Below are positions 1-34,083 of a stretch of DNA of 34,083 nt, piece by piece. The DNA is taken from contig JBHLLP010000037.1 in assembly GCA_048885525.1 (NCBI GenBank), positions 1 to 34,083 on the forward strand, written 5' to 3'. This stretch comes from Candidatus Hermodarchaeota archaeon. GTDB lineage: Archaea > Asgardarchaeota > Lokiarchaeia > Sigyniarchaeales > SOKP01. Both the position numbers and the translations under genes were made by a program. The number at the start of each line of letters is the position of its first letter. Positions within the stretch are counted from its first letter, which is position 1. The notes beneath the pieces were generated by a model that worked only from the letters and a program-made list of their open reading frames with translations, made no database searches and was not told where the DNA came from.

Positions 1-1185
1 CTCTGGACTTTTTCGTTGATATATAAAACTTTTATAGATTGCTTCTTCAGCCATTAACTTCCACGACTCGACATCTGCCAATGTTGTAAGTCGAATCATT
101 ATTTCAGAACATCTCAAAGCGTCACTGAATAAACCAAAATCATAATAGATTCTAGAAGCAATCGAAATTTTTTCAAACACACTTGGGCTTTTGATATTCT
201 CTTTGAACCAATCTTTTATATTTAGAGATAATATTTCTGAGCTTAATTTTACTTTAACCTGAATTAACTCTTCGACTATATTTGCTGTATTTGCATTAAT
301 AAGATAAATTTTATTTTTATTACTAAAACGAGAGATTTCATGAAGTTTTTCGGCAATTAAAATTAAATCCTTATTGATTTTAGGAAAGGATTGACTCTTA
401 CCTGATATTATTTCGTATATAATTTCACTACCAGGTTGTATTGATTCGGAATGATTTATCCAAATTAATTCTTTAAGATTCTTTATTGCTTTTATTGTCG
501 GCATTATATCAAAATCATTTATACCTGAATAACCCATTATAATTAGCGAACGTCCTTCACAGATATTATCTAATAAAATCCGCTTAAAAGGCTCAATTTG
601 ATATATACTTTTTCCTGATTTATTTAATCCAAGAGTTTTAATTGTTTTCATAAAAGAGCTTCTCGTCTCTTCCCCAGTTATAATATTTTTAGCTGAACTG
701 TGGATTTTATAGATTGCTTTAAATCCATGTTTAAAGAGTTCAGTTGGATTAGAATAATTTTCAAAATCTTCCATTGTAATAACAGGTATAATTTTGTTAG
801 AAGGAATATTTAATTTAATAAGTGCATTTTCTATTAAAAAATCAAAATTAGTAGTCATTATGAAATGCCCTTTTCGGAGACAATCCGCTAAGAAAAAATG
901 TTGAAGATTTGGTTTAGTAAATAATCCAAAATAGTCAACAATTTTAAGATCTTCGTCTAAGTTGGAATAGATTATGTTTATTAATTGTTCTAATTTCAAA
1001 TCTTCTATTTTAAGAATATTTTCAATTTCAGATTCTGCACAAAAATAATTGATTAATTCTTTTTTTATTCTATTACCATCTGGGACACTTGAAGGAGAAT
1101 CAACAGAACAACCTGCCCCTATTAAAAAAGTTAATTTTTCCTCATTTCCAAATAGGTCCTTTATTTTGAGATTGGTCTGCTTCAT
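1..1185 (-). CDS. SIR2-like (SIR2_2) domain protein, probably with C-terminal TPR/helical region; 3' end runs off the window
   Basis: Absent from the ORF track because it is truncated. Manual translation from ATG at 1185 is open to the window edge (395 codons): MKQTNLKIKDLFGNEEKLTFLIGAGCSVDSPS...MTTNFDFLIENA...IYKIHSS...LIIMGYSGINDFDI. The GAGxS, TTNFD, KxH and GYS..D motifs are those of SIR2-like domains. Confidence 0.85.
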   Translation of the reverse strand, partial: MKQTNLKIKDLFGNEEKLTFLIGAGCSVDSPSSVPDGNRIKKELINYFCAESEIENILKIEDLKLEQLINIIYSNLDEDLKIVDYFGLFTKPNLQHFFLADCLRKGHFIMTTNFDFLIENALIKLNIPSNKIIPVITMEDFENYSNPTELFKHGFKAIYKIHSSAKNIITGEETRSSFMKTIKTLGLNKSGKSIYQIEPFKRILLDNICEGRSLIIMGYSGINDFDIMPTIKAIKNLKELIWINHSESIQPGSEIIYEIISGKSQSFPKINKDLILIAEKLHEISRFSNKNKIYLINANTANIVEELIQVKVKLSSEILSLNIKDWFKENIKSPSVFEKISIASRIYYDFGLFSDALRCSEIMIRLTTLADVESWKLMAEEAIYKSFIYQRKSPE

Positions 1186-1696
1186 TTATAATTTCTAAAG
1201 TAATTAATAAGCTAATAATATTTTAAGAGAGTTATCTATTTTTATCTTTCGGACTTTAGAAATTCCTATTACTGCCACATAATTAAACGTGGTATATCTA
1301 AAGAATCTAATTATATTAAAATTTCTTCAATTGGTACTGAAATCTAAAAAAAAGTAACATTCCTAATAAATTTCAAATTATAAACGCAACTATAATTGTT
1401 AGAACAAATAAAGAATTAAAAAGTCTATAAAAATAATAAAAATTTTGATATAGATAAACGTGTGGAATATTTTGAGAAACACCCAAATTGAATATAACTC
1501 TATCAGAAAGTAGTAAAATAGCAATGCAAATTAATGAAGACAAAAAAGAGAAAAAATCAAAGGAATATGTATTTTATGGATTTTTTTAGTATTAGCAATA
1601 ATTCACTATGTTTCAGTTAAAAAATAATCTCAAAATCCTAGACAAAAATTTTTGAATAACGAGACACCTGAAATAATTATGAGAAGTAAAAAAAGT

Positions 1697-1721
1697 AAAA
1701 ATATCCCCCGCTGATATTTTT
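1697..1721. terminator. Short inverted repeat/hairpin in a long intergenic region (possible terminator or operator)
   Basis: AAAAATATC-CCCCGCT-GATATTTTT: 9-bp arms around a 7-nt loop. The arms are AT-rich, so chance occurrence is possible. Confidence 0.25.
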
Positions 1722-1936
1722 TATTAAATTTCCTACGATATTAACCTCAATCCAAACTTATAAATTTTCACATATCTGTAGATTGAACATTAGAGATTAA
1801 TATCTTATTTAATATGCTATTAACCGACGGAATTTAACTATTCTATTCAACATTTTTAATGTTTGTTATTACATTCGCAAATTTCAAGAACTGGTAATTA
1901 ATATCTATCTAAAAAAATTCTTGTAAAAAAAATAAA

Positions 1937-2053
1937 TTATTCTACCAAGGAAAAGGTACAACTAGTATCTCCGCATCCAGGACATTTGAAATCTTCCTCT
2001 GGGAAGTCATCTGAGTTAAATTCATGACCACACTTGTCACATTTCCATAACAT
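1937..2053 (-). CDS. Small rubredoxin-like/zinc-ribbon protein (38 aa)
   Basis: Manual translation MLWKCDKCGHEFNSDDFPEEDFKCPGCGDTSCTFSLVE*, with W-x-CxxCG ... CPxCG knuckles. Below the ORF-track length cutoff. Confidence 0.8.
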   Translation of the reverse strand: MLWKCDKCGHEFNSDDFPEEDFKCPGCGDTSCTFSLVE

Positions 2054-2177
2054 TAATATCTCATTTTGAATCAATTTTCAAAATCCTATCTATTAAAATA
2101 AAAAGAGTCTAAATATAAAGTTTATCGAAAAACTAAGCCTTAAATATTAAATTTATCACTTTTATAAATCAACTTGC

Positions 2178-2708
2178 TTAAGAGATTACAGAAATTACTT
2201 CTTTAAAGATAAGATGAAAATTTTGAGGATTTAATTTCAAGAGATGAACAGAGGGGATGTCTAAAAGATAATTTTTTAATGAATGCCTTAAATTTAAGCC
2301 CATAGTTGCAATAATTGATATATCAGTATTAAATATTATCTTGATGAAATCTTGAAACTTTTCTGAAAAAAGCTCCATTTTGCCAATTTCATCAATTATA
2401 ATTAAATCAACCGTTTTTCCTTCTATTTTTAAGGTATTTTCAAGGTATCTATCAAATTCTTCAACAAAAACATTATATTTACCTAATTTTGATTTAGTAT
2501 TGAAATTTCCCACTCTTGCTAATTGAGATTTTTCCCCAGAGTAAATGTCTAAAATATCAAAACCAATTCGATTGCCATGCTCTCTAACTTCAGGGGTTAA
2601 AAAGCCATAAATAATTGAATTACGTTCAGAAAAATACTTTATTAATTTTGATATTAAAGTTGATTTACCACATCGAGGTGGTCCTGTAATAAGTATTTTA
2701 TTACTCAT
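2178..2708 (-). CDS. Nucleoside triphosphatase, THEP1/NTPase_1 family
   Basis: ITGPPRCGKST Walker A, GFLTPEVRE..RIGF, and IIIDEIGKMEL Walker B, typical of THEP1. Confidence 0.92.
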   Translation of the reverse strand: MSNKILITGPPRCGKSTLISKLIKYFSERNSIIYGFLTPEVREHGNRIGFDILDIYSGEKSQLARVGNFNTKSKLGKYNVFVEEFDRYLENTLKIEGKTVDLIIIDEIGKMELFSEKFQDFIKIIFNTDISIIATMGLNLRHSLKNYLLDIPSVHLLKLNPQNFHLIFKEVISVIS

Positions 2709-2807
2709 TTAATTCATAAATTAAAACTTTATTTATGGTAAGAATTTAGATGATATTATAAAAAATTTATTTAATTTTTCCTAAAAAATATAATTGGAGT
2801 CAAAAAC

Positions 2808-3755
2808 ATGAAAAGTACAACATTTAATTTTAAAGATCAAGATGCAATTGAAATTTTCGTTTATAAATGGGAACCAGATACAGAACCAAAAGCTATAGTT
2901 CAGATTCTTCATGGATTAGCTGAACATGCAAAGAGATACACCCGAGTAGCAGAAGCTCTGTGTAAAGAAGGATATATCTGCTATGCAAATGATCATCGCG
3001 GTCATGGATTAACTGCGGGTGACTTGACAGAAGCAACTTTAAAAGACAATGCTGGAGTTCTTGGTCCTAATGGATGGAGAAGTGTCGTTAACGATGTTTA
3101 CGAGTTATCAAATATAATCAGGAAAGAATACCCTAATCTACCATTGTTTTTAATAGGTCATTCTTGGGGTGCCTGGTTAGCTCAAGATTATATCCAAGAA
3201 TGGGGTAATGAAATTAAAGGATGCATTCTAAGCGGTACTAACGGGAAAGTAAGAGGCATGGTAATTAAAGCTGGAAAGTTACTTCTTAAAAGCGAAATGA
3301 AAAAGCTTAGCCCTACTGAACCAAGTCAAAAGATGTATGATATGAATTTTAAATCTAACAATCGTGATTGGAAAAATGAAGAAGGCGCAACTGGATTTGA
3401 ATGGCTTAGTAGAGATAAGGCTGAAGTCAAAAAATATATTGATGATCCTTGGTGTGGATTCGTTCCTCCTGCTAGTCTTTGGTTAGAATTCCTTTATGGA
3501 TTTGAAAAAATGTATGATCCAAAAAATGAACAAAGAGTACCAAAAGATTTACCTGTATTTTTTATTTCTGGTTCAGAATGCCCTATTGGAAATAAGACAA
3601 AATACGTACAAGGTATGATTGATCGTTATAAGAAATATGGGATTAAAGATGTTACCTACAAGTTTTATCAAGACGCCCGACATGAAATATTTAATGAAAT
3701 TAATCGTGAAGATGTCTTTCAAGATGTAATAAATTGGTTGGATTATCATTTATAA
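2808..3755 (+). CDS. Alpha/beta hydrolase, lysophospholipase/monoglyceride lipase-like
   Basis: HGLAEH..RY, DHRGHG, GHSWG nucleophile elbow, C-terminal RHEIFNE; GGAG upstream of the ATG. Confidence 0.9.
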   Translation: MKSTTFNFKDQDAIEIFVYKWEPDTEPKAIVQILHGLAEHAKRYTRVAEALCKEGYICYANDHRGHGLTAGDLTEATLKDNAGVLGPNGWRSVVNDVYELSNIIRKEYPNLPLFLIGHSWGAWLAQDYIQEWGNEIKGCILSGTNGKVRGMVIKAGKLLLKSEMKKLSPTEPSQKMYDMNFKSNNRDWKNEEGATGFEWLSRDKAEVKKYIDDPWCGFVPPASLWLEFLYGFEKMYDPKNEQRVPKDLPVFFISGSECPIGNKTKYVQGMIDRYKKYGIKDVTYKFYQDARHEIFNEINREDVFQDVINWLDYHL

Positions 3756-3795
3756 ATATTGAAAACTAAAACTAAAAAACTTCTTTTTTAGATCT

Positions 3796-4926
3796 TTATT
3801 TATCTAATTCTCTAAATTTTTGGAGTAAATCCTTTTGCTTATCTGAAATTTTTCTAGGAATTTCAATATTTACTATTACATATTGATCTCCTCTTCCTCG
3901 CCCCCGCATATATGTTACCCCTCGATTTTTTATGCGAAACTCTGTTCCTGGTTGTGTTCCAGGAGGAATTGTCAGTTCTTTTTCTGTTAACTTCTTTTCT
4001 TTATAATCTAATGTAGGAACGTTTATTTTTCCTCCAATTATAGCAGTTACAACGTCTACATCCACGGGAGTATAAAGATCATTTCCACGTCGTATGAATT
4101 GTTCGTCACCAGTTATTCTGATTCCTAAATAAAGATCTCCGGGTATTGCGTTAACAGATGGTACATGCCCAGCCCCTTGAACTTTTAAATGAACCCCATC
4201 TTCAACACCTTCTGGAATCGAGACGTGAATTGTTTTCATTTCAGGGATTACTTTTTTTCCTCCACAGGTCTTACATTTTTTCTCAATTACTCTTCCCGTA
4301 CCATTACAACTGTAACATTCTGATTCTCTTATAATAGTTCCAAATCCGGATTGTGTCATTTTCCTAATCCGCCCTGAACCTTGACATTCTGGACAAGATT
4401 TTATACTTGAAGGATCCTCCGCACCTGTCCCTTCGCAATCATCACAAGGAGTATATCTTTCTATAGGAATATCCTTTTTGACACCAAACATCGCTTCCTC
4501 AAAAGTAATTTCTATATGATCTTCTAAATCTTGGCCAACTTCTCTACGTGGAGTACTACTTCTTCTAGCCCTTGTACCAAAACCACCAAAACCAAAATCA
4601 TCAAAACCACCAAAAGAACCAAAGCCGCCAAAAATACTCCGTAATAATTCATCGATTCCTGGAATACCGCCACGGAAAAAGTCACTCATATCAACATGTA
4701 CACCACTAAAACCAAATCTATCATAATTTTGTCTTTTCTCTTCATCACTTAAAACTTCATATGCTTCTTGGAGTTCAATAAATTTCTCCTTTGCATTTGG
4801 ATCAGTCTTATTTAAATCTGGATGTAACTTTCTGGCTAATCTTCGATACGCAAGTTTAATGTCATTTAAACTAGCATCTTTACTTACACCAAGCACTTCA
4901 TAGTAATCTCTTTTCTTAGAACTCAT
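3796..4926 (-). CDS. dnaJ: Chaperone DnaJ (class A)
   Basis: J-domain with HPD, G/F-rich linker, four CxxCxGxG-type repeats ([32 protein letters not shown]) and C-terminal domain; lies downstream of dnaK. Confidence 0.97.
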
Positions 4927-5181
4927 GATTCTTTAGTACCTTAGTATAATGAAATATATTTAAAACTCAAGTAAATAAAATTGTTTATAAAATTTAATTT
5001 TTTAGGTAATAGGCTATTAGATAGAATAATAGTAGAATCCTTTATAAATTAAAAGAGGTATTATATGAATTAAACAATTCTTCCTAATTCTTAATGAAAA
5101 GTCCTATAAATTATATCGAAGATAACGAAAAATATAAAAAAATAATGGAAAACAAGAAAAAATTATTTTGACTAGGTAGAC

Positions 5182-7191
5182 TTAATCTTCGTCCCAATCA
5201 ACATCTACAACTTTCTTTTTCTTCTCTTCTTCCTTTTCTTTTTTGTATGATGCACCACCAGCACCAGATTCACCTGGTGGAACGCCACCCATACCACCCG
5301 GAGGGACACCTCCTGGGGGAGCACCCCCCATACCACTTGCAGCACGCTGAGCTTGTTCAGCTGCTTGTTGGTATACTTGATCTTGAGCTTGAGCCTGATA
5401 AATCCTCTGGGAAAAGCTATACATAGACTTCTGCAGATTTTCGATACCTAACTTAATTCTTTGTACATCATCCGTTTTAATATCTTCTTCTAATGATGCG
5501 ATAGCTGCTTCAATTGCTTTCTTTTCATTTTCTTGAATCTTGTCTTTATTATCCTCCATTAATTTCCGGGTTTGATAAATCATCGAATCAGCATTATTTT
5601 TAGCTTCAACTAATTCTCTAACTTTCTTATCTTCCTCTTCAAATTGTTCTGCTGTTTGAACTTTTTCTTTAATCTCTTCTGGAGTTAAGCCTTGAGCGCC
5701 AGTAACAGTGATTCCAGTTTGTTTTCCTGTTCCCAAATCTTTCGCAGTTACATGTACAATACCATCAGCATCTATTGAAAATTTTACTTCGATCTGTGGT
5801 ATACCTCGAGGCGCAGGTGGAATACCAGTTAAATGAAACATTCCTAAAGAGATATTATCTTTAGCCATAGCTCTCTCTCCTTGGAGAACGTTTATAGTAA
5901 CTGCAGGTTGATTATCTGCTGCTGTACTGAACACTTGACTTTTTTCAGTCGGTATTGTACTATTTCGTTCAATTAGTTTGGTGAATACACCACCTAAAGT
6001 CTCAACTCCTAATGAAAGTGGAGTGACATCAAGAAGTAATAGATCTTCCACATCTCCAGCAATAACACCACCTTGGATTGATGCTCCAATAGCAACACAT
6101 TCCATTGGATCAACTGAATGTTCGGGTTCTTTTCCACCAAAAAATTTCTTAAATCTTTGTTGGACAGATGGCATTCTTGTTGGACCGCCAACTAAAATCA
6201 CTTTGTCAACATTATTAGGTGCTAATTTCGCATCTGAAATTGCTCTTTGCATAATGGGATCAAGCCGTCTGAGAGTAGGTTCTATTAAAGATTCTAATTT
6301 TGCTCTTGTGAGTTCCATGGTTAAATGAACAGGATTACCCCCTTTTTGTGAAATGTAAGGTAAATTTATAGTAGTGGATAAAGTCGTGGATAATTCTATT
6401 TTCGCTTTTTCAGCTGCGTCTTTAATTCTTATCCATGCTTTACTGTCACCCTTTAAATCGATTCCTTCTTTCTTTTTAAATTCTTCAGTTACCCAATCAA
6501 TTATTTGGTTATCCATATCGGTTCCGCCCAACTGGGTATCTCCTGCCGTGGATAGGACCTCTACAACACCCTCTCCATACTCCATAATCGTTATATCGAA
6601 AGTACCGCCCCCTAAGTCTAATACGCAAATCTTCATTAGTTTATCTTTAGTATCTTTATCTAAACCATAAGCCAAACACGCTGCAGTTGGTTCATTAATC
6701 ATTCGCACAACTTCGAGTCCAGCAATTTCTCCAGCATTCTTTGTAGCAGTCCTCTGGGCGTCATTAAAATAGGCAGGAACGGTTATTACTGCTTTTTCAA
6801 CGTCCTCTCCTAAATATGCCGATGCATCAGTTTTAATTTTCTTTAATATCATAGCACTTATTTCTTCAGGAGAAAATTCTTGCCATTTATCTCCCACTTT
6901 CAATTTTGCTTTATAAGACGTTCCCATTTTACGTTTAATAGCGGTAACTGTACCATCTGGATTTGAAACAGCTTGTCTTCGAGCTGGTTCACCAACTATT
7001 TTACGTCCGTTCTCATCAAATGCTACATATGAAGGAAATGCCTTTCCTCCAAGAGTTCTGCCTTCTGCAGCTGGTACTATCTCAGGTTTACCAGTTCCAG
7101 TTAGAACTGCGCAAGCACTATTAGAAGTTCCAAGATCTATTCCGATTATCTTTTCTTTTCTTTTTGGTTTTTCAGTTTTTTCTTCACTCAT
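5182..7191 (-). CDS. dnaK: Chaperone DnaK (Hsp70)
   Basis: [41 protein letters not shown] linker, [12 protein letters not shown]. Confidence 0.98.
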
Positions 7192-7430
7192 AGTCCTCTC
7201 ATCTTCTTATCTTGGATTTATTTGTATTTATACTATTAATTTTGAATGATTTTCTAGAATATAATAATTTAATTCTTTTAAATTGTAAATTTACTATTGT
7301 AAGGTAATTTATGAATATATAAAATTTTTATGATATATGCTTCTTTAAAAAGATAGTAAAATTATTTCTAATAATTAGATAATGAAATATTGAATTAAAC
7401 AAAAATTTAGAATAATAAGAGTTGAAAAAT

Positions 7431-8264
7431 ATGTATATTGATTGTCATGCGCATATATTTTTTACTCCAATTCCTTCTGAAGCTATTGAAAAGGATATAA
7501 TAGGCGAGATACCCTCTCCTACTATGAATTTTATAAGTAGAATGATTTCTAACGCAAACAAGAAGGGTGTAGATTACATTGTTGGAATTATAAGTAATCC
7601 TAACGATTTCCCTTGGTACCGTAAACAATTGGAGCTTAAAAATATAATAAATGTTATAGGCATTCAAAGAAGAAAAGCTCTTGAAGACCATTCATATTTG
7701 ATGTCGCTATTGAAAAAAGAAATTGAAAGGAAAATGCCTCATGCAATAGGCGAGATTGGATTGGATTATGTATATGGTTTTGAAAGGTTGGGTGGGCATG
7801 AAAAAAACACGATCAAGAAAAAACAGCAGAAATTATTTAGAAAACAGATACGATTAGCAAAAGAATTAGATTTACCAATCGTAGTTCATGCAGGTTATCG
7901 CAATGATAAAGATATTGTAGAAGTATTAAAACAAGAAAAAACTCAAGACGTAGGAGGTCAAATTCATGGGTATATGTCTGATGTAGAATTAGTTTCCGAA
8001 CTGCTTGAAATGGGTTTTTATTTTTCTTTTGGATATAATCATTCAAGAGAGGAAGAATTAAAAAGAATAGTTAAAATCACTCCATTGGAACAAATACTTA
8101 CTGAAACGGATGCTCCATTTCATTTGATGGAAACTCCGAAACGATTTATACTTCCTGAAGATATTATTTTGATAAACGAAGAGATTGCTCGTTTAAAGGA
8201 GATTGACCTAGAAACTTTTACACTTCAGATAATGAGAAACGCTAGAGATCTTTTTAAATTTTAG
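7431..8264 (+). CDS. tatD: TatD family hydrolase/nuclease
   Basis: IDCHAH, IGEIGLDY, PIVVH, QIH and LTETDAP. ATG at 7431 is preferred over TTG at 7422. Confidence 0.88.
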   Translation: MYIDCHAHIFFTPIPSEAIEKDIIGEIPSPTMNFISRMISNANKKGVDYIVGIISNPNDFPWYRKQLELKNIINVIGIQRRKALEDHSYLMSLLKKEIERKMPHAIGEIGLDYVYGFERLGGHEKNTIKKKQQKLFRKQIRLAKELDLPIVVHAGYRNDKDIVEVLKQEKTQDVGGQIHGYMSDVELVSELLEMGFYFSFGYNHSREEELKRIVKITPLEQILTETDAPFHLMETPKRFILPEDIILINEEIARLKEIDLETFTLQIMRNARDLFKF

Positions 8265-8462
8265 ATTAAAATCGATTTTTATCATATAATTTTGGAAGAC
8301 AGTTATTATCATACTAATTATTAGTATTATATTAATTTATAATTATTAATTATCTAAGTGAGACTGATTCTAGGCAAATCATTTATAAAGATCTCTAAGT
8401 CATAAAATTAAAAAAAGTGTATCTATTTTAAAACATATATCTTCATTTCTTTAAATTTAATT

Positions 8463-9296
8463 ATGAATTCAAAGGGACCTGATATGGAAGACAGTAATGA
8501 CAATGATATAAAAGAAGGTGTCGAGCAAGATATATCTTCTGATAGTAAGACAGCAGAACAAAAAGAAAATATAGAAAGTGAAATAGTAAGTGAAGAAGTA
8601 AAAAAATTAGAAGAAAAAGAGCATTATGAATTAGATTATTTTTCTAAAGAAGATTTAGTCAAGGAAAAGGAAAATCTTGAGCAAAAGATAAAAGACTTAA
8701 AAGAAAAAACTGAGAAATTACAGAAAGAAAATGGTGAGTCAAGGAATAAATTCATGCATCTCCAGGCTGAATTTGAAAATGCACAAAAGAGATGGGATAA
8801 AAATCGACAAAATCTGAGAATTGAGTATACAGCATCGGTTTTAAAGAATTTCTTACCTTTATATGACTCATTTAAAAAAGCTCTTGAGAGTGCGAATGAA
8901 ACGGAAAAAAAAATCATCGAAGGCTTTTACAACCAATTTATGAATATATTCAAATCATATGGTGTAGAACCGATAAAAGTAGAAATAAACGATGAGTTTG
9001 ATTACAGTATTCATGAAGCTTTAACCTCGGTTGAAAAAGAAGATGTTCCAGAGAATAAAGTGCTTGAAATAGTCCAAGATGGCTTCAAATATGGAAAAGA
9101 AGTAATCCGTTATACTAAAGTTATCATATCAAGAAAACCAAAACCTCCCAAACCAGAACCCGAAGAAAAAGAGGCTGAAGAAGAAGTATCTGAAGAAAAA
9201 ACAACAGAGGAAGAAATACCTGAATATCAAGAAAAACAAGTAAAAGAAAAAAAACATAAAAAGCAAAAGAAAGAAAAAGATAAGGAAAGTTCATAA
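8463..9296 (+). CDS. grpE: Nucleotide exchange factor GrpE with long charged N- and C-terminal extensions
   Basis: Coiled coil followed by LQAEFEN..KR, FLPLYDSF, FDYSIHEAL, EIVQDGF...VIR..KV; near dnaK/dnaJ. Confidence 0.93.
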   Translation: MNSKGPDMEDSNDNDIKEGVEQDISSDSKTAEQKENIESEIVSEEVKKLEEKEHYELDYFSKEDLVKEKENLEQKIKDLKEKTEKLQKENGESRNKFMHLQAEFENAQKRWDKNRQNLRIEYTASVLKNFLPLYDSFKKALESANETEKKIIEGFYNQFMNIFKSYGVEPIKVEINDEFDYSIHEALTSVEKEDVPENKVLEIVQDGFKYGKEVIRYTKVIISRKPKPPKPEPEEKEAEEEVSEEKTTEEEIPEYQEKQVKEKKHKKQKKEKDKESS

Positions 9297-9387
9297 TTTA
9301 ATTTTCAGAAATTTATTTATTTTAACCTAAAAGATTAATAACTTTAATTTGTTTTTTTACTTAAAAAATAATAAAAATAAAGGAAAA

Positions 9388-9639
9388 ATGGCAGAAGAAC
9401 CGCAACTCCCTCCAATTCCCTCAATTGGAGATATATTAGATAGAAAGAAAAGGTTTGTTGAAAAGAAGCACAGTGTAATTAAATGTGGTAATTGTTCAGA
9501 GAGTTTTTCACGTACATTTAAACCGGGAGATTTTGTGTTTAAGAGAATTGAAGATGAAGAATGTAAGAAGTGTCAAAGAACAAGAACCTTAACGGTTGTA
9601 GAAATCTATTCTGAATGGGTTGATCCTAAGAAAAAATAA
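9388..9639 (+). CDS. Small archaeal-type zinc-binding protein (two CxxC)
   Basis: From ATG 9388 (AGGA upstream): MAEEPQLPP...KCGNC...RTFKPGDFVFK....ECKKC....VVEIY. Confidence 0.75.
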   Translation: MAEEPQLPPIPSIGDILDRKKRFVEKKHSVIKCGNCSESFSRTFKPGDFVFKRIEDEECKKCQRTRTLTVVEIYSEWVDPKKK

Positions 9640-9693
9640 ATTTGTTAGTTCTCGATTCTTATTTTTAATAAAAAATTATAGTTGTTATATTGT

Positions 9694-10329
9694 TTAGTCC
9701 TTAATTCTTTTCCTATTTATTGCAATGTATAGACATGCTAAAGCTATTCCTACTCCGAGTAAGAAACATATGATAATTAGATACCTAATAGGGCCACGAG
9801 TGCTGATATCTAGAAATGGATATAAGTAATCACCAGTGAAAGTGCCAAGTATCAAAGCAAATATTAAATATCCTATCGGATAAATAGTCCAATACGGTAA
9901 GTATTTCCACTCATATTTGACGTTGTTTTCAGTTAATACCCAATCGGTTATGAATGCAATCGGGGTAATATAATGTAATATAAGATTACTAAATGCTGCC
10001 CAACCCGTAGGAAGATAAAAAATTTGTAGCAAGATCGCAAAAAAAACAAAAGTTGTGGAAATATAGAACGTAAAAGCGCCTTTTATAGGGCCTGATATTT
10101 TTGCAAGAGATTCTGGTTTATTATACCATACAATTGCTAAAGTAAACCATATAGTAACCATTAAATTTGTTTGCATCGTATAATATTTAAAACCGACTAA
10201 CCAACTGAAAGGATCACCAGAGGTAATTGAACCGATGATCCAGCTCGTTATTATTGTAAACCAACTTAATCCAGTAAAAATTATCCGATATAATAAAAGA
10301 TTTTTTGTTGAAAGAGTGAAATTTTTCAT
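9694..10329 (-). CDS. Pr6Pr / FAR-17a/AIG1-like integral membrane protein
   Basis: About six hydrophobic segments; YYTMQTN, LHYITP...DW and YLYPFLD motifs. Start taken as ATG 10329 (MKNF). Confidence 0.8.
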   Translation of the reverse strand: MKNFTLSTKNLLLYRIIFTGLSWFTIITSWIIGSITSGDPFSWLVGFKYYTMQTNLMVTIWFTLAIVWYNKPESLAKISGPIKGAFTFYISTTFVFFAILLQIFYLPTGWAAFSNLILHYITPIAFITDWVLTENNVKYEWKYLPYWTIYPIGYLIFALILGTFTGDYLYPFLDISTRGPIRYLIIICFLLGVGIALACLYIAINRKRIKD

Positions 10330-10427
10330 TTTTATTAACTCCGAACCCATATTTAGATGTATATAAAGCAAGAAGAATGATATTAAAACTATTCTTTTAT
10401 GAATATCTATTAATGTTTAAAAATAAT

Positions 10428-11423
10428 TTACTTCTCAAGTCCTAGCATTTTTATTATTAAATTTGCCATAGAATAAGGATCAAGTGATTTCTGAATGGCT
10501 TGATCAATATACTTCTCAATTTCTTTATCAGATTTAAGTAATTCTTCAACCTTTTGCGTTAATTTATGTTTTAAAATCTGCATAGTTTCATTAGTTATTC
10601 TATTTTTCATATAATTCGAAATAACACCTGATTCTTCTAAGAATGATTTATGCTTTTTTATTAATTCAAGAAGCTCGTTAAAATTCTCTCCAGTTTTAGA
10701 GTTTACTTTAGTAATTTCTGGTATCCATAGTTCTATCTTAGCATATTTTTTATGTATTTCATTTGAATCATACTTATAATTTTTTCTGAATTCTAACATT
10801 TGCTGTATTTCAGCAATTTTCTTATCTGCTCCTGGTAAATCCATTTTATTTACAACAAAGACATCTGTAATTTCCATGATACCCGATTTTATGGCCTGAA
10901 TATCATCTCCTAATCCTGGGACTAATAAGACGACAACTGTTTGTGCAGATTTAAAGATATCCACTTCAGATTGTCCAACGCCTACCGTCTCAACAATTAT
11001 TATGTCACATCCATAAGCATCAAGGATTTTAATTACATCTTCTGTAGCTCTTGCCAGCCCTCCAAGTTGACCCCTATTTGCCATACTTCTAATAAAAACG
11101 TTATTAAGTGAGAAATTTTGTTTCATACGGATCCTATCTCCTAAGAGAGCACCACCAGTCAAAGGAGACGTTGGATCGACGCAAATAATCCCTACTTTTT
11201 TCCCTTGATCAACATAGAATTTAGTTAATGTTGAAATAAACGTTGATTTACCTGTACCTGGTGCTCCTGTTATCCCTAAGATGTATGCATTACCTGTATG
11301 TTCATAAATAGAATTAACTATTTCTTCAGCAACATCAATATCATTCTCTACAAAAGTAATTAAACGTGCAGCAGCTCTAGGATTTCCTTTTAGTAATTCA
11401 GAAATAAAATTAGAATAATCCAT
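10428..11423 (-). CDS. meaB: Acyl-CoA mutase-associated GTPase MeaB/ArgK
   Basis: GITGAPGTGKST, VDPTSPLTGGALLGDRIRM, VETVGVGQSE, GDDIQAIKSGIME, NKMD. ATG 11423 lies just after the stop of the B12-binding subunit. Confidence 0.95.
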   Translation of the reverse strand: MDYSNFISELLKGNPRAAARLITFVENDIDVAEEIVNSIYEHTGNAYILGITGAPGTGKSTFISTLTKFYVDQGKKVGIICVDPTSPLTGGALLGDRIRMKQNFSLNNVFIRSMANRGQLGGLARATEDVIKILDAYGCDIIIVETVGVGQSEVDIFKSAQTVVVLLVPGLGDDIQAIKSGIMEITDVFVVNKMDLPGADKKIAEIQQMLEFRKNYKYDSNEIHKKYAKIELWIPEITKVNSKTGENFNELLELIKKHKSFLEESGVISNYMKNRITNETMQILKHKLTQKVEELLKSDKEIEKYIDQAIQKSLDPYSMANLIIKMLGLEK

Positions 11424-11430
11424 TCTATTA

Positions 11431-11832
11431 CTATCTTTCCAAGTTGTTTTTAACAAATTCGACTATCGTTTTAAGATCGGTCCCAGGACCATAAAATCCT
11501 TTTAACCCGTGTTTTTCTAAAAATATTTTATCTTCATCTGGTATAATCCCTCCCACAGCTACAAGAACATCATCTATGCCATGTTCCTTGAGTTTATCCA
11601 TGATTACAGGACATAATGCATTGTGTGCCCCAGATAACATACTTAACATTACAGCATCTGGATCTTCTTGAATAACAGTATTTACAACGTCATCTGGAGT
11701 TTGGTGTATTCCCGTATAAATAACTTCCATTCCAGCATCTCTTAATGCTCTCGCTAAAACTTTGGCTCCTCTGTCATGCCCGTCAAGCCCGGGCTTACAA
11801 ACCAGAACCTTTATTTTTCTTCCTTCAGTCAT
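11431..11832 (-). CDS. Cobalamin-binding small subunit of acyl-CoA mutase
   Basis: KPGLDGHDRGAKV (DxHxxG), SMLSGAH, VGGIIP. Confidence 0.95.
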   Translation of the reverse strand: MTEGRKIKVLVCKPGLDGHDRGAKVLARALRDAGMEVIYTGIHQTPDDVVNTVIQEDPDAVMLSMLSGAHNALCPVIMDKLKEHGIDDVLVAVGGIIPDEDKIFLEKHGLKGFYGPGTDLKTIVEFVKNNLER

Positions 11833-11932
11833 GTTCTATTTTTAATACAATAAATTTGTAAAATTAAATAATTAATATGTATTTTAAAATATTTGAATAA
11901 AATTATATTTTCTGTTCTAAATTTTAAAACAA

Positions 11933-12769
11933 TTGGTGATTAAAATTCCAATTTTTAAGTACGATGATATTGAAATTAATTATATTAAGGAAGGTATAGG
12001 AGAACCTCTAGTTTTAATTCAAGGTTCGAATACAAGATTAGAAGCGTGGAATTATCAAATAGACTTTTTCAAAGAAAGAATGACTATTATAGCTTTTGAT
12101 AATCGAGGTGCAGGAAAAAGCTCTCGACCAGATTATCCTTATACAATGGACATGTATGTTGAGGATACTAAAAACCTTCTCAATTACTTGAATATTAAAG
12201 AAAAAATACATCTCTGTGGAATTAGTTTGGGTGGAGAAATAGCTCAAGAATTTATTTTAAAATATCCTGAAAGAGTTAAAACGCTTATTTTAATAGCAAC
12301 GGAACCAAATGTGGATCCTACAAAATTCAGTCAAACAATTAAAGTATATCATGAGATGGACAAAATGAATTTTGACCAAAAATTCCAGTTAATTTTTCCG
12401 ATATTATATACTAATACATTTAAAAGAAAACTAAGAAAAGATGAAGAATTAATGGAAAAACTTAAAAAAGAAATGAACTTCATGTTTGCAATTGAATATG
12501 GACCTAAATTAAAGGATTTAATTAATCAATTTAAAGCATTAGCAGATTTCAATACAATCGATTCTTTACATAAAATTATTCAACCTACTTTAATCTTAGT
12601 AGGTTCTAAGGATATTAGAAATCCCCCTGAGAGATCTAAATTAATTCATGAAAAAATTTCGAATTCAAAATTAGAAATCCTTGAAAATTTGAAGCATGGT
12701 TTAACAATAGAAGCTCCAGAGATAGTTAATAATGCGATTTGGAATTTTATAAAAGAAAATCTTAGATGA
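11933..12769 (+). CDS. Alpha/beta hydrolase (PcaD/MenH-like family); true start may be ATT 11945
   Basis: FDNRGAGKS, GISLGG nucleophile elbow, PTLILVG..D, LKHG. Confidence 0.88.
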   Translation: MVIKIPIFKYDDIEINYIKEGIGEPLVLIQGSNTRLEAWNYQIDFFKERMTIIAFDNRGAGKSSRPDYPYTMDMYVEDTKNLLNYLNIKEKIHLCGISLGGEIAQEFILKYPERVKTLILIATEPNVDPTKFSQTIKVYHEMDKMNFDQKFQLIFPILYTNTFKRKLRKDEELMEKLKKEMNFMFAIEYGPKLKDLINQFKALADFNTIDSLHKIIQPTLILVGSKDIRNPPERSKLIHEKISNSKLEILENLKHGLTIEAPEIVNNAIWNFIKENLR

Positions 12770-12819
12770 AAAATGAATAGTAAATAATTCTCTTTTCATA
12801 AATATTTTTTATTCAGTCT

Positions 12820-14475
12820 TCAGAAAATTGAATCTTCATGATAAGTACCAAATACTTCTTTTAAAGCATTTATAATTTCTCCAATAGATGTATATTCTCT
12901 AACTGCATCTATAATAAAAGGCATTAGATTTTCTGTACCTCTAGCTGCTTCTTTAAGTCTTTCAAGTTTTTCCTGTACTTTTTCATTATTTCGTTCTTCT
13001 TTTAGTTTATTGAGTTTTCTAATTTGTTCTCTTGCGACTTCTTCATCAATTTTTAAAAGTGGAACTGAACATGGTTCTCTTTGCTCAAATTCATTTACAG
13101 CTACAATGGTTCTCTCTCTATTCTCGATTTCTTGCTGATATTTATAAGATGCATTAGCGATTTCTTTTTGAAAGAAATTTGCTTTTATTGCTGGTACGAC
13201 ACCTCCAAGATCTTCAATCCTTTTAAAATAATCTTCTGCTTCTTCTTCCATCTTATTGGTGAGCCATTCCACATAATAAGAACCTGCTAATGGATCAACG
13301 GTATCAGTTACGCCTGATTCATGGGCAATGATTTGTTGAGTTCTTAAAGCTATTTTTACAGCATTTTCCGTTGGAAGACATAAAGCTTCGTCAAATGAAT
13401 TAGTATGTAGAGACTGGGTTCCTCCAAGAACAGATGCTAATGCTTGTATTGTAACTCTAGCGATATTATTTTCGGGTTCTTGAGCAGCTAATGAAACACC
13501 TGCAGTTTGAGTATGAAAACGTAATCGCATTGATTCTGGCTTTTTTGCTCCATATCTATTTTTCATATGTCTAGCCCAAATCCGTCTAGCAGCTCGATAC
13601 TTACAAATTTCCTCGAAAAAATTATTATGAGAATTGAAGAAAAAGGACAAACGAGGCGCAAAATCATCAATATCTAAACCTCTTTCGAGAGCAGCTTCTA
13701 CATAAGCAAATCCATCTGCTAATGTAAATGCTAATTCTTGAACTGCTGTGGATCCAGCTTCCCTTATATGATATCCACTAATACTAATTGTATACCATTG
13801 AGGTACATGTTTAGTGCAATACTCAATTGTATCAACAATAATCCGCATAGAAGGTTCTGGAGGAAAAATCCATGATTTTTGGGCAATATATTCTTTTAAA
13901 ATATCATTTTGAATAGTTCCTCTTAATTGGTCTGGAGTATGCCCTTGCTTTTCAGCAGTCACAATATATAGAGCCAACAGTATTGAAGCAGGACCATTTA
14001 TAGTCATAGAAGTACTTATTTTTGAAAGATCTATACCGTCAAATAAGATTTCCATATCTTTTAGAGAGTCTATTGCGACACCCTCTTTTCCAATTTCTCC
14101 TAAAGCTTTCGGATCGGTTGCTTCAATTCCATAAATAGTATGTAAGCTGAAAGCAACACTTAATCCAGTATTACCATGATCAATTAAAAATTTATATCTT
14201 TCATTAGTTTGTTCTGCATTTCCAAATCCTGCGAATTGACGCATTGTCCATAATTGACCTCTGTACATGTTTGGATATGCCCCTCGAGTAAATGGATATT
14301 GTCCTGGAAATCCTAAATCAAGAGCATAACTAAAATCTTTGATATCATTAGGAGTATATAATCTTTTAATTTCAATTTCAGATAAATTCCTGAAACTTTG
14401 TTTTCTTTCTTTTTTTAATGAAATGGAATTCTCCCATTCTTCCATTTCCTGTTTAATTTTATCATATTCAGTCAT
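12820..14475 (-). CDS. B12-dependent acyl-CoA mutase large subunit (methylmalonyl-CoA mutase family; isobutyryl-CoA-mutase-like specificity residues)
   Basis: PGQYPFTRG, WTMRQFAGFG, GTIQNDILKEYIAQ, SISGYHIREAG, RFHTQTAG, GGTQSLHTNSFDEA. Confidence 0.95.
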   Translation of the reverse strand: MTEYDKIKQEMEEWENSISLKKERKQSFRNLSEIEIKRLYTPNDIKDFSYALDLGFPGQYPFTRGAYPNMYRGQLWTMRQFAGFGNAEQTNERYKFLIDHGNTGLSVAFSLHTIYGIEATDPKALGEIGKEGVAIDSLKDMEILFDGIDLSKISTSMTINGPASILLALYIVTAEKQGHTPDQLRGTIQNDILKEYIAQKSWIFPPEPSMRIIVDTIEYCTKHVPQWYTISISGYHIREAGSTAVQELAFTLADGFAYVEAALERGLDIDDFAPRLSFFFNSHNNFFEEICKYRAARRIWARHMKNRYGAKKPESMRLRFHTQTAGVSLAAQEPENNIARVTIQALASVLGGTQSLHTNSFDEALCLPTENAVKIALRTQQIIAHESGVTDTVDPLAGSYYVEWLTNKMEEEAEDYFKRIEDLGGVVPAIKANFFQKEIANASYKYQQEIENRERTIVAVNEFEQREPCSVPLLKIDEEVAREQIRKLNKLKEERNNEKVQEKLERLKEAARGTENLMPFIIDAVREYTSIGEIINALKEVFGTYHEDSIF

Positions 14476-14637
14476 AAAAATTATCTCTTAAAGGTTAACT
14501 TGGAGCTTTAATTTACTAATCTATGAATGTTTATTCTTCAATTAGATAAGAGTTTAAAATTATTTTAACTTTATTTTATTCTTTTTAATGAAAATTATGA
14601 ATACTAAATTTGGAATTTTAAATAAAAAATAAAATGA

Positions 14638-15516
14638 TTAAGAACGAGAAATGATAAAATCAACAAGTTTTCCATAACTTTTAACGTTATCATAGCTTTT
14701 TGGAGCCTTTTCCTTGAAAAAGTCTTTGAAAACCTCCCAATTTTCCTTTTTTCCTAAAGGTGTTTCAGCTAGCACTTTTTTGACTTCTTGAAAATCATAA
14801 ACAAAAATTAGACCATCATCAATTCTATTGGCGTTCTCAGATAGGAGAAAAAGATAATAATCATTTAAATCCCAAGGATTTAAAACATGTTCTGGTTTAT
14901 TTCCATCTCCCGCTTTCTTTCCTCTTAATAATCTTGTGTCTATTTGTGTAGGTAATACCATAGTAAAATTGATATTCTCTCTTTTATATTCTGTTGCCAT
15001 TGCTTTTTGCATTCCTACGACCGCATATTTAGTTGCAACATACGCAGTAAGCTTTGGTGGTGCATGGGGGTAAGCCTCGCTTCCAGTGATTATAAACCTT
15101 GCTTTATCATTCTTATCATCTTTTTTCATGTATGGATAAGCCGCTTTGAATGTATAGAATACTCCAAGCACATTAACATTTAAAATTTCTGCAAATTTTT
15201 CGTTTATAAACTCATGAGTACTCCACATTCGAGAATAACCTGCATTTGCAATTACGCCGTTAAGTAACCCTAATTCATCATGAAAAGTCATAAAAGCTTC
15301 CATAACTTCTTGGAAGTTTGTGATATCCGCAATTTTGACGATAACTTTTACTCCAGTCCCTAAATTTTCTATTTCTTTCTTAGTAGTATTTAATTCTTCA
15401 ATTGTTCTTGAAGTTAATCCAACATTTGCTCCCTCTTTTGCACAGGCTATTGCTATAGCCTTCCCTGCACCTCTACCAGAGCCTGTGATTACAACATTTT
15501 TTCCTTTTAATAACAT
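14638..15516 (-). CDS. Short-chain dehydrogenase/reductase
   Basis: ITGSGRGAG, ANAG and YVATK (YxxxK). Confidence 0.92.
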   Translation of the reverse strand: MLLKGKNVVITGSGRGAGKAIAIACAKEGANVGLTSRTIEELNTTKKEIENLGTGVKVIVKIADITNFQEVMEAFMTFHDELGLLNGVIANAGYSRMWSTHEFINEKFAEILNVNVLGVFYTFKAAYPYMKKDDKNDKARFIITGSEAYPHAPPKLTAYVATKYAVVGMQKAMATEYKRENINFTMVLPTQIDTRLLRGKKAGDGNKPEHVLNPWDLNDYYLFLLSENANRIDDGLIFVYDFQEVKKVLAETPLGKKENWEVFKDFFKEKAPKSYDNVKSYGKLVDFIISRS

Positions 15517-15580
15517 AATACAAATAAATAATGTGAGTTAAGATATTAATTTTATAAAAAAGCATTACTTATTTTAAATT

Positions 15581-16720
15581 TTAAGATGCTCTATATGCTT
15601 CCTTAATTGAAGAGCAACCTCCACATCTCACACAACCTGCTTTGTTCTCTAAAGGATTAACACCATATTGTTTCATTAATTTCGCACTTTCTCTATAAAT
15701 TTCTATTAAGTCATGATAATTTGTAATAGGTAAATTCTTTTTTCCTGGTATCGATCTTACCGGTGTTATGTATGGAATAACTCCAATTGATATAATATTT
15801 TCAACATCCTTTAGAAATCCGGATTTTGATTCCCCAAATCCAGTTAAAATGTAACTACTAACTTGGTTTTTACCAAAGATATCTATTGCATGCTTCCAAT
15901 TTCTCTCAAATGTATTATAGGATAAGTGAAATTTTCCGGGTGTAATATCCCTTCTTAATGATTCATTCAATAATTCAATATGAATACCAATAGTGTCTGC
16001 ACCTGCTTCTTTTAGTTTAGTAAGATATTCTAAATCTTCTAAAGCTTCTATTTGAACATGAATAGGAATATCTGGATGATTCTTTTTTACTCCTCTTAGT
16101 AATTCGATATACCTGTTTGCACCTTTGTCAATTGTTTCATCCGTTCCACTAGTTAAAGTCATGTGATTACATCTTCCCTCTTTTTTGGCAGCGGTAATAA
16201 CTTCTGACATCTGTTCAGCAGTTTTTTCTTCTATTGTCGCATCATTTTGTAAACTCACTTCAATACCACAAAAAGTACATGCCTCTCCACATGCCCAATA
16301 TACACATTTTTGATATATTGTACTTGCTAGACAGTCTATTCCATGAACCAGAGCTATTTTTTTCATTGGAATTCCATCTGAAGTTTTAAATTCGGGATTG
16401 TAGAATAGTGGATTTTGAATTAATTTTAACCTTCCAAAGCTACTTTTAGTTTTCTCATTAAAAATCTCGAAGTAAACATCTTTATTCTCTTTTAAGAATA
16501 ACTCAGTTCTGTTGGGATTATTCCAGAGTGCGACATTTACTAAAGTAAGTTCATCTTCTAATAGGAAATATCGTCCTCCAGATGGTCCAGCTCCACCTTT
16601 TCGTCCAAAATCAATTTCAATTCCTTGTTCTTTATATTGTGGAATAAGTTCACTATCTAAATATACTCCTTTACACAATAGTTCCGTTTTTTGATTAAAC
16701 GCTGTTTTAATATCGATCAT
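15581..16720 (-). CDS. Radical SAM protein, resembling the MSMEG_0568 family
   Basis: CVYWACGEACTFC (CxxxCxxC), N-terminal GRKGGAGPSG, IALVHG.DCLAST, C-terminal AGCVRCGGCS. Confidence 0.85.
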   Translation of the reverse strand: MIDIKTAFNQKTELLCKGVYLDSELIPQYKEQGIEIDFGRKGGAGPSGGRYFLLEDELTLVNVALWNNPNRTELFLKENKDVYFEIFNEKTKSSFGRLKLIQNPLFYNPEFKTSDGIPMKKIALVHGIDCLASTIYQKCVYWACGEACTFCGIEVSLQNDATIEEKTAEQMSEVITAAKKEGRCNHMTLTSGTDETIDKGANRYIELLRGVKKNHPDIPIHVQIEALEDLEYLTKLKEAGADTIGIHIELLNESLRRDITPGKFHLSYNTFERNWKHAIDIFGKNQVSSYILTGFGESKSGFLKDVENIISIGVIPYITPVRSIPGKKNLPITNYHDLIEIYRESAKLMKQYGVNPLENKAGCVRCGGCSSIKEAYRAS

Positions 16721-16914
16721 TATTCCCTAAAAAAATAGGCAAGCTATAGTTGATTATTTAGTTTTTATAATATAGTTATTCTCAATGAAATCTAAAATTA
16801 GCCCTTATTTAATTTTGAGTGTTATTTAAAATAAAATGTACTTCATAAATTTTATTAATAACCTTAAACAATCTCTTTTTAAATTATATAAAGAAAATCA
16901 AATAGTGTATAATT

Positions 16915-17328
16915 ATGCCAAAAGTAGAAAGAACAATAGATATTGCAGCATCTCAAGACATAGTCTGGCAAATTATTGATAATGATGATGATTATCCTAG
17001 ATGGAATATCGTTGTAAATGAGGTCACTAAACTTGGTGAAGGAAATTACTTTTTCAAAACTAATGTTGGTGATATTACATCTACTCGAGTAGAAACAAAA
17101 GCACCTAATAGCTTTTATGCTACTCAAGAAGGAAGTCCAATGACAAGTTTAGGATATATTTTAAAACCCAAGGGAGATGCTGTGGTGGCCACAATCTGGG
17201 CAGAATTTGATGACGCAAGTCAAGAGCCGGTGTTAGGAATTGCTGGAGAAATGCTCCTGAAAAGTTTAAAAAAGTACGCTGAATTCCTCGAATCTGGAGG
17301 AAATCCCGAAGAATTCTCGAAAAAATAA
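16915..17328 (+). CDS. SRPBCC / polyketide cyclase-like protein
   Basis: VERTIDIAAS.DIVW.II.....YPRW start and a C-terminal helix ending LKSLKKYAE. Confidence 0.8.
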   Translation: MPKVERTIDIAASQDIVWQIIDNDDDYPRWNIVVNEVTKLGEGNYFFKTNVGDITSTRVETKAPNSFYATQEGSPMTSLGYILKPKGDAVVATIWAEFDDASQEPVLGIAGEMLLKSLKKYAEFLESGGNPEEFSKK

Positions 17329-17454
17329 TAACATTTTTTTTTAAATTTTTTATTCTTATTTTACAAAAATATCAAGAAAAACTTCTTTAAACTCTATACA
17401 ATTATAAAGAAAGTTTTCTTACTATTTTATCAAAAATTCTTTTTGGGTTTAATC

Positions 17455-19578
17455 ATGAAAAAAAATAATAAAAATTTAATTATAGCTTTAACAATTCTTT
17501 TGTCATTTAACCTATATCTATTTGCTACTAATATTGATTTAAATGAACAAAACAACAATGAAATAATTAAAACAAAGCCACATAACTCTATTATAGTTGG
17601 AAGCTATACAGTTCCAGGTATTTCAGGGCCAATATCAATAAATGAAGTACTTAAAATCGGAATTCTTTGTGATTTATATCATCTTACTGGTGATCAAATT
17701 TGGAATGGAGCATTATTAGCTGCAAAAGAAATTAATGAAGTGGGTGGAGTTTTAATTAATTCTTCTACTTATTACATCGGGTTAGTGGCAGAAGATACTG
17801 ATGAAATGAGCGGTACTCTGGATATTGCTTATACTATATATGCAGCCACACAATTGCTTACTTATAATCCAGATTTTGTTCTTGGTGGAACACGCACAGA
17901 AGCATTATTGGCATATCAAGAAGTTATAATGGATGCACAAATACCCTTTTTATGTACTGGATGTGCGGATGATGTTTTTTGTGAAAATGTTATAACATAT
18001 TATGCTAGATATAAATATTTTTTCAGAGTAATGCCTATCAATGGAACATCATTAGCCAAGGAATTATTCTCCTATACTCTATATCTTGTTAATTATCTAA
18101 ATTCCACCTATGGTGCACCAACTCTTAATATAGGTATTATTCACGAAGATCTACCTTGGAGCTTCCCATTAACAAATGCTTTAGAGACCTATTTGCCAAT
18201 ATTAAATCCAAGTATAAATATAGTAGGTAATATTCCAGTTCCAATTACAGTAACTGCATCTCAAATGAATAGTTTCCTAAATGCACTTGATGCTGCTAAT
18301 GCACAAGTAGTAATTCCACTATTCTCCTCTCCAATAGGAATTCTGATGAGCCAAGAATATGGCGTATTACAACCGGGATATCTCCTTGCTGGTATTAATA
18401 GTTTCTCCCAAATTGATACATTTTGGGATCAATCTTCGGGAGGTTGTCGTTATGAGATAATTATGGACACTATACATAACACTCCAATAACTTCATTAAC
18501 ATTACCATTTTGGAATGATTACATTTGGGAATATGGCATAGAACCTTACTATACTGGAGTAGGCTCTTACAACGCTATTAAGTTATTAGAAAACGCGACT
18601 ATTGAAACTCAATCTTTCAATTCTGATACAATTGTCACTCATTTAGAAACAATTAATATATCTAACTATTTCCCAGGGGTTTCTGGTAATCTTGCATTTA
18701 CACCCTCACATGATTTAGTTGAAGGTTGGCCTTTTGCTACTGCTTTATTCGCTCAATGGCAAATGGATGGAAAAAAAGTAGTAGTCTCCTCGGGAGGAAC
18801 AATTTATCCAGATTATCTCGCAACAGGGACCCTTACCATTCCACATTGGGGTATTAATAACCTTGTGGCAAGTTATTCTCATTTATTACCTGGAGATTTT
18901 ATTTTAGACAGCGATGCTGACGATCCAGATCCTAATGGCACTTTTAATCTTAATTGGACTAATTCTAATGGAGCAGATAATTATTCTCTTTATATGGCTT
19001 ACGAACCAATTACTTATGTAAGTAAAATATATACTGAACTAGCTAAACAAAACGCAATTTCACCATTTCCGGTTTCTGGATTGTTTATTGGAGATTATTA
19101 TTTTGTATGTGTGGCTTATAACGAAACAGGTCAGAAGTTTTCTAATATCCTCCATGTAGTAGTTCAATTACCATCATATCCTCCCGGAAATTTTACACTG
19201 TCTAGTGATGCTGACGATCCAGATCCTAACGGTAATTATCATCTTATTTGGACACCCGCTGAGGGTGCAGACAGTTACTCCGTATATGCATCTGTAAATT
19301 ATATAACAGAAATAGGTTTAGGTGTTGTGAATCTTGCATATCGTACTGCTGTCTCTCCATATCCAATTTCGGTTTTCTCAAGTGGAGATTATTATTATGT
19401 AGTTGTCGCCCACAACCTAACAGGTACAACTTTATCAAATTGCGTTCGAATTACTGTACTTCTGGCAGGTGAGCCAGTTCCAGAAATTCCAGGTTATAAT
19501 TGGGTACTCCTTTATGGTCTTGCTTCACTCATTTCATTAATATTAATTAATAAATATAACAGAAGACTCAAAAATTAA
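17455..19578 (+). CDS. Secreted branched-chain-amino-acid-type (type I PBP) solute-binding protein with two beta-sandwich stalk repeats and a C-terminal IPGY-TM-basic anchor
   Basis: Signal peptide MKKNNKNLIIAL..., LKIGIL...GALLAAKEINEVGGV, YKYFFRV, GVSGNLAF; tail EIPGYN-hydrophobic-KYNRRLKN. Confidence 0.85.
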   Translation: MKKNNKNLIIALTILLSFNLYLFATNIDLNEQNNNEIIKTKPHNSIIVGSYTVPGISGPISINEVLKIGILCDLYHLTGDQIWNGALLAAKEINEVGGVLINSSTYYIGLVAEDTDEMSGTLDIAYTIYAATQLLTYNPDFVLGGTRTEALLAYQEVIMDAQIPFLCTGCADDVFCENVITYYARYKYFFRVMPINGTSLAKELFSYTLYLVNYLNSTYGAPTLNIGIIHEDLPWSFPLTNALETYLPILNPSINIVGNIPVPITVTASQMNSFLNALDAANAQVVIPLFSSPIGILMSQEYGVLQPGYLLAGINSFSQIDTFWDQSSGGCRYEIIMDTIHNTPITSLTLPFWNDYIWEYGIEPYYTGVGSYNAIKLLENATIETQSFNSDTIVTHLETINISNYFPGVSGNLAFTPSHDLVEGWPFATALFAQWQMDGKKVVVSSGGTIYPDYLATGTLTIPHWGINNLVASYSHLLPGDFILDSDADDPDPNGTFNLNWTNSNGADNYSLYMAYEPITYVSKIYTELAKQNAISPFPVSGLFIGDYYFVCVAYNETGQKFSNILHVVVQLPSYPPGNFTLSSDADDPDPNGNYHLIWTPAEGADSYSVYASVNYITEIGLGVVNLAYRTAVSPYPISVFSSGDYYYVVVAHNLTGTTLSNCVRITVLLAGEPVPEIPGYNWVLLYGLASLISLILINKYNRRLKN
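18889..19458 (+). repeat. Two tandem ~98-aa Fn3/Ig-like domain repeats inside the binding protein
   Basis: PGDFILDSDADDPDPNGTFNLNWT.. versus PGNFTLSSDADDPDPNGNYHLIWT..; identical 23-nt GATGCTGACGATCCAGATCCTAA at 18913 and 19207 (294 nt apart). Confidence 0.85.
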
Positions 19579-19605
19579 TAATTTCCTTTTTTTTTATTTA
19601 TACTT

Positions 19606-20214
19606 TTAATCTTTTAAAATTGCTAAAACAATTTTAGATAAGAATTTTAATAGTTCCTCATCAGAACTAAAACCATAAGTATCATAAGTATATTTATGTA
19701 TTATTGCTTGAGTGATTACATACAATTGCTTTTCTTTCCCTTCAAGGCTAAGATTTTCTTCTGAGAATCTTTTGATCACTTGATTTATTTCTTTAATGAA
19801 AAAGTTCATCTCATCAGAAATTTCTTTTTCTAAATCCATTTCCTCCCTCAATTTGAGGTAATAGTCAAGGTTAGACAGCACTTCGCTTTCCCAAGCTGCC
19901 ATTGTAAGACGATATTTCTTATGGAGCTTAATAATCAAGGAGAAATAATAAATCATGGCTTCTTGGATTGTTGAGAAATCCATTCCCTCCCTAAATCCTA
20001 GTATTTCTGCCTCTTCCTTAAAATCTAAGGCTATCTCTCTTGTTAAGGCCAATAATATATCAATTTTACCTCTTGGAAAATGATAATATAAAGTTCCAAC
20101 GCTAATATCTGCTTTTTTTGCTATCTCAATAATGTTTGTATTCGCATAGCCATTTTTATCAACTAATTTATTAGCTGTCTGAAGTATAAGATCTCTTGCC
20201 CCGTATTTCTTCAT
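19606..20214 (-). CDS. TetR/AcrR family transcriptional regulator
   Basis: ILQTANKL...GY.NT.I.EIAKKADISVGTLYYHFP..K helix-turn-helix. Confidence 0.93.
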   Translation of the reverse strand: MKKYGARDLILQTANKLVDKNGYANTNIIEIAKKADISVGTLYYHFPRGKIDILLALTREIALDFKEEAEILGFREGMDFSTIQEAMIYYFSLIIKLHKKYRLTMAAWESEVLSNLDYYLKLREEMDLEKEISDEMNFFIKEINQVIKRFSEENLSLEGKEKQLYVITQAIIHKYTYDTYGFSSDEELLKFLSKIVLAILKD

Positions 20215-20281
20215 GATTTGTTTTTTGTGGTAATATTACACTTATTTAAGTATTATATGGTAATTTAATATTATAAATATT

Positions 20282-20301
20282 TCGAATCGAATTCGATTCG
20301 A
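20282..20301. promoter_or_regulatory. Perfect 20-bp palindrome, probable TetR operator between divergent promoters
   Basis: TCGAATCGAATTCGATTCGA equals its own reverse complement. It sits between tetR and the ICMT-family gene, flanked by TATA-like TTATAAATA and TTTAAATA. Confidence 0.75.
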
Positions 20302-20364
20302 TAGATTTAAATATGGTTTTAACTTTACTATCATCATAAATTACTTAATCATAGTGTGATTTTA

Positions 20365-21048
20365 ATGAATGATAAGAATTCTGAGCCTAATCCATATGTA
20401 AGATTTGTTATTATGTATGTTTTTATAGCTTTAGCGCTTTTTCTTCCTGCAGGGACAATATTTTGGTTACAAGGGTGGATTTACATAATACTAATGATTT
20501 TATTCTCCACTTCATTAATGACTTACTTAACCAAAAAAGATCCTGAACTACTAAAAGCTAGAGCGAAAACAAAAACTACAGAAAGTTGGGACAAAAAGTT
20601 AGGCTTCATTGGTACACCTTTTTTCATATTAATGTATATACTTCCTGGTTTTGATGCTGTAAGGTTTCGGTGGTCAAAACTACCACTTTATATTAATATA
20701 ATTGGTTTTATTGGCATGATCCTCTCAGTTACTCTCTTTTCTTTAGTTCTTCGAGAAAATAGATATCTTTCAAGGGTTGTTGAAATTCAAGAAGAGAGAG
20801 GACATAGAGTTATAACCACAGGTCCTTATAGAATAGTACGGCATCCAATGTATTTAGCCGTTACTTTTTTATATATTTCTCACTGTATTGCGCTAGGGTC
20901 GTTATTTGCTTTAATCCCATGCGCATGTATTATTATAACGATAATTATCCGTACAATTCGTGAAGATAAAATGTTACATGAACAACTTGAAGGATATAAG
21001 GAATATGCTCAAAAAACTCGTTATAAACTGATTCCACATATATGGTAG
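20365..21048 (+). CDS. Isoprenylcysteine carboxyl methyltransferase (ICMT/PEMT) family membrane protein
   Basis: Multiple transmembrane segments; ENRY.S..VEIQ..RGHRVITTGPYRIVRHPMY and IRT..ED..L...L.GY.EY. Confidence 0.9.
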   Translation: MNDKNSEPNPYVRFVIMYVFIALALFLPAGTIFWLQGWIYIILMILFSTSLMTYLTKKDPELLKARAKTKTTESWDKKLGFIGTPFFILMYILPGFDAVRFRWSKLPLYINIIGFIGMILSVTLFSLVLRENRYLSRVVEIQEERGHRVITTGPYRIVRHPMYLAVTFLYISHCIALGSLFALIPCACIIITIIIRTIREDKMLHEQLEGYKEYAQKTRYKLIPHIW

Positions 21049-21063
21049 ATAATTAAATAAGGA

Positions 21064-21909
21064 CTACTCTATGTCTTCTATAACTGGTTGATCTTCGATA
21101 AATTCACAATCTAAACCTAATTTTTCAAAATATTTGCATAAAGCAATACAAGCAAATTTTTCTGTCGAGTAATGAGTGCCTCCAATTAAATTTATACGTT
21201 TTTCCTTCTCAAACTCATGTGTTTTTTTACTATATTCATTAATGGTAGTTACTCCTGTTATATATGTATTAATTCCGAGATCTATGATTTCTTGTATAAT
21301 ATCTATTTCATTTCCACCTCCAGCTATTAACGCAACTCTTTGGTCTTGAATCTCATCCGATCCATATTTCCATAATTTAGTCATATGCCCTACTTTAGAA
21401 CTTAACTTATCTGCTAATTCTTCAGGAGTTTTTAAATTTGTTTTTCCATAAATTCCTACCATTACCCCATAATACTCATAAAATTCTCCCTCAAAAATTA
21501 TTTCAAGTGCTTTAGCTAAATTTGTTGTTGTTGAATATTCTCCATTCTTATCTAATGGAACATGCATTGTATATATTGAAATCTGCCGTTCCCTTACTTT
21601 CATTAGTATGTTTTTATTAATATCCTGAAAGACATTTGGTTTTCTAATGTCCCAAATCATCGGGTGGTGAGTGACTAAAAGAATTTTCTCTTTCTTTTCT
21701 TCTATCATTTTATTTAATACAAGATCGCTCGGAAAAACTGCTGTATATACATAATTAATTTCTTTAGTGTTATCTACTAAAAGTCCCATATAACGTTTTT
21801 TAAAATTCTCACTAATATATTCATTAAAATCCATACGAGACCAATCATCTTTACATTGATCAAGCTCAAAATCTGTATCAAGTCTTTTATAGAGTGCTTT
21901 TGCTTTCAT
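21064..21909 (-). CDS. NIF3/DUF34 dinuclear metal-centre protein
   Basis: LLVTHHP, MHVPLD, YITG and GGTHYSTE. Confidence 0.88.
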   Translation of the reverse strand: MKAKALYKRLDTDFELDQCKDDWSRMDFNEYISENFKKRYMGLLVDNTKEINYVYTAVFPSDLVLNKMIEEKKEKILLVTHHPMIWDIRKPNVFQDINKNILMKVRERQISIYTMHVPLDKNGEYSTTTNLAKALEIIFEGEFYEYYGVMVGIYGKTNLKTPEELADKLSSKVGHMTKLWKYGSDEIQDQRVALIAGGGNEIDIIQEIIDLGINTYITGVTTINEYSKKTHEFEKEKRINLIGGTHYSTEKFACIALCKYFEKLGLDCEFIEDQPVIEDIE

Positions 21910-22035
21910 CACATTTTCCTAAATTTCAATTCCATATTAATATTATCTTTAGTATAATCAAATTTAAATTGTTTTTAACTGCATTATTGGTATCTTATAA
22001 AAATGAAAGAAATATCCCTATTGTAAGTGAGATCT

Positions 22036-22467
22036 ATGACTAAAAATGATATTAGAAATGAGATAGAAGAAATTGTAAATAGAGAAACTAGAGCTTGGGA
22101 TACACAAGATGTTAATCTTTTAATGACGATATTTCATCCCGATATGGTTTGGCCGTGGCCAAGAACACCACAATCTCATGATCCGATGGATTGGGTTCTA
22201 GAGTGGGGTAAATATGATTACAATCGATGGAAAAATGGTTGGTTGAAATTATTTAATACGCATAAATTAGATCATAATGAAAGAAAAATTCGAAAGATTG
22301 AAATTTCAAAAGAGCGTGATGGTGCATTTGCAGTTGTTGATATTGATACACTTTGGATTGATAAAGAAGGTAATAAAAACCATTGGAAAGGGAGAGTTTG
22401 TAAAGTTTATTCAAAAGTAGGTGATGAATGGAAAATGATAATGCAAACGGGAGTTTTGCTATACTAA
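22036..22467 (+). CDS. NTF2/SnoaL-like domain protein
   Basis: AWD..D...L..IFHPD, beta-rich core, C-terminal YSKVGDEWKM. Confidence 0.78.
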   Translation: MTKNDIRNEIEEIVNRETRAWDTQDVNLLMTIFHPDMVWPWPRTPQSHDPMDWVLEWGKYDYNRWKNGWLKLFNTHKLDHNERKIRKIEISKERDGAFAVVDIDTLWIDKEGNKNHWKGRVCKVYSKVGDEWKMIMQTGVLLY

Positions 22468-22685
22468 ATTTAAACTGGATTTATTTACAAACTGATTCTA
22501 AGTATTTGGTAATAAATTAATGTTAAAAAACGAGTAATGGCAATAAAGTCCTATCTCGATCATGATAAAATTTATTAGAAATAACAAATTCTAAACAATC
22601 AACAAATTATTATTGGTATGAAATAAAGATTTACTTTAATTAAGTTTACCAATTCTTAGAATAAATAAAGAAAATTAACCAAATA

Positions 22686-22690
22686 GGTGA
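22686..22690 (+). promoter_or_regulatory. Shine-Dalgarno GGTGA for rpl10e
   Basis: AGGTGA ends 6 nt upstream of the ATA that opens the conserved uL16 N-terminus. Confidence 0.6.
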
Positions 22691-22696
22691 TTTGAA

Positions 22697-23329
22697 ATAG
22701 CTCATAAGAGGCCATGGAGATGCTACAGTAAATGGAGTCGTAGACCTTATCAGTATAAAAGATCTTCAAACCGTAGACGTGAATTTGCTCGTGGTGGCGC
22801 ACAAAGCAAAATTGTGAGGTTCTGGGGCGGGAACAAAGATATAGACTGGAAGGATTGGGAACTTGTGATTGCACTCAAAGTTAATTCTCAAATTCAGATT
22901 TCCTCAAATACATTAGAAGCAATAAGAATTACTATAAATGGTGCGCTTCAAAAAAAACTTGGAAGACAAAATTATCGGCTTCGAGTACGACCGAAACCAT
23001 TTCAGAAAATTAGAGAAAATAGAATGTTAGCATTTGCCGGAGCAGATCGTGTACAATCTGGGATGAGAAACTCCTTTGGAAGATCGACAGGAGTATGTGC
23101 GCGAGTTAGAGCAGGACAGGTTATTGTAGATGTTGGTACCCATATTAGAAATTTAGCATTAGTAAGAGATAGATTAAGAGTAGCATCAATGAAAATAGCT
23201 AGTTCTTGTCAGATTGTAGTTTTAAAATATAAAACACCTGAATTATTGAAACAATCAGGATTACCTTTATATGATGCCAAAAAGAGAAAAGAAATACCTC
23301 TTTATGAATTAGAATTAGCTAAAACGTAA
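22697..23329 (+). CDS. rpl10e: 50S ribosomal protein uL16 (L10e), probable non-canonical ATA start
   Basis: LEAIRI, RVRPKP...RENRMLAFAGADRVQSGMRNSFG, ARV..GQ. The frame stays open upstream of the tracked GTG (22814) and encodes AHKRPWRCY...RPY, the conserved L10e N-terminus. Confidence 0.93.
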   Translation: MAHKRPWRCYSKWSRRPYQYKRSSNRRREFARGGAQSKIVRFWGGNKDIDWKDWELVIALKVNSQIQISSNTLEAIRITINGALQKKLGRQNYRLRVRPKPFQKIRENRMLAFAGADRVQSGMRNSFGRSTGVCARVRAGQVIVDVGTHIRNLALVRDRLRVASMKIASSCQIVVLKYKTPELLKQSGLPLYDAKKRKEIPLYELELAKT

Positions 23330-23346
23330 AATCAATAATACTTTAT

Positions 23347-24219
23347 TTATTCCGTATTTATCTTTTTCTGTGAGGTTTCCTCTGCATTCTTAAAAATATT
23401 CATTAAGAAGACACCTAAAATAATAATTACGATTGAAATTATTATCCCAATCGAAATTGTCGCTCCTCTCACAATTAATAATTCAAAAAGAACTGGTGCT
23501 ACGATATACAATGAATTATACATTGGTACTAATTTAGATGCATCAGCACCTTTAGCAAATCCTATTTGGGTTAATATCATCGCGAAAAAACCAGCAAGAA
23601 AACTAAATAAGAAAATAAAGCTATCTAACTCTAAACTAAAAATCCCTGCCAAAGTTTCAATAAAATTACTGGAAGTCAATCCAATTCTTTTTAAAACATT
23701 ATCTGTTCCCCCCAAAGTTCCCGCTACAGCACCAAAAATAAATGCTATGGCAATTTTAGTTTTCCAAGAAAATCCAATAAGAATTGAAAATAATATAATA
23801 ATAACTAATATCAAGATAAAAAAATTTGTGTAATTGATATTCCCTGACACTTGTGGTTCTATAATATAAAAAAATCCAACCATAGTCGTTCCGATAACAA
23901 TTAATACTGCTCCTATTAATTCTTTTTTATCAATTTCTTCATGTAAGATATAATGTGAATAGAGCATTAACAATATCAAACCTAATCCAAACACACTGGA
24001 AAAAACAGCTGCGGAAGCAAATGAAGTACCCAATATCTGCCAAATAAAGATTGTACTATTTAAAACAAAACCAATTATGTAGATTAAAGGCTTTTTTCCT
24101 TTTTCTTTAAAGGATTTCTTTCTAGAAAAAATTTCAATGCCATGGCGTTCCATAGCTTTAGCAAGATGTAACACTAGAGTACTGACAATTCCAAATAAAA
24201 GACCTAAAACAACTGACAT
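23347..24219 (-). CDS. DMT-superfamily membrane transporter (NIPA/EamA-like)
   Basis: About nine hydrophobic segments; ILHEEI...ELIGAVLIVIG pattern of DMT proteins. Confidence 0.7.
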   Translation of the reverse strand: MSVVLGLLFGIVSTLVLHLAKAMERHGIEIFSRKKSFKEKGKKPLIYIIGFVLNSTIFIWQILGTSFASAAVFSSVFGLGLILLMLYSHYILHEEIDKKELIGAVLIVIGTTMVGFFYIIEPQVSGNINYTNFFILILVIIILFSILIGFSWKTKIAIAFIFGAVAGTLGGTDNVLKRIGLTSSNFIETLAGIFSLELDSFIFLFSFLAGFFAMILTQIGFAKGADASKLVPMYNSLYIVAPVLFELLIVRGATISIGIIISIVIIILGVFLMNIFKNAEETSQKKINTE

Positions 24220-24351
24220 TTAAAAGAACTATTGATGTGATTATTTATACTTTATGTGAAATACTTAAATAAATTTAGTTAAATTATAAAATATTATAAA
24301 GTATTAATATTGTAAAATTCAAGAATTATAAAAATCATATAAATCTCTATC

Positions 24352-25701
24352 TTGAAAGATCTTGAACCTTTCTTTAATCCTAAAAGCATTCTAATAGTTG
24401 GAGTTTCAAGAAAAGCCTACACTTTTAGTTATACTATTTTAAAAAATCTTTTAGAAATATTCTACAGAGGAAATTTGTACATATTAAATCCTAATGCTGA
24501 TGAAATTTTAGGTATTAAATCTTATCATTCTTTGGAGGAGTTACCTGAGATTCCAGAGTTAGCAGTAATCGTTTTAGGAAAAAAAATTGCTGAAATCTTT
24601 GAAAAAGTAGCGAAATTCGGCGTGAAAAACATAGCGATTGAATCAGAATTGAGAATTGAACTTGAAGACCTTGAATTGATAAAAAATTTGAATGAAATTA
24701 GTGAGAAATATGGAGTTTCTTATATGGGGCCTTCAATGATAGGAATTATCAATTTTAACAGTAATTTTACTACATCAATTATTCCGGTAAGGCAATATTT
24801 AATGCGTAAACATCGAAGAATAAAAGAAGGGATAAGTTTTATTGCTCAATCAGGAGGTTTAGCTGGAGCAATGGGTTGGTGGTCACCATCTCAAGACTTG
24901 CCTATTTCCAAGGTGATTCATTTAGGATACGGATTTGATATTAATGATGCGGATGTTTTATATTACTTTAAGGAAGATGCCACAACTAAAGTAATTTCAA
25001 TGTTTCTAAGAGAAATCACACATGAAATTATAAGAGCTGTCAAAGATATTGCAAAAATTAAACCCGTTCTTTTCTTCTATGTAGGAAAAGATGAATCAAA
25101 AGAAACTGAGTTAATTAATGTAGGTGGAATCAGTGTATTAAATTATATTGAACTTTTCGATTTTGCTAAACTATTCTTATGGTGTCCAGAACCAAAAGGT
25201 ACTAATCTAGGGATAATAGGACCAAGTTCTGGTGCTATTTATTTAATTGTTAAAGAAATGAGAAAGCAAGGATTATCACTTGCGAGAGTGAGTCAAGAAC
25301 ATAAAAAAATTATTCTTGATAAAGTGGGTGGTTCTACATGTAATCTGGGAAATCCCGTTGATTATTGGCCACCTGAAAAGTTTGTAGGTACAAAAATATG
25401 TGAAATATATAACACTTCCTCTAAAACTTTATTGAAGGATGATGCTGTTGAGGGATTAATTTTAGCTTTAGAATTTTTTATAGAAATTGAATTTGACTTT
25501 AATATATTTGCCAATATAAAGAAATCCTTCCCCACTAAGCCTCTTATCTCAGTTTTAATTCAAGCAGAACACGATGGCGCAAAAAGAGTTATTAAAACAG
25601 CTTCAGAGTTAAAAATTCCTGTGTTCGAAAATGAAATTGAACGAGCTGTTCGGGGATACAAAGTACTTTTTGATTGGTATTCGAAAATAAAAAAGAAATA
25701 A
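24352..25701 (+). CDS. ADP-forming acetate/acyl-CoA ligase alpha-subunit homolog (CoA-binding), apparently lacking the catalytic phospho-His segment
   Basis: FFNPKSILIVGVS, LNPNADEILG...Y.SL.ELP, IAQSGG, SSG, NPVD; no SHTG motif. Confidence 0.85.
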   Translation: MKDLEPFFNPKSILIVGVSRKAYTFSYTILKNLLEIFYRGNLYILNPNADEILGIKSYHSLEELPEIPELAVIVLGKKIAEIFEKVAKFGVKNIAIESELRIELEDLELIKNLNEISEKYGVSYMGPSMIGIINFNSNFTTSIIPVRQYLMRKHRRIKEGISFIAQSGGLAGAMGWWSPSQDLPISKVIHLGYGFDINDADVLYYFKEDATTKVISMFLREITHEIIRAVKDIAKIKPVLFFYVGKDESKETELINVGGISVLNYIELFDFAKLFLWCPEPKGTNLGIIGPSSGAIYLIVKEMRKQGLSLARVSQEHKKIILDKVGGSTCNLGNPVDYWPPEKFVGTKICEIYNTSSKTLLKDDAVEGLILALEFFIEIEFDFNIFANIKKSFPTKPLISVLIQAEHDGAKRVIKTASELKIPVFENEIERAVRGYKVLFDWYSKIKKK

Positions 25702-25704
25702 AAA

Positions 25705-26964
25705 TTAATTTGTGAAAATATCTTTTAGTTCATCGGGAATTTCATCAGATTCATCCATTAAAGAGAGTGCATATACAATTTCTCCACATTTACATTGTGT
25801 TCCTTCAAAGAGATAAAATTTGAATTGATCTTTCCAATTACATATTTGAACATTACTTATTTCTGCAACCTCACCGCATACACAAAAAATTGCCATAGTT
25901 TCCGAATAATTAGGTATAATTTCTGTGAAATCTTTCTGAGCCTTACTAAATTCAGAGTTATTTAACATGTCATTAATCTTTTCAGCGTATTTATCTTTAA
26001 GCGTTGGAACGAAATAATTGATGATTCCATCTTTGCCTTTCATATCTGAAAGTGTAATAAAATTCCTCTCTACTTTCTCTTCTTTCTTTTTTCTCGAAAT
26101 TATAGGTTGTTGATATTGCTGAAGTTGCTGTGGGATAGGAAATGGTTCTACATCTGCTGGGTATTCGAAGGTATAAAAGTATTGCATTGATCCTCTTATA
26201 TTCTTTTGATTCAATAATGTTAAGTTCTCATAATCTCTACTATGGAGCATAAATTTTATTAACTGAAGAGGCACTCTTAATTCGATCAGTCTAGATCTAA
26301 TATTATCTAATAATTCACCAGCAAAATTCTTTAAAATCATAATATCTTCTCTATTTTCAGAATAAATCTGATTTTTGTTTTGCTCTTTAAACGCAAACCA
26401 TTTCTTAACAACATTGCCTTTAACTAATTGAGGCACCATACAAAAGACACATAGTATGGGAAAGAGAAAAAAAACATTTATCGGTAAAAAAGCCAAAATA
26501 AAGACAAGTACAAATAACGGTAATGTAATTAGTAATGTTAATTTTCGTAGACGTTTATCCATTGAACCTTTTATACCTTTACTAAGAGCAATTTCCTCTG
26601 CTTTAAGTTTTAATTTATTAACAATATCAATGATTCCTTTTGATTCGAAGCTCTGTTGTAAAATTCTATCCTCTTCTCTTCCACTACTAAAATTGTCTAT
26701 ATGTGTTGTAATTTGTTTTATGTACTGGTTTAAAGTGCTATCCTTAAAGATGAAATCTAAAGTTTCTTCTGAGAAATAGTCTAAAAAGCGTACTATAAAG
26801 AGTTTTTTCTCAACATCTTGAATATCTGTTGGACCCAAACCAAGCGCTTCTTGAATCATCTGACCTTGAGTTTTTCTTGATTGTTTCCTTCGCTTTCTCT
26901 TTTTTTCCTCTTTATTCTCTGAACTCTCAGATTTTATCTTTTCATTATTTTCACTGTTTTTCAT
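25705..26964 (-). CDS. Hypothetical membrane protein: basic N-terminus, central TM hairpin, C-terminal CxCG...CxCG putative Zn ribbon
   Basis: 419-aa ORF with KKRKRRKQSRK, LTLLITLPLFVLVFILAFLPINVFFLFPILCVFCMVP and FCVCGE...QCKCGE. Confidence 0.75.
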   Translation of the reverse strand: MKNSENNEKIKSESSENKEEKKRKRRKQSRKTQGQMIQEALGLGPTDIQDVEKKLFIVRFLDYFSEETLDFIFKDSTLNQYIKQITTHIDNFSSGREEDRILQQSFESKGIIDIVNKLKLKAEEIALSKGIKGSMDKRLRKLTLLITLPLFVLVFILAFLPINVFFLFPILCVFCMVPQLVKGNVVKKWFAFKEQNKNQIYSENREDIMILKNFAGELLDNIRSRLIELRVPLQLIKFMLHSRDYENLTLLNQKNIRGSMQYFYTFEYPADVEPFPIPQQLQQYQQPIISRKKKEEKVERNFITLSDMKGKDGIINYFVPTLKDKYAEKINDMLNNSEFSKAQKDFTEIIPNYSETMAIFCVCGEVAEISNVQICNWKDQFKFYLFEGTQCKCGEIVYALSLMDESDEIPDELKDIFTN

Positions 26965-27310
26965 AATGTTGTCAAAACTTAATGTTTTAGAATTTAATCT
27001 AATTAATTATTGACACATAATTAACTTTTGTAAAAATATTTAGTAAGAAAAAATAAAACAAATTGCGAAACAAGTATGCGTTTTGTTTTTTGTTAAATTT
27101 GATTAGTTGGGAAATTGATCTTAAGAGTTAATAATAAGCATATTCTGTTTTTCATATATTTCATTATTTATATTATTAGGGGAATTAGAGAAGATTAAAG
27201 TAATCTAGACAGAGGTAACTATGTAGGAAATAGGTAAAACCAATTAATAAAAACTAAAAATTAAAAACAACAAAAACAATATTAACAATATATAAAAAAG
27301 AATTTTTTGG

Positions 27311-27580
27311 GTGAAAATAACCATTAGGATATCGGTAGAAGACTCTCGCACTGGAAAGTTAATTAAGCTAGATGTTAAAAATCATCATCAGATTGAAAGA
27401 ATAGTTGATATTATCATAAAACATATGGGTATTATAAGTGCGGAACAACGTTCCTATAGTTTAGTTCTTAAAGATCAAGAGCTACCTAGCACAATAACAA
27501 TAGAGGACGCTATTCATAAATTTGGTTTACAGGAGAATGATAAGTTGGTACTTTGGGCTAAAGTTATAGGGGGTTGTTAA
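27311..27580 (+). CDS. Ubiquitin-like (beta-grasp) protein ending in Gly-Gly-Cys
   Basis: 89 aa. Beta-hairpin start (ITIRISVEDSRTGKLIKLDV), helix, YSLVLKDQEL...TI....GLQEND.LVL and C-terminal VIGGC (GGG GGT TGT TAA); next to E1, E2 and JAMM genes. Confidence 0.85.
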   Translation: MKITIRISVEDSRTGKLIKLDVKNHHQIERIVDIIIKHMGIISAEQRSYSLVLKDQELPSTITIEDAIHKFGLQENDKLVLWAKVIGGC

Positions 27581-27607
27581 GTTAGCACTCAATTTACAAT
27601 TATATAA

Positions 27608-28192
27608 TTAATCATCAATAATTATAACATCCTCATCTATTTCCTCTTTTTCCTCGATTTCTTCAGCAGTAATTTTGAGTTCTTCCTTTATATTTTCCAT
27701 GGATTTCTTTTTAAATAATTCTGCAGCCTCTAAACAAATTGCATAATTAAGTGGATCATCAGGATTTGGATTTTCTATTAAATTTTTAAGAGCTTTAATC
27801 GTTGTTTCTAAATCAGATAATCGTGACCATTTCTTCAAGACATTTAGACAAATATATCCAGTACCTAAAACCCCTGGAGCAATTTGAACTGGATGAATAT
27901 TTGGATGAAATATATTCGTTATCCAAGAAAAATCAATTCCACCAGGATAGGGAAAAGAACGATTTATTTTCAAAAAAACTTGGTGAGATCTTTGTGGCGT
28001 TAATTCTCCTTTATTCTGGATAATTCCTAATGCATTTATATTTATTGTAAATTCAATACTCGTATCGCCCTTAATAATAGAATTTTCTTCTAACACCCTT
28101 AACTTTTTAATATTATTTAGTTCATTTTCAATTCTGTCCTTCCAAATCTCAAATGGTAACTCTGGCAATTCTTTTTCAACCTCTCTCCTCAA
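27608..28192 (-). CDS. Ubiquitin-conjugating enzyme E2-like
   Basis: SFPY, ITNIFHPNI, GYICLNVLKKWS (catalytic Cys) and NPNPDDPLN..AA; acidic C-terminal tail; TTG start. Confidence 0.93.
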   Translation of the reverse strand: MRREVEKELPELPFEIWKDRIENELNNIKKLRVLEENSIIKGDTSIEFTININALGIIQNKGELTPQRSHQVFLKINRSFPYPGGIDFSWITNIFHPNIHPVQIAPGVLGTGYICLNVLKKWSRLSDLETTIKALKNLIENPNPDDPLNYAICLEAAELFKKKSMENIKEELKITAEEIEEKEEIDEDVIIIDD

Positions 28193-28275
28193 TTTTACTT
28201 TTTAAAAATTAAATCATAATTATTATTGATTTTTTTCTTTTTTATTTTTTTGATATTTTTTTATAATTATTATAT

Positions 28276-29160
28276 TCAATTTTTCTTTTCGTATGAACAT
28301 GTCCAACAATCTGGGTTCTTCAGTTTCTCAACAACCCTAAATTTATTCAATAGTCCATTATAATTTAACTGTTTACCAATCAGAGGTTTACCTATAGACG
28401 AATTCCAATTACCATGTTCTTTAAAATATTCAATACCTAAAACAAATTTCAGTACTTGTTGTGATTGTAGACCTCCAATAATAGAAGTTGTTGTTATAAT
28501 TGTTGCTATCTTCGCAATTGTTTCACCATTTTCACTCTGAATTTCTTCACCTGTACATGAAAATTTTTTCCACATTAAATCTAAATCAGCATTGGATATA
28601 CTGCATTGTAAACAAGCTGCATCTTTTTCTTTAGAATAAACTGCTTGAACACTACCAAAAAATTCTTCAATTCCAGAATCCACAAAAGGAACTTGGTAAT
28701 AGTAAGCATAATTATTTGCTTGTAATCTAGCCTCAACATTGTCAAGACATGAACATATGACATCAGATTTTTGATACAGAGTTTTATCAATATCATTTAA
28801 ATCCTTTTTAATAGCTACAATTTCTGTATCAGGATTTAATTCTTCACAGGCATTTTTTACTACATCCACTTTATAATCTTTATTTTGAGCACTTTGGCTA
28901 TTAAATAACACACAGCGATTTAAATTTGAAATATTTATGAAATCATAGTCAACTAATATTAATTTTCCAATACCAGTTAACACCAAATTCTTCACAACCT
29001 CATTCCCAGTAGCACCTACACCGATAACCATAACTGTTGCGTTTGAAATTTTATTTTGATCCCAACCCTTAATACGTTTTTGACGATCAAATTTATCCGA
29101 GTCTATTGACTCAAAACCATAGACTTTATAATCCTTATTTTTTTGTTCTTTACTTGGCAT
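28276..29160 (-). CDS. Ubiquitin-activating enzyme E1-like (ThiF family adenylyltransferase)
   Basis: FDRQ, VIGVGATG, VDYD.I.ISNLNR, K, CLDNVEAR, CLQC, putative catalytic FSCT and CWTC. Confidence 0.92.
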   Translation of the reverse strand: MPSKEQKNKDYKVYGFESIDSDKFDRQKRIKGWDQNKISNATVMVIGVGATGNEVVKNLVLTGIGKLILVDYDFINISNLNRCVLFNSQSAQNKDYKVDVVKNACEELNPDTEIVAIKKDLNDIDKTLYQKSDVICSCLDNVEARLQANNYAYYYQVPFVDSGIEEFFGSVQAVYSKEKDAACLQCSISNADLDLMWKKFSCTGEEIQSENGETIAKIATIITTTSIIGGLQSQQVLKFVLGIEYFKEHGNWNSSIGKPLIGKQLNYNGLLNKFRVVEKLKNPDCWTCSYEKKN

Positions 29161-29178
29161 CTATAAGATTTATTAAAT

Positions 29179-29676
29179 TCAATTTATATTTATATTAAGA
29201 ATCGCATAACTAACTTCTTTATAACCCTTTTCTGAACTTTTGTCTAATGTAAAAAATTGAAAGTTATCATTTACGGGATCAACAACTAAAGCTACTTGGT
29301 ATGATTCAGGGAAGAAAAATTCTTGAGTTTTTACATCCGTTGGAGATAGAAAACATCCAAAGCCTGGATGACTGTGCCACCACCCAACAACTCTTAAACT
29401 ATCATCTTCTCTTTTTCTTTTTAATCTTTGAAATTTTTTTTCATATTTACCCGCAGTTCCCTCTATTTGAGATGTTGAATATTTATCACTATGGATTGCG
29501 CCTATAAGGAAAAGAAGTTCTTTAATTCTAATATATATTTTTTCATTCCATTTCAAGATATTACCTATTAGGTATCCAAAAATTTCATTTTGAATATTCT
29601 TGCATAATAATTTAATTTTAACTAAAACATCTTGATTAACATATATAGGAAATATATAATTTTTTTCTAATGTCAT
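29179..29676 (-). CDS. JAMM/MPN+ metalloprotease (Rpn11/AMSH-like deubiquitinase or Ubl-processing protease)
   Basis: EIFGYLIG (catalytic Glu), [19 protein letters not shown] (HxH-x7-S-x2-D) and ALVVDP. Confidence 0.93.
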
Positions 29677-29729
29677 AATAATTTTTTCTTCTTAATTCCT
29701 TTTAAAGAATTAATTTTAAAATTTTCCCA

Positions 29730-30608
29730 TTAACCTTTTTTCATAATCGCATTCTCTAATATCTTCTTGATTATTTGTTCAATATTCCCTCTAGCAGCTT
29801 CTTGAATGGCAGAAAATCCAAACGTTTGTAACCCACCAAATGATTCACTAATTTTCTCAGTGTCAAATGCAGAATTTATAGAATCTTGAAAATTTGCAAA
29901 AATATAAAATATTTTATTTTTTATTCTTTCCTTTAGATGAGAATATAAATTCTTTGTTCGGCTTAAATTGTCTGCCCCTGAGTTTGTAACCATACAAATT
30001 ATGTCTACAGTATCAATAAGGGATTTATATTTAGTGATATTATCTATTAAATCTTTGAAATTGATTTCTATTAACACAAACTCATTAATTCCTTTTATAT
30101 CAGATAGTTTAATAGTTTTTTTAACAAGTTCAGTCATATCGTCATCTAATTCTAATATAGTCTCTCCTGGAAATAAATTCATAATTGTACTTTTTCCAAC
30201 CCCATCTTCACCAATCAATAGGATTTTAGGAGTAAGAACTAAGTGTTTTTCAATAAATTGGTCGAACATTTCATATTTTTCATTTTCACCTATCCCTTTT
30301 TCTAATCCCTTTATAAATATTTTGAAATATTCCTCTTTTAATAGTTTCAATTTAACTCTTGCTTCTTCTTCAAGATCATGACTATCTGTAGTAATAATAA
30401 ATACATAATCGTGATTACCATAATCATAAATAAAATTAAAATTCTCAAAATTTAATGAACTTATATTTCCTCCACCAATCTTTTTGCTTACACGAGTTAT
30501 AAGAGTTAAAAAGCTTATGATATCTTTACTTGAATTGGTGGAACCAAAAATTGATTTTGAATAGCGTACTACCCCATCTGTTGTAATAATATAAATATTG
30601 GATATCAT
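29730..30608 (-). CDS. Longin-like domain fused to an atypical small GTPase (Arf/Rab-like), paralog A
   Basis: N-terminal MISNIYIITTDGVVRYSK...IGGGNISSLNF longin-like pattern; KILLIGEDGVGKSTI P-loop; FANFQD (G4-like); FSAI (G5-like). Confidence 0.8.
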   Translation of the reverse strand: MISNIYIITTDGVVRYSKSIFGSTNSSKDIISFLTLITRVSKKIGGGNISSLNFENFNFIYDYGNHDYVFIITTDSHDLEEEARVKLKLLKEEYFKIFIKGLEKGIGENEKYEMFDQFIEKHLVLTPKILLIGEDGVGKSTIMNLFPGETILELDDDMTELVKKTIKLSDIKGINEFVLIEINFKDLIDNITKYKSLIDTVDIICMVTNSGADNLSRTKNLYSHLKERIKNKIFYIFANFQDSINSAFDTEKISESFGGLQTFGFSAIQEAARGNIEQIIKKILENAIMKKG

Positions 30609-30744
30609 AGCAGAATTCTAATTTTCTTAACCACTAAAGAAAATCCTTTTTCAACTTTAATTTTTTATCTGTTTTTTTATAAATATATGTAATATATACT
30701 CTTAAACAATCGATATCTAATCTTTTTCTCCTTTAATCTATAAT

Positions 30745-31644
30745 TTATTTTACTTGTTTGCTTTCTATTTTTTCTACAATTGAAATTCTTACTATTTCAC
30801 TAATAATCTCAAAAATCCTTTCCTTGGCTTCCTTTTTAATTGCACAGAAACCATATGTTTGAATACCAAATAATTCTTGTATTTTTTCTGGTTCATAAGA
30901 TGTATTTTGTAAATCCTGAAAATTTGCAATAACATAAAAGTCTGCTTTCTTGACTTTTTTCTCTAATTGTGAAAAGAGTCTTTGAGTTCTACCTAAATTG
31001 CTTGCCCCAGAGTTAGTGACAATGCAAATTATATCGACTGAATCTAATAATGGTCGATAAATTTTTGCATTTTTAATGAGATCTTCTAAATCAAGTTCTC
31101 GTAATATTACTTCATTTATTCTTTTAAAATTTGTTAACGGGACTGTTTTCTGTATGATTTCGTTTAAATCTTCATCAAGCTCTAGAACAGTGTCCCCTTC
31201 AAATAAGTTGATAATAGTCGTTTTCCCGACACCTAGCTCGCCTACCAATAATATTTTCGGGGGTATGAAAATTCTGTTTTCTGTGAATTCATCAAATACT
31301 TCAAATCTTCCTGTTTCACATTTGAAATCTTTTAAGTCATCATAAAATCGTTTGATAAACTCATTTTTTAATAATTCTAACTTATCTTGTGCCTCTTCTT
31401 CAGGGTCATCAATATCTGTAACAATAATAAACATACATAGCTTTTCATCATCATAAGTATATATAAAATTGAAATTTCTGAAGTTTAATGATCTTATTTC
31501 TCCTCCACCAATTTCTTTTGCAATACTACTAATTGCTGTAAGGAATCCGCCCACTAAATCGTAATCCATGTTATCACTTCCAATAAATGTCCTTGAATAA
31601 CAGAGTACACCATTAGCCATTATTATAAGTATTTTAGATATCAT
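30745..31644 (-). CDS. Longin-like domain fused to an atypical small GTPase, paralog B
   Basis: MISKILIIMANGVLCYS...DLVGGFLTAISSIAKEIGGGEIRSLNF; KILLVGELGVGKTTI; IANFQD; FCAI; colinear with paralog A. Confidence 0.82.
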   Translation of the reverse strand: MISKILIIMANGVLCYSRTFIGSDNMDYDLVGGFLTAISSIAKEIGGGEIRSLNFRNFNFIYTYDDEKLCMFIIVTDIDDPEEEAQDKLELLKNEFIKRFYDDLKDFKCETGRFEVFDEFTENRIFIPPKILLVGELGVGKTTIINLFEGDTVLELDEDLNEIIQKTVPLTNFKRINEVILRELDLEDLIKNAKIYRPLLDSVDIICIVTNSGASNLGRTQRLFSQLEKKVKKADFYVIANFQDLQNTSYEPEKIQELFGIQTYGFCAIKKEAKERIFEIISEIVRISIVEKIESKQVK

Positions 31645-31760
31645 TTTGAATTTCTAATTTTTTTCTATTAATAATTAATTTAATAATATTTGATTATTTT
31701 AAAATAACTGTGCGGAATTAATATAATAATAACTTTCCATTTTTAAAATTGCGAAATAAT

Positions 31761-31910
31761 ATGGACGAAGAAGAGAATAAATCAAAATTAAATGATCATG
31801 ATCCAACAATAATATCTTCTGAGGATCAAGAAATTATGGAACAGAGACCTCCAAATGACAAAATAATTTATTATAAATTGGTAGAAGACATTAAGGATAC
31901 AGAATCTTAA
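31761..31910 (+). CDS. Small acidic hypothetical protein (49 aa)
   Basis: Manual translation MDEEENKSKLNDHDPTIISSEDQEIMEQRPPNDKIIYYKLVEDIKDTES*; purine-rich, coding-like, in an otherwise empty gap. Confidence 0.45.
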   Translation: MDEEENKSKLNDHDPTIISSEDQEIMEQRPPNDKIIYYKLVEDIKDTES

Positions 31911-32078
31911 AAGAACAGAGCATCTATTTGATTAAAACTACTAAAAAATAATACTAATAATTTTATCATCTTCCTTTTGAGAATAATTGTTTAGTAATAT
32001 TTTACCCTTTAAGAAATAAGAGTATTGAAATTATATTAATTGAATTTTTATTGGAAAAAAATAAATAAAAAAAGAAAT

Positions 32079-32306
32079 TTAGGCAACATTTACAACATGT
32101 GTAACTTCTGGAATAAACTGTTTAAGAGCTCTCTCCACCCCAAAAGTCAGCGTTTGTTGTGCATGCATACATCCCGCGCAATGGCCCATTAATCTTACTT
32201 TAACGGTTCCATCGTCCTCTACACTAACAAGTTCGATATCGCCGCCATCCATTTGTAATTGAGGCCTAATTTTATCAATAACTTGCTTTACTTTTTCTAC
32301 GTCCAT
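32079..32306 (-). CDS. NifU/Nfu-type Fe-S cluster carrier
   Basis: IRPQLQMDGGDIELV....V.VRL.GHCAGC....TL..GVE..L. ATG 32306 is preferred over GTG 32315. Confidence 0.93.
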   Translation of the reverse strand: MDVEKVKQVIDKIRPQLQMDGGDIELVSVEDDGTVKVRLMGHCAGCMHAQQTLTFGVERALKQFIPEVTHVVNVA

Positions 32307-32470
32307 TAATTTCACTTAATAATATTTTGTAAATTCTATAATAAAAAAAAGACAAATACCCTTTTAAAGGATTCCTTTTATATTTTATTAATATTTCTCA
32401 AATAGAGTTATTATAATAACGTAATCAAATTATAGATCTTTTATAGTTAAATTTTTTTCTCATATTTAAT

Positions 32471-33265
32471 TCATTTCTTAAAAATTAAAACAAGAATTTC
32501 AGGATAAAAACCTAATCCATATCTTTTAATTTTTTTATTGAATTTACTCCATACTTTCTGAAATGGTTTAGCTTTAACTCCATATTTCCTAAAAAGTTTT
32601 GGAGCTTCTTCACATGCGAATAAAATTTCTTCTTTTGCTTGATTTAATGTTATGTTTTTATTAGTCCTTAGTATAAATTTTTTTAGTAAAACACACCCTA
32701 GTTTTTCTAATAACTTGATATAGAAGTGTGGGGAATAGAATAAACTATTCAATCCAACGTATCTCCATAATTTCCAATTTATAATGCTACTTGGATCTTT
32801 TCCCTTTAACATTATTGTAATTTCAAGAATACCATCCTTACGTAAGATTCTACCTAATTCTTCTAGAGTTGATTTAACTCCTTCTCTTCCCAAGGTCATA
32901 TTTATATCTTCTAATCCCAAAAAATTAGCGATAAGATCAAAACTATTATCTCGAAAAGCAAGGTTAGCTGTACTCATTATAACATATTGAATATTATCAG
33001 AATTAAATTCTTTAGATGAAATTGCTTTTTCATAAGAGTTTAAATCGTTTAATAAACCAATATCTACTAATCGCCCCTTATACCCTGAGTCTCTAATAGC
33101 AAATGAAAGAAATCCATGCCCTGCTGCTACATCTAAAACTTTAGTTCTCTTATCTAATCCAAATTTTAATAACTCAGAAACAACTTTTTGACGAAAGAAA
33201 CAAAATTCTATAAAAATATTATCATATTCTTCATCAGTTAAATAGTTAATATGAATAGAATCCAT
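32471..33265 (-). CDS. Class I SAM-dependent methyltransferase
   Basis: VLDVAAGHG, L.F.DNSFDLI and RILRKDGIL motifs. Confidence 0.88.
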   Translation of the reverse strand: MDSIHINYLTDEEYDNIFIEFCFFRQKVVSELLKFGLDKRTKVLDVAAGHGFLSFAIRDSGYKGRLVDIGLLNDLNSYEKAISSKEFNSDNIQYVIMSTANLAFRDNSFDLIANFLGLEDINMTLGREGVKSTLEELGRILRKDGILEITIMLKGKDPSSIINWKLWRYVGLNSLFYSPHFYIKLLEKLGCVLLKKFILRTNKNITLNQAKEEILFACEEAPKLFRKYGVKAKPFQKVWSKFNKKIKRYGLGFYPEILVLIFKK

Positions 33266-33419
33266 GATTTTCTAATTTCGATTAAATATGATTAGGTAAT
33301 TTATTTTAATTTTTAAAATATATGAACATTAAAATTTTATTAGAAAGAATAATAATGAATAGAGAATTCCCTTAATATATACTAAATTAAATATGTTTCT
33401 TAATTTTGACTGATTTCAA

Positions 33420-33797
33420 ATGGATGCCACAGAATTTATTAAAAAGCTGAATGAAGTTCAAGAACTAATGAGACAAGAAAATTACAAACAGGCAATTGCT
33501 TTAATTGAAAAACTGAAAGAATTAGAAAAAAAGGGCAACTTTGATTATAATCTTACTCACAGATTATACCAATTAGATTCAAATTGTCGTTCCCTTAATA
33601 ATCAACAAATTCTCTTAAAAATAATGAAGGATCTTTCTAGCGAGAATGATCACATTAGTTTTTACGAATTGAATAAAATTTTAAAGAAAAATCATGAGCT
33701 AGACCTTAACGAACATATTTTAAAAAGAGAAATTGAAATTCTAATATTAAGAAATCTTTTAACTTGTAGAATAGATGGAGATACACTCATTTTTTAA
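33420..33797 (+). CDS. Hypothetical protein, helical N-terminus plus winged-helix (PCI-like) C-terminus
   Basis: 125 aa; TPR-like helical hairpin, then ISFYEL...REIEILILRNLLTCRIDGDTLIF, resembling a PCI/winged-helix end. Confidence 0.65.
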   Translation: MDATEFIKKLNEVQELMRQENYKQAIALIEKLKELEKKGNFDYNLTHRLYQLDSNCRSLNNQQILLKIMKDLSSENDHISFYELNKILKKNHELDLNEHILKREIEILILRNLLTCRIDGDTLIF

Positions 33798-34083
33798 TTT
33801 TGTTCCTCTATCTCTGCAAGAAACAGGTCTACAATTGCTAACCATTTGTTTTTTGATTCAAAATCACTCATAATTTTAGTTGTTAATTCTTTTCCTCTCT
33901 TAAGATTTTGAACTGCTAATTCAAAATTTTCAAGTGCCGTATAGCAAATTCCTAATTTAATATAAGTCTGGTAGATAAACCAATCATTAGTATCAATTGC
34001 TATAGCGTTTTGGAATTCTTCTATGGCTTTTTCATACTCTTTAAAAGTGATTAAGATTTCTCCGTATGTATCGTGATAAATTC
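33794..34083 (-). CDS. TPR-containing protein, C-terminal part (5' end outside the window)
   Basis: Manual translation ...YHDTYGEILITFKEYEKAIEEFQNAIAID...YIKLGICYTALENFELAVQNL...EEQN*. The stop overlaps the stop of the convergent gene. Confidence 0.8.
   Translation of the reverse strand, partial: IYHDTYGEILITFKEYEKAIEEFQNAIAIDTNDWFIYQTYIKLGICYTALENFELAVQNLKRGKELTTKIMSDFESKNKWLAIVDLFLAEIEEQN

Follow-up and report, generated by a model that had tools for sequence, protein, structure and literature searches.

A patchily distributed ubiquitin-like conjugation module of Lokiarchaeia with longin-pseudoGTPase partners and candidate RING-like E3 proteins

Organization of the locus

The window, i.e. 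the whole stretch of DNA analysed (34,083 nt), belongs to a Lokiarchaeia genome. Six of its ORFs form a module in the order longin-pseudoGTPase B > A > JAMM > E1 > E2 >< Ubl (Table 1), with intergenic gaps of 136, 53, 18, 83 and 27 nt as annotated. These ORFs, strands and gaps, given in a preliminary description, were all re-derived from the sequence and left unchanged. The most likely E2 start is the TTG at 28168, which yields a protein of 186 aa, matching the length of the orthologues, and an E1–E2 gap of 107 nt. The neighbours of the module in the window are housekeeping or metabolic genes. The scanned window ORFs matched no RING, HECT or ESCRT family, as previously stated. A sigma-70 promoter scan gave chance-level results, and the sigma-70 consensus does not apply to archaea.

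Table 1 Features of the conjugation module (positions counted from the first letter of the window)
Feature	Position	Strand	Remarks
Ubl, pro-form ending GG-C	27311..27580	+	own family; GG invariant
E2, catalytic Cys115 + HPN	27608..28192	-	UQ_con; non-canonical archaeal E2 group
E2 C-terminal tail DEDVIIIDD, SIM-like	27611..27637	-	acidic-hydrophobic-acidic pattern
Minimal E1, 294 aa	28276..29160	-	adenylation domain, two CxxC, Cys in FSCTG
JAMM/Rpn11-like metalloprotease	29179..29676	-	motif intact
Longin-pseudoGTPase A	29730..30608	-	P-loop kept; G2 and G3 lost; G4 NFQD
Longin-pseudoGTPase B	30745..31644	-	paralogue of A, 50% identical; acidic switch I strand

In Pfam, the E2 was matched by UQ_con (1e-11), the E1 by ThiF (8e-49) and the JAMM protein by JAB (2e-12). 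The E1 Cys with both CxxC motifs, HPN..Cys of the E2 and HxH..S..D of the JAMM protein are kept in ~30 orthologues. The beta-grasp matches of the Ubl (RA, Rad60-SLD) were all sub-threshold, and one of its orthologues matched PF00240 at 0.0016. The Ubl was taken as a pro-form because it ends in GG-C; 0–11 residues follow the GG in the orthologues. By analogy with Rpn11 of Caldiarchaeum, the JAMM protein likely matures the pro-Ubl and also acts in deconjugation (PMC5654768).

Besides the module, the genome holds two further E1/E2 sets. Its canonical Ubls (C47 and C35) end in AG and are essentially unrelated in sequence to the module Ubl. SAMP/Urm1 systems are defined by a ThiS/MoaD-type modifier and an E1 acting with no E2; the module Ubl matches ubiquitin/SUMO-type Pfam families, not ThiS, and co-occurs with a cognate E2. 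The genome also encodes a distinct MoeB-like E1, and short ORFs ending in GG that are likely of the ThiS/MoaD type.

Distribution and mobility

The order pG > JAMM > E1 > E2 >< Ubl, where pG stands for longin-pseudoGTPase, is repeated in ~30 genomes of the genus. Genomes of the Sigynarchaeum family keep pG > JAMM > E1, with Ubl and E2 located elsewhere. Ubl, E2 and pG have an identical presence set (14 of 151 phylum genomes) and are absent from the same four of the 36 genus genomes. Among the 151 phylum genomes the module was found in only two Loki families and in no other Asgard class. Absence was scored on MAGs; two single-contig genomes, G044 and G055, were among those in which the module was not found. 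Within 50 full Ubl loci, pG was present in 45, E2 in 38 and a RING-like finger gene, at ≤5 kb from Ubl, in 39; the window lacks such an adjacent finger gene. A pG gene still adjoined Ubl in 14 Ubl loci without E2, and pG has been duplicated together with Ubl paralogues that lack E1/E2. Synteny, co-occurrence and co-duplication with Ubl thus uphold the linkage of the longin-G-domain genes to the module that was first noticed in the window.

Duplication and partial loss of cassettes occur, although most genomes have one copy of the core. Close relatives carry a complete cassette at the site of the window, between NifU and a 419-aa gene. In the window's own genome, the four flanking genes RING > PLDc_N >< pG < wHTH-TPR sit at C27:1-3557, where the core is absent. 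Ten state changes of the module were counted on the RpoA1 tree. The E1+E2 tree conflicts with that tree, and five species-tree groups were rejected by the AU test (p 8e-4 to 3e-71). The distribution of the module is patchy, with movement from lineage to lineage.

Patchiness, tree conflict and duplication with part loss would also fit a role of the same biochemistry in defence or conflict, in which receptor-RINGs would detect molecules from viruses or competitors and tagging with Ubl would set off a Bil/CBASS-like response. The nitrilase domain fused to some pGs, for which PADLOC gave a DRT-nitrilase match, points the same way. However, Ubl and E2 had no PADLOC match, those of E1 and JAMM were to generic CBASS domains, and nine of ten neighbouring proteins were without a defence match. 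The housekeeping surroundings in the window, the strong conservation of the Ubl (77% mean column identity) and the mostly single-copy core also argue against defence, which is considered a rather unlikely function.

Relationship of E1 and E2 to known systems

The module E1 stops just past the second CxxC and so has no C-terminal UBL/UFD domain. All complete orthologues terminate ≤ ~15 residues beyond this motif; the canonical E1s used for comparison measure 330–527 aa. In its tree, the module E1 has a Desulfurococcales E1 as sister (97/91, long branch). In a tree of 48 hand-chosen rows, from which the Caldiarchaeum E2 is absent, a 100/99 branch divides the module E2, which groups with non-Asgard archaeal E2s, from those of the Asgard-canonical and eukaryotic kinds. 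Its named relatives are archaeal, with no identified bacterial E2 among the rows. Both trees bear out the earlier proposal of a distinct Ubl pathway, the module E2 falling outside the Ub-ESCRT clade.

The converse reading, by which the module would be orthologous to the canonical Asgard Ub-ESCRT system but relocated, could be drawn from the nearest within-class E2 matches, which sit in Helarchaeal Ub-ESCRT clusters, and from the separation of Ub and ESCRT regions in Loki (Hatano et al., PMC9192718). It was rejected on profile scores, since Helarchaeal E2 profiles favoured the C47 and C16 E2s of the genome (66 and 61 bits) over the module E2 (37.5 bits), and by the AU test, which rejected joining the module E2 with Asgard Ub-ESCRT E2s (p = 0.0012). 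The placement of the E1 and the presence of a canonical-type system of the genome in the C47 cluster also oppose this orthology, which is hardly credible.

The module resembles archaeal ubiquitin Clusters I and II (Caldiarchaeum subterraneum, PMC5654768; Asgard Ub-ESCRT, PMC9192718 and bioRxiv 10.1101/2023.07.25.550441) in its pro-Ubl with GG and tail, Rpn11-like JAMM, Cys-dependent E1, eukaryote-like E2 with HPN..C and RING-type partner. It differs from them in the UBL-less E1, the E2 outside the canonical clade, the pseudoGTPase partner, the patchy and mobile distribution, and RING partners that form an expanded multi-domain family instead of one small RING protein. The related loci examined show no recognisable ESCRT or UEV-Vps23 gene next to the module, in contrast to the ESCRT/UEV-linked Helarchaeal and Jordarchaeal clusters (L058-L062, L077-L088).

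An E1 without UBL domain is shared with Cluster III (PMC5654768 supplement), whose E2s group with bacterial E2-like proteins on the trees of that study, and with unnamed E1-Ubl-E2-JAMM loci of Desulfurococcales, Thermoplasmata and Theionarchaea. It is with such non-Asgard enzymes that the module E1 and E2 group, e.g. those of a Desulfurococcales locus encoding a 284-aa E1, Ubl, E2 and JAMM; the pseudoGTPase and finger families were absent from the few non-Asgard loci inspected. Mobile, patchy E1-E2-protease-Ubl operons are also known from bacteria, namely the Bil/Bub and CBASS E1-E2-JAB systems (bioRxiv 10.1101/2024.11.21.623953). Bub proceeds through oxyester intermediates with an E1 lacking the catalytic Cys (same reference), whereas the E1 Cys and E2 Cys115 of the module are invariant. 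Unlike the enzymes of these systems, the module E2 is UQ_con-type, and E2 and Ubl had no defence-library match. No description of the module or of Asgard pseudoGTPases was found in the accessible literature; the cluster maps of PMC5654768 and PMC9192718 may already draw the core.

Longin-pseudoGTPases

Pfam gave weak Ras/Arf/Roc matches and a weak longin match for pG A and B, and a PDB sequence search gave no match below E 0.09. The AlphaFold model of pG B (30745-31644) matched small-GTPase folds (Z 16.7, rmsd 2.8, 151 aligned) and, over residues 1-129, the longin domain of Vamp7 (Z 13.6). The G1 P-loop and the G-domain fold, two of the marks of active Ras-superfamily members, are present. The pGs are nevertheless classed as pseudoGTPases, not trafficking switches, because the G2 Thr, the G3 DxxG and the G4 Lys are absent from both and from every orthologue. 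Neither DxxG nor the G4 Lys occurs in any of 79 G domains, G1 is further decayed in 10, and G4 reads NFQD in 76 (NMQD in the Sigynarchaeum family). Canonical GTPase paralogues of the same genome retain WDFAGQ and NKQD. Loss of G2, G3 and the G4 Lys appears to rule out an active GTPase, and the pGs are probably inactive. In pG B, switch I is swapped for an acidic hydrophobic strand of the ILELDD type. A MIT domain in some pG fusions would have tied them to ESCRT-III, but the match was sub-threshold (E 0.007).

The preliminary description raised the possibility that the longin-GTPases are targets or regulators of the Ubl pathway, a primordial link between Ubl tagging and trafficking-type switches. 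On such a reading, Ubl tagging would control active longin-GTPases of a trafficking pathway, with a bearing on eukaryogenesis. The genomic linkage is real and the folds are indeed longin and Ras-like, as in the Asgard longin/Roadblock-GTPase fusions (Rag/Arf-like; PMC4917890, bioRxiv 10.1101/2020.10.19.343400); unlike those, the pG subfamily has lost its G2, G3 and G4 Lys throughout and co-occurs with a Ubl. A longin-GTPase fusion is by itself no sign of trafficking (PMC4917890), and the longin domain is missing from many duplicated cassettes. With degenerate G domains, a module found in only two Loki families, horizontal exchange and an E2 that is not on the Asgard/eukaryote side, the primordial link was not supported and is very improbable.

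pG B is instead a candidate reader or target of the Ubl. A predicted complex of the pG G-domain with the Ubl scored 0.46 (best control 0.00), on a scale whose mark was reached by 58 of 80 solved and 2 of 110 mismatched pairs and on which 7 of the solved pairs and both mismatched pairs lay at ≤0.60. The runs agreed in 100% of contacts, with a partner pLDDT ≥80. This prediction lends weak support to a pG–Ubl link, and the modelled contact may echo Ras-RBD complexes.

RING-like finger family

Although the window was described as encoding no recognisable E3, a RING-fold family lies beside Ubl in the majority of relatives and, counted over whole genomes, follows the module, which is probably not E3-less. 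This C4C4 finger of ~60 residues is C-terminal and occurs 16 times in the window's genome, in membrane, TPR and ligand-binding proteins, and 1–18 times per module-bearing genome. Its N-terminal partners are sensor-like, namely beta-helix ectodomains with a TM segment, multi-TM, TPR, PNPOx and AMP-binding C domains. The finger model (pLDDT 91; Atlas lead 0.85) matched almost only RING/U-box structures, i.e. the eight-ligand cross-brace fold; the best match had Z 6.1, rmsd 3.4, 52 aligned and Foldseek E 0.008, top Z values being modest (5-6) and non-E3 RING folds (p44, cellulose synthase, GATOR2) figuring among the matches. Compared with canonical RINGs, W replaces P after ligand 7 and there is no linchpin Arg; the match with the tested Helarchaeal RING was weak (hhalign 48%).

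The family shows the same presence pattern as the module, with one strong exception, G154, where RING > PLDc_N > JAMM > E1 is broken off by the contig end. Gain or loss of the family went along with that of the module in 7/7 informative independent genome pairs (sign test p 0.016), and two sister genomes, G025 and G018, carry 17 and 0 copies. Co-occurrence is in part plain linkage, one RING copy usually lying inside the cassette. The finger proteins are candidate E3s for the module E2, as suggested by fold and co-occurrence. Other RINGs and two other E2s are also encoded in the genome, and cross-use with the module is possible.

A SUMO-like core independent of E3s was weighed as well, the SIM-like E2 tail or pG giving specificity and the fingers being substrates or Ubl readers. 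The tail pattern is kept in 32/34 orthologues and found in 0/16 canonical Asgard E2s and 7/2663 genome ORFs; related non-Asgard E2s also have hydrophobic C-terminal tails, frequently with no RING nearby. The acidic strand at pG switch I is compatible with such a core, as is E2 loop 7, which reads WSRL and lacks the usual Pro. However, loop 4 (FPYP) is invariant, and human UBE2C, which functions with the APC11 RING, likewise lacks the loop-7 Pro in our alignment. The RING fold and the expansion of a family tied to the module also count against E3 independence, which is judged improbable.

Proposed mechanism and significance

On the basis of its gene content and motifs, the trees, the co-occurrence pattern and the folds, the module is read, with somewhat better than even confidence, as an accessory, horizontally exchanged Ubl conjugation/signalling system of two Lokiarchaeia families with dispersed sensor-E3s. 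JAMM would trim the pro-Ubl to GG, and the minimal E1 would adenylate it and form an E1~Ubl thioester. The Ubl would then be handed to the E2, whose SIM-like tail would bind it and replace the missing E1 UBL domain. Specificity would be provided in trans by C4C4 RING-fold receptors, TPR scaffolds and ligand-binding proteins serving as E3s. The longin-pseudoGTPase would be a non-hydrolysing adaptor that binds Ubl or is tagged with it, and the linked winged-helix-TPR protein a possible output.

E3 expansion and domain fusion are usually seen as eukaryotic developments. With its single E1 and E2 and its many candidate E3s, the gene set points to a eukaryote-style layout of independent origin. In a bolder form, less likely than not, Loki archaea would on their own have built a eukaryote-like hierarchy out of a horizontally acquired minimal Ubl system of archaeal type. 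It would comprise a single E1 and E2 with up to 18 RING E3s fused to receptors or scaffolds, among them single- and multi-pass membrane receptor-ligases. A dead GTPase would serve as Ubl reader by a contact resembling Ras-RBD, and the SIM-like motif of the E2 would replace the UBL domain that the E1 lacks. According to PMC5654768, the RING proteins known from archaea were all small. If the reading is true, a prokaryotic Ubl system has its own expanded sensor-fused RING family, and such a layout can emerge in parallel. Five small soluble proteins and the 60-residue finger make a compact test set for E2 recruitment by a UBL-less E1 and for the origin of E3 specificity. Where 'ubiquitin' and 'small GTPase' genes of Loki are tallied as ancestral signatures of eukaryotes, such counts would then include dead GTPases and a mobile system that is not orthologous.

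The module as a separate system

The genome (G000; 3.58 Mb, 29% GC, 99% complete), of which the window is contig C37 in full, has relatives named Promethearchaeota/Lokiarchaeota; a sister family sharing the module includes Ca. Sigynarchaeum springense. The six ORFs of the preliminary description were reproduced with their strands and gaps, and the catalytic motifs of E1, E2 and JAMM, read there as intact, are conserved across about 30 orthologues. These three families were confirmed using Pfam, which gave only weak beta-grasp matches for the Ubl. The Ubl ends in GG-C, and its orthologues have 0–11 residues after an invariant GG, so maturation by the JAMM is expected; in Caldiarchaeum, such processing by Rpn11 has been shown (PMC5654768). 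For the E2, TTG 28168 is the probable start codon. At 27311–27325, the Ubl has ATT (27323) where orthologues have the start ATG, and it starts either at GTG 27311 or at a non-standard codon. At L130:2–1294, a Ubl of this family is fused within a 431-aa protein, with GA in place of GG.

G000 holds three E1/E2 sets (see table); family searches returned three E2s and four Pfam RINGs, and another AG-ending Ubl is located on C35. The C37 Ubl scored ~0 bits against the C47 Ubls. With Helarchaeal Ub-ESCRT E2 profiles, the C47 and C16 E2s scored 66 and 61 bits and the C37 E2 37.5. In a careful tree, C37-type E2s (98/94) were placed with non-Asgard archaeal E2s (named members: Desulfurococcales, Thermofilaceae, Bathyarchaeia, Thermoplasmata, Theionarchaea), and a long 100/99 branch parted them from Asgard-canonical, C47/C16 and eukaryotic E2s. 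An E1 of 284 aa, encoded in a Desulfurococcales E1-Ubl-E2-JAMM locus, is the sister of the C37 E1 (97/91, on a long branch). A single clade of C37 and ESCRT-cluster E2s was rejected by the AU test (p 0.0012), which makes a relocated canonical system barely credible. Because of these trees, this test and the Ubl and profile scores, the module is considered a separate system, and the distinct Ubl pathway proposed earlier is supported.

Features of G000 outside the module core
Feature	Location	Remarks
Canonical-type Loki cluster	C47:7301–13906	E1 (419 aa), E2, JAMM, Ubls ending AG (7301, 9591); 394-aa membrane protein with RING match; 264-aa membrane protein with C-terminal Ubl-like domain
Third E1/E2 set	C16:59131–62555	E1 527 aa, E2 172 aa (sister to C47 type); no adjacent Ubl
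SIR2_2-domain ORF	window 1–1185	Cut by contig start; possible defence gene, 26 kb from module
419-aa two-TM protein	window 25705–26964	No Pfam match; Ubl neighbour in close relatives only
wHTH-TPR paralogue, 3′ end	window 33794–34083	Cut by contig end; ~50–58% identity to cassette-linked wHTH-TPRs
RING > PLDc_N >< pG < wHTH-TPR (633 aa)	C27:1–3557 (L286)	Core-less cassette flanks; no Ubl/E2/E1/JAMM

Archaeal Ubl-E1-E2-JAMM clusters are already known. A discrete Ub region in Loki (PMC9192718) has also been reported before, and so have fusions of longin and GTPase domains (PMC4917890). A search of the text of mostly open-access papers found no description of the C37-type E2 clade in Loki, its pseudoGTPase partner or the co-varying RING family.

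A broad archaeal E2 group (L168 of Desulfurococcales, L164, L165, L167, L172; P0250, P0257, P0285) includes minimal-E1 operons as well as E2s that are either paired with a Ubl gene (Ubl>E2) or fused to the Ubl; a hydrophobic C-terminal tail is common among its members. Protein P0241 (352 aa) has two tandem E2 domains of the C37 clade, both apparently without the catalytic Cys. In the Sigynarchaeum family (L116, L117), 790–980-aa proteins with two tandem E1-like domains recall the fused two-domain layout of eukaryotic UBA1.

The E1 and the E2 tail

The C37 E1 terminates after its second CxxC and has no UBL domain, the part with which Cluster I/II E1s hold the E2. UBL-less ‘Cluster III’ E1s, which share this feature with the C37 E1, are described in the supplement of PMC5654768. 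An acidic-hydrophobic-acidic C-terminal tail was found in 32/34 E2 orthologues versus 0/16 canonical E2s (7/2663 G000 ORFs). This tail, which is like a SUMO-interacting motif, may replace the missing UBL domain. A membrane RING protein (L291:1661–2674, genome G154) ends in a similar acidic-hydrophobic tail (DEEVIID).

PseudoGTPases

Judged by their motifs, the window ‘GTPases’ are pseudoGTPases (pG). They combine longin and Ras-like folds, with an acidic ILELDD-type strand as switch I; G3 DxxG was found in 0/79 orthologues and G4 is NFQD in 76/79. By contrast, WDFAGQ and NKQD are retained in the canonical paralogues encoded on C5 and C24. Action of the module on active trafficking switches is thus very improbable; of the longin-GTPase tie proposed earlier, the linkage stood (synteny, co-occurrence, co-duplication) and the active GTPase did not. 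The order pG>JAMM>E1>E2><Ubl is repeated across the genus, and the sister family retains pG>JAMM>E1 with Ubl and E2 unlinked. Ubl, E2 and pG occur in an identical set of 14/151 phylum genomes; within the genus, all three are absent from the same four genomes, of which three are 95–100% complete. Fourteen loci carry extra Ubl paralogues without E1/E2/JAMM yet with pGs, which have lost the longin, gained an alpha-solenoid and often show further G1 decay. The predicted G domain–Ubl complex scored 0.46 versus 0.00 for the best control (full agreement between runs, partner pLDDT at least 80), a level reached in the benchmark by 7/80 solved complexes and both false passes; this model, which could echo Ras-RBD complexes, weakly supports the link between pG and Ubl.

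At L047:5731–8373 and about 12 other loci, 870–880-aa longin-pseudoGTPase-alpha-solenoid-nitrilase fusions usually lie immediately upstream of JAMM, preceded by an intact Rab-like GTPase.

Inheritance and defence

The two families, the window's own and that of Sigynarchaeum, were separate in the E1+E2 tree. Within the family, this tree conflicted with the species marker RpoA1 (five groups rejected), although hidden paralogy may account for some of the conflict. On these grounds the module is regarded as accessory and probably exchanged between lineages. Defence, the alternative raised earlier, is rather unlikely: matches in PADLOC were confined to a nitrilase domain and to E1/JAB domains of generic type, and the module's window neighbours are metabolic or housekeeping.

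Candidate E3s

The module had been described as having no recognisable E3. A candidate E3 family of C4C4 RING-fold proteins (fingers) speaks against an E3-less system; it is encoded within 5 kb of the Ubl in 39/50 full-length Ubl loci, frequently in the arrangement RING > PLDc_N > Ubl or RING > PLDc_N > pG > JAMM > E1 > E2. Structural matches of the finger model (pLDDT 91) were almost all RING/U-box domains, with modest scores. The 16 copies in G000 are spread over about 14 contigs, and their fusion partners include TPR scaffolds, multi-TM domains and beta-helix ectodomains, with a PNPOx domain and an AMP-binding C domain as further examples; the core-less cassette of G000 recurs in G015 (L137). 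Every module-positive genome has 1–18 copies, and none was found in the four module-negative genus genomes, the 14 family-f2 genomes or other classes. The single strong exception is G154 (RING > PLDc_N > JAMM > E1, cut at the contig end). Along the RpoA1 tree (29 genomes) there are 10 changes in module state; the RING family followed in 7/7 informative independent pairs (p 0.016). Linkage accounts for part of this co-variation, but not for contrasts such as G025 (17 copies) versus its sister G018 (none). Given this family, E3-independent chemistry is improbable.

The analysis shows which genes and motifs make up the module, how its proteins fold, where they fall in the trees and that its parts are gained or lost together; among the possible readings, we slightly favour a signalling system with sensor-E3s. 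By analogy with known ubiquitin chemistry, the JAMM would mature the Ubl, which would then be activated and transthiolated. The present analysis itself suggests that the fingers may be E3s, that pG may either read the Ubl or be its substrate, that the E2 tail may bind the Ubl and that wHTH-TPR may be an output.

Duplicated mini-cassettes (wHTH-TPR > Ubl >< pG-solenoid < PLDc_N < RING; L119–L128, L233–L251) reach a maximum of three per genome; their Ubl is of a diverged subtype mostly ending at GG.

Follow-up and report, generated by a model that had tools for sequence, protein, structure and literature searches.

Longin-fused probable pseudoGTPases associated with an accessory ubiquitin-like conjugation system in Lokiarchaeia

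Two neighboring genes of a Lokiarchaeal genome encode paralogous proteins in which a longin domain precedes an Arf-like G domain with altered switch motifs, and the locus raises the question of whether such proteins still work as molecular switches and, if they do not, what they do instead. The window analyzed here (the whole stretch of 34,083 nucleotides) corresponds to contig C37; the genome measures 3.58 Mb and is 99% complete. Paralog B (30745..31644, minus strand, 299 aa), the distal and more conserved of the two, consists of a longin domain (approximately residues 1-125) followed by a degenerate G domain (residues 126-299). Paralog A (29730..30608, minus strand, 292 aa) has the same architecture, evolves faster and adjoins a gene for a JAB-type protein. 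Both open reading frames are intact, the two products are 50% identical over their entire length, and helix 1 of the A longin carries a one-residue deletion relative to B. A third paralog is located in the same genome on contig C27 (729-1601).

The fold and the motifs of the G domain

The AlphaFold2 model of B, built from a 105-sequence alignment, has a pLDDT of 86.6 and a pTM of 0.84. The order of secondary structure elements at its N-terminus as assigned by DSSP (two strands, a helix, three strands, two helices) is that of a longin, with no N-terminal roadblock helix, and in VIA residues 1-129 align to CPLANE chain 7q3d_C (Z 14.2, rmsd 2.9, 126 residues aligned) and TRAPP chain 3cue_A (Z 13.6). 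Topology and alignments agree with the longin that the first-pass annotation of this DNA had proposed; the match to Pfam Fuz_longin_1 (E 0.0054) is below the cut-off. The best structural match of the G domain is Arf1 (Z 17.2, rmsd 2.8, 151 residues aligned), and Foldseek likewise returns Arf1, Arl1 and Rabs, so the predicted model has a Ras-type G-domain fold. A sequence search of solved structures gave at best E 0.097 (Rem1, Arf1, Gem), which is uninformative alone. The nearest ESM Atlas cluster, 376 Promethearchaeota members without function annotation, is probably the family's own.

A homolog search returned 286 matches, the best 120 of which are 55-87% identical to the query; close homologs are labelled Promethearchaeota or Lokiarchaeota. 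The motif counts given below refer to 197 distinct G domains of the family from Promethearchaeota (Lokiarchaeia), and residue numbers are those of B. The G1 motif reads GEDGVGKST in A (30189-30212, minus strand) and GELGVGKTT in B, where the P-loop GELGVGKT (31219..31242, minus strand) is intact; with G140 in all 197 domains, K141 in 196 and Ser/Thr142 in 191, the family conforms to GxxxxGK[ST]. From switch I to β2, D157 (196/197) and K166 (195/197) are almost fixed; R182, S212 and N216, further along the domain, are near-invariant too. The G2 Thr is absent, and an acidic LELD(D/E)D stretch stands where canonical relatives have IPT (HIPT or YIPT in those encoded by the same genome). In the B model this region, from switch I to β2 (residues 150-166; 31147..31197, minus strand), is a β-hairpin with strands 153-156 and 162-169 that presumably recalls Arf-GDP.

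At the G3 position A reads VLIEINFKDL and B reads ILRELDLEDL, with RELDLE (31084..31101, minus strand) instead of WDFAGQ, and DxxG in the expected register is found in none of the 197 domains. Here a helix begins in the B model right after strand 178-185, where the DxxG loop is expected. Glu183 (178/197), which stands at the old G3 Asp position and is followed by Asp/Asn185, would correspond to that Asp by descent since the Trp in front of it survives in basal members; judged by its distance from Tyr196, Asp/Asn185 is the alternative candidate. G3 keeps an acid but has lost its Gly and the catalytic Gln: if the register is moved by two positions, Gly (at 188) occurs in two of 197 domains, and no Gln is conserved. 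The G4 motif is ANFQD in both proteins (NFQD at 29883-29894 in A and, replacing ancestral NKQD, at 30913..30924 in B, both minus strand) and departs from [NT]KxD in nearly all of the family, with N241 in 194, F242 in 187, Q243 in 197 and D244 in 196 of 197 domains. The G4 Lys position is occupied by Phe in 187 domains, Tyr or Trp in three, Met in three, Cys in one and Lys in three basal ones. G5 is SA in A and CA in B, and Ser or Cys followed by Ala is found in about 180-188 of the 197 domains. All motifs that the first-pass annotation listed for the pair are present, and the conservation of NFQD and of the G3 loss across homologs, by which it proposed to check its reading, is borne out by these counts. 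The family combines a GTPase fold with a conserved loss of catalytic motifs, as a pseudoGTPase does, and the sequences indicate that the deviations are neither chance nor a sequencing artefact.

E183, Asp/Asn185 and D159 of switch I could serve as relocated Mg ligands, which goes against a pseudoGTPase, and an active GTPase of this kind is the main rival to the reading we prefer. Such an enzyme would be rewired: the aromatic G4 residue would stack on guanine, hydrolysis would depend on help in trans, for instance from a partner in the ubiquitin system, and the protein would still switch. A nearly invariant GK[ST] in the P-loop, the acid at G3 and an aromatic residue at G4 in 190 of 197 domains are what one would expect of it, and MglA-type GTPases, which function with a non-standard G3, count in its favor. 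However, there is no G3 Gly in either register and no conserved Gln, Lys or Asn replaces Glu183 in basal members, and the Mg-binding Ser/Thr of the P-loop is itself lost in five A-type proteins (GVGKK), one further protein having GVGNT. On balance we regard an active, switching enzyme as unlikely.

The ubiquitin-like operon and its inheritance

The strongest functional clue is the gene system downstream of A, which is absent from the first-pass annotation. A gene for a JAB/MPN deubiquitinase-like protein with the motif HSHP...S..D (29179..29676, minus strand; Pfam JAB, E 1.7e-12) is located 53 nt downstream of A and is followed 18 nt further on by a gene for an E1-like (ThiF) activating enzyme (28276..29160, minus strand; Pfam ThiF, E 7.8e-49) and, across a gap of 83 nt, by one for an E2 conjugating enzyme with an HPN motif and a conserved GYIC cysteine (27608..28192, minus strand; Pfam UQ_con, E 1.2e-11); A, JAB, E1 and E2 lie on the same strand. 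Convergent on E2 is the gene (27311..27580, plus strand) of a ubiquitin-fold modifier, hereafter Ubl, that ends in GG plus one residue (GG-C). The AlphaFold2 model of the Ubl has a pLDDT of 84.2, its best Foldseek matches are ubiquitin, SUMO and Caldiarchaeum Ub (TM about 0.7), and residues E10, D11 and R13 of its β1/β2 hairpin are invariant. The operon contains all four of a GG-tailed ubiquitin fold, an E1, an E2 with an active Cys and a JAB protease, the catalytic motifs of its enzymes are conserved among relatives, and it is the third E2 system of the genome, beside those on contigs C16 and C47. No RING E3 gene was found in the window. In many relatives, genes upstream of the Ubl gene encode multi-pass membrane proteins whose tail is C4C4 RING-like, and several such proteins are encoded elsewhere in this genome, one of them next to the C27 paralog; their matches to Pfam zf-C3HC4_3 are below the cut-off. 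A promoter and terminator scan with a bacterial model (42 sites versus 34.6 ± 5.5 by chance) was uninformative.

Among 400 Asgard genomes, strong matches to the family occur in two families of a single Lokiarchaeal order and nowhere else, and the system should therefore be viewed as a lineage invention and not as a direct ancestor of the eukaryotic one. Five candidates were scored in each genome, which makes the family copy numbers lower bounds. JAB follows the family gene in all of the first 15 loci examined. Of the 154 genomes in the order, 73 have the family and 73 have JAB, both being present in 70 and neither in 78; E2 is found in 73 and the Ubl in 77. Since related genomes are not independent, these counts speak of shared inheritance and not of 70 separate events. 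The family gene is directly upstream of 63 of 75 JAB genes; of the remaining 12, at least six are at or near a contig end, one follows the C-terminal portion of a long fusion, and in a few cases the family gene has truly been lost or moved. In genomes G227, G233, G237 and G248, the JAB-E1-E2 genes have no family gene, or a truncated one, in front of them. In the sister family f4 the unit comprises a longin-GTPase, JAB and usually E1, and because E2 and the Ubl are encoded elsewhere, the deepest positional link is that with JAB and E1. The family gene is the first of a JAB-E1-E2 operon, and its presence or absence goes with that of JAB, E2 and the Ubl.

It is the G domain that carries the link to the operon, since longin-less members still head it in genomes G204, G213, G261 and G262. 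Other architectures of the family include longin-G-MIT/TPR-nitrilase proteins of about 880 aa, G-TIR, G-TPR and further longin-less fusions. A convergent Ubl paralog of their own is found within 1.5 kb of 17 of 24 longin-less members, and of the 30 Ubl genes without an adjacent E2 gene, 19 adjoin a family gene. Most of these G-domain/Ubl cassettes belong to one or two clades and represent few events, which have persisted across two genera; where the enzymes have been dropped, it is the G domain and the Ubl that stay together. The hairpin that holds the invariant E10, D11 and R13 of the Ubl is the edge with which ubiquitin-fold effectors bind Ras. The predicted complex of the G domain and the Ubl scored 0.43 versus 0.00 for the best control, which is weak support. 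In the benchmark the mark was reached by 58 of 80 solved pairs and 2 of 110 mismatched ones, but the passes at or below 0.60 were just seven solved pairs and both mismatches. The runs agree in 100% of contacts, with partner pLDDT of at least 81; since Ras-effector complexes with ubiquitin folds have already been solved, the score may reflect likeness to them.

Descent, duplication and selection

A quick maximum-likelihood tree (IQ-TREE) was built from 115 G domains, with SH-aLRT as its sole support measure, without eukaryotic references and with five sequences that failed the G1 filter left out. The G3-less proteins form a single clade (SH-aLRT 99) on a long stem, which joins canonical longin-NKQD proteins (SH-aLRT 94) and stands apart from the Rag-type and RasL-type (Ras-like) proteins of the same genome. 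The NFQD proteins are nested within this clade (SH-aLRT 98), and the NKQD or NMQD members of f4 fall outside the NFQD sub-clade; basal members with NKQD or NMQD are already without G2 and G3, some of them keeping the Trp before G3. Since the canonical longin-GTPases of the same genome (C5:91029, C24:41250 and C66:5922), which have IPT at G2 and WDFAGQ, read NKQD, NFQD is a one-residue change from the parent motif. On this tree the family is a derived clade of ordinary longin-fused NKQD GTPases, and, when the canonical proteins serve as outgroup, the loss of the G2 Thr and of the G3 Gly and Gln precedes that of the G4 Lys. All three copies encoded in this genome fall into a single recent sub-clade (SH-aLRT 95), which marks the A/B tandem as a recent duplication.

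This bears on the first-pass suggestion that A and B might pair through their longins with a Rag-like logic, and on the model in which an obligate heterodimer would be the point of the tandem. Longin domains commonly dimerise. The tandem is kept in 16 operons, and the A longin, with its helix 1 deletion, has diverged faster than that of B. Dimers have also been modelled for the longin- and roadblock-GTPase fusions of MK-D1 (PMC10933270). Yet a single copy is found in 47 of 63 operons, with two copies in 11 and up to three in tandem in the other five; the duplication is recent; many members have no longin; and the family lies outside the Rag-type clade. These observations weaken the suggestion, and we find an obligate heterodimer rather improbable, a facultative longin-mediated homo- or heterodimer being quite possible.

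It may also be asked whether the locus is an anti-virus or conflict module of the CBASS or Bil type, in which the G domain would be a sensor or a tag and the TIR and nitrilase fusions would be effectors. This would fit the patchy distribution of the family, which is present in about half of the taxonomic family and absent from several 99-100% complete genomes, as well as its duplication, domain shuffling and TIR and nitrilase fusions. Against it, PADLOC gave just generic matches for E1, JAB and nitrilase and did not match the G domain, E2 or the Ubl, and the surrounding genes, for Rab-like GTPases, membrane RING-like proteins and housekeeping functions, keep a synteny that is stable among close relatives. 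We attach little credence to a conflict role, which is, however, not exclusive of the explanation preferred below. The first-pass annotation had offered altered nucleotide specificity as one way to understand the shared deviations; a change to ATP or another base is suggested by the replaced Lys and is very improbable, because the G4 Asp (196/197), the G4 Asn (194/197) and the G5 Ala (180/197) are retained; ATP specificity is rejected on account of the base-reading Asn and Asp.

Finally, the two genes could be functionless, decaying duplicates of homologs with normal G3 and G4. A is indeed the more relaxed copy, and pseudogenised copies of the family are present in some genomes; nevertheless, dN/dS (Nei-Gojobori) is about 0.08-0.13 for B versus its orthologs and 0.12-0.29 for A, in A with the lowest values in the G domain, the summary figures being about 0.09 for B and 0.20-0.29 for A, and identical substitutions have become fixed in about 190 sequences from two families. 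As values far below 1 mean purifying selection, sequence comparison excludes decay for the family. With the G3 and G4 deviations family-wide and selection purifying, the first-pass reading of the pair as non-canonical switches or pseudoGTPases is a reasonable one.

A possible role and comparison with known systems

The explanation that we consider best, with a probability of about 0.55, is that the family is a lineage-specific longin-pseudoGTPase of an accessory Ubl conjugation system of Lokiarchaeia. Because it is inherited together with the Ubl system in about 70 related genomes, it probably acts as a partner of the Ubl tag, as an adaptor or a substrate, and not as a normal molecular switch. 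The guanine nucleotide would be bound through the intact P-loop and the G4 Asn and Asp, with an aromatic residue in place of the G4 Lys that packs on the base, and the γ-phosphate would be neither sensed nor hydrolysed in the usual way. To judge from the motifs, it is fairly likely that the nucleotide serves as a structural cofactor, with no Ras-type hydrolysis or toggling. The fixed acidic face of switch I and β2 (D157, K166 and R182) would contact the Ubl system, either non-covalently, as Ras binds ubiquitin-fold effector domains, or as a preferred Ubl substrate with K166 as the acceptor; we put direct contact of this surface with the Ubl at slightly less than an even chance. More tentatively, the longin and the other fused domains (TIR, TPR/MIT, nitrilase) might bring targets or location, and the C4C4 RING-like membrane proteins are candidate ligases. 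It is more speculative still that the pseudoGTPase reads or carries a dedicated Ubl, that G-domain/Ubl pairs duplicate as specificity modules and that the fused domains choose the targets.

If that last reading is true, this would be a prokaryotic system in which a trafficking-type GTPase scaffold is directly coupled to Ubl conjugation, and it could take the place of an E3. Small GTPases, longins and ubiquitin conjugation all count among the eukaryote-like systems of Asgard archaea, and their functional pairing has been hard because the genes are mostly scattered: in MK-D1, operons generally do not combine small GTPase genes with those for roadblock, longin or TRAPPC3 proteins (PMC10933270). 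In the present case both gene order and inheritance connect a longin-GTPase with a five-gene Ubl module whose products, being small and soluble, lend themselves to reconstitution in vitro. The family also offers a stepwise natural history of a GTPase becoming a probable pseudoenzyme in an archaeon, with G2 and G3 changing first and the G4 Lys later.

Fusions of longin and roadblock domains to GTPases have been published for Asgard archaea (PMC10933270; 10.1101/2020.10.19.343400). The Asgard longin-GTPases share with the family the longin-then-GTPase order, the Arf-like fold and NxQD and are its sister group in our tree; unlike the family, their known members keep the G2 Thr, WDxAGQ and NKQD. 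This canonical sister group, placed in a tree built without published ArfL sequences, probably corresponds to the ArfL group of Klinger et al. 2016, which is discussed in 10.1101/2024.02.28.582541 and PMC11914678. In ArfR/AArf proteins, Leu-Asp occupies positions 2-3 of G1 and Gly the third position of G3 (PMC11914678); membership of the family in this group is rejected, as G1 position 2 is Glu and G3 has no Gly. The Rag/Gtr proteins (RagA-D, Gtr1/Gtr2 and the Asgard RagGtr) resemble the family in joining a GTPase to a domain of the roadblock/longin superfamily, through which dimerisation is conceivable. They differ in their GTPase-then-roadblock order, HKxD at G4 and intact G3, the family being longin-first and mostly single-copy, and the Rag-type proteins of this genome, which carry HKxD and WDLGG, are separate from it in the tree. 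Rag membership is likewise rejected: the G domain ends the protein, so that there is no C-terminal roadblock, G4 is not HKxD and the clade is a separate one.

With nucleotide-binding pseudoGTPases the family shares the retention of the P-loop and of guanine recognition, the loss of switch motifs and a likely role as an interaction platform. Rnd and RGK proteins, for instance, have altered G2 and G3. Eukaryotic pseudoGTPases have been published (PMC10211241, PMC12490416), among them the N-terminal domain of p190RhoGAP, which binds GTP without hydrolysis (PMC10211241). The family, whose pseudoGTPase status comes from its sequences, differs from them in its independent archaeal, Arf-like origin, its longin fusion, the aromatic G4 residue and the tie to a Ubl. 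In the passages of openly accessible papers covered by our search, neither a switchless sub-family of longin-GTPases, nor its placement in a Ubl operon, nor an archaeal pseudoGTPase family of such kind is described.

The archaeal Ub-E1-E2-JAB operon has its precedent in Caldiarchaeum subterraneum (PMC5654768, PMC6043591). Common to that operon and the unit described here are a GG-tailed ubiquitin-fold modifier with a short C-terminal extension, a ThiF-type E1, a UBC E2 and a JAB protein. In contrast to the Caldiarchaeum operon, the Lokiarchaeal unit has no small RING gene, begins with a longin-pseudoGTPase, has its Ubl gene on the opposite strand and is the third E2 system of its genome. The finding is real and under selection: known parts occur here in a combination that the literature searched does not describe.

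Further copies and fusions of the switchless G domain

Besides paralogs A and B, the Hermodarchaeota genome encodes a third NFQD paralog on the minus strand of contig C27 (729-1601, locus L083), with a winged-helix/TPR gene directly upstream and an ORF for a C4C4 RING-like protein (C27:22-408) facing it. The same genome has two additional E1/E2 units, at C47:10002-12692, which includes a JAB gene, and at C16:59132-62555.

At other loci the switchless G domain is part of larger proteins. Fusions of ~880 aa join longin and the switchless G domain to MIT/TPR-like helices plus a CN hydrolase (nitrilase) domain (L046:4778-7420; L047; L048; L059:10151-12766; L060:6103-8718); it is conceivable that they would act as N-terminal amidases beside the ubiquitin-like modifier (Ubl) system. 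A TIR domain is joined to the switchless G domain at L056:10720-11676 and L074:4232-5122, in both cases with a Ubl gene adjacent.

Ubl paralogs and the winged-helix/TPR family

Several Ubl paralogs distant from a JAB gene (L053, L054, L058, L067, L082, L084, L085) end exactly at GG and therefore do not need processing; some operon Ubls likewise terminate exactly at GG (L011-L013). Domains related to the operon Ubl are also found at the N-termini of larger proteins (L086:2-1297, 431 aa; L088:4911-6539, 542 aa).

The winged-helix/TPR gene at 33794-34083 of the window (minus strand) belongs to a family that the genome carries in six or more copies and that has members at L001, L002, L004, L005, L053, L054, L057, L058, L074, L082, L084 and L087. 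These genes often adjoin switchless-GTPase genes or stand just upstream of the Ubl genes of cassettes, in which a G-domain gene is paired with its own convergent Ubl paralog. The encoded protein is possibly a regulator.

Other genes of the window

The minus-strand gene at 25705-26964, whose synteny with the operon is limited to close relatives, encodes a protein of 419 aa that has no Pfam match; it is predicted to have two membrane helices and carries a CxC...CxC motif at its C-terminus. Upstream of paralog B lies a short NifU-like ORF (32079-32315, minus strand), which is probably unrelated to the operon. Elsewhere, sequence-based assignments point to dnaJ and dnaK (minus strand) and grpE (plus strand) with a TatD-like hydrolase gene in between (3796-9296), and to putative methylmalonyl-CoA mutase subunits (11431-14475) beside a likely MeaB-like GTPase (10428-11456).

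Candidate ligases

Same-strand genes upstream of the Ubl gene encode multi-pass membrane proteins with a C4C4 RING-like motif at the C-terminus (L005, L006, L011-L013, L046, L048, L059-L061, L076, L098); they are candidate membrane E3 ligases. A C-terminal RING finger is also present on P0144 and P0146, relatives from the canonical longin-GTPases, and constitutes a second, independent tie of the longin-GTPase group to ubiquitin ligation.
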